Positions 1 to 64,000 of a DNA stretch of 64,000 nt are shown piece by piece (within the stretch, counting starts at the first letter, position 1; each line of letters opens with the position of its first letter). Both the position numbers and the translations under genes were made by a program. A model generated the notes under the pieces. It had not been told where the DNA came from. It worked only from the letters and a program-made list of their open reading frames with translations, and searched no databases. This stretch comes from Octopus vulgaris (taxonomy: Eukaryota), in the NCBI GenBank assembly GCA_951406725.2, contig OX597816.1, positions 54,622,001 to 54,686,000 of the forward strand, given 5' to 3'.

Positions 1-87
1 CCGTGCGGCGGCACGTAAAAGCGCCCGTGTGACACCCCGTAAAAATAACCATGCGACACTATGTAAAAAGCAGTCAGCAGATACGGT

Positions 88-410
88 ACACACACACACA
101 TACAAACACATACACATATACGCATGTGGGTGTGTTTATTAGATGTACGGTGTGTGTGCATGTATGTATGTATGCATGTATGTATGTATGTATGTATGTA
201 TGTATGTATGTATGTATGTATGTATGTATGTATGTGTGAGTGCATGTACGTTAGTGCCTGCTATATAGGCGTGCACAGGCGAACGCATAAGAGGCACGTG
301 TGTGAGAATATGAGTGCAAATGTCCGCGAGGGCATGTCTGGGGGGGGGCATATTTGGGTGTGTATGTATGTGAGAATGTGTGTGTGAATGTGTATATGTG
401 TGTGTGTGTG
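88..410. repeat. Compound microsatellite (CA)n/(TATG)n/(TG)n
   Basis: Directly visible tandem repeats; explains the ORFs at 51-387. Confidence 0.95.
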
Positions 411-2228
411 CATGAGCATAATTTTGCTTTTGCTATTTACATTTGGACTTCCTGTGCTTCTCCATTCGATAATTTTAAACCTGGAAGGGACGGGCTTATG
501 TCAGAGGCCTGCGGAGCTTAAGTCGCATGTAGCCGAATCAAATTGTTTTAAATAGTACGTGTGCCTCCCACTTAATGCTTTGCAGAGTCACGCGGGGGTT
601 AGTGGTTAGTGGGGGTTAGTGCAATAGCTCAGTTTCCATGTGATCGCTTTCGTAACATTATTTGAAAAAGCAGGAAAAATTTACAGCAACATTCTCTACA
701 GTAATTTATGTAAACCATATCCGTACCAACCTGAAAATACTGCATGAAAACACTACTGCAAAAAAAAGACTTCGGCGAAATTTTACCATTATGAAAAAAA
801 AAACCAAGTAGAAGAACAGGTCACCAACAACAACGGATTCGACACGGTCAAATGACCAACAAACATTCCATTGTTTCTCGTATCAGGAAAACATCACCAG
901 TTTACCTTAAACATTAGCAGGACTCAATAAGAACCGTTATAGTCATTCAGAATATCAGGTCTCTTTAACAGCAAGGACTTCCAAAGATGAAAACACACTG
1001 TTAACATAGGTCGAACCGCATCCGAAAGAATTGTTGTCTATAAAATTCAAATGAAATGCACAAAGGACTATTACTCCCCCACTTAGAACGGCAGGGTTAC
1101 TATCTAAACGAACACACATGCTGCACCATATCCAATTTAACACAATATTCCAGTAATACTCTAGATTTTGGTTGGAGTATGTACCTCTCTCTACTGCTTT
1201 TATACTGCCTTCGCGTTGGAGTATATTTCCTCTGTCTATCTAATGCTTCCATAAGGACCTCTGCTACTCGGTCCTGGCTGCTATGCTGCCACCCCCACAA
1301 ACCTCTGATTCAGTTGCTTTGCCTCACACCAGCACCACCACCACCACCACCATCTATGTTAACTGTTTCAGAAGACCCGCTAAGTTCTCATGTGCTGTCC
1401 TTCCTTCCCCACATAACAATTAAAACCAAATGGCTGTTACATTTGAAATTGAATGGTTGAGTCTGGAACAGGTACTGTTAAATGAAAATATTCGCTATTG
1501 CTAAAGTGAAATTCAGCTAATTTTAAAAAATACAATCCATAAGAATTGTGTTTTAATTACTCTTTTAATTATAATTAATTAACTGCAAAATCATAAAAAT
1601 ACATGTTATTCCTAATGGTGAGATTTAACTGTTTCAAAAATATCTAAAAATTAGTAATTAGTATTTTAATTAATTAACTGTAAAAGCATTTTCGTCTTAC
1701 GGTAAATTTAGTGAGTTTTTATTCGTAGAATTAGGAAGCATTTCTAAGCAGATAAAATACAAGAAATATACAAAATATGTTTGCTAAGAAGAGTTTAACA
1801 ATATTAAATTCATAGGACAAGATTTTTTGTTTTCCAATAAAACAAAATAATTTCCAATATTTCATCAAATCCGTCCTGTGCCTTTGTCATTAACTTACAT
1901 TCACCACTAGGCTATTGTTTACTTTCTCAAATTTCCGATGACGGATATTTTATCGACTTTGTCTGCATCCAAGCTATTTTGGGGGATGTACTATGCTAGT
2001 ACACTCATTTTGTCTCATATGAATTACTAGTACTATCTAAATAAAATTTGAACTGTTTGTATATAGATAAAACTATTTGTCCATCGATTAAATCAGAAAG
2101 GTGTAGACTATACAATGCTGATGAAATTTGATAAACAGAAACATAACGGTAGTGATCTCCCTCGACTATAAAGATCAACTTTTGTCACTAATACCACATC
2201 TAAATTAACATAAAGTAATTCGTCGTTT

Positions 2229-2280
2229 ATTCTTTTATTCTTTTACTTGTTTCAGTCATTTGACTACAGCCATGCTGAAC
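2229..2280 (-). mobile_element. 3' tail fragment of tRNA-derived SINE family B
   Basis: cttttacttgtttcagtcatttgactacagccatgctg is the reverse complement of the family B 3' end seen at 21590-21630 and 53055-53100. Confidence 0.75.
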
Positions 2281-2774
2281 TATATTATATTATTTCGTCT
2301 TCTTACCTCTTTAACCTTATCTTTCACCTATCTGGCTACTCACATATTTAATCTGTTCTTTCTTGAACTTTCAACTATTTCATTAGTTCCCTGCTACTAA
2401 AGATATATACAAAAGAATCACATCATTATAAATCTAAGTACCAAAGTTGAACAGCGCCACCGTACTCCTATCTGTTGGTGCTGCTTTCCACTTGTTTCCC
2501 AGTATAAATCACAGAAAGTGCCATTTCCTTCATTGGTTGAATAAACCAATAGGACGGAACTTGAAATTTCTCATTCAAGTCAAATTTTACAATAAGGTTC
2601 TCACAATTCCCACAGTTGTCCATCCTGTCGGAAAACGTATTTCGTTATTCTAAAATTAGCTTTAAAAGGATAAACTTATTTAGCATTTATACATATGCAA
2701 AAATACAGATCAAGATCTTATATAGACATGTACATATACACATACACACACCCTGTTCCACAGAAAAATGCTGC

Positions 2775-3090
2775 AAATAGGCATTGATGAAAACATATCA
2801 CACCAAAGTAGTGCGAATAAAGACGGTGTGAGCCGAGAATATTAACCAGACTTGGAAAAATATGGCTGTGCGAACTCTTCTCTTAGAAGGCAATATCCCA
2901 CAATGCATTTGCAGTACTAGTGCTGATTCCTACATTTGGGATACTTGACTGGTCTGTAGAGGATATTATCTCCATAGACATTAAAACCGGCCAGAAACTG
3001 GTATGAACTGAAAAATTCAACAGAAACAGTGATATCGAGAGACTCTACCTAAGAAAAGATAAAGGAGGTAGGGGATACGAAACCTGCAGC
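2775..3090 (+). pseudogene. Decayed R4/Dong-clade non-LTR retrotransposon fragment (post-RT/thumb region)
   Basis: Manual translation HNAFAVLVLIPTFGILDWSVEDIISIDIKT..FNRNSDIERLYLRKDKGGRG, homologous to ORF 45546-45755; carries stops and frameshifts. Confidence 0.75.
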
Positions 3091-3233
3091 TTCTATATCC
3101 AGATCACAAATTTGAATGATAGAAATGTAGAGTAATATATGTGTATAGTTATAATGCTAAACCAACGAACATATCTTGTAATCTGTTCTTCTGGATTTTC
3201 GAATTTCATAACGCTTTTATTTTAATTGAACAA

Positions 3234-3278
3234 ATATATACATATATATACATGTATGTATGTATGTATGTATGTATG

Positions 3279-3312
<34 letters not shown>

Positions 3313-3477
3313 TGTATGTATGTATGTATGTATGTATGTATGTATGTATGTATGTGTGTGTGTGTGTGTCTGTGTGAGTGTGAGTGTATGCCTATTCTGA
3401 TTATGCAGAGAGGTGGTAGCTAGATATCTGTAATCACAGGCAGATAGATAACTCTATAGAAAGGTGGATACATTCTA

Positions 3478-3563
<86 letters not shown>

Positions 3564-3575
3564 TATACACACACA
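3234..3575. repeat. (TATG)n, (TG)n, (CT)n, (CA)n microsatellites
   Basis: Directly visible. Confidence 0.95.
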
Positions 3576-4049
3576 TTTAGAAAGAAGTAAAAATAAAATA
3601 TTTACTTCACACATCCAATGATAAAAGCGTGCCACCAATTGAAATGTAATTTATAGCGATAAATATTTGCAGATAAAACTTTGGAAAGAAAACTAGATAA
3701 AGAAATGCTATGTTGGCAGAATGAACAGTAAATTACATTAGAATGAGGAATGCTTCCATTAACTAGAATCACAAACCTTACAAAAGAGTGGAGAATATTT
3801 ATGGTTTTTGTGAATGATGAAAGAAAGGTTAGAGAGATTGGATACAGTTACCTTTGAGTAACTTGTCATGTTGCTTAGACTCAGATTATCCCTGATGATA
3901 CATATGAATGATCAAAACTATTGTGTATTATCGAACGTCTCGTTCATGCTTTCAAACTAATTATAATTTGAGTAAGATTTTGGTCACTATATCAGGCATA
4001 TTAACTGATGACCTAGCACCCCTTAGTTCATCTCTGTATGTGAATGTCT

Positions 4050-4430
4050 AAAGGTAGGTTGTATAGGTGTGTGTATGCTTATTTTGATGTGTTTAGGGTG
4101 ATGTGTTTATAGAGATGTATATTTATGTGCAAAGGTAGGTGTGCTTTGGGCATATGTAGAAAGGTAGATATGTTTAGGTAGATGTTATGTGATGATGTGT
4201 TTAGATAGAATATTTAAGTCGCTCGGTGCACAAAAGTAAATTAAAGATAGAGAAGTGCTTAGATATGCCTAGAAGGTTATGTTTAGATTAGAGCATAAAG
4301 GTATTTAAAAAAGGTAAGTAAAAGCAGGTGTGTTTAATAAGGTTTATTTTGGTAAAAGTACGTGTATCTAAGCAGGTGTTTACAGGGATGCATTTACATA
4401 GGTCTTTTGGTAGGTATCATACGTGGGTGG
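4050..4430. repeat. Degenerate tandem/low-complexity repeat with recurring aggtagg/tgtgtttag motifs
   Basis: Repeated variants of aaggtaggtgtgtttag; no exact period. Confidence 0.5.
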
Positions 4431-5610
4431 GTGTTTTCCGACGCTGCTTCTGATTCAATACTATTCAGATATGAACTTTGAACTAGCAATTTATTTCGGT
4501 GTTTGGTTTACAATGTAGATACTCGAAGTTGTGATACCATCGTGTAATTATCTACAATGACATCGAAATTGGGAAAGGGCTCCAATTAAGAAAATATGAT
4601 GGATCTATGAATAGCGTACAATAAAATTGATTCGACTGGACTTTCAGTACAAAATGCTGTAAAGTGATAGAAGTTAAGATAGCAGAGTGGAGTTATAGTC
4701 AACATGACGTTGTCTTAATGTTTTACTTTTCATTTTTTTTTGTGAAAAGAGGGCATATCGCTTAGATATAGAAGAGCTAGAAGAGTTCTCTGTCATCCTG
4801 ATTAAGTATATACGTATCTATGTATATACATGCATATTCCTGTGAGATTTGTTTGAATTGCTATTACTATTCCCTGTTTTATGAACTATTATTAACAAAC
4901 ATGGACAAAAACAAAACGTAGGGTATTACAGGAATTAAAAATATTAAATCGTAGAAAAGCATAAAAAAATAGTATTAAAAGATTTATGGTTCCTTCTTTT
5001 CAAATTAATGATAAATGATCTAAGGTGAAGATGAAAACAGAATTTATGCAAGCGGTGTCATTATCTCCATCTTATTCTAAGCAGCGCTTTCTTCTAACAA
5101 AACGTTATTACAATGAGCAAGAAATGCAGGTGGAGACGCCACCCACGAATATTATATTCTCTACACTCTTCTTCTGTTATTTTGAATTGAAAGTGTTAGA
5201 CTGATGAGCCTTTGTTTCTGCTGGTTCCTTCATAAGAGACACTTACGAGTTCATGTGGTGGTATGACCCGTTTTCTTTCGGTTTTCTTTTGGTTTTCTTT
5301 TGTTGTTTTTTTCTTCCTTTGTTTATCTGTGGCTAGTCGCAAGAAACGCCCAACAGTCGTATGGAATGATTTAATTGGTGTAAAATAGTAAACATCCTTA
5401 AAGTCAGTAGATCTGGCATGCAGCAGCAAAAATGCAACATCTGAGGGAGCACCATACATTGAGATAGAGTTGAAAAGATTTCAAATTCAAAGATATTAAG
5501 AAATAGTTCTCAACTTAAGGAATATCTGATGAATATGGAAAACAATGGTTTGCCAATGAACATGTGAGGTACAAAGCATTATGTTGTGATGCATTAGTAA
5601 AGCCTACCAA

Positions 5611-5826
5611 AGCAGCGAGCTGGCAGAACCGTTAGAACGCAGGGTGAAATGCTTAGCCGTATTTCGTCTGCCGCTACGTTTTGAGTTCAAATTCCGCCAA
5701 GGTCGACATTGCTTTGCATCCTGTCGGGGTCGATAAATTAAGTACCAGTGGGACACGGGTCGATGTAATCAACTAGTCCCCTCCCCCACATTTCAGGCCT
5801 TGTGCCTATAGTAGAAAGTATTATTA
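5611..5826 (+). mobile_element. tRNA-derived SINE family A
   Basis: gcgagctggcagaaccgttag (A-box-like), gagttcaaattcc (B-box-like), ggtcgataaattaagtaccag core; many homologous copies in the window. Confidence 0.9.
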
Positions 5827-5984
5827 TATTTGTCCTAAGCTGAAAGGAATTCCACGTGTATAGTCATACCCTTGGATAACCCTGGAAAAAGAAATTTAAC
5901 AGGTGGTAACCGACAAACAGAAGCATAAGAGCATTTAAGAGCGCAAAACACTTCATTTCATGTTGTTGACGATCAAAGGGGAAT

Positions 5985-6082
5985 GTTGGTCTGCTCGCCT
6001 CATTCGATGGCCCCATTCGATGCAAAACGTATTGGGACCAGTGATGTATAACAACTTCTGATAGTCTAGTCGGTCACGTAAT
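5985..6082 (+). mobile_element. Diverged 3' fragment of SINE family C
   Basis: gaccagtgatgtataacaacttctgatagtctagtcggtcacg matches 17736-17779. Confidence 0.65.
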
Positions 6083-6369
6083 ATATATGTATACTTTTGC
6101 ATATCAATATTGTTGCGCAAGAAAAAGAGTCAAGATTAAATGTAAGGCATTCATAACTGAGTTTTTAAATGACTGAAATAACAATTAAAAATGCGATATT
6201 TCATCTGAAACAACCTAATACATTGGCGCATATATATGTATACACTTATATACAAATATTGAAATAAACAGATAAAACCTTGGGCGTTAATGCACAAAAT
6301 ATACATATATACATGTATACATGTATATATATTCACACTCACACACGCACACACACACACACACACACA

Positions 6370-6405
<36 letters not shown>

Positions 6406-6425
6406 TGTATATAAACATGTATATA

Positions 6426-6466
<41 letters not shown>

Positions 6467-7687
6467 AATCTGGCGTCAAGCTTTGAGTTTCAAATTCTAG
6501 AAGAGAATTTCTCAGCAACTTGCAGTTCCATCTTTGTCGTTTCACTTCCAATCCTTGAAGTTGAATCTTGCTTGATTTTCTCTGTTTTCACAGATGAATA
6601 AAGAACTTTCCAATTTAATTTTATAAACTGCGGAAATTGCTTAATTAAATTTCAACAAATATTCTATAGGAACCAATTAATACTTTGACAAATAATCATG
6701 AAATTCCAATCTGTATCTGAATTTAGCATTTTGAAGAAAGTCGGCATAAGTGACAGTACTTTTATTCAAATATTTGCGGAAGTAATTCATGGTGAAAAAG
6801 AGAAGATCAACCAAAATTGAAGCTCATTCGTGACCGAAATAGTCTTTCAGCTGCTGCACATAAATCGTGGCAGTGTATTCATTCTGCAGACATGGGAAAT
6901 CCATGATTGATTTTTACAGGAACGTTTCTTTTGAAAGACCTAAACCTTGCACACATCAGAACTGTGAACTTTTAATTAAATTCTGACAAATGCTTTGAAA
7001 CGTGGTTTTTCATAATACTTAAAAACATTGCTGATAAAATATCAAACTGGTTGGCTTTCGATCACAAAGTGAAAACGAAAAGGGTAAAAGCTGTTCAGAA
7101 GTTAAGATTTTTTACTTGAAACAAATATTTTCACCTTTCACCTACAATTATATTCCATCCATGGAAAATTGTTTGAAGAAACGAAACGAATGTTTGCGTT
7201 GACTGTAGCAATATTTGGCGGAATTCTGTTCCTTGTAATTTAGGTATCACTTTCAACACAGTTATTGATCAAGAAGAGCTAAATGGGGAAGGGGGAATAG
7301 AGACAGTGATTGAGTGAGAGAGAGAGAGAGGGAGAGGGAAGTGACCAGGATTGATGGCAGTTTTAATATTTTGTTACAATTTATGGTATCGTTTTAAACA
7401 CGAATTGTAAACATTGCTCTACTGAACAAACAATATGAATTACTGTCTATGCTTTAAATGCTGTTAGCTTCAAAATACAACTTCGCCATCAACAATAAAA
7501 TGGGGGATTAAAAAGTATTAAAACATTGTTAACGAGTGTGACCAAATTTTAAGTCTGATCTAACATTCAACAAGCATATTATCTTCTGGAATATTCGATA
7601 CAAATATTTCAGAAACCAAATTATTTCTTCATTGGTATCAAGGCATATTCTATTGAGTATTTTTCTGAATATCCCAGTTAACAACAA

Positions 7688-7882
7688 GACGACGAGTTGG
7701 CAGAATTGTTAGCACACCGGACTAAAGGCTTAGCGGCATTTCGTTCGTCTTTACCTTTTCAGTTCAAATTTTCAAATTCTACTGGGATCGACTTTGCCAA
7801 TCAACTTTCCTGCATTGATAACATAAAATACCAGTTGTGTACTGGTGTCGGTGCAATCTATTTATCCCCTCTCCCAAATTTG
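7688..7882 (+). mobile_element. Diverged SINE family A
   Basis: gagttggcagaattgttagcac..agttcaaatt..taccagttgtgtactgg. Confidence 0.8.
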
Positions 7883-8018
7883 AAATCAACGCTACATTTG
7901 ACATTCAGGTTCACCATTTCACATTTTCAGGGAAAATGATGACGGCCATAGCACAACACATCAGCTATAAACAGTAATTACTTCGGTGCCTTCGAGAAAC
8001 GGTAATTAATATACACAT

Positions 8019-8113
<95 letters not shown>

Positions 8114-8474
8114 AATACGTACACATAAATCGTGGCAGTGTATTATTTTTGCACACATTAAAACTGTAAATCACCAAATTAATATGCCCGTTCAATGTTA
8201 CTACTGTTTACAGCCAACGATTCTAGTCAACGCACAAGACAGCCATTATGCTTCCCACCACAAAACACCACCATGCAGACTCTGTTGAGACTAGTAAGAA
8301 ACAATTATGAACTTTTTATTACACTTAACTTTTAAAAATGTTTTTGATAAGGTTCGTCTTTACAAGAACCGCAACATGTAAAATCTCTAAGAAAATTAAA
8401 ATTTATGTTATATAGCGTTGTTTTCAAACTTCTTTTTTATAAATATATACCCACTCGCATGCCACCTAAACTTT

Positions 8475-8504
8475 ATATATGTATATATATATATAAGTAT
8501 ATAC

Positions 8505-8561
<57 letters not shown>

Positions 8562-8601
8562 GGTATGTAGAAAAATACAACATGGACAAGAACGTATAAC
8601 T

Positions 8602-8638
<37 letters not shown>

Positions 8639-8647
8639 GTGTATATA

Positions 8648-8695
<48 letters not shown>
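8475..8695. repeat. (TA)n array interrupted by a ~45-bp non-repetitive insert (about 8559-8603)
   Basis: Directly visible. Confidence 0.9.
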
Positions 8696-8699
<4 letters not shown>

Positions 8700-8905
8700 T
8701 AATCCAAACAAGAAAGCACAAAAAAACACAATAACGCGAGGAAGTGGGACAAATATAGTATTATTGGACGCTCAGGAAAGAAGGAAAGAAGGAGGGTTTA
8801 ACGTTTCGAGCGGAGCTCTTCGTCGGAAACATAGGAGAAGGAAAGATCCAGAGAAGGGAAGACAGAGGAAAAAAAATCGCCAACGGTACACACGAGGTCA
8901 CGTTA
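8695..8905 (-). mobile_element. Short non-coding Penelope-like terminal-repeat element with minimal hammerhead motif, inserted in (TA)n
   Basis: Minus strand reads GUUU-CCGACGA-A-GAGC-UCC-GCUC-GAAA-C-GUU-AAAC (8794-8832): stem I GUUU/AAAC, stem II GAGC/GCUC, palindromic ACGU stem III; TA tracts on both sides. Confidence 0.65.
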
Positions 8906-8911
8906 TATATG

Positions 8912-8942
<31 letters not shown>

Positions 8943-9004
8943 ATCTTTCATTCTCTCTGTTTAGTTTCTCTTATTCCTGTCTGTTGAAGAGAGTAGGATC
9001 TCAC

Positions 9005-9320
9005 ACGACCTCATACTCAACACGGAGGCCTATATCAAGTGCCTGGAGGGGTAGTGCTGCCATGGCTGAAGAGGGTGGCTGCTGGAAGACTCTATGTCTA
9101 GCGAGAGGACTCTGCACCATTCCACAAAAGCAGGAGAACTCAGTCATGGCTGTCAAGCAATATCTGCGAGTATATCACACTTAACATCTGGCCATCAACT
9201 CCCCCGACTGCCTCCCATTCGTTTACTTTGTGTGGGGCGCAGTTGAGCGAGCGACAAACAAAACTCCTTGTAACACCAAAGATGAACTGATGGCAATGAT
9301 TATGGCAGTATTGACCGACA
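9005..9320 (+). pseudogene. Tc1/mariner-superfamily (DD37D, maT-like) transposase fragment, frameshifted
   Basis: Manual translation LNTEAYIKCLE..VLPWLKRVAAGRLYV*REDSAPFHKSRRTQSWLS..IWP-NSPDCLPFVYFVWGAVERATNKTPCNTKDEL; spacing from DSAP to the NPLDY-equivalent position is D-37-D. Confidence 0.8.
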
Positions 9321-10394
9321 ATTTTTCAAATTAACGAAAGAGACTAATAGAAGTGTTTTGAGAAATGAGGAATCACATTTGGCTAACAAAAATTGTTTCG
9401 ATTAATAAAGAACTCCAAGTATTCTTGTGGCAGGATCCGAGGTTATAATTCTATAATGTAAGTCCTTGGTTGTGATTCATTTTATAGTTTCTGCATAGAG
9501 TGATATACAAGAAAGGGTATAAGTAATGATCATGAAAGGAAAAATAGGTAATGACCATATTGATAATTTTCTTCTATTTGAAAAAGCGCCTCTTTCCCGA
9601 AATATTATAGGATCATTAAACCACCTATTGAAGTAATACAATATGTTTTGTCTTTGTTTTCATTTATTAACATCCTCTTACCTATTTTGCCTAACGCTTT
9701 ATTTGCATTGCTCAAAGTTTTGTTTTCCAAACTTTTCTATGATTTACACACTTTGCAACGCTTCAAGTAAATTACAATATTTTTATATAGACAAATGTAT
9801 CTTTGATCTCATCATCTGGTTGTATATCTTCCTGTATCTTAAATTTGTTCGATTCTACTGTAAGAATGCTATAACGACAATATGAACAATATTGCTACAA
9901 TAATTTCTGTATATGTCATGCAACAAGTAATCAGAGCTGTTTCACTGCTAAAACTTCCGTTTTTAATAACAAGTCAACAAATTTAGAAAAAAAGCGCAAG
10001 TTTATCAGAGAAGATGTCGTTGTTTTTAATTAACGAAGTCCTGTATTCGTAGCATAACATCTATGATATCAATTTACGCCTTGTTATAATTTCATTCATG
10101 TTATTGGCATTCATCTTAGTCTTCTAGTCTCATTTATTTCCATGTTCAAATTTTCAGGTTTTATTTTGTCGTTTTTATCTCTAGCATTCTCTTTTAACTC
10201 TTGCTTTCACTAGTGTATTTCTCTGCAATTCTCATATTTCATTAATATCATTGAGTTTTGTTTTTAGATTCTCTTCTTAATTCTAAAGTTTTTATCGATT
10301 TCTTCCGTTATATCACATAATCAGATTTCTATAGAAATATTACTTGCGTTTACAGAAGGAGCCGTCCTGGCAAAATTATCGAGAAGTTGACCGG

Positions 10395-10451
10395 TGTGTG
10401 TGTGTGTGTGTGTGCGCTTGTGTGTGTGTGTGTGCGTTTGTGTGTGTGTGC

Positions 10452-10512
<61 letters not shown>

Positions 10513-10523
10513 TGTGTGTGTGT
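10395..10523. repeat. (TG)n microsatellite
   Basis: Directly visible. Confidence 0.95.
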
Positions 10524-11136
10524 TGGTGGAAGATAAATGTAAGTCAAGGAAGACGATGGGAATGGAAGAAATCCCTTGGTTGAATGTTGTAATCTACCCC
10601 TAGTGTAGTCTCTATATACAAAAATATCATTAAATAATACAGATGAACGTGGGGCGAGATCCTTGGACAATTCACTTGACCCCTCAACAATTAATTAGAA
10701 ATTAGTTACCAATGAAGGACAGTAGAAGAAATGGCATCGATTGTTCAGTCTAATTAAAATATCATTCTTGAGCCTTCTTTAACGAGTTTAAGACAAACTA
10801 CATTTATGAGATCCAAGTTTTATGAACCATTCTACAACAGATGAAACTGTTATAAATGTAATAAAAGAGTAACTGCTATAAAACAGACTTTCGACAAGAG
10901 TATCAGGAGTAATAATTATAAGAACCATTCTTCAATAAGAGGATCGTGAGTAACTTGTTCTTACTTCCAGATCAGGTTATGCTACAAAATCTAATCTAAT
11001 TTCACTGGTTAAATGTCTGCGAATAATCAACAGCCACCGCTTTATTGTCATTCAATTCCGTCTCTGCTCAAACAGAGACTTTTTATAGTCATAAACACAT
11101 TCTAGAATTTAATTAGTTTATATAAGCGTTCTGTGT

Positions 11137-11137
<1 letters not shown>

Positions 11138-11214
<77 letters not shown>

Positions 11215-11255
11215 GCAATAATAATAATGATGATGATGAGGAGGATGATGATGAT
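11138..11255. repeat. (TAA)n/(TGA)n microsatellite
   Basis: Directly visible. Confidence 0.95.
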
Positions 11256-11894
11256 AAACAAATAAAAAAAAAACTAGAATGAGAAGCGCAAACAAACTAC
11301 GAATTAAGTGAAGTGAAAATATTCAGAGATGAAATCTTCTGATAGGAAGAACCAGGAAAATGTATAAAGGTTATCAAGATAACGAAAAAGTTTCCGTTGA
11401 TAAAATATCAATAATTGCTTCGATATTTCCTTTGATAATTTTATAAAAATCTACCCGAATGATTATGTTTGTAGTTGAGTTTTGAATTGAGAAAGAATGG
11501 GAGACTGTCTATTAGATCTACCATTTTATTGCATTTTAGATAAATAGAAGATAGGTTTTCTTTGCAATAACAATTTAAATACAAGATTGTATAATAGAAC
11601 TGTAGGTGATTATAAGAGAATGATATCTGTGAAATTGGAGGTTATAACTGAACAGTGTAGTAAAATTGGCATTCTAGAATATAAGGGCATAATAACACTG
11701 AATGCGTGGGTTATAATAGAACAGTAATAATTGAAGTGTATCGTTGTGACAAAACTGCTACAGCGGAAGAGTGGGTTGTGATGGAATCGTGACTGTAGAA
11801 GTGTAGTTTATGATACAGCAGTAACACTGAATCTGTAGCTTTTCAAAGAATTGTGACATAGAAAAAACAAGTTATGACAGAACATTGATATTGA

Positions 11895-12100
11895 TTTCAA
11901 AATTTGGCACGAGGCAAGTAATTTTAAAGGGAAATGACAAGTCTATTACATTGATCCCAGTGCTCAACTGGTGCTTATTTTATGGAACCCGGGAGAATAA
12001 TTGGCAAAATCGACGTCGGCAGAATTTGAAACTGGAACGTAAAGACAGACGAAATTCCGGTAAGCATTTTTCTCTGTTTATTAACAATTCTTCCACGTCG
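11895..12100 (-). mobile_element. Older diverged SINE family A copy
   Basis: cccagtgctcaactggtgcttatttt..gaatttgaaactggaacgtaaagacagacgaaat is the reverse complement of the family A body. Confidence 0.8.
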
Positions 12101-12102
12101 GA

Positions 12103-12287
12103 GGCGGCGAGCTGGCAGAAACGTTAGCACGCCGGGCAAAATGCGTAGCCGTATTTCGTCTGCCGTTACGTTCTGAGTTCAAAATCCTTTCGGGGTCGAT
12201 TAAATAAGTACCAGTTACGCACTGGGGTTGATATAATCGACTGGGCCCCTCCCCAAAAATTTCAGGCCTGTGCCTTCAGCAGAAAAT
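12103..12287 (+). mobile_element. SINE family A (internally deleted) with ~16-bp TSD
   Basis: ggcggcgagctggcagaaacgttagcacgccggg head; flanks aattcttccacgtcgg (12086-12101) and aattctatcacgtcgg (12288-12303). Confidence 0.9.
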
Positions 12288-12946
12288 AATTCTATCACGT
12301 CGGCGTCTTATGACAGAAAGGAAATATTGAAACTGTAGTTTATGAAACAGCTGAAATCTTGAGAGTAGATTATGACTGAACTATAACGTTATAACAAGAA
12401 GCCATGGCTATTATACTTATAATTCTTTTCATTTTGTTTATCTTGAGTTTTGAAGATACTGTTGGCTCAAGATGCATTACACCTCTTTATTGATGTTGAG
12501 TGCTGCCTATTAGCAATTCGCATATTGATTTTTAGACAATGCGATCTATTGATTATAGAAAGTTTGAATAGCCCAGAGCATTTACCTTCGCTGTGCATGC
12601 ATTAGAAAACCTATTTAACATTATTACTGTGTGCCATCTGTGCAAGATATTGAGGTTGAAATAACGTAAACACTTTAACACTAATTTTTAAATAAATAAT
12701 TTCTTTTTTAAAAAAAGCATTAATTTGTTGGCCACCCATATTGATGTCTCTGCTTCACGTTTATTTTCTCGAAGATGATCTGCACGTTGCTAGAAAGCGT
12801 GAGTGGAAAGTTCAGGATAAAAGCAATTCTGCACAGAACTAGTCCGTACGTCTTTCTGTGCAGGCACACATACGTGAATACTGTCAGTCCTACATATGCA
12901 CATTACATTTTTATGTACATACATATTTATCTATTTACACACACAC

Positions 12947-13013
<67 letters not shown>

Positions 13014-15659
13014 GCTATTTCTCTACGTATTTAAAAATGTGCGTGCGCCTGTGTGTACGCATGTACGAGTTGGTTGACGTGTTTCTTGTGTCTAAACAAG
13101 GAAAAAGTTCAACCAACGGAAATTGCGACTTGAATATCTCTCAGCTGTTTACGTCTTTACTTCAACGCTCAACTGAACTCTAAATGACAACAAACTTCCT
13201 GGTATCAAAGCAGAGAAACTTCCCTTTCCCTTTCTCTCAACCAACACCCTACAAACATACTTTCATCTTTTTCACTTGTCTTTCTCGATCCTTCCTCCCT
13301 ACACACTCACTCCTCCTCTCTGTCTTTTATATCACATCATTGACATGACTTTCCAACCAAAAGAAAGCTCTGGAAAAACTTAATAAAGCCAAAAAGACCA
13401 AAGTAAATGACAGCATAGTGACAGCTAGAAAACCGAAATTTTGAAGTCACGGTTGACCCTTTCCATGTAAAAATGAATAAGTACGCAGTCTACTAAAATG
13501 TGTCACGCGATTGTTTTTATATATAATTTCACATAAATACAAGAATATATGTATATTTATATACGTGTATATAGATACTTATAAGCACACGCACACACGC
13601 GCGCGCACACGTACACACGCGCGCGCACACGTACAAATGGATAGTTATATAGTGAACAGATGAGATCCAGAGATACACGGTATAGAAAACACTTGGTAGC
13701 GCTCAAATGATTCGAACTTAGACTCCGATGTACGAGGGAACAATTCCGCATGCTAAAGAGTGGCTATAAGAGAAATCCAGGTCAGTAGATATAGAGGCAA
13801 TTAAATATAACGGCTTGGGTTCGACATACAGGTAAGTGATGATATACCGAGCAACAGAAACACTGGATCAATTTTCTTCTGAGGAATTCTGTTTGAAAGT
13901 AATTTTTGCGATAGAAACTGACAAGTCGTATCTCTAATCTTCCACTCTTGGCAGCAGAGTCTTTACTACAGCTTAGACTGAAATTAATGATGCTTTCATT
14001 GAATTAATGCTTATACGAGTTTACAATCGAAACCTCTTCTCACGCTCAAAACGAAAACACAGAATGAAAAAAAGTAAAACCTATCCAAACAATTATATAA
14101 ATTATCGGTACAGTTTTACAGAGCTCCTTGTAACTTTCTTCGGCATTTTTCACAAGAAAATTGTTTTACACATCCCCTCACCAAATAATATAGTGATTGA
14201 TAATATTAATTAAGAAAAATGTGCAAGAGATCAATCGATTTTTCTTTTGTCAAATTGAGAATTTTGGTATCTCAATGTAAGTGAGTTTCAAATTTAGATC
14301 TTCATAGTTTAAGAAATTAATCCTTTTGGACTTAATATTATTAAACAAGTCGTGACAATTAGTAATCAACTTAAATAATAGATTTTGAATATTTAATTGA
14401 AAGGCATTGTTAATGTGCAAAATAGTTAATTCTACAATAAATTTAAACTTTATTTCTTAATTAACAAATTAGCGTTGTTTGTTAACGAATTAACATTTAT
14501 ATAGCATTTATATAGTATTGCGTTTCACAGTTATATTTTGTTTGTTAGTTTCTCTTTGGTAACTTGGTATAAACTCCTACGCTTGATGAAATACCATATG
14601 GACCTATTCGAAATTATTTAGTCAATTATTAATTTAAGAAGTCGTTAACGTCATTTCGTTTAACGTCACACAACGTTGTTTTAATTAGCATAATTTTATT
14701 ATAACGTTGAACACACACACACAAAGTAAAGTAAAATTAATGCTAAATTTATATTTTCTTTTGATTCTTGTTCATGTTTCATCTATCAATTAATTCCTCA
14801 TATTTCGTCTATTTCCCAGTTGTCCTCTAAAGTATATTCCTAATGTGTCTCCCGTCTGCATCCATCCAGATGAAAGTTTTTTAATACACGACCATACTTC
14901 AAGTGTAAAAGGACGAAAATTGAAGAAACATTTTCTTTCTACTAACTATACCTTCTTTAATATATTGAGTACAATGGTTCTTTATTCGGTTTTCTATCGG
15001 AGAGTTACTGTTCTGTCGGTTATATTGGCGAGATATTAAATGAAAATTAAATTAAATTGAAACAAAATAAATAAATATTGTGGAAGAAAGAGGAAACTAA
15101 AAAACAAAGTTTGGTGGCAAACGACCTTTCTTACAATCTTCGCTTTGTAAGCATTCGTGATTTATCTCCCTTTTGCAAGGGTACACGAACCTAAATTGTG
15201 CACCATTGCTCGCTATAGATATATACAGATGTTACTGGAACAGTTCGCCCGGACGGCAACTAACCAATGCAATTCTGAAAAAATTATATCTTATCCCCAA
15301 AATATATAACGTGTTTAGCTGCCCCGAAAAATTGACTCGGAATAAAAAGAGCAGAACCAAAAATCTGGAAAGCCTTTCAAGCTTATTGATGGAAGATATG
15401 CACCAATGTAACTTTTCTGTTTGCTAATTGCCATCTTAAAGTTTATATGGTGACTTCTAGCAATACAAGGTTCTAGGTCTGAAAGGGATAAAATTGTATA
15501 ACGCAGCTGGAAGGATAGTCTGCAAGTGCCAACCAATAAACCGCAGCTACTCTTCCGGCCTTTCTAAAAAAATATTATTGACTAATTAGACTAAAAGCTG
15601 CTAAAATATTTTAATAATGACACAACGTTTTGTTCTAAACGCTAACGTCAAAACGAACT

Positions 15660-15884
15660 TCTTTTCTTTCTTTCTCTTACTTGTTTCAGTCATTTGACTG
15701 CGGCCATGCTGGAGCACCGCCTTTAGTCGAGCAAATCGACCCCAGAACTTATTCTTTGTAAGCCTAGTACTTATTCTATCGGTGGGACTGAACCCGAAAA
15801 CATGTGGTTGGTAAGCAAGCTACTTACCACACAGCCACTCCTGTGCCTATGCCACTCCTGCGCCTATGCCACTCCTGCGCCTAT
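15660..15884 (-). mobile_element. SINE family B, internally deleted, with triplicated 17-bp 5' end
   Basis: Reverse complement of family B tail and head; gccactcctg(t/c)gcctat x3 at 15834-15884. Confidence 0.9.
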
Positions 15885-16089
15885 CTGTCTCTAAAATATA
15901 AAAACAAATCTGCCCTAGGGTTTCTGGCTGACAGAAATGTTCGGATTCTCCTTATTTAGTGGTAAAGCTTCACATCCAAAACTGCAGTCCTTGCCTGTTA
16001 AAGATTCGGAGACTTCACGAACTGTGAAAATCTACTTTAAGGCAAACCTTCCTGGTGTACGGCGTTCAAATAGAAAGGAGTGGATCACG

Positions 16090-16365
16090 GGATAGGACGA
16101 AAGATAAAATAGATCTCGGTGGAATTTGAACAGTACATAATGACGGACAAAATGCCACTATGAATTTTGCTCGGCATACTAACAATTTTCTAGCTTGCCG
16201 GCTTCAGCTATAATTTAATACAACAGTTTATCAGACGGCGTGCAGGCAAAATGCTTAGCGGCACTTCATCTGTCTTTGCGTTCTGTGTTCAAATGGCACT
16301 GAGGTCGACGTAGTATTTCATGCTTTCAGGGTCGATAAAATAAGTCCCAGTTGAGCACTGGGGCT
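16090..16365. mobile_element. Two diverged SINE family A copies, divergently oriented (- about 16090-16200, + about 16232-16365)
   Basis: ctcggtggaatttgaac on -, gttcaaatggcactgaggtcgac..gggtcgataaaataagtcccagttgagcactgggg on +. Confidence 0.7.
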
Positions 16366-16380
16366 GCTAGTCTTCTATAA

Positions 16381-16460
16381 AATCAACCTTGTCCGGACTT
16401 GTGCCTTGAAGGAGAACTGCCTAGGTGCAGTCACATGGTCATTCATGACTGAAGGGGATA
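16381..16460 (+). mobile_element. 3' fragment of SINE family D
   Basis: caaccttgtccggacttgtgcc..ggtcattcatgactgaagggg matches 37392-37466. Confidence 0.75.
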
Positions 16461-16461
16461 T

Positions 16462-16464
16462 CTA

Positions 16465-16527
<63 letters not shown>
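16462..16527. repeat. (TAC)n microsatellite
   Basis: Directly visible. Confidence 0.95.
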
Positions 16528-16528
<1 letters not shown>

Positions 16529-16599
16529 ACACACATATATAAACATATATGTAAACTCACTTGGAAATGGATACGTTGCGTTCAATTAAATAATAATGT

Positions 16600-16630
<31 letters not shown>

Positions 16631-16855
16631 AGAAATATTGAGTTTCTAAATCTCTCGTAGAGAGGTGTACGGTGGTGGAGCGATATAATGGTTGTATACT
16701 GTCAATCTAACAAGAACGTGACAGTAGGGGTACACCACCGTTATATAGCCCTAGGAGGCATCGAGCCGTCAGGAGGCGTTCGATGCCTCCTAGGGCTATA
16801 TAACGGTGGTGTACCCCCTACTGTCACGTTCTTGTTAGATTGACAGTATACAACC

Positions 16856-16862
<7 letters not shown>
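16631..16862. mobile_element. Fold-back insertion 1: 52-bp tail plus 82-bp inverted arms (16683-16764 / 16780-16862), in (TA)n; probable Penelope-like inverted terminal repeat
   Basis: Arms are reverse complements apart from one homopolymer length; TA tracts on both sides. Confidence 0.7.
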
Positions 16863-16893
<31 letters not shown>

Positions 16894-16896
<3 letters not shown>

Positions 16897-17340
16897 CAAC
16901 AATTGAGGGTAAATTTACTTAATTAATTATTAATCAATTTCACCAAGTGTTCAGTATGTAAAGGGACCATTTAAGGCGAATTCAAATTATTACATTATAT
17001 AAAAGGGCTTAGTAAAATAAATTACTTTGCCACATACTGAACTCATTAGAAATAGCAGCTAAAAAACTTTTTTAAAACTATTTCTAATACTTAAAGAAAA
17101 TCTCTCTCATATAGTGCTTGCTCAATTCAACTCACGAAAGTATGGGGTAAAGACATTAAAAAATTTGATTTTTTAATGTCTTTACCCCCATACTTTCGTG
17201 AGTTGAATTGAGCAAGCACTATATGAGAGAGATTTTCTTTAAGTATTAGAAATAGTTTTAAAAAAGTTTTTTTAGCTGCTATTTCTAATGAGTTCAGTAT
17301 GTGGCAAAGTAATTTATTTTACTAAGCCCTTTTATATAAT
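16894..17340. mobile_element. Fold-back insertion 2: ~100-bp tail plus ~171-bp inverted arms (16994-17164 / 17168-17340), 3-nt loop, in (TA)n
   Basis: Arms are reverse complements apart from two homopolymer lengths; TA tracts on both sides. Confidence 0.7.
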
Positions 17341-17379
17341 ATATATATATATATATATGTGTGTATGTATGTATGTATG

Positions 17380-17792
<413 letters not shown>

Positions 17793-18844
17793 ATATATAT
17801 AATTATATATATATATATATATATGTATATGCATATATGGGTACAGGACGTCACCAACAGTAAACAACATGAAATACGAAAACAAATGAGTTAAATACAC
17901 AAATAAAGAGAGATTATGTCACACTTCACTCCTTCCTAACCTTCTTCAGCCAACTACCATCCACGTATACCCTAAATATATCTTATACAATCTGCACCAA
18001 CTCTGTCGACAGAAACGTCGAAAACATTCTTCAATGAAACCATTACCAGTTTTGTCAACTTCAACCTCACAAAAACACAATCACTGCACATATCATGAAA
18101 ACGAAATTCTACAGAAGCTCGCAGCTACGTTCAATTGTTGCGGCAATGAAGAATTTCAAAGAAGATGAAAATAATTTCAATTGTTTATAGTGCGTAAACT
18201 TAAATTCAAATTTTAACTAATTCCATTTCTATCACTCTCCTTCCAGAAAATTAACGAACTTTGACAAAAAGGCAAAACTTGAAATGAAACATTTTGTATC
18301 CTTCGCTAATCTCTTTCTTTGCCAAAACATTTTCTTTTTTCAAAACGAGATAATATTATATAATCACTAAGTTCACAATTGATTTGTGTTGATGAGATTC
18401 AACTAGATCGAAATAAATGACGTGATAACGGTATGCGTTGCTGCCCCCTATAAATAGTAGGTTCTTGGTGTGATTTATGTAGACGTTATTAAAGGAACTT
18501 TAACATAAACTGTAAGATTTATGCGTCGTCATTTATTTATACGTGGATGCAATTTGCATGTTTTTATTTTATTTTACATTCTCTTAGGTGTATTGATTCC
18601 TTTATAAATTATTTACTTTTGTTAGGAATTTTGTAGCATATTAATGTGTTGTCTACATATGTTTTCTTATCTAGTTGTGTTTCTGCTGTGCAACGGATAG
18701 GACAAGGTATCTTCTCCTTATTCTAAGTGTATGATGTTTTGGCAAGGGAGTTCCATATTTCTGTGGTTAGTGAGGATCGTATATGGAGTTTACAACTACC
18801 AGGTTTGTAATGGAATTTATAAATCGCATTTATATTGGAATTTG

Positions 18845-18992
18845 ACCCTGGGTTTACAGTTCGGCAAATGATATCCATTGAGTAAGTACGAGGATTTAAA
18901 AAAAATAAGAATTGGAGGACGATTCGTTCGTCTAAATTTCTTCAAGCCGATGGTCCAGCATGGTCGCCGTCCAATGACTGAAACAAGATAAA
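18845..18992 (+). mobile_element. Diverged 3' half of SINE family B
   Basis: cagttcggcaaa..ccagcatggtcgccgtccaatgactgaaacaag. Confidence 0.7.
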
Positions 18993-19255
18993 CGGTAGCA
19001 ATTGAACAGATCTGGAGTAGACCGAACGAAGTGACCAGAAACTGTGTCTCGTTGAGGACTTAGTGTCCAACTTAGTACCAATAACGAATCTGCTGAAACA
19101 ATTATCAGAGAGGGCGACAGTGCGGCGTAGGGTACGTGAACGGAGCAACGCTTTAAAAAATGATGAGGCCCTAATCGTTTGTCGTATCAGAGATATGTTT
19201 GTGGTTTAACAACGCCTCATACACAAGCACACTCACACAGTTAAGGGCAAACACG

Positions 19256-19314
<59 letters not shown>

Positions 19315-20104
19315 ACACACATTGTTACTATTCATATATAAAGAACATAAATTATCTCATGTTTTATGTTTGAGTATGTAATCATATGAATGTCTCTCTC
19401 TCTCTTGGCAAATCTCTCGTTCAATCTCTCTATATGTCTCTCCCTCTCTCTCCCTCCCCCTCCCTTCCACCTTTCTCCCTTTCTCCCTATTTCTTTCTTA
19501 CGTCGATATCAACTGGTGCAAAGCAATCTCGTTTCTCAGCTTTCGTCACCTATCATTATCCTTCAGCTGTGATCATTGAGAAATACATGCCATCACAATG
19601 ACAGGTAACACATAAATCAAGTGAGAAACAAAAGACGTTAACAGTGAGTGTGTATTATTTATCGCCTATTGATTCCCACAGAGATTGCAATTCACTCGTC
19701 TCATTTCTGTATATTTATATACAACCACCCGTATCTACGCAGTTATAAACACTATTAAAGGAGACTCAGCCACCATGCATTAATGAGTCTTTTCGTATCA
19801 TCAAATAAGAATTTTGCCTCAGATTATTTTCTATAAATGTGTGATGCTAAAGAATTCAGGGATTACGCAGAAGTGTTTGATCCATTTCTCTAATTCCATG
19901 AAAAGTATCAATGATTAAGAGTCAAACCAGAAGCGTGAAAATAAATTAAACAATAACATGTTGGTTAAATTTCTGTGAATTTTAATGGTTTTATAGCGTT
20001 TCATTATATTTAGAATGCGTGCCTAGTTGAATACACTATATATCTATATATATATTCTTCGATATATTTCCTATCTATATAAGTGTGTGTGTATGTGTAT
20101 GTAT

Positions 20105-20252
20105 AGTTGAAATTTACAGAAAATTAAAGACGAAGACAGGTTTATAAACAAAAAACAGGTGTATTAGTTTGACGCTCGAGAAGCTGAGAAAGTCTTTTAC
20201 ATTTCGAGCCTACGCTCTTCAACATGAAGGAACACGAGGAAATAAACTGAGA
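20105..20252 (-). mobile_element. Short Penelope-like terminal-repeat element with degenerate hammerhead motif, next to TA-rich microsatellite
   Basis: Minus strand AUGUUGA-A-GAGC-GUAG-GCUC-GAAA-UGUA-AAAG (20192-20230); homologous to 28270-28463. Confidence 0.6.
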
Positions 20253-20263
20253 TAATATATATA

Positions 20264-20347
<84 letters not shown>

Positions 20348-20743
20348 AAGGGACAGAGATATATACATGCATACATACATATATTTACCATGCTGGACTG
20401 CTGTAAACACAACAACGCATGTAGCAATGGTGCGTCTTGAACACAGATACAAAGACACACACACACATATCTACATACATCTATATGTAGTTGGGAAGCA
20501 AGCCCTTTACCACACAGTCACAGACGCGCTCCTGTCCCCATAAAACCACACCTGCGCCAATAAAGCCTGTTGCCTATAAAGCGAAGCCTGTGTCTATAAA
20601 GACACGCAAATGTAGCAGTAGGTAAATATTACTGTTTGATAGTTCTGGGTGAAATCTGAACGTGGACGAGCTTTATACTGTACGCTGCTACGTTCTTAAC
20701 AGAATATAACCTAACTATATATATACATATATACAAACGTGTA

Positions 20744-20805
<62 letters not shown>

Positions 20806-20807
<2 letters not shown>

Positions 20808-21005
20808 CCGGAGTAAACACATAAATGTGAAACAAGGTGGAAAAAAGAGTACTCAAATACCAATGGTAGAGTAATATGCTTTATTTAAAAACAGCAGAAA
20901 TTCAACAAAACCTGTTACTCTGAGTTTCACGTTCCCGTTCGACGAACGGGAACGTGAAACTCAGAGTAACAGGTTTTGTCGAATTTCTGCTGCTTTTAAA
21001 TAAAG

Positions 21006-21010
<5 letters not shown>
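20806..21010. mobile_element. Fold-back insertion 3: ~68-bp tail plus 68-bp inverted arms (20874-20941 / 20943-21010) containing a truncated hammerhead motif, in (TA)n
   Basis: Arms differ by 3 transitions; right arm reads GACGA-ACG-GGAA-CGU-GAAA-CUCAGA-GUA-ACAG. Confidence 0.75.
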
Positions 21011-21066
<56 letters not shown>

Positions 21067-21224
21067 ATGTATACGTTTGTATATATGTTGTAGCCGTCCG
21101 TGAAATTTCTTTTGTGTGTATGTTTGTGTGGGTGCATGGGTTGGGTTCGTATGTTGATTATTTTTTCTATCTATCTCTATTTCTTATATTTACCACAGGT
21201 ATATGGCAAATATATTTATTTATT

Positions 21225-21640
21225 AGTCGCAGGATTGGCTGTTTGGTAAGTAGCTTGCTTACTAGCCACATGGTTCCAGGCTCAGTCCCACTGCGTGGCA
21301 CCTTGAGCAAGTGTCTTCTACTATAGCCTCGGGCCGACCAAAGCCTTGTGAGTTGATTTGGTAGACGGAAACTGAAAGAAGCCCGTCATATATATGCATA
21401 AGTATATATTTAAATGTATGTGTTTGTGTGTCTGTGTTTGTCTCCCCCTCCCCCAACATCGCTTGACAACTGATGCTGGTGTGTTTACGTCCCCGTAACT
21501 TAGCGGTTCGGCAAAAGACACCGGTAGAATAAGTACTAGGCTTACAAAGAATAAGTCCTGGGGTCGATTTGCTCGACTAAAGGCGGTGCTCCAGCATGGC
21601 CGCAGTCAAATGACTGAAACAAGTAAAACTCGTAAAAAAG
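21225..21640 (+). mobile_element. tRNA-derived SINE family B, near full length
   Basis: tggtaagtagcttgc..cagtcccactgcgtggcaccttgagcaagtgtc..ggcggtgctccagcatggccgcagtcaaatgactgaaacaagtaaaa. Confidence 0.92.
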
Positions 21641-21705
21641 CGTTATCTATTTATTTATTTTATCTTTATTTATTTATGTATATTTCTTATATGTATCACA
21701 CGTAA

Positions 21706-21737
<32 letters not shown>

Positions 21738-21961
21738 CTATTGTGTGTGTATTACTCTGTATATATCTGTGTACTATTTACAATTTTTTTCCTTCTTTAT
21801 TCTCTTCACTTCTGTCTTTAATCATGTGTTGTAGGTATTATTGTCCATTCATTTTTTCTATTGAAGCTCTGTCTGTCTGCTGCTATGTGTGTAACCTCTG
21901 CGATCTGTCACGAGACTTAGAATGAAGTAAGTAGAGGAAGAGCACACACGAAAACGAAATG

Positions 21962-22006
21962 TGTCGCTGAAGAGGTCACAGATGTGCGACGAAAGATTTC
22001 CGGACA
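21962..22006 (+). ncRNA. Degenerate minimal hammerhead-like motif in a probable Penelope-like terminal repeat
   Basis: UGUCG-CUGAAGA-G-GUC-ACAGAUGUGC-GAC-GAAA-GAU-UUC-CGGACA; AATAAA about 50 bp downstream. Confidence 0.45.
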
Positions 22007-24912
22007 ATGAAAATGAGGCAGAATTTAAAAAAAAATAAGTATAGTAATAAACGAGTGAAGAACAAGTATATTGTGTGTGTGTTTACTTGGCAAAAAAAAG
22101 TGACAGTCTCGAAATTCATCTGTTTTAACACACGATTTCACATCAGGAATCATGCAACACAAATTGACATACGTGGATGTAAAGATACACTGCACCTCCA
22201 GTGTAGCGTGGGACATTCAAAGTATGTGGACTCCAAAGGGCTCTAACACTGGGATTAAGTGTACAAATATGTTGAAATCATGTTGCATTTAAAGAAGGGG
22301 TCGGCTAATTTGGCCACCACCACATTGAGCGGCTAAATTCCGTCCCAAAACGAACGCCACGTCACTGCCATACGTACAGTTACTCGAACACTGTTACAAT
22401 CTATTCATATTGAAGCTACATTCACAGATTTGCTGTCGAAATGTCACCCATGCAATTTTTTCTCTACTTATCTATCAGTGGTTTAAAACGAATTCATCCA
22501 TTATTTAACCTCTTGTACAATTCTTTAACAATAATTTATTTGAGGTTATATTTTTTTAGAGAACTGTCAAAATTGTTGAGATTTCATTAGTGAAGATGCC
22601 AATAAAATGTTTATTTAGTGATATGTCAAGGGATGTTTCTTTATGTTACTATGACAACCGGATCAACCACGACAAAAGTGTTTTTTAAAGAGACCCTTTG
22701 TTGAGGAAATATTTTTTGAAAGAAAAAAACTTTCGTTTGACTTGTCAGGAAACTACACTGATGTTATAAATAGACGATTGATTATAATTGGATCAAGCCG
22801 GTTGTTATCCTAGCCTTCCTCTTATTATAGAATACTTGTGAAATATTTCACTTATACGTTGCAAGAAGATGAATAGGAAATATGTTGACAATAACATATA
22901 ATTTTATTTCCAATCTGGACATGTTGTATGTCACTGAAACAAATACTTTTAGCGGTTTATCTCATTTCTAGCTTCTCCCGATCATGGGGCTCTTCTGCCT
23001 GATTTGTTAGTTTCGACTCACTCTAGAAATATAACCAGGTTTATAAATCATAATTGACAGCCTGTGTATTTTAGTGTATATATTCTGCATTCAGCGAGAC
23101 TTCAGGATTATTTGCCATAAACCAATTACTAACACATATGGCACGTTTATTTTAACAAATCTTTAAAACCATTATCAACAATAAATTTATCATTTTCGAA
23201 TTCATTTCCAGAAATATATCATCGGCAGCAATGAACTTTCCTAAACAAATCCACAGCAGACTCCTTGCTCAAATTTCAAGTAAAAGAGAGAAAAAATAAA
23301 ACGTTGAACTCAAAAGAAGACAAGTCAGATCATTATTCTTTCCCTTTAAACTTAAAAGTATTTTTCACTCAAAATCTCTGCCCGCCACCCAATTCCAGCA
23401 TCTTTACAGATCAATATATTTGCTGTCTTTAATTGATATAAAATACAAGAAACGTTTATTTTAATATTTTGGTGAATATTTCAGTGTTTCAAAAAAGAAA
23501 AAAGGCCGTTTAATGAGTTTCTGTTTAGTAATTAGTAAAATATTTATTTTAGGAGATTAAAAAAATATTAAACCAATTAATCACATAAATCTCTTAAAAA
23601 GTTATCGCGTGTTCTGACCAATTAATTATAGTTATTGTCTTAATATACACAATAAATATATTCCTTAACCGACTTCTATTCAATTAATTAGACATATCAG
23701 CATAATACATTTTTCAGATTTAGCGAAGCTGAAGACAAAGAACTTGATGCAGCATTCAAAGACAATTTTGGCACCGGTATCATGTCTGTAGCGAATTAAA
23801 TGCTCCAAATGTGATTGTCGATCAAGATTTTGATTTGTTACTAATAGTTTAGAAAATTATATTTGTTCAGTCATGTTGTTGACTTTTGCTTAAAAAGGAA
23901 GACATTTTTCTAAAAACAAATTTAATCGACATTTTAAAAAATCAATACTTAATATTACATTACACGTTATATTGTTTTATTCCCTTGCGTATTTGTATTC
24001 AAACCGTAATAGCTTAGTTCTTCCAAGACAGGGGCCCATCGGGTGTTTTCGAACAAATAATAGTAGAAGATCATTAGATTAAAAACGTCCAATTTTGTTA
24101 ATTAAGTAGTTATCCTGTGAATATCTAAAATCGATAAATATGACATTTTTAACCTTGTAGTTCTTTTTCGGTTTGTAACAAGACAAGGAAGCTGCAGAAT
24201 ATAAAATATGATGGGTTTTAAGGAATCAAATAAAGACTAAAGAGATTTTATGGCAGAATCTGAAGATATTACACCAGAGTTCAAGTAAACCTGGAATAAA
24301 ATTAGTTCTATGGCGACTGTACACTTAATTCCTCATTTCGTTCAAAACCATCAAACGGCTCACGCATTCTTTTAGCATTATTTACTCTGTGGAAGCCAGG
24401 TGTCCCAGCTAAATTCATCTTATGCTCACCTGGGAATGGACGCCATAAAGAATGACACGAGCGCTCTCTTTACACCTCTCATTAAACTATCGAAAACAAA
24501 ACGAAAATGGCTTTTTAGATAATGGCTTAAAGCAACAACACTCTTGACTATTTCTCACGTGCTAGAAGATATGAAGTGTTAGCGGCGAAGAAGAATTCAC
24601 TTTGACGACGGCTGAATATCAATGGCAGACTAACAACAGCAGCATTGTTGACACAATGGACTGTACTGTGGAAATATAAATATCATGTATACACTATAAA
24701 TGTGTACAAAGAAGGGGGGGGGTAACTGATTCCAGGGTTAGATAGATGCAGCCTTCCCCTCTCTCTCTCTCACTAAAGTCACCTCTTCTTGTCTCCTCTC
24801 AGTGAAAGGTATGAGCTGAAGAAGGCGTCTACTTACAGCCACATGCAGCGACTGCATTGTCTATGAGAAAGAAAATGCTTATGCTGCACCTTCAGGCGCG
24901 ATTGCGAATATC

Positions 24913-25201
24913 ATACATACATACATACATACATACATACAAGCAAATACATATGTTTATACATACATGCATACATACATAAATACATACATACATGCAT
25001 ACATAAATACATTTATACATGCATACATAAATTTATACATATATAAATATATACATACATACATACACACATTTATACATACATACATAAAGACATTAAT
25101 ACATACATGCATACATAAATTTATACATACATACATACACACATTTATACATAATTATATATCTAATGTATATATTTATACATACATACATACATACATA
25201 C
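24913..25201. repeat. Degenerate (CATA)n microsatellite
   Basis: Directly visible. Confidence 0.95.
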
Positions 25202-25800
25202 AAAGAAGCAAATTATTATACGTCTCACTATCAACAAGTGAAGAAGGAGATAGAAATTATGTCTGGAAACAGCAAAAAGGGGACACTTACTTGCAAACTG
25301 ATCACGCTGAAGCAGGGGCGAAAAGTTGTCAGTGAGAAACTTCAATATCAGGAGAAAATATCCGACAGAAAAACATTAAGCAAAAAAAAAAATAATGCAA
25401 ACCAAGCAGCAGTATACAGAGGCATGAGAGGGGGTGGTGGAATCAGTGAACATCACGGAAGCTCCTCCACGAGGAGACATAGACTCCTTCTGGATTAAAA
25501 TCTGGAGTGAAGAGAAGCAATTTGGCCAAGATGCTCTGTGGCTGGAGGACATTCGAAGAAGTTATGGTCCTTGCATTACATCCAAGACATATAGCATTGA
25601 TGGTGATACCTTTGTAACTGTGATCCAGAAACTCCAGAATGGAGAAGCACCTGGAAGAAACTTGGATATTGGTACAAGAAGCTAACCTTCTACCGACCAT
25701 ATCCTATCAATCTGTACCAGCAAGCTTTAATTGGAAACAGTAGCATACCACACTGGTTAGCTCTGGCAGAGATAAATTTGATCTCCAAATGCCAAACCAC
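25200..25800 (+). pseudogene. Decayed R4/Dong-clade non-LTR fragment (pre-RT / RT N-terminal region)
   Basis: ORF 25434-25685 FWIKIWSEEKQF..WLEDIRRSY..IQKLQNGEAPG resembles the FWxxIW..WK(A/S)PGxD region of R4-type ORFs; frameshifted. Confidence 0.7.
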
Positions 25801-27761
25801 CCTTCTAGCAGTTTGAAGGTTTTCTTCAGTTGATGTATGAGAGTTTTACATCGTGTTTATCTATTAGTACTTGTAGTTGGGGTGTGAGAGTTTTCAAAGT
25901 ATTTTGAAAAATAATTTAGCTATTGATTTGGAAGCTAATAATTTGAAGGGACGCTTAAAACAGATGATTTTCCTTTATTCTTACGTGTTTTATTTATTGT
26001 GGTTGCCAAAGTTTACTGAGATGATATCTCGAAGAAGCAAAAACCCTGTTGTAATGTAACCTTAACATAACTATCCTCTTGGGAGTGAATTATGTAAGAT
26101 TTAAATCTAGACTAAAGCACCGGAAATGACGCTGGGCTCTCTGCTCGGTAAGAACTATGGGATACATACAACAGGTCAGACCTTGTCGTCGTCTAGTGCA
26201 AAATGTTTAGGGAGAAAATGAAATCGAGGAAATACCAATGGAGTGCTATCTAAGAAGTGAATAAAGGAAACGAGGATTCCAAGAAAGAATGCTGGGAATT
26301 TGAATAGGTTTGGGAGTATTTAGACTACATGAACATCAGTTAGACTGCTAAGTGTTATGTAATAGGAACTGAAAATACTTCTCTGACGATTGAAGTCATA
26401 TAGAGAAAGATCAAACTAGGATTACAAGAATCACTATATCAAAACCAAATGGATTATAGTAATCCGTCTGAAAATTAAGCAAATACAACTACCGATACCG
26501 GTCTGTAGAATACACACATTGTAAAGTATATATTAGGAGCAACACTTATTTACTCTAAATTACCTCAGGTTTGGTATTATTTTCTTGTTCAATACCGTAT
26601 ATGTTATGAGAGAAATGTGGACGACAGAACAGAATTAGAAAGTATAAACTCTTTAAATGTTGAACTAACTGCGTCACCGACAGAGTCTAGAAATGTCAGT
26701 CAGTTTTTAATAGTTTAGGCATCTTACTTAATTGTACTCAACAACATACATGAAGTTTTAAAGCAGAGCGTACATTATTGTAAATAACAGCTCTGTCATG
26801 CAGTATCGTCGCTACCAAATAAACCTCGTCCTCCCACTCTTTCTCACTCGCTAGACACATACACACACACAGATACACATAGAAATACACACAGAGACAC
26901 ACACGGACACAGACGCACACAAACACACACACACACACATACAAACACGCGCGCGTGCGTACACGCTCACATAATTGTTGTGTAAACATTATAAACCATA
27001 TCCAAGGAAATTACGATCTCAATTGATAACATAGCCTTAAACTTCAATACGTTATAACAATACATAAATTCACTACAAAGAAACTTAATTACACAAATAA
27101 TAATATTTATACTATTCAGACAAGTTTTTAAGCAAATTAAATTATAATTTATGCAAATGAAAGTTATGTTATCTTGCTTATATAAGTCTATATATTATCC
27201 ATATTCACAGACCTAGACAAACGTGTATACACACGGATACACACATATACATACACATCTGTCTATTCGAGCAAATGTTAAATGGATGAATCTTACTGTA
27301 AAATAACTTTTACGATGAAAGAAAACCAAACTATAGCCTCAGTTTTGAAGGATTGTACGAAAAATATGTGGATTTGATTTAATAATTCGTGTGTCAGTTG
27401 GTCAGCATTTCCCTATCAAACTGCCCATAGATTAATCAACTTAAGCAATCATTAGTAATTTGATGTCAAAAAAATACAAAAATAGCCGAATTATTGCTTC
27501 AGGTGTAAAGGGGAACAGCGTCGACAATAAATTGGATCAACGTTTCACTGTTACTTGATTGACTTACATAATTGCCAGAGCTGCCAACATGGAGAATACA
27601 TGACTTTCTGGCAACATATGGGTTGATTTAAAAATATTGATTCTATTAAAAGTTTCCATTCAGCTCGAGTTAGAACGATAATAGGAAAATAAGCGAAATT
27701 TGATCAAATTCTTTAATGTGATTGGTGCTAATTTTGCCTAATTTACTTTCGTCATTATTAG

Positions 27762-27810
27762 TTCAGCTACGTTCATACAGATTCTGTCAGGTGGTATGAA
27801 CGTAGCTGAA
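27762..27810. repeat. Perfect 17-bp inverted repeat with 15-nt spacer
   Basis: ttcagctacgttcatac (27762-27778) and gtatgaacgtagctgaa (27794-27810). Confidence 0.9.
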
Positions 27811-28077
27811 AAAAATATTGAAGAAGTAATTCTCATTTCAACTAAAATAAAGTAAAATCACTGATTCTATTCTCCATCTTGCTGCATCGTCGCCATGGTT
27901 TCTGAAGGCAACGAACAGCATACACACATATACGCACACAGGCAGAAAATCACTGCCATACACAGGCATGTATGCACATGCATATACTCTCCTCGTTAGT
28001 ATAGTGTAGAGTATCCCCGAGTGCAACGCGGCAGACCGGAATTCGATTCCACGACGGGGAGGCGCGTTAATTGTCTA

Positions 28078-28460
28078 TAGGCAGAGGTGTGTTTGTGTGG
28101 TAGGAAGCTTACTTCCCAGCCGCATGACTTCGGGTTCAGTCCCAATGCATGGCATTCTGGGCAAGTGTCTTCTGCTATAGCCACGGGTTGACCAAATTTT
28201 TGTGAGTGGATTTGATAGACAAAGAAGCCCATCGCATACACACACATACACAATACACGCACACACACATAGATCGGTAGCCACTACACACATATTTTTT
28301 TCTCCTTGTTTCTCTCCTTGTTTTTTCTCTGTGTCCCTTTCTGTAGAAGAGCGTAGGCTCGAAACGTAAAAGACGTTTTCAGTTCCTGAGTGTTAAACTA
28401 ATACATCTGTTTGTTTTCTACAACACCTGTTTTCATCTATTGTTTTTTTTTGTGAACTCT

Positions 28461-28536
<76 letters not shown>

Positions 28537-28745
28537 GTGCCCGTATCTTTGTCTCTGTCGTCATATCACCGTTTGACAACCGGTGTTGGTGTGTTGACGA
28601 TGCGAAAACCGATGCGAAAAGTGTTAAGCTTTACAAAAATAAGTCCTGGGGTCGATTTGTTCGACTAAAAACCTTTCAAATCGCGCTGCTTCAGCATGGC
28701 AGCAGTGGAATAACTCAAACAAGTAAAAGTATTAATAAAAATAAA

Positions 28746-28750
<5 letters not shown>
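28078..28750 (+). mobile_element. Diverged SINE family B split at its internal microsatellite by a PLE-like insertion
   Basis: Head about 28078-28236 and tail about 28535-28750 are both collinear with the copy at 21225. Confidence 0.8.
28270..28463 (+). mobile_element. Short Penelope-like terminal-repeat element with variant hammerhead motif, ending in (TA)n
   Basis: CUUU-CUGUAGA-A-GAGC-GUAG-GCUC-GAAA-C-GUA-AAAG (28337-28372); stem I CUUU/AAAG. Confidence 0.65.
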
Positions 28751-28812
<62 letters not shown>

Positions 28813-28874
28813 GTATATATATATATTGTGTATATATATATACATATATACATATGTATATATATATACATATG

Positions 28875-28905
<31 letters not shown>

Positions 28906-29069
28906 TGTATATTGTTAATGATTGTCTTTATCATCAGACCTAATAAAAACAATTTTACATTAATCTGATGTATTACTCAATACTTTAGTAGAGTACAAAT
29001 TCATATACATATACATACATATATATATACATATGTATATATATATATATATATATACATGTATATACA

Positions 29070-29143
<74 letters not shown>

Positions 29144-29180
29144 TACACACATATACATACATACGTGCATACATATACCT
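28751..29180. repeat. (TA)n-rich compound array with a ~90-bp non-repetitive insert (about 28913-29002)
   Basis: Directly visible. Confidence 0.9.
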
Positions 29181-30664
29181 GCATAGAGTGTTTGAAGTGG
29201 CGTACTAATATTGGATATTGAGAACAAGGAGGCAGTCAGAATTTTGGATAATTCTTTGTTAGCGCTTTTGTTCGTTTATCGAGGATCGTCAAGACAAAAT
29301 CAAAATGATAAGAACAGAACGTTTCCTTGTTCATTTATATGAATCGGATGTTTTTTGCTTTGTTTAAAAGAGAAGAAAAATGTTATTGTTATTTTTTGGG
29401 ATTTTTCATCATATGCAATAGATTTAATAGCATAAATATTTTGATGAAGAGGTGAAATAGTTTCTGACTGTGAAAATGTATCACGACTGAAATGTTTGTG
29501 TCTTACATAAGGTTGATGCAGGCTCGACATTATGTTTCTCGCATGTCAGGATCACCTAGAGACTGCAACATTATATCTATAGGTCTCTATGCTGTTACTT
29601 GGTCAGTTAATGACAGCAGCACAATCCACCTGAAAGCAAAAGCTACCGTCTTAGGAAGGGAAACGTTGTATAATGTAGCTCACGGTTCACTGAATATACG
29701 AAGGGATAGAATAGTCACGGCTGAAATGACTTTAATGATAACTGGATCTGGGCAAACCTAGGGTTAAACAACACCAGCAGCCTTGATGACGACAATAGTG
29801 AGAGTGCTAATATCTTTGAATTATTGGTTAGAAATAAGGAATTTGTTTAATAATAAAGAGTGCAAGAGTGACATCTAGGGCGTATAAAAATATTTAGATT
29901 CGATATTTAATACTTAAATAAGGAAGGCAACAAACTGAAATGTACTTAGTGCATACGACATGATCCAGGCCCCATCACAATAACGACGACAACCAGCAAC
30001 AGCAACAATAACAGCACATAAACCAAACATAAACGAAATTCCAGTGAGTTATTGTAATGGTAGAATATAAATCAATATCATTTCTTCCAAATCACGAGAT
30101 ACACAGAAGAGACAAACCACCGATTCTGTCTCAAAATAATCTCCTCTTGGAGATGAGATGGCGATGACAGCAGTGAACTCCTGCTAAACACGCCTTACCC
30201 TAGAGAAATAACAAATTTTATAACAGCAATATATTACAATTATTCTCGACAAGATTAGCAATTAAATAATAATGCTAATTAATTCCTCGCCAACACTGAG
30301 AGAAACTGTTCCAGTGGATTTAACTTTTGCAGTTATTTTCACCTGTGGAGGAAATCTAAATGAAATCTTGAATTAGTGAAAATAAAACTGTCTTGGAAGA
30401 TAATGTCAGACACGAATTCAAAGATGAATTATTCACCTGTTCCCCATTCTAACTTATTAAATATCCTCAGGTAAAGAGGAAGAAACAAGACATCATATGA
30501 CTGATGGATTCCTGCTATTCGTATGACATCTGCGAGGAGAAAACATGACAATAATGAGTCTAGGACATTTAGCCCACACCACGACCACCACCACCACCAT
30601 GGACAATAAGCCCACAAGGACAACAGATGATGATCTAAAACTTCTTAATATATTGGAGAGGGGT

Positions 30665-30762
30665 TAATTAACCAAGGGGGTAGGGTAATTGTCCTAGGGG
30701 TAGTTGTCGTCGAGGAAAATTGTCCAAAGGTGGACAATTGTCCGAGGGGTAATTGTCCTGAG
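30665..30762. repeat. Array of ~5 GG(T/A)AATTGTCC motifs; probable subterminal repeats of a DNA-transposon end (MULE-like, tentative)
   Basis: gggtaattgtcc, gggtagttgtcg, gaaaattgtcc, gacaattgtcc, gggtaattgtcc at 14-16 bp spacing. Confidence 0.45.
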
Positions 30763-30898
30763 ACGTACAACAATATGGTAAACATTCAAGTTTATTTATA
30801 TACACAAACACACACACACACACAAAAACATATGTACACATAAACCAAAGAATCAATCAGTCAGTCAATCGATCAATGAATAAATCAATGAATCAATG

Positions 30899-30899
30899 A

Positions 30900-30978
<79 letters not shown>
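30899..30978. repeat. (TATC)n microsatellite
   Basis: Directly visible. Confidence 0.95.
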
Positions 30979-31464
30979 CTTGTGGTATGACCTATGACCG
31001 ACTGGTTAAAATCTTTGCTTCCCAAACACACATACACTCACGAACACACACATACACACAGGTACACACACAAATACAAACACATACACGCACAAACGCA
31101 CACACAGAAGCGCGCGGGCACACACACATACATCATATCTATATTTCAAAACTAAGGATAAAATGAAGGCTACACATGCTTCCCAGCGTGCAATACCTCG
31201 GACGTTGTAATTACCCAAATATGAATAATCCGCTAGCTACTCGTCACTCCAAAGACACCTTAATCAAATGAAGTTTGCATTGTCGTTTACATTAAGCGAT
31301 AAACTACCAACTTACCTAGAGTTACTATGCTCCCATACTGACAAAAAATATTATCTCCCACCACCCTCTCCTTCTTCCCCCTTTCCTAATATATATACCA
31401 CCCCTATATCTCCTTTTTCTTCGACTGTGTTTAAATGTATTTACAGGGTGTCATAATATATTTA

Positions 31465-31773
31465 TTTCGTTTTTGGATTTGGTTTGCAAGATTCTTTATA
31501 TGAGTTCGTGTGTTGAAGCATATTCTATTGTGTCTGGGGAGAGTCATTTTCTTTTTGTGCCTTATTTAACACTCACCGGTAAAATTTCCACTTTTTTTCT
31601 TATCTTTATTGTCCTAAAATTTTCGTTGCGTATAAGACTATTAAAAAGGTTGCAATACACAACGAAAATTTTAGGACAATAAAAATAAGAAAAAAAAGTG
31701 GAAATTTTACCGGTGAGTGTGTTAAATAATAAGGCACAAAAAGAAAATGACTCTCCCCAGACACAATAGAATA
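31465..31773. mobile_element. Fold-back insertion 4: ~55-bp tail plus ~113-bp inverted arms (31521-31633 / 31655-31773) with 12-bp TSD
   Basis: Arms are reverse complements with a few indels and substitutions; direct repeat ataatatattta at 31453-31464 and 31771-31782. Confidence 0.75.
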
Positions 31774-31949
31774 ATATATTTACTTTTTTTTTATTTTATA
31801 GTAGACCCAGTAAATGAGCCCAGCCTAAATTCTCAAAGGCCTTCCTAGTCAGCTTAAATAATACCAAACTTTTTCCCCTACTCCTCACCCTTTTACTTTA
31901 TTCGTATTCTTATTGTTTTCTTTAACAAATTTGGACATTTTCACACTCC

Positions 31950-33420
31950 CATATATCATTTCTTAACATGGGATTCCTTGACGACAATGTAAACTTCATC
32001 TGATTAAGGTGTCTTTGGCCTGACGAGTAACTCGTTGATTACTTCGCGTTTGGATAATTACTACTTTCGAGGTACTGCTGTCAAGGAAACATTTATTACA
32101 GTTATTAAGAGAGACTCTGTTACCCTTAAGAATATAGTTGTTATGCGAGTATATAATCTGCAGGACGTTATTGGTGTTGGAGAAGCCAATCCTGATACAG
32201 TGGATGTTGAAAGCTGAGTGGTGCCTGGAATTTATGGGAAAGATAGCTCGACGAAATAGGTAGGGAAAGTTACTTTAACTTGTTTTCCGTGTGGAATAAT
32301 CAACTAGATATTTTTACTAGGGTTATACGATTTATGGAGCGATTTATTATTAAAAAAACCTAAGTTTTTTTTCTTTAAATGGGAAAATGATGAGGAAGTA
32401 TAGTTACTTCCCTTCGACTGTTAGTTTTCAAAATTACGAAGGTGAGCTGGCAGAAACGTTAGCGCACTGGGCGAAATGCTTAGCGGTATTTCGTCTGCAG
32501 CTACGTTCTGAGTTCAAATTCCGCCGAGGTCAACTTTGCATTTCATTCTTTCGGGGTCGATAAATTAAGTACAAGTTACGCACTGGGGTCGATGTAATCG
32601 ACTTAATCCGTTTGTCTGTCCTTGTTTGTCCCCTCTGTGTTTAGCCCCTTGTGGGTAGTAAAGAAATATATTTTGATGAAATGGGATATTATTCGGATTA
32701 TTGTCTACGGGAGGAACAAGGTGAACATTTTTGTTGCCATTGTGTCTATTACTATTAATAATATTATTACTATTATTATTGTTATAATTACTGCTATTAT
32801 TATCAATAGCGTAATTACTATCATCTATATGATTAGAAAAAGAGTTAGGTACAAGATGGTTATAATATTTAGTTTGTTCCTTATATCCTGCTTTATATAA
32901 GGTTGAATTATAGAAATCTGCGTTATTACTGAAAACGGTTTCATTTGCGTGGTCCTAAGTGTTATGTATTTAACCAAATTTTTTGTGATATTGGTAGGGT
33001 GGTTACTAAAAATGCTGATGTATTTCAGGTTTGTTGAAAGATTATGTTAGGGGAAACACAAGGCTGTATTTAAGTTGAGAGTAAGATCAAGGAAGTTAAC
33101 CTTAGTTCTACCATCATCGAAGGTAATACTTAGGCCCATATTACTACAGAATTTGACAAGATTGCGTTTAACTTTTTGTAGTTTTTGATTAGAGATATTT
33201 TGGAGGTAAAGGAGGCAGTCATCTCGATATAAACCACCGAGTATATATGGAAATTGGTCATCCATTTTTGATAGAATATGAATACCGACCAAATTAGATA
33301 TGTGAGCGCAGTTGCTACTACCCTAAGGGATATCAAAACAGTTGGGTCGATCTTTACCAAGTCAAAATTTGTTATAATGGATTTTCTAGCCGCTAGAACA
33401 ACATAAATTTCATCATCCTG
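31950..33420 (-). pseudogene. Decayed Penelope-like element reverse transcriptase (palm, thumb and linker), interrupted by a SINE
   Basis: ORF 33047-33292 GLYRDDCL..KVNFLDLTLNL; downstream manual translation YISIFSNHP..FYNSTLYKAGY and FNIHCIRIGFSNTNNVLQIIYSHNNYIL, typical of PLE RT-to-GIY-YIG linkers. Confidence 0.75.
32439..32668 (+). mobile_element. SINE family A, full length, young
   Basis: ggtgagctggcagaaacgttagc..gagttcaaattccgccgagg..ccccttgtgggtagtaaagaaata. Confidence 0.92.
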
Positions 33421-33574
33421 GGTGAGCGCTTGTACCTCCCTTTCTCCTTTAACCGTCGTTCTTTCGTTCCCCCTTTCTTCTTTCATACCTTTTCTTCTTC
33501 CCTCGTCCTATGGCGTTGTTCTCTCAACAGCATTTTCAAATTACTAACGTTCCCTTCACAACTTCGCATTCCAC

Positions 33575-33746
33575 TTATGTATATGCGTGTATATTTGTAG
33601 GTGTTCCTGTATGTATATACATGTATTTTACGTGTGTGTGCATATGTGCATGTGTATATGTGTGTGTGAATATGTGCATGTGTATATGTGTGTGTACATG
33701 TGTATGTGTACACGTATATACGTACACACACAAACACACACATACA

Positions 33747-33814
<68 letters not shown>

Positions 33815-33987
33815 AAGAATGGGGGTTTAGTTCGCAGGTGATCTACACGATTAGGTACGCTAGGTAAGTGCTGTGACGGATTACTAGGGCTCCAAGGCTA
33901 TAGCCGAGACGGTAGTTACTGAGCCATTGCAGATTTCAGATTTTCAGCGGATATGTAGGTACAAACACACACACACACACATACACA

Positions 33988-34070
<83 letters not shown>
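33575..34070. repeat. Compound (TG)/(CA)/(TA) microsatellites
   Basis: Directly visible; unique ~140-bp island at about 33815-33955. Confidence 0.9.
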
Positions 34071-34076
<6 letters not shown>

Positions 34077-34197
34077 TATGTATTGGAGTTTCTTACATCT
34101 GTTAAAATGTCTAATTGATGAGGACTGTTGCTCATATCCTCCCTGACAAGATTGTTGCATTGTTCTACATTATTCCGCATGTCGAATATATTTAAAA

Positions 34198-34525
34198 AAA
34201 TAATAATAATGAAGTTATTGTCTGCAGTGCTCAGGTGCACCACAACTTGTCAAAAGTGCGTATAAAGCATATGCAGTAATGTACAAATGTCTGGGAAGTG
34301 AACAGTGGATGAGTCAGATACATGCTTGCGTGTGTATGGAGGGGAGAAAATCAGGTGTAGTGTTGGCGAATCTCAGGATGTATGGAAGTTTTGAAGGATG
34401 CAGTGCTCCGACAACTAACAACTGATGCCGGCAGCTTGTTCCATACTTCAGCAACTCTTAGCGTGAAAAAATGTTTCCGAAAGTCATGGGAGCTGTGCTG
34501 TTTTCGGACTTTGTAAGTCGGAATG
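34198..34525 (-). pseudogene. 5'-truncated CR1-clade LINE 3' end (ORF2 C-terminus, 3' UTR, short (TTA)n tail)
   Basis: ORF 34351-34659 ends FRKHFFTLRVAEVWNKLPASVVSCRSTASFK, a CR1-type C-terminal motif. Confidence 0.8.
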
Positions 34526-35353
34526 CATCCATCGAAACATATGTCGATGATATGAAGATATAAATGATTTAATAACATCTTGAGCATTTGTCTCCATTTT
34601 AAACTTTTACTACACACACAGACACACAGGCTCACAGACACACAGACAAACACACACACACGCGCGCGCGCGCAAACACATTCTCATACACCCCCACACA
34701 CATATGACATACTGTTCCGTGAAGTTAAGATCAACACAAAATATACTGCATCTGGTGAGAGTTAAATATTGTTTAATAAACATAGTATATATTTTTAGAA
34801 GCTACAACTAGTTTCAAGTGATGGAAATGATTCAGTATTTTATAACAAACAGCATTTTATAACACGTCACGTGCAGTTTTCAGGACGATAGAATAAAAGA
34901 AAATACGTGAAAAGGCGAGACGGTAGATAGTAAAAGGTGGAAGTGTAAAACAATGGAAACCGAATGGAAAAATTAAAAGCAAATGACTTGGTATTTTCCT
35001 GTTTGCGAATTGGAAATTACCACTATTGCCTGATTGATTTGGGCCCCTGTGTATTCAATCCCTTTACGGTCAAAGGGGATATAACTCAAATACTACCTCC
35101 CTTTTTTCTTTTCTTTTCGTTTCCCAGTATTTTACCCTCCTACCTTTTACATCTACGTTCTTCTCGCCTTTTTTTAAAATGCATTTTCTGTTATTCTATC
35201 ACCCTGTTTAACTTTTATATGCCATATGGGCATATCCTGAAGATTGCATGAAGGCACCTGACGTGTTATAAGATGCTGTCTGGCCGTTTTCATCACATGA
35301 AAAGTACTAAACAATATACATATGCATACTTACATACATACAAACATGCATTC

Positions 35354-35440
<87 letters not shown>

Positions 35441-36822
35441 CTCGCGTAGGCGCATATGTATATATATATATATATATATATTTGCATATACAGGGGTTGA
35501 AGTAAATAATGGTAGCACATTGTTAAATGGAAGTTTTATTATTCAATACGGAGTCGGTCCACTTTTGGCACCAATCATAACTTCGTCCAATAATTCTCGT
35601 GCTAGCTCTTTAAACAAATATATATATATTCACCTCTCATTGCTCTCGACTATATAGTTTTACATATAAACATATGTGTTTATTACTTCTGTTGATAATA
35701 TATAATACTTTTCACACTAGACATCGCACACAATGTCACAATGTTTATTGGAATCTATGAAGTTCAGTTCCATTCTTCGCTCAGTATTTTTTTTAATATA
35801 TTTCCCTCTGTTGGATGTTTAGTGGTTTTGCATGCATTTTAACGCTTCGTTCAAGCGCAACAATACTCCAAACAGACTACTACACTGTATGCAACAAATC
35901 AAATTATTATTGAATATTGAAGCACATGTCATCTTCATGTTCATTGAACTTTTGATCTACTCACAAGAATATTGGATTATTCTAGTTTCTGCAGCTTACT
36001 AAACAATCGGAGCGCAAATTAACAAAGTGCTATCTTCAAGAATTCTGAAGCGTTTCCAAAAGTAATCTTAACCAGTTTTCTATGAAAATACACATAGCGA
36101 TAATTAATGAACATTCCGCTGCTTTTTCTTGCTACCGCCAATCTTCTACGTAGTGAATTGGTATAATGTCAACACTTACATTGTGGGAGTATTACTGACT
36201 TGATCATATTGTAAATAAAACATTATTCAATATTCAAAAGTAGTCTCACCAATTATATATGTATATGTGTGTACACGCGCGCACACACAAACACAAACAC
36301 ATTTTCGCCCCCCTTTGTTTATTTAATATCGTATTTCTTCTTTTTTTCTCTCTTTTCCTGCTTTTTGTCCGCCTCCCCCATCTTCTCTTTCTCAATATCT
36401 CTAACATGATTTTCTTCTTATCTCTACGCCTTCTTATAATCGCTGCTTTACTTCAGCATTCTCCCTTCCTCTGTCTGTTATCGATGTGCTGCCTTCTTAT
36501 ACACAGTATGTACGACTGATAGGTTTTCGTTTGCATATCTTCCTTCCGGTGATGTGAAGTTTCTAGCTTCATTTGATTTACTTATCCCACTCGTGTTACT
36601 ATCAATGTTTGCATTATAACTATGCGCTGTATTGCTATGTACACCTGTGTGCATAATACACAGCACTGCATCGACCAGTCACTGAACTTTTTGAAACAGC
36701 TGTGAAGATTACTTTTACTCACGGGTCATCGTTTTTCTTGATAATTATATCTATATGTATGTAACATCTTTATAAATGATACTTTGCTATATATAATTGT
36801 TTGTTCATCTTCTGCCAGCTTA

Positions 36823-36856
<34 letters not shown>

Positions 36857-37134
36857 GTATGTATGTGTTTCTAGTGAGAGGGTATAACTATTGCATGGCG
36901 AGCAAAGTACTTAAATCTGTGGCTGCGACGTGAGTATCCAACAAGGTATGATAATGTATCTCTGATTCGTAATTACTTTCGGTAATAAGTTTTAGAGTCT
37001 AAAACAATCTAAAATTTAGATACAAAAGATGCAAATGAAAAAACATATGAAAAATAAATCAATGCTTATTCAATTTACCTTAGATCTTTAAATTGGACAT
37101 TACTTTTGCACCAACCTGATATATATATATATAT

Positions 37135-37474
37135 GTGATGGCACATGGCTCAGTGGTTAGAGCGTCGAGCTTACGATCGTGAGGTTGTGAGCTCGAATCC
37201 CGGACCGGGCTGCGTGTTGTGTTCTTGAGCAAAGCACTTTATTTCACGTTGCTCCAGTTCACTCAGCTGTAGAAATGAGTTGCGACGTCACTGGTGCCAA
37301 GCTGTATCGGCCTTTGCCTTTCCCTTGGACAACACTGGTGGCGTGGAGAGGGGAGGCTGGTATGCATGGGCGACTGCTGGTCTTCCATAAACAACCTTGC
37401 CCGGACTTGTGTCTAGGAGGGTAACTTTCTAGGTGCAATCCCATGGTCATTCATGACCGAAGGGGGTCTTTACC

Positions 37475-37478
<4 letters not shown>
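37135..37478 (+). mobile_element. tRNA-derived SINE family D, full length, in (TA)n
   Basis: tggctcagtggttagagc (A box), gctcgaatccc (B box), ttcttgagcaaagcactttatttcacgttgctccagttcactcagctg central domain. Confidence 0.9.
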
Positions 37479-37517
<39 letters not shown>

Positions 37518-39039
37518 TATATATATGTGTGTGTGTGTGTGTTTACATATATCACACACACACAAAGTTGAAGAATTTTCTGGTTTTAAAGTGGAGTCTT
37601 ATGTCTTTGGATTTGCGATTTTGCATTCTTAGATGTGCAAGATAAATCTTAGCGAACATGGCATATTGTGGGCATTAGAAGCATCTCTTTGTCAACTAAC
37701 TTCTTCGTGATGACGGCGATGACAAGAATGATGATGATGATATTAGTGATTGGAATGATAATGATGTTGATGATCGTGATGATGATGATGTAGCATTTGG
37801 ATTTTATCTTGTGATATGGCTGTTGCTTAGTTCTCTGTCAACTTTAGTCGAACACTTGTATGAAAGCAGGTAAGCATTCCAGCAGTGACCAGCCCCCCTC
37901 ATCTTTTCGTTATTCATTTATTGAAGGATAGTACAGTGCTATTCAAAAGATACTTGGCTGTTATTTCTAGCAAATCGAAAGACTATGTGTCAAAGTTTTG
38001 CGTCACTGGAGAGACCAAATTGCCTGTCAATTGTTAAAGACCTGTTATGATATATAACTGCTATCTCTAACAGGTCGAGAAACCATGGAATTGCATGTGT
38101 GTTAGACCGTGTCTTAGAAACAGCAGTAAAAAGTGAGTAATATTGATAAAGTTGTGCTAAATATAAGAGCTGTGTTCAGAGCCTGATCAGAATATTAATA
38201 ACACCTGGATGTATGCATCTCCAGGAATAGAATTTCCCTCACTCCTTTTGGTGGGAACGCAGCATTGTGCCATGTTTTGAAGAATTTCCACCATGAATCA
38301 CTCTCCGAGAGAGTGATTCTATCTTCCATATGCAGCCGAGTGAATAATATTTGTCGTAGATTGCTTTGCCGAACCAATGTTGGTACATTAAGTCGAGGAA
38401 TAAATACATTTTATTCAGGATGGAAACACACAACATTTCATGAAAACGAAAACAGATTATAAATATGTGGAGGGCAGAAACACAATATCGACAGTAATAT
38501 TGAAAAGCAATATGGTATTGGCTATTAATTTATGTATTGTAAATCAATATATAGTACTGCTTCTCAAAAGCTTTATGAGAAAATCGATAGAATCACACAA
38601 ACCCTTCTAATAAAGAATGTTTACGCGAAATGCACCCAACATAAACTTGTTTCCCTAAACTATACTGCAAGCGAGAAATTCTTCATAACATATCTCTTTG
38701 CTCATCGAACTGTGCAGTGATCGATTCTTTGTTGTCAGAAATCTAGAAAATTAAATGAATTCATATAGCATGTTGATCAAAAGTAATATTTAGAGTTAAT
38801 CTGAAATATAATTTCTGTAGAAAGTTAATGTCTCGACGTAAAACGAAGAGGAAAAGCATTAAGAAATTATCAGAATTTAGCATTGTAACTAATTTACTCA
38901 GCACTTAGCATAATGATAACCTCTATGATTGTCATATTTAATTAATAATGTAACCCTTCTTGTCTCATTTATTCTGCAATCAACGTTTCATGACGTCACT
39001 TGATTCTTGTATTACACTAATGGCCAATGTGACTCAACT

Positions 39040-39310
39040 GCTAATTAATTATCAATGTATTAACTAATTATTTCTGTGACAATTACTGTTACTGTAATTA
39101 CCTAATTGTCATAGTAACAGATATTGTCGTTGGTGTCACTAATTATAACAACACCTCTCATTATCGCTGTGACATGAAGTCATTCCAATAACAGTTATTA
39201 CCACTGTAATAACTAATTGTCACTCTAATAACTACACTGTCACAACTAATTATTTTTGTAACAGATATTGTCACTCTTCTAACTAATTATCATTCTAATA
39301 ATTAATTATT
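39040..39310. repeat. Degenerate ~20-21-bp minisatellite (taactaattgtcactgtaa-like)
   Basis: Recurring actaatt(a/g)t and gtaacagatattgtc motifs. Confidence 0.6.
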
Positions 39311-39314
39311 AGAT

Positions 39315-39498
39315 TCAAATTTTGGCTCAAGGCCAGCAATTTCGGGGAAGTATTCAGATGGTACTTATTTTAAAGACGCCGAAAGGAAGACAGGCAAAGT
39401 CGACTTCAGCAGAATCTGAACTCAGAACGTACGACAGACGAAATGCTGTTAAGTATGTTGTCCGGCGTGCTAACGATTCGGCCAATTCGCTCGACGCC
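39315..39498 (-). mobile_element. Diverged SINE family A
   Basis: ggtacttatttt..ggcaaagtcgac..gaactcagaacgtacgacagacgaaat..ccggcgtgctaacg. Confidence 0.8.
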
Positions 39499-39782
39499 TC
39501 ACTGTAATCTATATAATAATCTACGTGTTCGTTCGCCCGTTATACTTTTGTTAGAGAAGTGGAGAGAGAGATAGAGAGAGAGAGGAGGGTGGAGAAGATT
39601 GTGAGTAAAGAAGAAAGAAGTAGAGAAAGATATATAATAAGGCTAAGTGCATTACCAGGCGAAGAGCAAGAGAGAAAAGAGGGAAAGAGAAGTGTTAATG
39701 GCGTGCTGTAGACTGGGGTGTGAAAGGTAAATAGAGAGAGAGATATGTTTAGGATACAATATTTAGTAGAGGGTAAAGAGAA

Positions 39783-39840
<58 letters not shown>

Positions 39841-39954
39841 TGGAAGATAGCGTTAGTATCGTTAGAGTAGAGACACATCGACAGCAAAAAACGTAGATAT
39901 AAAGAAACAGCTGGACTGAAATGAAAGAGTGAGCTTTCTAACTGAAAACTATAG

Positions 39955-39988
<34 letters not shown>

Positions 39989-40613
39989 GGTGATAGTAGT
40001 AGTGGTGGTGGTAGTAGTAGTGGTGATGGTGGCGGTGTGTTGATAGTGAAAATATATTGTTTTATTGAAGTAAATATTATTCTTTTACATGTTCGCTCAC
40101 ACTTTACGGTTTAATTTGTTAGAGATGAGGAGGAGGTGGAGTGAGAGAGAAAGAAAAAGAGAATGTGATAGTGAGTGAGTGACCAGATAGCCAGTTGGTG
40201 CACTCATGTTGTCACTCATGTGGTTAGTAGAAGTGAGCGGTGAAAGAGAAAGAGAGAAATGTTAAAGACATGAAGAGAGGAATTACATGGATAAAAAGTT
40301 TATAGAAGTAAAGAGAAAGAGAGAAATATAAAGTGCTTCGCAGAAAGAAATTTTATAATCATATAATATATAATTGGGACTTAATGTGGAATATCGATGC
40401 ACCGATATATAGACTTTCAATGTAGTTATCTTCCGATCATAAACTGTAGGTACTAAGGCCGAAATAGGCCAAGTGGTCAGGATTGCCGACGTCTATGTGA
40501 GGGTGTATGTACGGGTATGTGTTGATGTGAAAGTGTGAGTGTATATGCCTATACGAATCCAGTCCTAGGTTACTAAGTATATCAATCCTTGGCCCACTAG
40601 ACGTTTTAGCCTG

Positions 40614-40670
<57 letters not shown>

Positions 40671-40814
40671 CATAAATGAGGGCAAAGGAAAAAAAATTCT
40701 AATGCCAAATATGCCGAAAAATTGGACATATTGTCCATTAACCATATAATTTTTTCACAATACGCACGCTACTCGAAAAAAGGTCGACAGAAATTTCTAA
40801 AAAATTCCATTATT

Positions 40815-40877
40815 ACCATATCGGACCGATTTCAGAGTTAGCTACTAAGAGCCCTCTCTTCGTCAGTGATACATGTG
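40815..40877 (-). ncRNA. Type-I hammerhead ribozyme motif, copy 1
   Basis: Minus strand UGUAUCA-CUGACGA-AGAG-[18 nt]-CUCU-GAAA-UCG-GUC-CGAUAUG: intact CUGANGA/GAAA/GUC core, stem II AGAG/CUCU, stem I UGUAUC/GAUAUG. Confidence 0.6.
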
Positions 40878-41398
40878 GCAAAAGAAATAAATGAGATACT
40901 TACTCATACCCATGGAAGAAGCAAATACTAAGTCATAGGCAAAACTAAGTACCCCCAAATACATCCAAAATAGAAATAATCCAGCCCATTCGAGGCACGT
41001 GCGATTTGAACTGAGGCTCTCACAGAGTGAGTTAGTTAGTTCGGAAGTGAACGCTTAAATTTATATCAAATGTGAGGATAAAATTCTTTTCGAAAAAAAA
41101 TATTTTCTCGAAAAGAATCTTATCAATGGCCAGCATATTGAAAAATACCTTTAACGGTTAAATTTATAAACAATTCATAAATGAGGGCAAAGGAAAAAAA
41201 TTTCTAATGCCAAATATGCCGAAAAATTGGACATATTTTCCATTAATCATATAATGTTTTCACAATACGCACGCTACTCGAAAAAAGGCTGGAGTATTTC
41301 TATTTTGGATGTATTTTGGGTACTTAGTTGTGCCCATGACTTAGTATTTGCTTCTTCCATGGGTATGAGTAAGTATCTCATTTATTTCTTTTGCCACA

Positions 41399-41456
41399 TG
41401 TATCACTGACGAAGAGAGGGCTCTTATTAGCTAACCCTGAAATCGGTCCGATATGG
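41399..41456 (+). ncRNA. Type-I hammerhead ribozyme motif, copy 2
   Basis: tgtatca-ctgacga-agag..ccct-gaaa-tcg-gtc-cgatatg. Confidence 0.55.
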
Positions 41457-41738
41457 TAATAATGGAATTTTTTAGAAATTTCTGTCGACCTTATTTCGAG
41501 TAGCGTGCGTATTGTGAAAAAATTATATTGTTAATGGACAATATGTCCAATTTTTCGGCATATTTGGCATTAGAATGTTTTTCCTTTGCCCTCATTTATG
41601 AATTGTTTATAAATTTAACCGTTAATGGTATTTTTTAATATGCTGGCCATTGATAAAATTCTTTTCGCGAAAATATTTTTTTTCGAAAAGAATTTTATCC
41701 TCACATTTGATATAAATTTAAGTGCTCTCTCTCTCCCG

Positions 41739-41769
<31 letters not shown>

Positions 41770-43462
41770 ATGCAATATAACACATATGTCTGTAAGTGTA
41801 TGTGTATGTTCCTGTATGTAATGGCTGGAAACAGGCTAATTTGCTATGTTCCTGTTCCATGAGAAAAAATATTTCGCGGTTTTTGTTGCCGTTCTTTAAC
41901 TTCTGTATTCAAATCGTGAAGTTTGCCTTTCCTTTCTCCTTTAATGAAATACCGATCTAGTAGTTAGCTTGGTGGCATCGGCTGAGTCCCATTTGCTAAA
42001 AATTGTTAGCCTTCTGTCCAAATTAGAAACAATGACACATATCAATACAGATTCACATACACCTCTCACGAGACACTGAAACCTACATCCAGACATACTC
42101 ACACACATAGAGTATACGTTTACTTGTTAGCGTCAGCAAAGAAAAAAATACTCAATCTAGTTCGAGAAAGTATCATTATGCATATGAGTGTGTGTTTTAA
42201 TTGTGTTAGTGTGAAATTCATGTATATTTTGTTATTAATGCACCTCATACTAGTGTAGACGAAAGGTGTTTCAATCGTTACCATTTTGTCATCTACGAAT
42301 GTACAGGGAACTCACGCGCACTTTAATGAGAGAGAGAGATTGGAAAGTTACACACTCGACCGTAAAACAACATCTCAAATATATTTGAGTCACACAATGG
42401 AGCTTGAAGGGCCTTGATGCATAAATTAACAACCGACAGACACTCGCCCACTACTAGATATATACTTTGAACACATAAGCACAAAACCTCAAAAGTGTGG
42501 CGGAGGATATGTACGGCTAAGTCGATGAACACACTGTATAACAGGTACTGAAGTATAGGTGCTGTTTATTAGATAATTAAATGTGGAACGTAATCGAGCG
42601 AAATGGTTTTCGCAGACATCGTCTAGTCTAGAAATGTTAGCGAAGAAATTATGATTAAAACTGGAATAAAATGAATCAAATGCTGAAGCTCTGTGAAAAC
42701 TTTAATGTTCAGAGACATGAAGTAAATGTTTCGAAACTGGAATATTTTGTTGATTTAAGAAGAAAGACTAGAAAAAAAAAAAGAAGAAAAGAAATCAATG
42801 CTTTATCACCAGTTGTAACCGGTTTGAATCAGTAAGTCACACTATATTGTTTTTATGATGAGTTCATTAGAAGTAAATAACCGGAGAAAACCAGATTGCC
42901 TACAGCTAACTGATGGTTTCTGAACAAAGAAAAGATAACAAAGAACGTCACGCAGAAGAACATAGCAACAACAACAACAACAACAATCAAAAGAAAAAAA
43001 GCATAAGCAATAGCTTTCATTAATACTTTCATAAACTATTGTTCTAATTACTTGCAAAAATCGATAAAAATAGGTAAAGCTAATATTGATTTAACTTTTA
43101 TGAAAGAAATGAAACGCTGTAAACACATTAAAAGCGAATATTTAAAAATTTCAAATATAACATTGTTTTGATTTCTCTCGGAGATCGATACTGCAAAGAA
43201 AGAAGCAAGAGAAGAGCAACGAGAGATAAATAGCCGGAAGATAACTAAATTATCTCCGACATTTATCTCTGGCTATGGCACAATGGAGAATTTGATGTTT
43301 TGACGTCAAATAATGGGTCACGTGACACTATGGTACTTGCTGCGCTGACGAGAGAATCCTAACGGACGACTTTCTCTTGTTCGTTCTTACTATTACTGAC
43401 ATCCATATTTGCCTAACATCAGCATTTTCATACGACAGTGCGGGACAGGATATATGTCATTG

Positions 43463-43703
43463 ATGTATGTATGTATGTATGTATGTATGTATGTATGTAT
43501 GTATGTATGTATGTATGTATGTATGTATGTATGTATGTATGTATGCATGTATGTATGTGTGTGTGTATGTATGTATGTATGTATATATGTATGTATGTAT
43601 GTATGTATGAATGTATGTATGTATGTATGCATGTATGTATGTATGCATGCATGTATGTATGTAAGTGTGTTTATGTATGTATGTATGAATGTATGTATGT
43701 ATG

Positions 43704-43737
<34 letters not shown>

Positions 43738-43785
43738 TGTATGCATGCATGTATATATGTATGTATGCATGTATGTACGTATGCA
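43463..43785. repeat. (TATG)n microsatellite
   Basis: Directly visible. Confidence 0.95.
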
Positions 43786-43879
43786 TCTCTGGTATTTTAG
43801 TACTTCAGTTCAAGTTTAAAGGAGAAAAAAGGGATTTGTGAGTGTTACCGTGACATCACAATTCTGGAAGCTGTCAGCA

Positions 43880-44795
43880 TAGTACTATACTTTCGTTCAA
43901 CAGGCTGATGGACGGTATCTCTCCTATAAGCAACTCCGAATTACAAAGTGGTTTTAGATCAGGTAGAGAAACAATCGATATGATATTCTCTGCTAGATCG
44001 ATACAAAAGAAATGCACTGAACAGTAGATGCATTTTTATCAAGTCTTTGTTGAGTTAGCAAAAAAATGTTCGATACAATTAACCGAGAGGGCATTGTGGA
44101 CAATTCTTAGAATGGTCGAGTGCCTTCTGTTTTGTTAGTATGTTTAAGAGTTTGCACGAAGACATGAAGGCTGGAGTTGTCTTTCATGAAAAAATTTTCT
44201 GACAAAGTTCCAATTGACAATGGAGCAAGGCAACATTCAGGCTCCCACACTCTTTTTATTATTCTCTGCTATTCTGCTTACGTATGCATTCCACAAGTGT
44301 GATAAGTATGTTCTCTTGCTGTTTAGAAATTCTGGAAGAGCTTCCAGCTTGAGAAAGTTCAACTTCAAGTCGGAGACGTTTGAACTTTGATCAAGGACCT
44401 TCTTTATATAGATGATGTCGATTTCCTCGTTCGCTCTGCTGATGACATACAATACATTATGAATCGTTATACTGCTTCATGTATGGTCTTTGATCATAAA
44501 GAAAGTCTGAAAAAAAATACAGCGATGGAATGTTCAAACGTGCATCAGGCGAACAGCTTTGTTTACCTGGGTAGCATGTAATCGAGAGATGGCTCCCTAG
44601 ACGCAAGAAATATCTACGTATTCAGAAAGCTTCTGCAGTATTTAGGGAGCTTAAAAGAAGAATCTGAGCAAATGGCATGAGTACTTATGGCTCCATTGTG
44701 CTCTTCTGACACCTACACAATACACTGTGGGTATCTGAAGCTGCTTGAGTGTTCTCATCACAAATGTTTGAGAGACATACTGAACATCAATAGGT
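43880..44795 (+). pseudogene. Decayed RTE-clade LINE reverse transcriptase fragment
   Basis: Manual translation ELQSGFRSGRETIDMIFSAR.IQKKCTEQ, APTLF, DLLYIDDV (YADD box), FVYLGS, LECSHHKCLRDILNI. Confidence 0.85.
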
Positions 44796-45847
44796 TGGAT
44801 TTTTGCTCCTTTTCCGTGAAACCGTGTATTCCTAGGTGTTTGCATAAATTTGTTGTTAAATATCTCAACGCACCTGTATGATAGGTACAAATGAGAATTC
44901 ATAGGTAAGTTCCCCTTAAACTCAGAACTTTAACTCGGCACAAATGTTCTCTTCTTCCTGAACATTTGATTGTACATTCACATCTGCCGGGCAACTGACC
45001 TCTACAACTCTGCATGACGTTATTTCCTGTCCTACGGAGCAATATCAAGTTTGTTATGTTTGCACAGAATTGATGTTTTTATTGGAGTATTCCAAGAGTA
45101 TTCCTTGTTTTTAAAGGTGTGAATACTTGCTGGTTCTGACATGTCTTCTATGTACCTAATAGGGCAATCCTGCCTATGGACAGCATTTAAAATTGGTTTT
45201 GCAGCTATATCATGCGTCTGGGACGGGTAGGCACTCGTAGGCATTTTGGGGAGGCTACTGATGACATGGGTAAAATCTTCCACACTGGTATAGCAGAGCC
45301 GGCATTTTTTTATGACAACGTGGCGGTTGGAGGTTCGTTGGTGGCTTTATCTCTCTTGTTTAGCAGGTACTTAACATATATGTCCCTGGGTCGACGTTGA
45401 TGTGAATTTTCTCTGCTTTGTCGACAATATTTCCTCAGTTGACTATCATGCATGATAACTATTTTGCCCAGACTTATATCTCGTGAGAATATGGTAACTA
45501 GTTCTAATTGTCTCTTGACGTTGGTTATATTGCCAGAATATAAATTTAAATCATCAACAAAAATTGTGTAGAAGACATTTTCTTTTTCTGCATATCCCAG
45601 CCGCCTTGTTTTCGTTTTAGGTGGACGCGGCCTATGTCACTGTTCATGTGGAAATTATGTATACTAGTTAGTGTCTTCTGGGTTTTCACATCAATGGTTC
45701 GGAACTCATCCAGCGTCCAGTCAAGCAGCCAAAATGTTGGTATGAGTACTGGCACTTCAAAAACATTGTGGGTAACTGTTTTATTGAATGCAGAGCGTTC
45801 CGAGGTCCAAATTTTCTTTATTCGGCAGTAATATTCTTTAGTGAGAC
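44795..45847 (-). pseudogene. Decayed R4/Dong-related non-LTR element (post-RT, CCHC remnant, restriction-like endonuclease)
   Basis: ORFs 45546-45755 (PVLIPTFWLLDWT..SDIGRVHLKRKQGG) and 45032-45283 (HVISS.PKM..HDIAAK..KEYSWNTPIKTS..KHNKLDI); 5' flank is (CATA)n on the sense strand. Confidence 0.8.
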
Positions 45848-45879
45848 GTGTATGTATGTATGTATGTAAGTATGTATCT

Positions 45880-46210
45880 ATGCTTATAGATACTTAATTA
45901 TAAACTTCTAGAATATTTTCGAATAAGGTTTCACCTTTCTGGTTTTGAGAAGCCTAATTTCTCAAGTGATACATATCCAAGTGCTCTAATAATTACATGT
46001 ATAAACCTGAACTTCTAATCTGGATAGAATAAGAGCATATTTCTTAAAAATTCAGCGTACGTAGGTATTTTCTATTTAACTGATCTTCAGCTTTATGTTA
46101 ACATCCGCTGGGCACCTAAATTCCACAACCATGCACAGTTCTTCTTCTCTATCCCAAATCATTGTACCAGGTCTGTTGTGCTTACATCTTATTGAGGTTC
46201 TCACTGGTGC
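45880..46210 (-). pseudogene. 5'-truncated copy of the same R4-related family (RLE C-terminus and 3' end) between two (CATA)n tracts
   Basis: ORF 46076-46342 ends CKHNRPGTMIWDREEELCMVVEFRCPADVN; continues in degraded frames to IIRALGYVSLEKLGF. Confidence 0.8.
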
Positions 46211-47381
46211 ATATATGTATGTATGTATGTGTGTATGTATGTATGTATGTATGTATGTATGTATGTATGTATTAATGTATGTATGCATATGTATGCACGT
46301 CCGTACATACGTATGTCTGTATGCGTGTATGTGTACATGCACATATATACATGTAAGTATATAACGCTAAATAGATATGCATATATTTTATGCATATACG
46401 TACAAGCTCCATCTGATGAATATATTTATAAGCTACTTCCGTATCTTGTGAATATATACAAACGGCTGTGTATAAATGCGTGCGCATGTCAGTGGTTATC
46501 TACACGCTCGTCTATGTGAGGTTGTATCAATTCATCATTGCATGTACACTTATCTCTATAGTATAGAATGAATGCGTACGTTCCACCATGGCAATTGGAT
46601 ACTTCATTTCTCTTTACTGCACCAATAAATGCATTATGCTGTAAAATGTACAGAAGCATGGATTTTCAATTTAGAAGAGAATTGTATATGTTGGTGCGAG
46701 TTTCGTTTATTGGAACATAACAAATAGAAGTAACGCAGTTATAAGAATTGATGTTGCTACTGAAATATTTAACAGTAATATATAGAAAGCTAACTGGACT
46801 CTAGCAAAGATCTGTAATTGATAATCTAGCGCGAAAAATTGAACAATGATGGAAAGGGTGAATTATGTAAGCCTTTTTATCGATTTCGAAATGATATTTT
46901 CCACAGAATTATAAGAGAATGCAACCTCAAATATGATGGAGAATTATCGCGGACATTTCAAATATATTGAATAAACCACGAAAAAAAAAGAAACGAAAAC
47001 AAAAGAAAAGAACTTGACAAGATTGATATCAAACGAGATAAAATTGTGAAAAATGTGGAGTAAAAGCGAGATGATTTTAGGTAAGAATCTTGTGCGAGGT
47101 CATTGGTAAATACATTCTCAGTTGAACTGTAACAAACAGAATCAAAATATGAGAAGCGTTAGAATTGTAGAAGAATTATTAGTATAAAACTTATTTCTGC
47201 TATAGTGTCATGGAGATCCTTTTAGAACCATTTAGCTTTCGAGAGTAAAGTGTTTGCAGAAATTATACATCATTCTACACATTTCAATGTTGTTACATCT
47301 TGAATTATACCACCTGTAGAATGTACCAAGCATCGAACGTCAGAATTCTCCAGTGTTATATTCTGTACATGAGTGATAAAC

Positions 47382-47688
47382 TGTTGTATAGTGAAATTGT
47401 ATACCCTCCCACTAAAAAGTGGTAGGATACAACCATTATAAATAGACCAGTAGCCAGTCGTTAAGAACGGGTCGAGAGCTGAAGAGTTGAGAGTCGACAG
47501 TTCTAGTCGGTGTTTTGTGGCGCTATCAGCGATAGTAAGACAGAAGAAGTTTTTGTATTACTATTCCGGTAAGAAGAGATACGACGGTATCCTATGACTA
47601 GTAACTATTGTGGCTACTAGCATAAAACAGCAACTACAGTACAACGGCAGTCATACATTTACCGGTGGGAGGAACCCACATTACAACA
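47382..47688 (+). mobile_element. Possible solo LTR (307 bp)
   Basis: Starts TGTTGTA and ends TACAACA (7-bp inverted termini), TATAAATA near 47437; no TSD or PBS visible. Confidence 0.5.
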
Positions 47689-48089
47689 AGAAGGAATTCC
47701 AACCACGTTTCGTGGTTCGCTACCACAACAGCTCCTTTATAGGATCCAGTGGCTAATGACTACATTAGGAGGAACCACATCCAATTTCGGCCCCTATTCC
47801 TCTACTGTTTTCGACGTGGCGTGGCCCCACTTTTCGGAGGTGTCTTCAGTTCTGGTGTTTTCCAAAGTGTCGTGTTAGTTTCTTCTTTCTCCTTTTTCCT
47901 TTTGTTCTTTGGTTTCTTTGATGCAGCGTCAACGAATGTCAGCGGGCGAATGACCATCCCGCCAAATTTCCCTGTAAATACTCGCCGGTAGACTCCAGCA
48001 GTTACCACCAGCTAACTGTCACGTGACACTGTCTAAGCTTCAACTGACCAATGGAAAGGAAGGGCGCGTAGTTTTAGCTCGCGTCTCTC

Positions 48090-48990
48090 TAAACCTACCT
48101 TCCAAAGTGTCGTGTTAGTTTTAGCTCCAGCAGCCAAAGCCGACCAGCTATTTGGTGGTACATGCCTTCGAACCAGGAGGAGGGCACGCTATGAACAAGA
48201 TTGCTACCTTGGCCCACCTGGCAATCAGCGATGCTGCTTAAGTGTCAGCCAGCCTCACCTAGCGACGCTATTTCCTAGTCGGCATGTGATGGCTTTCAAG
48301 CCGTTTTGGGTCTTCTCCTTTCAGCCACATATAGAGGCTACCTTTGTCGACTGCCTCCTGTATCCTCCTTATCATTTTTCTCAGCTCTGAGCTCAAAAAT
48401 GCAAACCATCTTTTAAATAATATCGCCATTTTCCTTTCAATGAAGCCTCTAGCCCCCACTGCCAGGTGGTAATACTCGACAGTCCATCCCTGTTCTCTGT
48501 ACTCTTCGATTAATCTCTCATATCTCTTCTCTTTCCGTTGCTCTGCATTAGCATGTTCTCTTCCCATGCCACTGTCAGCTCTAGCAAAATTCCAATTTCC
48601 CGATTAAGTCCGGTCTTTTTGTTGTTTTTATGAGTGGAAATGTTAAGTCTTTCCAAAACTGCATCCAGCTCCCAGTATCTCTTCCATCTTACGCTTGTCT
48701 CGTATACTTTTTTTAAAAGGCCTATTCTTAAGTCCTTTTCCCTCCTTCTGGAAGTATATCTTTCTGTGCTTTTCCAATTTTGGGTTATCTCCTCTATTAT
48801 ATCCCTCGATCTTCTCCTTGAGTGCTGCGCTTATGACACCGAGGACTTGATTGTGACGTCACGTATATCTGTCTAGTGCTAGCTTGCAGCTTGACAGAAC
48901 ATGTCTCACAGTCGCTTTCTCACCGCATCTACATTCATCAGTTGTTTGTATGTTCCACCAGACTAAATATGCCGTGAAGATAAAACGTCG
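48090..48990 (-). pseudogene. Decayed RLE-type non-LTR retrotransposon, HERO-like (CCHC knuckle plus restriction-like endonuclease)
   Basis: ORFs 48859-49083 (CRCGEKATVRHVLSSCKLALDRYT, then *RHNQVL) and 48268-48567 (RKEKRYERL..EQGW..LAVGARGF..YMWLK). Confidence 0.8.
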
Positions 48991-49819
48991 TAGGCAGACT
49001 TGATCAGGAAGAATGTTCTTGTTTCTTCCCAAGCCCAAAGTTCCTTCTATGAGATTTCCGCGACTGACTATATATTTCTCCAATCTCAGGCACTAATTAA
49101 ACTAGTTTTCATAATTTAGACGTTGTACTATAATTTAATTAAATCCGATCTGAACAATTGCAGTTTTAGTGTAGAATAGTCACACAAGTTTCTTACCTAA
49201 AATCGTCTCACTTTTACTCAACATGTTTTACAATTTTACTTCGTCTGATATCAATCTTACAAATTTCTTTTTCTTTTTTCTTTTCATATTTTCTTTCTAG
49301 TTCATGATTTACTCATTGCATTTGAAGTGTTCTCTAGAGTTCTGCGGGGTTTACACAGATTTATTTCAGATTAATAACCGAACAGAACTGAAGTATTTTA
49401 TGGTTTAGAAATATCTAGATTAGCCATGCTAGTTATGTAGGTTCACCAGTAAATCAAAGGCTTGAAGATATAGGATTGGAGCGAATTATTCAGGACCTTT
49501 GAGAATTAATGTAGCACTTGATATGTGTAGTAAAAGTGTCCATATATGGAAGAGAGGGAGAGTGAGAAAGAGAAAGAGAGAGAGAGAGAGAGAAAGGGTG
49601 AGAGAGAAAAAGAGAATTTATATTACATTCTCTCCATTGGAGGATATTTTCAAAAGTTCTGTGTACGTTAGGAAGGGATGAAATATTAAAGATATACATT
49701 GTCAGGAGTGATGAATGAAAAACAGAAAAATGGAATAAATTTGGTTCCTGATTAATTTCCTTTTAATTGTTAATTTGATGAGAAGGGTTATTCACTTTTT
49801 GATTGAAACATTTCTAAGG

Positions 49820-50220
49820 ATGTAATCACAATTCACGAGGCTGATGGATTGTAAGAATTTACAAGGCGAACGACTTTTCTTACTTGGATTGTTGTTGGCA
49901 AACATTTTCAATCTGAACAACGAGAGCCTTTGGAATCGGCATCTGAAGAGGCGGAGTTACACATTGATTAGAAAACTGTCTTAGTCGTGGATTCTTGTAG
50001 GGATATCGAATTGTCAAGAACCAGTGTTAAATTGGCAATGTTTTAGGCCTAATGCAGCTTTTTAAAAGATAAAAAGGACTAGTAAAGTTGTTAATGTTAG
50101 ACTCACTTGCAGAGATCCTTCGTCTCTAAACTTGAATCGTCATTTCTGGATCAGAATTACAAGGATTTTCGTAAGAGTGGTATTCATTATGTCTGTAGTA
50201 GTCTGTTAATCCTGAGAGAA
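49820..50220 (-). mobile_element. Very decayed Penelope-like 3' end remnant (tentative)
   Basis: Minus strand has an SL-RDEG-like endonuclease end followed by a gaaaatgtttgccaacaacaatccaag terminal-repeat-like motif. Confidence 0.3.
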
Positions 50221-50334
50221 TTCCCAAAGAATACATGTTGAAGCTAAAAAAAAGTAATTTCTATATAGAATCCCTGCTTAATTTTCCATATATATTTTCC
50301 ATGTTAATACCTTTCTGAAAGTCATTAATAATCG

Positions 50335-50530
50335 TTTCCAATTTGGCACCAAGGCAGCAGTTTCGGGTCGATCAGTTTAATCCTAGTATGTAATTGGTAC
50401 TTATTTTGTCAACTCTGAAAGGATGGAAGGCAGAGTCGACTTCGGAATTTGAACACAGAACGTAAAGACGAACGAAATATGGCTGAGCATTTTGTCCGAT
50501 GCGGTAACGATTCTACCAGGTCGCGGCCTA
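50335..50530 (-). mobile_element. Diverged SINE family A
   Basis: ggtacttattttgtcaac..gaaaggatggaaggcagagtcgac..gaacgtaaagacgaacgaaat. Confidence 0.8.
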
Positions 50531-51426
50531 CCTAAAGTCATTAATAATAAAAATTATATGAAATAGTTTGAACCGAATGGTGGTTTGGTTTATTAGAAAC
50601 TAAAGGCAATCTCCACAATATATGTTAGTGTATCGATTTCCGATATTGACTTAAATCAGGAGAAGGAGGGGTGAAATATCCTTCACGGTTCACTGATGTT
50701 GAATTTATCGATCACAGAAAAAAAAAAGCTAAAAAAACATCGACGGAATTTGGATCTAGAATTAGGAAGAATGAAACTAAATATTGCGATCAACTGGCGA
50801 TTCTGCCAATCTTCCGCCCTCGTATTGTTTTACTATAATCTAAGAACTCGATTCTTCATATCCAATTCTATGTTCTCGTGGAACTTTCTCAAAGAAAGCA
50901 GAAGTTCTATTTTTGACAGCAAACTGTTAAGATGTAGACATTTCAAATACGGCTAATATCTGCTTATGGAAAGACAGAATAATTACAAGAATGGTTTTCT
51001 GCAAAGATGTCAAACAATCTATAGTTTTCCTTAGGGAAACGTCAATATGCGGCAGAGTTTCGAAAAGTTGGCTTCCTTCCAGACGCCTCTTTCATATCAA
51101 AAATTTCGCTTTCAGTGAAATTATATCGGATATATAATACGTTGTTGACCGGCCAATGATCTGCTAAAAATAAAAATTATCAACTGAAAATCTTTTGCTT
51201 GAGAAAATTTGGAAGTAGTTTTTGTAGAATATGTTTCATTCAAAAATAAATGAATTCCACCGTTTATATTGAATAATTAAGAAAACAAAATGTAATTTCA
51301 GAATATGTTGAGTTAACAATAATTTCTATTACCTTAGACATGTTAGAATGAGAGGCAGTAAACAGCCTCAGGAGACGAGACACATTGTAGGGTTTTAAAT
51401 TATCGGGATATATCATAAAATAGGGA

Positions 51427-51484
<58 letters not shown>

Positions 51485-51585
51485 ACTAAGAGTTAAGTGA
51501 TGATACTGGTTATCTAGCATTGGTGAGCATCGTTTGATGGTAAGTGAAAAGACAAAGTTGGAGACAGTCACCTTGTATATATATT

Positions 51586-51996
51586 TATTTCTTTATTGTC
51601 CATAAGGGGACAAACATAGAGAGGACAAACAAGAACATACAAAGGGATTAGTCGATTACATCGACCCCAGTACGTAACTGGTACTTATTTAATCGACCCC
51701 TAAAGGATGAAAGGTAAAGTCGACCTCGGCGGAATTTGAACTCAGAACGTAACGGCAGACGAAATACCAATTTCTTTACTACCCACAAGGGGCTAAACAG
51801 AGAGAGGACAAACAAGGACAGACAAACGAGTTAAGTCGATTATATCGACCCCAGTGTGTAAATGGTACTTATTTAATCGACCCCGAAAGGATGAAAGGCA
51901 AAGTCGACCTCGGCGGAATTTGAACTCAGAACGTAACGGCAGACGAAATACCGCTAAACATTTCGCCCGGTGTGCTTAACGTTTCTGCCAACCGCC
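51586..51996 (-). mobile_element. SINE family A head-to-tail dimer (full unit plus headless unit) within one TSD
   Basis: Units about 51586-51768 and 51769-51996; flanks ccttgtatatatatt at 51571-51585 and 51995-52009. Confidence 0.9.
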
Positions 51997-52244
51997 TTGT
52001 ATATATATTAACTGCAACATGACCTCTTCTCTAGACTGAAAACTTTTTACTTTCATCATTAATAGTATTCAAAATTTATGACCACCCCAACCTCGGATCG
52101 GATTAAAAGAAAAAATTAACGAATTATCGCATGAGAAAATCTCTGATATTGGCTTTTAGTGCAAAATGTTCTCTTGTACAGAACGCCCACATTTAAGAGG
52201 AGACATATAATTGCTCTCTGTATTAATACTCCCTCTGTCGCTAA

Positions 52245-52634
52245 TCTTTATATATAAAAGTGAGGTTGTGTGCTGTCTGTCTCCTACGATTTAGATTCCT
52301 AACTACTCCCACATTTTGCGGTGCAGTTTACCCAAAACCGGGTATCTTATAGTCGTGATTCATATAGAGGCCTTCTGGGTATTAGCGCGCGTCTACGATT
52401 AGTCTACGATTTAAAAAAAACATTTACCATCAATTTTTCCCATTTTTAATGCATTTTTGGCATATATAAGGGAAGTAACTCTCTAAAAATTTATTATTAA
52501 TTCTCAGAACGTAAAAGCTACAGTAACACTTTGTGGTTAGCCATATTGAGATGGCTATTATACTTTACATCTCTAAAAATGCTTATATAGTTACTTCCCT
52601 TACAAACCCGAGCAACGCCGGGCGATACTGCTAG
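52245..52634 (+). mobile_element. Non-autonomous Helitron
   Basis: 5' A|TCTTTATATATAAAA, 3' hairpin CCCGAGCAACGCCGGG followed by CTAG|T; inserted between A and T with no TSD. Confidence 0.88.
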
Positions 52635-52711
52635 TATATATACATATATTTTTAACAAGTTAACTGGTTCATTGGGACATCAGCGCCTTTCTGGTACTAA
52701 TTTTGTATATA

Positions 52712-53104
52712 GGCGCAGGAGTGGCTGTGTGGTAAGTAGTTTGTTTACCAACCACATAGTTCCGGGTTCAGTCCCACTGCGTGGCACCTTGGGTAAGTGT
52801 CTTCTACTATAGCCTCGGGCCGACCAAAACCTTGTGAGTGGATTTGGTAGACGGAAACTGAAAGAAGCCCGTCGTATATATGTATTTATATATGTATGTG
52901 TGCGTGAATGTTTGTGTGTCTGTGTTTGTCCCCCTAGTATTGCTTGACAACCGATGCTGGTGTGTTTATGTCCCCGTCACTTAGCGGTTCGGCAAAAGAA
53001 AACGATAGAATAAGTACTGGGCTTACAAAGAATAAGGCGATTAAAGGCGGTGCTTCAGCATGGCGGCAGTCAAATGACTGAAACAAGTAAAGAGTAAAGA
53101 GAGT
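52712..53104 (+). mobile_element. SINE family B, full length
   Basis: ggcgcaggagtggctgtgtggtaagtag..gggttcagtccc..gactgaaacaagtaaagagtaaaga. Confidence 0.92.
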
Positions 53105-53803
53105 ATATCACTGGCGGGAAGATGAATCGCTGCTACCTCTAGTGATCGAACGTCCATCATTGATAATATCAAGAAAAGGTCGAAATCACGTGTTGTGGTA
53201 GTTTCGGTGCTAGAGGTGGTGGCCATTCATCTCCCCGCTACCGATATAAACAATAATACATTTTGCACGAAAAAGCCAATATGGGAGATTTTTTTCATGG
53301 TAACCATTGCAGTAAAGGATGTCCAAACGGAACATCTAGGTTTTTAAGTGGTAATAAATATTACCTCCCCGTATTGACACTTTCATCTGATGTTAAGAAA
53401 TATAAAATTATTTACGTTTTCTACGTAGAATCAATGAGATCTTTCTCAATATACATTGTTAGCATAAAATCCAAGAGAGTATCTGTAACCGAAATTGTTT
53501 AAATAATTTACTATGAACTTCTCAGATTCATAAATAGAACGCTAAGCACTTTGTTCCAATATTCGTTTCCTTTCAATGTTCTGCCGAATTTTACGCTTTC
53601 TACGAGTTTTGAGTGCGTCTTCATTGAACTGCACCGCTATGCAAAATCTCAAAATAGCTTTATAGTTTGGCATCGATCAGCGTTAAAATATTCGGACACA
53701 ATTACGTAATTCCTCTCTCCCTTTCTTTCTCTCCCTACACACACACACAAACACATATATATGCATGCATACATGCACACACATATATGTATACACACAC
53801 ATC

Positions 53804-53856
<53 letters not shown>

Positions 53857-55703
53857 TGGCCTGCTCGCGGTGTCTCTTAGCGTTTACTACATTGAGGTGA
53901 TTTATCCTAATATATCGCAGGATTAAAACTGTTATTTTAAAATCAAGAAATAAGATGCATAGAATACGCAGATTTGATTTTTGTTAGCGTACTTATGAAG
54001 TTTTAAAATTTCTTGTCAGTCATAATAATGTATGGCACTCTTTCAATCTTTTTGAAAGGAACAACATTACATAACCCGAGGTATATCAATTAAGCATATT
54101 ATGAAGTGAAACATTGCTTAAAGATGAAAAATTTATGGAATGTACATACTCCTTTTTTATGTTTTTCATTTTCTTTATGCAGTGAGAGTAGTTTAGTAAT
54201 CTAAGAAAAAAGAGAGAGATAAAAGAGTGTTCTTAGTATCTGTATACGGGGTAACTGTTTCCAGGGGGTTGTACCTTGTGAGAGCATTTTATAGAAGTAA
54301 ATGTTTTAGTTTCAACGACAAACAAAATCAGTAAGTGGTCTTCGATTTAGTCTTTCAGGTGTAGATATTGATTTCAAGTTGCTCTTCCATAGTCGCGTTA
54401 TGTAGGACAAACAGCTCACCCGAAACACAACACCTTGACTTTTCAGGTACAGGTTAGTTGGAATTTTTTAAATTCGCAACCAGAATATGTTAAACACATG
54501 ATGCCATCTAGCGGATAGTTAATGCACGGGAGGTAATAATCTCTTCAAAATAGAAATTTCAATTTTAAATTGAGGAATAAGGGAAAAAATGCATCTATCT
54601 ATCGATCTGTTTGTCTGTCTGTTTGTCTGTCTAGGAAGGGCAATGAGTATGGCTTTTTGTGGAGTCTTTGTGAGAAGTGGGATGTCTCAAGGAGTTTTAA
54701 GGCCTCCATAGAAAGAGGAAAGGGTTATGATATTTATAAGACCTTTATAGAAAGGGTAATGATTTTGGCATCACAACGCATCATAGGTTCTTCCGTAGCA
54801 GTGATTCATGAAAATAACAATATTTACCTTGACTAATTAACCATACCTAATATTCACAAATGCCTGTATTTTGCTAAAGGTACTCAATATCATTATGCTG
54901 CCCTTCACACATTACATCTACGAAACAAGAACAAAGACAATATACTTGACACGTTTCTCTTAGTATCCATCGCACACATTTGACTAACACGGCTTGCATC
55001 ACTGTGAAAATAACTAACCACTTTTATCAACTTGAGGCTCAGAAAACTGTAAAACTGTGAAAAGAGAACGTCGCTTGCCAGATGGTCAGACAGTTACACG
55101 GAATGACATTGCATTAAAATGTAATGAATCAATCCAGTAAATATTTAGTTGAAAGATCAACAGGATTTCACACTAATTTTCCGGATTAAAATCAAACCAA
55201 CAACCATATTTTACCATGAAGTAAAAATGTCAGTATTTACAAATTATAATCTTATTCTGAAAATATCTTAACGTTTTAATAGCATTCGCATAATTCAATA
55301 GATAATCAATATGGCTAAACTGGACGCTTCCTGTATATTATTTGCATAACTCAATACACTTGAAATATCATTTGAAATTACATTTTAATATTATTTGGAA
55401 AATGAAATCTACAGAATGTTTCTTGATGTCTGATTGCTTGGACGTGGATTCGAATTATCAATGAGTCATGTGGACTGAAACGGTTTCAATTCTTAGATAA
55501 TATTGAATTCAGTTCTTTGTCTTTTGAACTCAACTAACAGCCAATGGATCTGAAGTGAGGATTCATCTTAAGCTGCGGCATATTCACAGAGGCCCGAAGG
55601 AAGTAAAACAGTGGAACGTATAAGTGCAACCAGCATTAGATATCCTGAATGACACACGTGCACACACACGTACACACACACAAGCACGCACACATTCTAT
55701 TAA

Positions 55704-55812
55704 GTCACCTGATGAGGCTCCTTTGCACTGTGAAATGCAAATGATGTCATTATACCAATCCCCACCCACTATGGAGCAAGGCAGCAGGTAGCCGAAACGA
55801 TTGTTGTGGTGA
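55704..55812 (+). ncRNA. Hammerhead-like motif with an extended structured stem II, in a probable PLE terminal repeat
   Basis: GUCAC-CUGAUGA-GGCU-[70 nt]-AGCC-GAAA-C-GAUU-GUU-GUGGU, followed directly by AATAAA. Confidence 0.55.
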
Positions 55813-56019
55813 ATAAAGCTTCTAGTAATACTCCGTCTTCTGTATCAGTCATTTAAAACGTGCACCCAGGAACTTGTTACGCAAATCCAGCGACGAAAGC
55901 GGAGTACCACGGATGACGCCTGGTAGCCATAAGTGATGAACGTGCTCTGCAGACACACAACCCGAAAGAAGGTTTGTATAATTTTTTTATGACTCTTATC
56001 TAAATTTTAATTTCAAATT

Positions 56020-56056
<37 letters not shown>

Positions 56057-56483
56057 CGAGGATTTTTCGTCAGGGTGACACCAACTAATATAAGAGCACT
56101 CGGAGTGTTCAAATAGATATGCCACTAAACTTCCGGATTGAACTGTGGTTGAAGATGTGATTTTGTGATTCCCTCAGCAAAGCGGATAAAAGTGGTTGCC
56201 CTTTGAGTCTGTAGGTATTTCTCGCCGATGACGTTATACTCGACATATGGAAACTTCACTCGACTCGATATTCCAAAATTGGGATGTCCAAAAAACAGCT
56301 GTCTATACATTTTAATATATAGCTAAATTAAATGTCCTTATCAAACTACTGATATGTCTCTGTGTTTTAAACACAGTTTCTCCATAAAAGATGTAATCTC
56401 CGGACGAGTGTTGCATTTAATTATTTTTTGTGGTATATTTACATTGAGTATGATACACAAACGGCTATTTCAATCTAATACCG

Positions 56484-56970
56484 CTACTGTCTGGTAAGAA
56501 GGTTGCTCCTAAAGCTTATGGTTTCAGGTTCAGTCCTACTGCGTGACACCTCAGGTTGGCACATTTATTATAGCCCCAAGGTGACCAAAGAATTGTGAGT
56601 TAATATCGTCGAGAGAAACTTAAAGAAGTCTCTCTTGTATCACTCTCACTCACTCACTCACTCACTCACTCACTCATTCACTCAGTTTGTCTGTCTGTCG
56701 ATATGCATGTTGTATGTATGACTGTGTATGTGTGTGTATGTGCATGCGTCTGTGTCTTTTTGCGTTTGTGTTTGTTCCCTACCGCCGCTTGATAACCGGC
56801 GTTGGCTTGTTTACGCTTCAATGACTTAGCGGTCATGCAAAGTAAACGATATGATAAGTAGCAAACCAAAAAAAGAAAAAGCGTACTGAAGTCGATTTGT
56901 TCGACCAAACCCTTCAAAGCAGTGCGCCAGCATGGCCGTAGGCTAACGACAGAAACAATTGAAAGATAGA
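56484..56970 (+). mobile_element. Diverged SINE family B
   Basis: ggttcagtcctactgcgtgacacc..gtcgatttgttcgac..ccagcatggccg. Confidence 0.8.
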
Positions 56971-57003
56971 TAAGGTATGTATTAATCTTCTGTGAGTGTT
57001 CAA

Positions 57004-57200
57004 GGCGGAGAGCTGGCTGAGTCGCTAGCACGCAAGACAAAATGTTTAGTGATATTTCGTCAGCCTTATTTTCTGAGTTCAAATGCCACCGAGGACGACT
57101 TAACCTTTCATCGTTTTGGAGTCGACAAAATAAGTACCAGTTGAGCACTGGGTTTGATTTAATCGAACACCGCTGGAATTTTACCAAAATTTGAACCCAG
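57004..57200 (+). mobile_element. Diverged SINE family A
   Basis: ggcggagagctggc..ctgagttcaaat..gtcgacaaaataagtaccagttgagcactggg. Confidence 0.8.
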
Positions 57201-57764
57201 TAGTGTGTGTGTGTGCATCTGTTTCTTCGCTTGTACACACGCGTATGTGATGTACGATGGCTTTTACTACTGGAACTCCATGAGCTGAAGAGACAATGCT
57301 TTTCTGTTGAGTTTATACAATAAAAGTAAAATTTTACCGATCGAAATATTTTGTCTGTCTGTTATTAGAGATGTCGGACGCTACTGCCTGCGCTTTTAGT
57401 TAGCAGAATGCTCCCCCGAGCCATTAACTTTAGCCATTTAGTTGCTGATGCAATAACAGATGAGCCTTCTGTTTCAAGCAAGAAGCCAATGGTAAACAAT
57501 AACATCAAAAAACAAACAAACAAAAGAACAACAAAAATCCCTCCCCACTCTAAATCTCAAAATCAGACTAATGTAAAAATGGTAACACAATGAAAAAGAA
57601 ATCTAATTGTAATGCAATTCCCTGCTGAACCCATTGGCAAGCACTTGAAACCTTTGTCCTGTAAACAGATATGTGTTTTCGTCGAATGGCTTTCATATTT
57701 CAAAACAAATGATCGTTCCATTTTGCGCCTCACTGACTTTAAATTATGTTAAATAGAACTCGCC

Positions 57765-57810
<46 letters not shown>

Positions 57811-58102
57811 TGTATGTGTGTATCTATGTATGCATATGTCTATATGCACGTGTGTGTAAGTACATAGATCAGAGTAGTGTGTTGAGTGTTAAACAGATAT
57901 TTTTCTGAATAGTTAGAGATCAATATGTAAATCGAGTTTTGTGTGAAATTACAACATAATAGCATGATGGGAATTCAATTACTGCCTCACCCACCTCAAT
58001 TGCAAAACGCAACATCCATTTGGATTATTCTATTTTGTTACTCATCGATGCAAGCAGCAAGTGGCAATACATGAATGACTAGTGACGGACAAAGCGACCA
58101 AG

Positions 58103-58134
58103 TAATAATAATGATAATGATGATGCTGATGCTG

Positions 58135-58201
<67 letters not shown>
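58103..58201. repeat. (TAA)n microsatellite (5' flank / target of the Dong element)
   Basis: Directly visible. Confidence 0.95.
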
Positions 58202-58202
<1 letters not shown>

Positions 58203-58953
58203 TTTTTTAAATTGCAGCACAAGACCAAAGCCTCCCCACCAGCAATTACCAAAAACATGTAATGAAAAGAAATATTACAAGTAACTGCAGAATATGTGGA
58301 GATGGACAAGAAACAATAAATCATATTATCTCTAGCTACCCAGTCCTGGCTAAGAAGGAATATATTCACAGACATGGCAGAGTTGGAACCTACATACATT
58401 GGAAGCTATGCCAACATTATGGAATAACAACAGAAAAAAGATGGTATAGGCACACACCAGAAAAGGTCACAGAAAACGAGAAAGCAACCATACTCTGGGA
58501 TATGCCAATACACACAGATAGAGAAATTAAGGCCAACAGACCAGATATAGTTGTCAGAGATCATGAAGAAAAAAAATGCTTTCTAATTGATGTATCAATA
58601 CCGGCAGATGACAACGTGTCTCTAAAAGAAATGGAGAAACTCTCAAAATACAAAGACCTGGAAATAGAGGTAACTAGAATGTGGAACCTGAAAACAGAAA
58701 CAATTCCTATCATTGTAGGTGCATTAGGCATGATAAAAAAATATTCAGACAAATACATAACAAAAACACCAGGACTTACAAACACATATAACATACAGAA
58801 AATTGCACTACTAGGCACTGCACACATCCTACGCAGAACACTTTCCATACAATAACCATCAGAGCATCACAACAAATCACAGCACATACCCAAGGCACAC
58901 AGAGCTGCGCTCGGTAGTGAAGTGAAAGCACGCTATAAAAATAAAACTACTGA
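58202..58953 (+). mobile_element. 5'-truncated, young Dong/R4-clade non-LTR retrotransposon in (TAA)n; open C-terminal frame with zinc knuckle and restriction-like endonuclease
   Basis: FLIAAQDQSLPT..CRICGDGQETINHIISSY (last knuckle Cys changed to Tyr)..RH..NRPDIVVRD..LIDVSIP..EKLSKY..IPIIVGALG, stop at 58855; ~100-bp 3' UTR then (TAA)n. Confidence 0.92.
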
Positions 58954-58995
58954 ATAATAATAATAATAATAATGATAATAATAATAATAAAATGC

Positions 58996-59324
58996 ATACC
59001 GCAGCGAATAGCAAGTAGCATGGATATGTGACAGCGAACTACCGGGAAGATTAGATCAAATCTGAAAGCCTCACGAACCAGGAATTAAGAATCGGCAAGA
59101 ACAATGAAAGGAAACTATATTCTAATGTGAGCCATCTCAGGAAACTGGAATATATATATATATATATACACAAAAAAAAAACTTCCCCGAGATACTCCGA
59201 AACAACACGTGTGTGAAAATGTAAACACATGGATTACAATATTTCTATACGAAAACTGCAAATTTGTGAGTTAGATATTAAATTTAATATTTTAATTACA
59301 TATACATACATATTCATACACGAC

Positions 59325-59380
<56 letters not shown>

Positions 59381-59508
59381 GCACATTGCTGTCTCTTCTC
59401 GGTCTCTCGCTTACTTATCAATAATAATTATGAATACGAAAAATACCGCAGCGAATAGCAAGCAGCATGGACGTATGACAGCGAGCTGCCGGGAAGATTA
59501 GATCAAAT
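58996..59508 (+). repeat. Pair of 66-bp direct repeats (58996-59061 and 59443-59508)
   Basis: ataccgcagcgaatagcaag(t/c)agcatgga..tgacagcga(a/g)ct(a/g)ccgggaagattagatcaaat twice, with about 6 mismatches. Confidence 0.9.
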
Positions 59509-59559
59509 TTTTCGAAAATACGCATTCCTTCCTTTACTGTTTCGTCTATTTGTGGTGGG

Positions 59560-60370
59560 GACAAGCATTGCTTTTCTAATTGACACCGCTGTTCCTCATA
59601 TTTCCCATACCTCTAACAAAGAATTCACATAATCCTTAAATCGTAGTCTTGGTTTCTACTGGGAGCGCTTTCCACAAACAAGTTCTGCTTAGGGACCCTC
59701 CGATCATTCATTCAAACAAGATGTGTACTCCAACGTAAATGGTACTTGTGCATCATTGTCTAAATGTCCAGGATGTTGGTTCTCCTCAGAATTCTGTGCT
59801 TGGAATCCTCAAGGACCAGCCAACATTTCGAATGTGTCCCAAGCATCTCTGATGCAATCCTTTGAGGAACCTTACATGATGTTTGTAAAGAGTTCACGTC
59901 TCACACGAGTAAAGGAGAGACGTCAGAGCATTTGCAAGGTACAGAGCCTCTTTTGTTTGCCTTTTGATATGCCACGTTGAGATCAGACATGAGGTGGAAG
60001 CGCCCCCTAGAGGATCAGATGTCTTGCCTGAAAGATAATTCATCATCCACGGAGCAAGAACGGTCAAGTGTGTTGCCCAGGTACAAAGACTTGTCTCTCA
60101 CTTTCAGTCCTGCTCCTCCAACTAAGATGCATCGATTTATTCAAAATAGTTTCGAAGAGAGAAAAATGAATCAGACCACTTGGAAAGACCAGCTCCTCTC
60201 CTAGTAACCACCGAATTTCAATATTATCAAGCATTTGTAGTGCCTTTTGGCATCTTAAGTGAGGAGTCACTTCTCTCTGCCATCGTCACTGGAAGAACTA
60301 AAACAAGTTTCCTAACGGCTGTCAAAACTTGTACGGGTCAATTCCACAGCGTATAAACGCTGCGATTGAT
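59560..60370 (-). pseudogene. Decayed RTE-clade LINE C-terminal fragments
   Basis: Manual translation on -: LLYSCET*TLYKHHVRFLKGLHQRCLGHI and ELVCGKRSQ*KPRLRFKDYV. Confidence 0.7.
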
Positions 60371-60419
60371 GCCAAACGTAATCAATTCGATATTTTAAAA
60401 ATATCTCAGATCACAAAAC

Positions 60420-60575
60420 TTGAAATTTTGGGGATAGGAGTAAGTCGATTACATTGACTCCTTGGCTCAACTGGTAATTATTCCATTGAGTCCGAAAGAA
60501 TAAAAGTCTAAGGTGACACAAAGCAACATTTGATATCAGAATGTAAAGCAGGAAGAATTGAATTTTGTCCAGCAT
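60420..60575 (-). mobile_element. Highly diverged SINE family A
   Basis: aagtcgattacattgactcc..caactggtaatta..ccgaaagaataaaag. Confidence 0.6.
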
Positions 60576-60626
60576 AGTAACTTCGATTTAACAAGGTGCT
60601 TACATTATTCTTGTCTGGCACGTGTG

Positions 60627-60711
<85 letters not shown>

Positions 60712-60742
60712 GTCTGTCTGTCTGTCTAATATGTCTGTCTGA

Positions 60743-60830
<88 letters not shown>

Positions 60831-60831
60831 A

Positions 60832-60864
<33 letters not shown>

Positions 60865-60875
60865 ATCTATCTACC
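60627..60875. repeat. (TATC)n/(TGTC)n microsatellite
   Basis: Directly visible; forms the spurious N-terminal half of ORF 60558-61355. Confidence 0.95.
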
Positions 60876-60876
60876 T

Positions 60877-61625
60877 ACGGGCCGGGACCTATGGTCAACC
60901 TCCAGAGATCCCTGGCCTATCAGTGCTATCGAGAAGCGCTACCCGTTCGAGATAATCTCTACAGGCATGGCTCGAGAAACACGGAGCCGACCTATCCGAG
61001 ATGCGGTCAGAGCGAGGAAACCGTTCTGCAAGCACTCGTACAGTGTCCAACCATTTCCGACCTGTGTGCCTATGTCGAACGACTGCTACCGCGTGTGGGA
61101 CGAGTCAGTTTATCAACCGAGTCTATCGCGAATATTGTCGCGCCTCCTTCCTTGAAACGGGAAGGAAGAGGCATTTTCATCGTACTTGTGGCTATGGCGA
61201 AAGAATGTGTATGGAGGACCCATCTGAAAGGTCTAGAGACAAACAGTTTCCTTTCTGGTGAATCTCTCATCAACTTCTTCAAGTATCACTTGAAGAGGAA
61301 CGTGAGAGTAGAGAGGGAAGTTTTGTCTAGTGAATGTTTCAAAAAAGATAGGTGAATGTAGCAAGGATAGTACGTGTGATTGACGAAGCCACCTTGATCA
61401 TAATCCTATGAATCGAAAAGAAAAAGAAAGGAAAAAAGAGAGTCACTTACTGTAATGCGTTTTTTTGCATGACACTATTGCCCGAGGTTACCGTGGTCTC
61501 TTCTGTAGGCTTTTCTTTCCACGGATAAACATAATCTGTTTCCCTCTTTAGTGGCTCTGGAGTTTATTTTAGTATAAGCAGTACTGGTCAGCACCCTCCG
61601 TCACTTTTGTGACCTCTATTTATTT
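60877..61625 (+). pseudogene. 5'-truncated L1/Tx1-clade LINE 3' end (zf-RVT-like C-terminus plus 3' UTR)
   Basis: [35 protein letters not shown] (degenerate CxxC..ET..H..C knuckle)..AKECVWRT. Confidence 0.8.
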
Positions 61626-61923
61626 TGGCTATGTATGTATTTATGTATGTATGTATGTGTGTGTGTGTATGTATGTATATAAGTATGTATGTACGTACGT
61701 ACGTACGTACGTGTGTGCGTGTGTGTTAGAAAGAAAATTCGCTCATATAGTCCGTTCAATGAAGTCGTTGTTGTGGAATTATCTAATGAACCCATCTGGA
61801 ATATTGTTTAGTCACTCTCTTACTGGGAAGAGAAGAACATGCGATACTTTAGCGATATTTGAGACACTAACTCCGTCTACCTTCAAATATGTATATTATT
61901 TATACAGATATTTTATGTACTTA

Positions 61924-62349
61924 GGCGCAGGTGTGACTGAGTGGTAAGAAGCTTGCTTCCCACCACATGGTTCCGGGTTCAGCGTGACACCTTGCGCAGG
62001 TGCCATCCACTATTACCTCGGGCCAACTAAAGCGTTGTAAGCGGACTTAATAGACGGAAACTAAAAGAAGCCCGTCGTATACACACACACACACACATAT
62101 ATATATGCATATATGTATGTATGCATGTATGCATGTACTTGTGTGTCTGTGTTTGTTCCCCCACCATTGCTTGTCAACAGATGTTGGTGTGTTTACAGCC
62201 CCGTAACCTAGCGTCCTCGTAACCGATAGAATAAGTACTAGGCTTAGAAAGAATAAGTCCTGGGGTCGATTTGTTCGATAAAAGGCGGTGCTCCAGCATG
62301 GCCGCATTGGAATGACTGAAACAATTGAAAAAATAAAAGAATAAAAGAA
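61924..62349 (+). mobile_element. SINE family B, full length
   Basis: ggcgcaggtgtgactgagtggtaagaagcttgc..ggcggtgctccagcatggccgc..taaaagaataaaaga. Confidence 0.92.
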
Positions 62350-62462
62350 CATCAAGTCGGTTACATAACCTAGATATATTCAACAAGTATTTTGCACTGG
62401 ATATGTGGTCAATTTGCAGCACTCAAAACATAAATACTACTCTACCTTACAAAACCACTACC

Positions 62463-62880
62463 TATTTCTTTACTACCCACAAGGGGCTAAACACAGAGGG
62501 GACAAACAAGGACAGACAAAGGGATTAAGTCGATTACATTGACCCCAGTGCGTAACTGGTACTTACTTTATCGACCCGGAAAGGATGAAAGGCAAAGTCA
62601 ACCTCGGCGGAATTTGAACTCAGAACGTAGCGGCAGACGGAATACCTATTTCTTTATTACCCACAAGGGGCTAAACATAGAGGGGACACACAAGGACAGA
62701 CATAGGTATTAAGTCGATTATATCGACCCCAATGCGTAACAGGTACTTAATTTATCGACCCCCAAAAGAATGAAAGGCAAAGTCGACCTCGGCGGAATTT
62801 GAACTCACAACGTAACGGCAGACGAAATACCGCTAAGCATCACGCCCGGCGTGCTAACGTTTCTGCCAGCTCGTCGCCTT
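62463..62880 (-). mobile_element. SINE family A head-to-tail dimer within one 15-bp TSD
   Basis: Units about 62463-62646 and 62647-62880; tacaaaaccactacc at 62448-62462 and 62883-62897. Confidence 0.92.
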
Positions 62881-62884
62881 CCTA

Positions 62885-63040
62885 CAAAACCACTACCACC
62901 ACTACCACCACCGCAAACATCACCGTCGCCGCCACCATCACTGTCAGCATTATCACCGCCACCATTACCACTGCCAACACTGCCACTGCCTTCTCTACGA
63001 ACGTCATCACCGTCACTACCTCAACAATTAGCGCCACCAG
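62885..63040. repeat. Degenerate (CAC)n trinucleotide low-complexity tract
   Basis: Directly visible; source of the Thr/Pro-rich ORFs. Confidence 0.85.
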
Positions 63041-63767
63041 CACGAGAGAGCAGCAGGAGGGAGGAGGCAGGGAGTGCGAAAGAAAGGAAGGAGGAAAGAG
63101 GAAGAAAGTGGGGAGGGGGGACAGGGGTTCAAATGGGTGAAATACCAGCAGATATCAGTAAGAAGGTCGATTGACAATGAAATCTATCTATCAGCTATGT
63201 TTATCAGCATATACATATCTATTACATTCTTAATACACACACACACACACACGCACATGAAGGCGCGCATACGCGTACTCACATGCGCACACACTGATTG
63301 AGATAATCAGACAATCAATAAACAACCCAGATATAAAAGCCGTAAAATTTTGTGATACTCCGGTTTATTTTCAGGCCACAATACTCTCAATAAACTCCCA
63401 ATGAAAGCCTCTCAATGAAATGCTGCTTAGACTGTCTATAGCAATCTTTTCAAGTCGCATTGAACTCCTAACATCATATATCTCTTCTCTCTCTCTCTCT
63501 CTTTGTCTCTATGTCTCTCTGTCTCTTTGTCTACCTCTCTTTCTATTTTACTTCTTGTTCTGACTACAGATATGTAATGACAAATCACCATATTATGGGT
63601 TGTTCCACTTTGAAGTATTAAAACCGTCCTGATGTGGAATCACGAAACCGTTACTTTGCGGTGAGCGCATTTTAAATTCTAGTTCATTGAAACGGGGAAC
63701 AAAGCATATGTTTCGATTAATGGGTGAGTGGTATTATTTCCAAGTAGCGTACGGCACCAACAGAAGT

Positions 63768-64000
63768 GGAGGCGCAATGGCCCAGTGGTAAGGGCAGCGG
63801 ACTCGCGGTTTCGATTCCCAGACCGAGCGTTGTGTGTGTTTATTGAGCGAAAACACCTAAAGCTCCACGAGGCTCCGGTAGGGGGTGTTGGCGACCCCTG
63901 TTGTACTCTTTCACTCCAACTTTCTCTCACTCTTTCTTCCTGTTTCTTGTCCTCGACTTCCTACACAACCGCTGAGCCTGGATGCGCATTCATCCATCCG
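63768..64000 (+). mobile_element. SINE family C (runs off window end)
   Basis: ggaggcgcaatggcccagtggtaagggcagcggactcgcgg..aaacacctaaagctccacgaggctccgg, matches 17480. Confidence 0.9.

What the first reader, a model, noticed from the sequence alone, without database searches (positions are those of the whole stretch)
40667..41724. 505-bp non-coding, circularly permuted, hammerhead-bearing unit inserted as 1.2 direct copies plus an inverted copy (retrozyme-like / non-autonomous PLE)
Seen: segment order A-B-C-D-A (A=40667-40783, repeated at 41172, period 505 bp), then a switch at a GG microhomology (41287-88) to inverted B'-A'-D'. Both halves carry an intact CUGACGA..GAAA..GUC hammerhead core reading outward, there is no meaningful ORF, and the flanks are microsatellites. 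On the sense strand segment C has a TCAGTT initiator-like motif (41009-41014, minus) and B has a GTAAGT donor-like motif just upstream of the ribozyme. Established: Penelope-like elements carry minimal type-I hammerheads in their pseudo-LTRs and integrate as partial-tandem or inverted copies; metazoan non-LTR retrozymes are short hammerhead-containing tandem units that yield circular RNAs. Inference: greater-than-unit-length, permuted cDNA is what reverse transcription of a ~505-nt circular or self-cleaved monomer RNA would give, so this may be an undescribed ribozyme-processed non-autonomous retroelement mobilised by a PLE RT/GIY-YIG enzyme.
Basis: partly seen in the sequence, partly recalled or inferred. 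Interest (0 to 1): 0.85.

Follow-up and report, generated by a model that had tools for sequence, protein, structure and literature searches.

The report
Hammerhead-bearing short Penelope-type mobile repeat
A 505-base non-coding repeat that carries a hammerhead-ribozyme motif is widespread and varied in this animal (likely an octopus), and here it sits as a partial tandem plus an inverted copy beside a TA microsatellite, so it is likely a parasite copied by Penelope-like retrotransposons, a new example of a kind already proposed in print.

Summary
The structure is real: a 622-bp arm (1.23 units of 505 bp) head-to-head with a 436-bp inverted arm, joined at GG, beside (TA)n. Public contigs show a large, diverse family (20 holder runs, 10 studies, 4 species labels; 4370 and 3582 contigs in the two large runs). 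They show compensatory changes in hammerhead stems II and III, other copies ending in (TA)n near the right arm's end, and the tandem junction in diverged contigs. No long ORF was seen joined to the unit, but the contigs are short. Architecture, TA target and ribozyme build match Hydra-clade Penelope-like elements (PLEs), and a Hydra-like RT remnant lies 7 kb away. Best reading: a non-autonomous, retrozyme-like element copied by a PLE enzyme that starts inside a longer-than-unit RNA. A circular template is possible but not needed: neither arm crosses two ribozymes. Cleavage, circular RNA and the partner element are untested. Retrozymes as PLE derivatives are in print; the scan noted two analogous tRNA-bearing units in other genomes, not this sequence.

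The parts
40614..40666 (.). (TA)n microsatellite abutting the left arm's 3' end; likely target site
   Evidence: no convincing target-site duplication
40667..41288 (-). Left arm, 622 bp = 1.23 units; sense order A2-D-C-B(ribozyme)-A1; runs from +36 after one predicted cut position to +152 after the next
40667..40783 (-). Segment A1 (3' end of left arm)
40814..40871 (-). Type-I hammerhead motif, left copy: stem I 40871-67/40818-14, core 40866-60 and 40833-30, stem II 40859-56/40837-34 plus 40853-50/40843-40, palindromic stem III 40830-27/40823-20; predicted cut between 40819 and 40818 (after AUA)
   Evidence: compensatory variants
40883..40966 (-). G-U-rich long hairpin upstream of the ribozyme, stable on the sense strand only; contains the GTAAGT donor-like motif (40898-40903)
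   Evidence: z -3.96 sense, +0.13 antisense; pairs
40987..41051 (-). Segment C, present only in the left arm; TCAGTT initiator-like motif at 41009-41014 (function untested)
41052..41171 (-). [quoted passage not shown]
   Evidence: (repeat score reached in 1 of 2000 shuffles)
41172..41288 (-). Segment A2, 5'-truncated upstream copy (pseudo-LTR equivalent)
41287..41288 (.). GG microhomology at the head-to-head inversion junction
41287..41722 (+). Right (inverted) arm, 436 bp; sense order B(ribozyme)-A-D; from -166 to +269 relative to the predicted cut
41401..41458 (+). Type-I hammerhead motif, right copy; predicted cut after 41453; one A-C mismatch in stem II
41652..41699 (+). Segment-D hairpin of the right arm, ending about 23 nt before the arm's 3' end
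41723..41770 (.). Right flank: (CT)n, (CA)n, short (TA)n

Best explanation
This is one insertion of a multi-copy, non-coding 505-bp element with a type-I hammerhead motif, likely mobilised in trans by the reverse transcriptase and GIY-YIG endonuclease of a Penelope-like element, probably of the Hydra clade. Shown: repeat geometry, absence of an ORF, family breadth, covarying ribozyme stems, recurrent tandem junction, TA-abutting ends. Inferred cycle: a tandem or partial-tandem copy is transcribed into a longer-than-unit RNA; the PLE protein nicks AT-rich or (TA)n DNA and starts reverse transcription inside the RNA at one of two similar motifs about 118 nt apart (+152 and about +260 to +270 after the ribozyme); one cDNA runs 622 nt, a second cDNA from the other strand runs 436 nt, and the two 5'-truncated ends are joined at a 2-bp microhomology. 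The ribozyme is predicted to cut after AUA, probably best as a dimer through its palindromic stem III, and would trim the RNA 5' end or release monomers; the downstream ribozyme in each template was uncut or religated.
For: Family: 20 of 24 listed runs hold the sequence, 10 studies, 4 species labels; 4 of these laid on one unit gave 4370, 3582, 146 and 96 contigs, all 30 bins covered in each, most at 90-99% identity. Ends: loose ends at 41103/41104 (18 and 22 contigs in X1; median loose length 15-18, so only some reach the repeat) and 41065 (1 contig, X16) run into TA-rich sequence at about +259 to +264, next to the right arm's +269. Tandem junction D-to-C is bridged by 4 of the 32 pieces shown, in 3 runs, with 1-8 differences. 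Share of contigs running on into unlike sequence: 0, 0, 0.05, 0.11. Ribozyme: in-phase double changes C-G to U-A in stem III (8 and 14 contigs, X1 and X2) and in distal stem II (8, 1 and 2 contigs in X2, X10, X16); 0 of 40 shown variant rows in the core, stem I or stem III, 8 in stem/loop II. Unit folds far better than shuffles (z -5.9 circular, 0 of 60; z -6.6 linear, 0 of 100). PLE signature: partial tandem, inverted 5'-truncated copy, tail at one end only (PMC8557442, passages); other opposite-strand joints in 3 contigs. Hydra clade: (TA)n target in 26 of 27 listed families, hammerheads with 3-4-bp palindromic stem III and 1-3-nt loop in all 26 rows, cut nucleotide A in 12 of 26 (supplement). 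A GLYRDD RT remnant at 32951-33322 hits an Octopus bimaculoides protein (70%) and proteins bearing the Hydra motifs RWK, DKT, CxCx5C. Internal RT starts downstream of the hammerhead, cleavage dispensable in vitro (PMC11167929).
Against: No autonomous partner sharing this sequence was found: no genome is held, the published Hydra-1_Obim 3' end and ribozyme differ by eye, and the window's RT remnant shows no similarity to the unit. All 26 Hydra hammerhead rows use a GUH triplet; this one uses AUA and an A-U pair at the base of stem II. The hammerhead fold is 7.6-8.1 kcal/mol above the predicted minimum as a monomer and Rfam does not score it. The 118-nt spacing is far longer than the 30-40-bp tail described. 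No pile of other copies ending at +152 was among the 24 of 422 loose ends shown. Contigs are about 100 nt, so a minority joined to an ORF would be missed; one 438-nt diverged contig has 173 unaligned nt upstream. 36 of 76 variant rows were not shown, so core changes are not excluded.
Confidence: 0.6

Rival explanations
1. Classical retrozyme cycle: tandem transcripts self-cleave into 505-nt monomers, a host ligase circularises them, and a PLE RT copies the circle past unit length. Same enzyme, different template.
For: Longer-than-unit arm with a seamless junction; strongly self-paired unit; covarying ribozyme; coral, mussel and axolotl retrozymes do form circles (PMC7229834, results and discussion); the model was proposed for PLEs (PMC4209133). 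Contigs in two RNA-guess runs bridge the cut site and the tandem junction, as a circle, an uncut RNA or DNA would.
Against: Neither arm crosses two ribozymes; the left arm stops 35 nt short of the upstream cut, which fits a linear RNA cut at its 5' end. The arms differ at two sites that are common family polymorphisms (40836, 40845), easier to explain from non-identical units than from one circle (weak). In a PLE tested in vitro uncleaved RNA was the main substrate. Only 1 of 9 predicted Xenopus retrozyme dimers cleaved.
Confidence: 0.2
2. These are only the 3' terminal pieces (pseudo-LTR) of a long autonomous PLE, stacked by repeated 5' truncation; no independent short element exists.
For: PLE insertions are mostly 5'-truncated, and opposite-strand hammerhead pairs 100-700 bp apart were already seen and read as truncated PLEs (PMC4209133). 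Depth is lowest at segment C and the D-to-C junction, so most copies lack or differ in it.
Against: The same D-to-C junction occurs in contigs of 3 runs with different variants; independent truncations would give variable junctions. Segments C-B do not translate into a PLE C-terminus (compared by eye). No consistent ORF-like loose end among those shown.
Confidence: 0.12
3. A satellite or MITE-like DNA repeat spread by DNA-level mechanisms; the hammerhead is an inherited relic and the inversion is a local rearrangement.
For: The 2026 preprint allows local tandem amplification by unequal crossover. Strong DNA palindrome in segment D.
Against: Sense-strand-specific G-U hairpin, compensatory changes in the ribozyme, polar ends in TA repeats, no terminal inverted repeats or target duplication of a unit.
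Confidence: 0.05
4. The inverted arrangement is an assembly chimera of two separate family copies.
For: The window's own joint was not among the 15 of 20 joints shown; PLE structures are known to trouble assemblies.
Against: Arms differ by 11 of 320 and 12 of 237 columns, unlike a fold-back artefact, yet share four minority alleles of the family (40857, 40926, 41115, 41155), as two products of one source would.
Confidence: 0.03

Closest known systems
Animal non-LTR retrozymes (Cervera and de la Pena 2020, PMC7229834; Li, Clavereau and Pollet 2026, 10.64898/2026.07.22.740005)
   Same: Short, non-coding, AT-rich unit with a type-I hammerhead; size within the 51-972 bp range; strongly self-paired; proposed PLE dependence.
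   Different: Here less than two ribozymes per arm (fails the preprint's 'active' definition); no target duplication; inverted 5' arm and TA targeting, which I did not see described for retrozymes in the sections read; helix II long and helix I short; circular RNA unshown.
Hydra-clade Penelope-like elements (Craig et al. 2021, PMC8557442), including Hydra-1_Obim of Octopus bimaculoides
   Same: (TA)n target; hammerhead near the 3' end with palindromic stem III and tiny loop; inverted 5'-truncated copy (noted for Penelope-13_HM).
   Different: No RT-EN ORF; AUA instead of GUH triplet; sequence unlike Hydra-1_Obim by eye; second 3' end about 118 nt further on.
Non-autonomous Chlamys elements such as MRC1 (PMC8557442, section read)
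   Same: Non-autonomous PLE derivatives that form pseudo-LTRs and head-to-tail copies in microsatellites.
   Different: Green algal; most Chlamys lack a canonical hammerhead; they share 3' sequence with a known partner, which is not identified here.
Poseidon PLE of Anolis (Frangieh et al. 2024, PMC11167929)
   Same: Insertion ends lie downstream of the hammerhead at two internal sites; AT-rich targets.
   Different: There the sites are 30-40 nt apart inside the ORF; here about 118 nt apart in non-coding RNA around a 22-bp hairpin.

Membership tests
Non-LTR retrozyme | Type-I hammerhead in the repeat unit | tested here: met
   Topology and core; covariation; not scored by Rfam
Non-LTR retrozyme | Non-coding, short unit, no LTR/PBS/PPT organisation | tested here: met
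   505 bp, longest Met ORF 34 aa; no tRNA gene in the window
Non-LTR retrozyme | Tandem arrays with at least two consecutive ribozyme-bearing units | tested here: inconclusive
   Not met at this locus (1.23 units); tandem junction exists in other contigs, which are too short to show two ribozymes
Non-LTR retrozyme | Self-cleavage and unit-length linear or circular RNA | not testable with these tools
   All runs are contigs; the RNA label is a guess
Non-autonomous PLE | Partial tandem (pseudo-LTR) with an inverted 5'-truncated copy | tested here: met
   definition from PMC8557442
Non-autonomous PLE | Preferred 3' end and microsatellite/AT-rich target across copies | tested here: met
   Loose ends into TA-rich DNA at about +259 to +264 in X1 and X16 (X10 contigs share the variant but are too short), right arm at +269; limited to 24 of 422 loose ends shown
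Non-autonomous PLE | Tail of 30-40 bp at one end only | tested here: inconclusive
   One-ended extension exists but is about 118 bp
Non-autonomous PLE | 3' sequence shared with an autonomous PLE of the same genome | not testable with these tools
   No genome held; no match to Hydra or Naiad consensi by three exact motifs or by eye
Autonomous PLE (Hydra or other) | RT plus GIY-YIG ORF | tested here: not met
Hydra-clade dependence | (TA)n target and hammerhead with palindromic 3-4-bp stem III | tested here: met
   triplet differs (AUA versus GUH)
Minimal PLE hammerhead (Cervera 2014) | No helix III, G10.1-C11.1 pair, bulged base after A9 | tested here: not met
   Helix III of 4 bp present, A-U at the base of stem II; it resembles the variant with small palindromic helix III

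The most novel reading that the evidence does not exclude
A very abundant octopus retrozyme family that rides on Hydra-clade PLEs and shows the PLE integration scar directly: two internal RT start sites about 118 nt apart bracketing a long hairpin, ribozyme-defined RNA 5' ends (one side of the inversion lies 36-56 nt after the cut in this locus and in 2 of 3 other inversion joints seen), and a 505-nt circular RNA. It would be a compact, ORF-free map of the cis-signals that a PLE reverse transcriptase needs.
Probability: 0.25. Interest if true: 0.62.

Novelty: new member of a known kind. Interest (0 to 1): 0.4.

Why it matters
The link between animal retrozymes and Penelope-like elements rests in print on co-occurrence and terminal sequence similarity. 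This family adds insertion-level evidence (inverted head, TA target, fixed internal 3' ends) and a likely clade of partner. With many diverged copies it could settle whether PLE templates are circles or read-through RNAs and what the hammerhead is for, which the papers read call unresolved. It does not establish a new class.

Tried and rejected
Rfam at gathering score on the window (0 matches) and at E up to 10 on 40600-41800 (28 matches, none a hammerhead). No whole genome is held, so no copy census. Exact-pattern scans: 0 loci in metagenome contigs and viral contigs. No run on record as RNA holds the stretch: no RNA holder listed, no evidence either way; the two RNA-guess runs may contain DNA. 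Summed contig depth (thousands to about a million) is not a copy number and was not used as one. No other copy of the unit in the window; a third CTGANGA..GAAAT at 55709 fails the stem test. Target-site duplication: none convincing; a 10-bp match 87 bp from the right end rejected. Cut after GUC rejected. An intron from GTAAGT across the ribozyme to an AG near 40798 was considered; no such joint among the 15 of 20 shown. Pair-keeping of variants (10 of 16 paired rows) exceeds a random-letter expectation of 3.7, but that null ignores transition bias, so only the in-phase double changes are counted as evidence. The protein atlas gave no result for the RT remnant; Pfam gave RVT_1 only at E 0.019. 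Literature searches listed no paper describing this family or a cephalopod retrozyme; the library lacks subscription journals and Repbase/Dfam were not searchable, so it may be annotated there. Supplements of PMC7229834, one file of PMC4209133 and the bioRxiv preprint could not be or were not read and may hold related elements.

Full report
1. Observation. The window is AT-rich, microsatellite-rich animal DNA. The described structure is there. Segment A (40667-40783) recurs 505 bp later (41172-41288) with 4 differences in 117. From 41287 an inverted arm matches 40654-40986 at 95.5% and 41046-41288 at 94.2%; it ends at 41722. The two arms share a GG at 41287-88. Read on the ribozyme strand, the left arm is A-D-C-B-A (622 bp, minus) and the right arm B-A-D (436 bp, plus); they are head to head with 3' ends outward. 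The left end abuts about 50 bp of (TA)n, the right end (CT)n/(CA)n. There is no ORF (longest Met-started 34 aa) and no second copy in the window.

2. The ribozyme. Both arms fold by hand into a type-I hammerhead: stem I 5 bp, CUGACGA, stem II 4 bp plus 4 bp beyond a 2x2 loop, GAAA, stem III 4 bp with a 3-nt loop. The triplet is AUA, with the cut predicted after 41453 (+) and 40819 (-). Stem III is palindromic and self-pairs between two molecules at -15.9 kcal/mol, the dimer arrangement described for PLE hammerheads (PMC4209133, results and discussion read). As a monomer the hammerhead fold is 7.6 (left) and 8.1 (right) kcal/mol above the minimum-energy fold, and the right copy has an A-C mismatch in stem II. 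My descriptor gave 2 hits in the window, both this element, and a hit in 1 of 100 block-shuffled windows. Rfam did not score it.

3. The family. No genome is held, so I used public runs. 20 of 24 listed runs hold part of the stretch (shares 0.27-0.59), from 10 studies and 4 species labels; none is on record as RNA. I laid 4 of the 20 on one unit (40725-41229): 4370, 3582, 146 and 96 contigs, all 30 bins covered in every run, identities spread from 99+ to under 90%. The output showed 40 of 76 variant rows, 15 of 20 joints, 24 of 422 loose ends and 32 of 8364 pieces, which limits what follows. (a) Ends: loose ends at 41103/41104 (18 and 22 contigs in X1, from copies lacking part of the D hairpin; median loose length 15-18, consensus agreement 0.62-0.78) and at 41065 (1 contig in X16) run into TA-rich DNA at about +259 to +264 after the cut; the right arm ends at +269. 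No pile at +152 was shown. (b) Junction: depth is lowest across D-to-C, but 4 shown pieces in 3 runs bridge it with 1, 3, 4 and 8 differences, so the longer-than-unit form is heritable and not private to this locus. (c) No ORF-like continuation was shown; the share running on into unlike sequence was 0, 0, 0.05 and 0.11. The contigs are about 100 nt, and one diverged 438-nt contig has 173 unaligned nt upstream, so a long partner is not excluded. (d) Three other opposite-strand joints occur; in two, one side is 45-56 nt after the cut, as here (36 nt); direction is not given and the numbers are tiny. (e) The 505-nt 'goes back' joint only reflects where I cut the reference. (f) Covariation: C-G to U-A in stem III in phase (8 and 14 contigs) and C-G to U-A in distal stem II in phase (8, 1, 2 contigs); the A-U pair of stem II is often G-U or G-C (phase unknown). 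None of the 40 shown rows hits the core, stem I or stem III.

4. Other RNA structure. The unit folds at z -5.9 as a circle (0 of 60 shuffles) and -6.6 as a line (0 of 100). Two hairpins drive this: a G-U-rich one upstream of the ribozyme, stable on the sense strand only (z -3.96 versus +0.13), and a 22-bp one in D. Both arm ends fall in an imperfect direct repeat that brackets D (score reached in 1 of 2000 shuffles; the comparison was chosen after seeing the ends).

5. Mechanism. PLE insertions are partial tandems, often with an inverted 5'-truncated copy and a tail at one end only (PMC8557442, passages, sections 10 and 11 and supplement parts read). In the one PLE reconstituted in vitro, RT started inside the RNA at two sites downstream of the hammerhead, both target strands were cut and extended at AT-rich DNA, and ribozyme cleavage was dispensable (PMC11167929, main text read). 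That accounts for every feature here: ends at +152 and +269, D as a long tail, two outward-facing arms. Neither arm crosses two ribozymes, and the left arm stops 35 nt short of the upstream cut, so a linear read-through RNA suffices; a circle would also fit. The arms share four minority alleles of the family and differ at two common polymorphisms, which fits one event from one source lineage, perhaps from two non-identical units. All enzymatic steps are inferred.

6. Likely partner. Hydra-clade PLEs insert in (TA)n (26 of 27 listed families) and carry a hammerhead near the 3' end (by my arithmetic from the table mostly 35-155 nt before it) with a palindromic 3-4-bp stem III and 1-3-nt loop in all 26 rows. 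One is from Octopus bimaculoides. This element has the same build but an AUA triplet where those rows have GUH, and does not resemble Hydra-1_Obim by eye. A broken RT remnant at 32951-33322 (-) gave 17 hits among 68 candidates: an O. bimaculoides protein at 70% and others at 35-39%; the two full-length ones I read carry the Hydra motifs RWK, DKT and CxCx5C. So Hydra-like PLEs have been in this genome, which is likely an octopus; the actual partner is unidentified, and Naiads also target (TA)n though they lack canonical hammerheads.

7. Comparison and novelty. Animal non-LTR retrozymes are short hammerhead repeats that yield circles (PMC7229834, results and discussion read); a 2026 preprint (abstract to discussion read) argues they are non-autonomous PLE derivatives, 51-972 bp, often monomers. 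Non-autonomous PLEs with pseudo-LTRs are described in Chlamydomonas and mentioned in butterflies (passages). Opposite-strand hammerhead pairs were noted in 2014. The element works like these. It meets the sequence-level tests for a non-autonomous PLE; retrozyme membership is open because arrays, cleavage and circles are unshown. My searches listed no description of this family; repeat databases could not be searched. The scan's notes hold no look-alike sequence and two analogous tRNA-bearing units elsewhere (unchecked).

8. Verdict. Real feature, new member of a known kind. Interest 0.4: not surprising to a specialist as a class, but a large family that shows the PLE integration signature and could make the template question (circle or read-through RNA) testable.

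Noticed in passing
window 32880-33400 (-): Broken PLE reverse-transcriptase remnant (GLYRDD motif, thumb), one stop and one frameshift, followed by low-complexity sequence and a SINE-like repeat; Hydra-like by motif and by its hits. Its best hit, P0001, is named a GATA zinc finger-like protein by its source, which looks like a mis-annotation of a PLE fragment.
   Followed up: partly
window 51586-51990 (-), 62459-62872, 32444-32668, also 5612-5820, 12102-12288, 39358-39499, 50367-50534, 57002-57166: Abundant SINE-like family (resembles octopus tRNA-derived SINEs; name recalled, not tested). Two copies carry a tandem duplication of their 3' 183 bp.
   Followed up: partly
window 21207-21628, 52701-53098, 61905-62347, 28071-28888, 15658-15850, 56727-56964: A second interspersed family of about 420 bp with an internal TA/TG microsatellite.
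   Followed up: no
window 58211-58855 (+) and 60534-61355 (+): 3' fragments of non-LTR retrotransposons, weak zf-RVT matches (E 0.0015 and 0.0078, below cut-off).
   Followed up: partly
window 39042-39308: Degenerate AT-rich minisatellite with a 51-bp imperfect inverted repeat.
   Followed up: no
loose ends at 41029-41030 and piece 19 of X16: Subfamilies differ in segment C and in the length of the D hairpin; one 438-nt contig at about 86% identity has 173 unaligned nt upstream of B, a lead to the partner element or to a diverged subfamily.
   Followed up: no
window 55709-55760 (+): CTGATGA..GAAAT core-like spacing without supporting stems; probably chance.
   Followed up: yes
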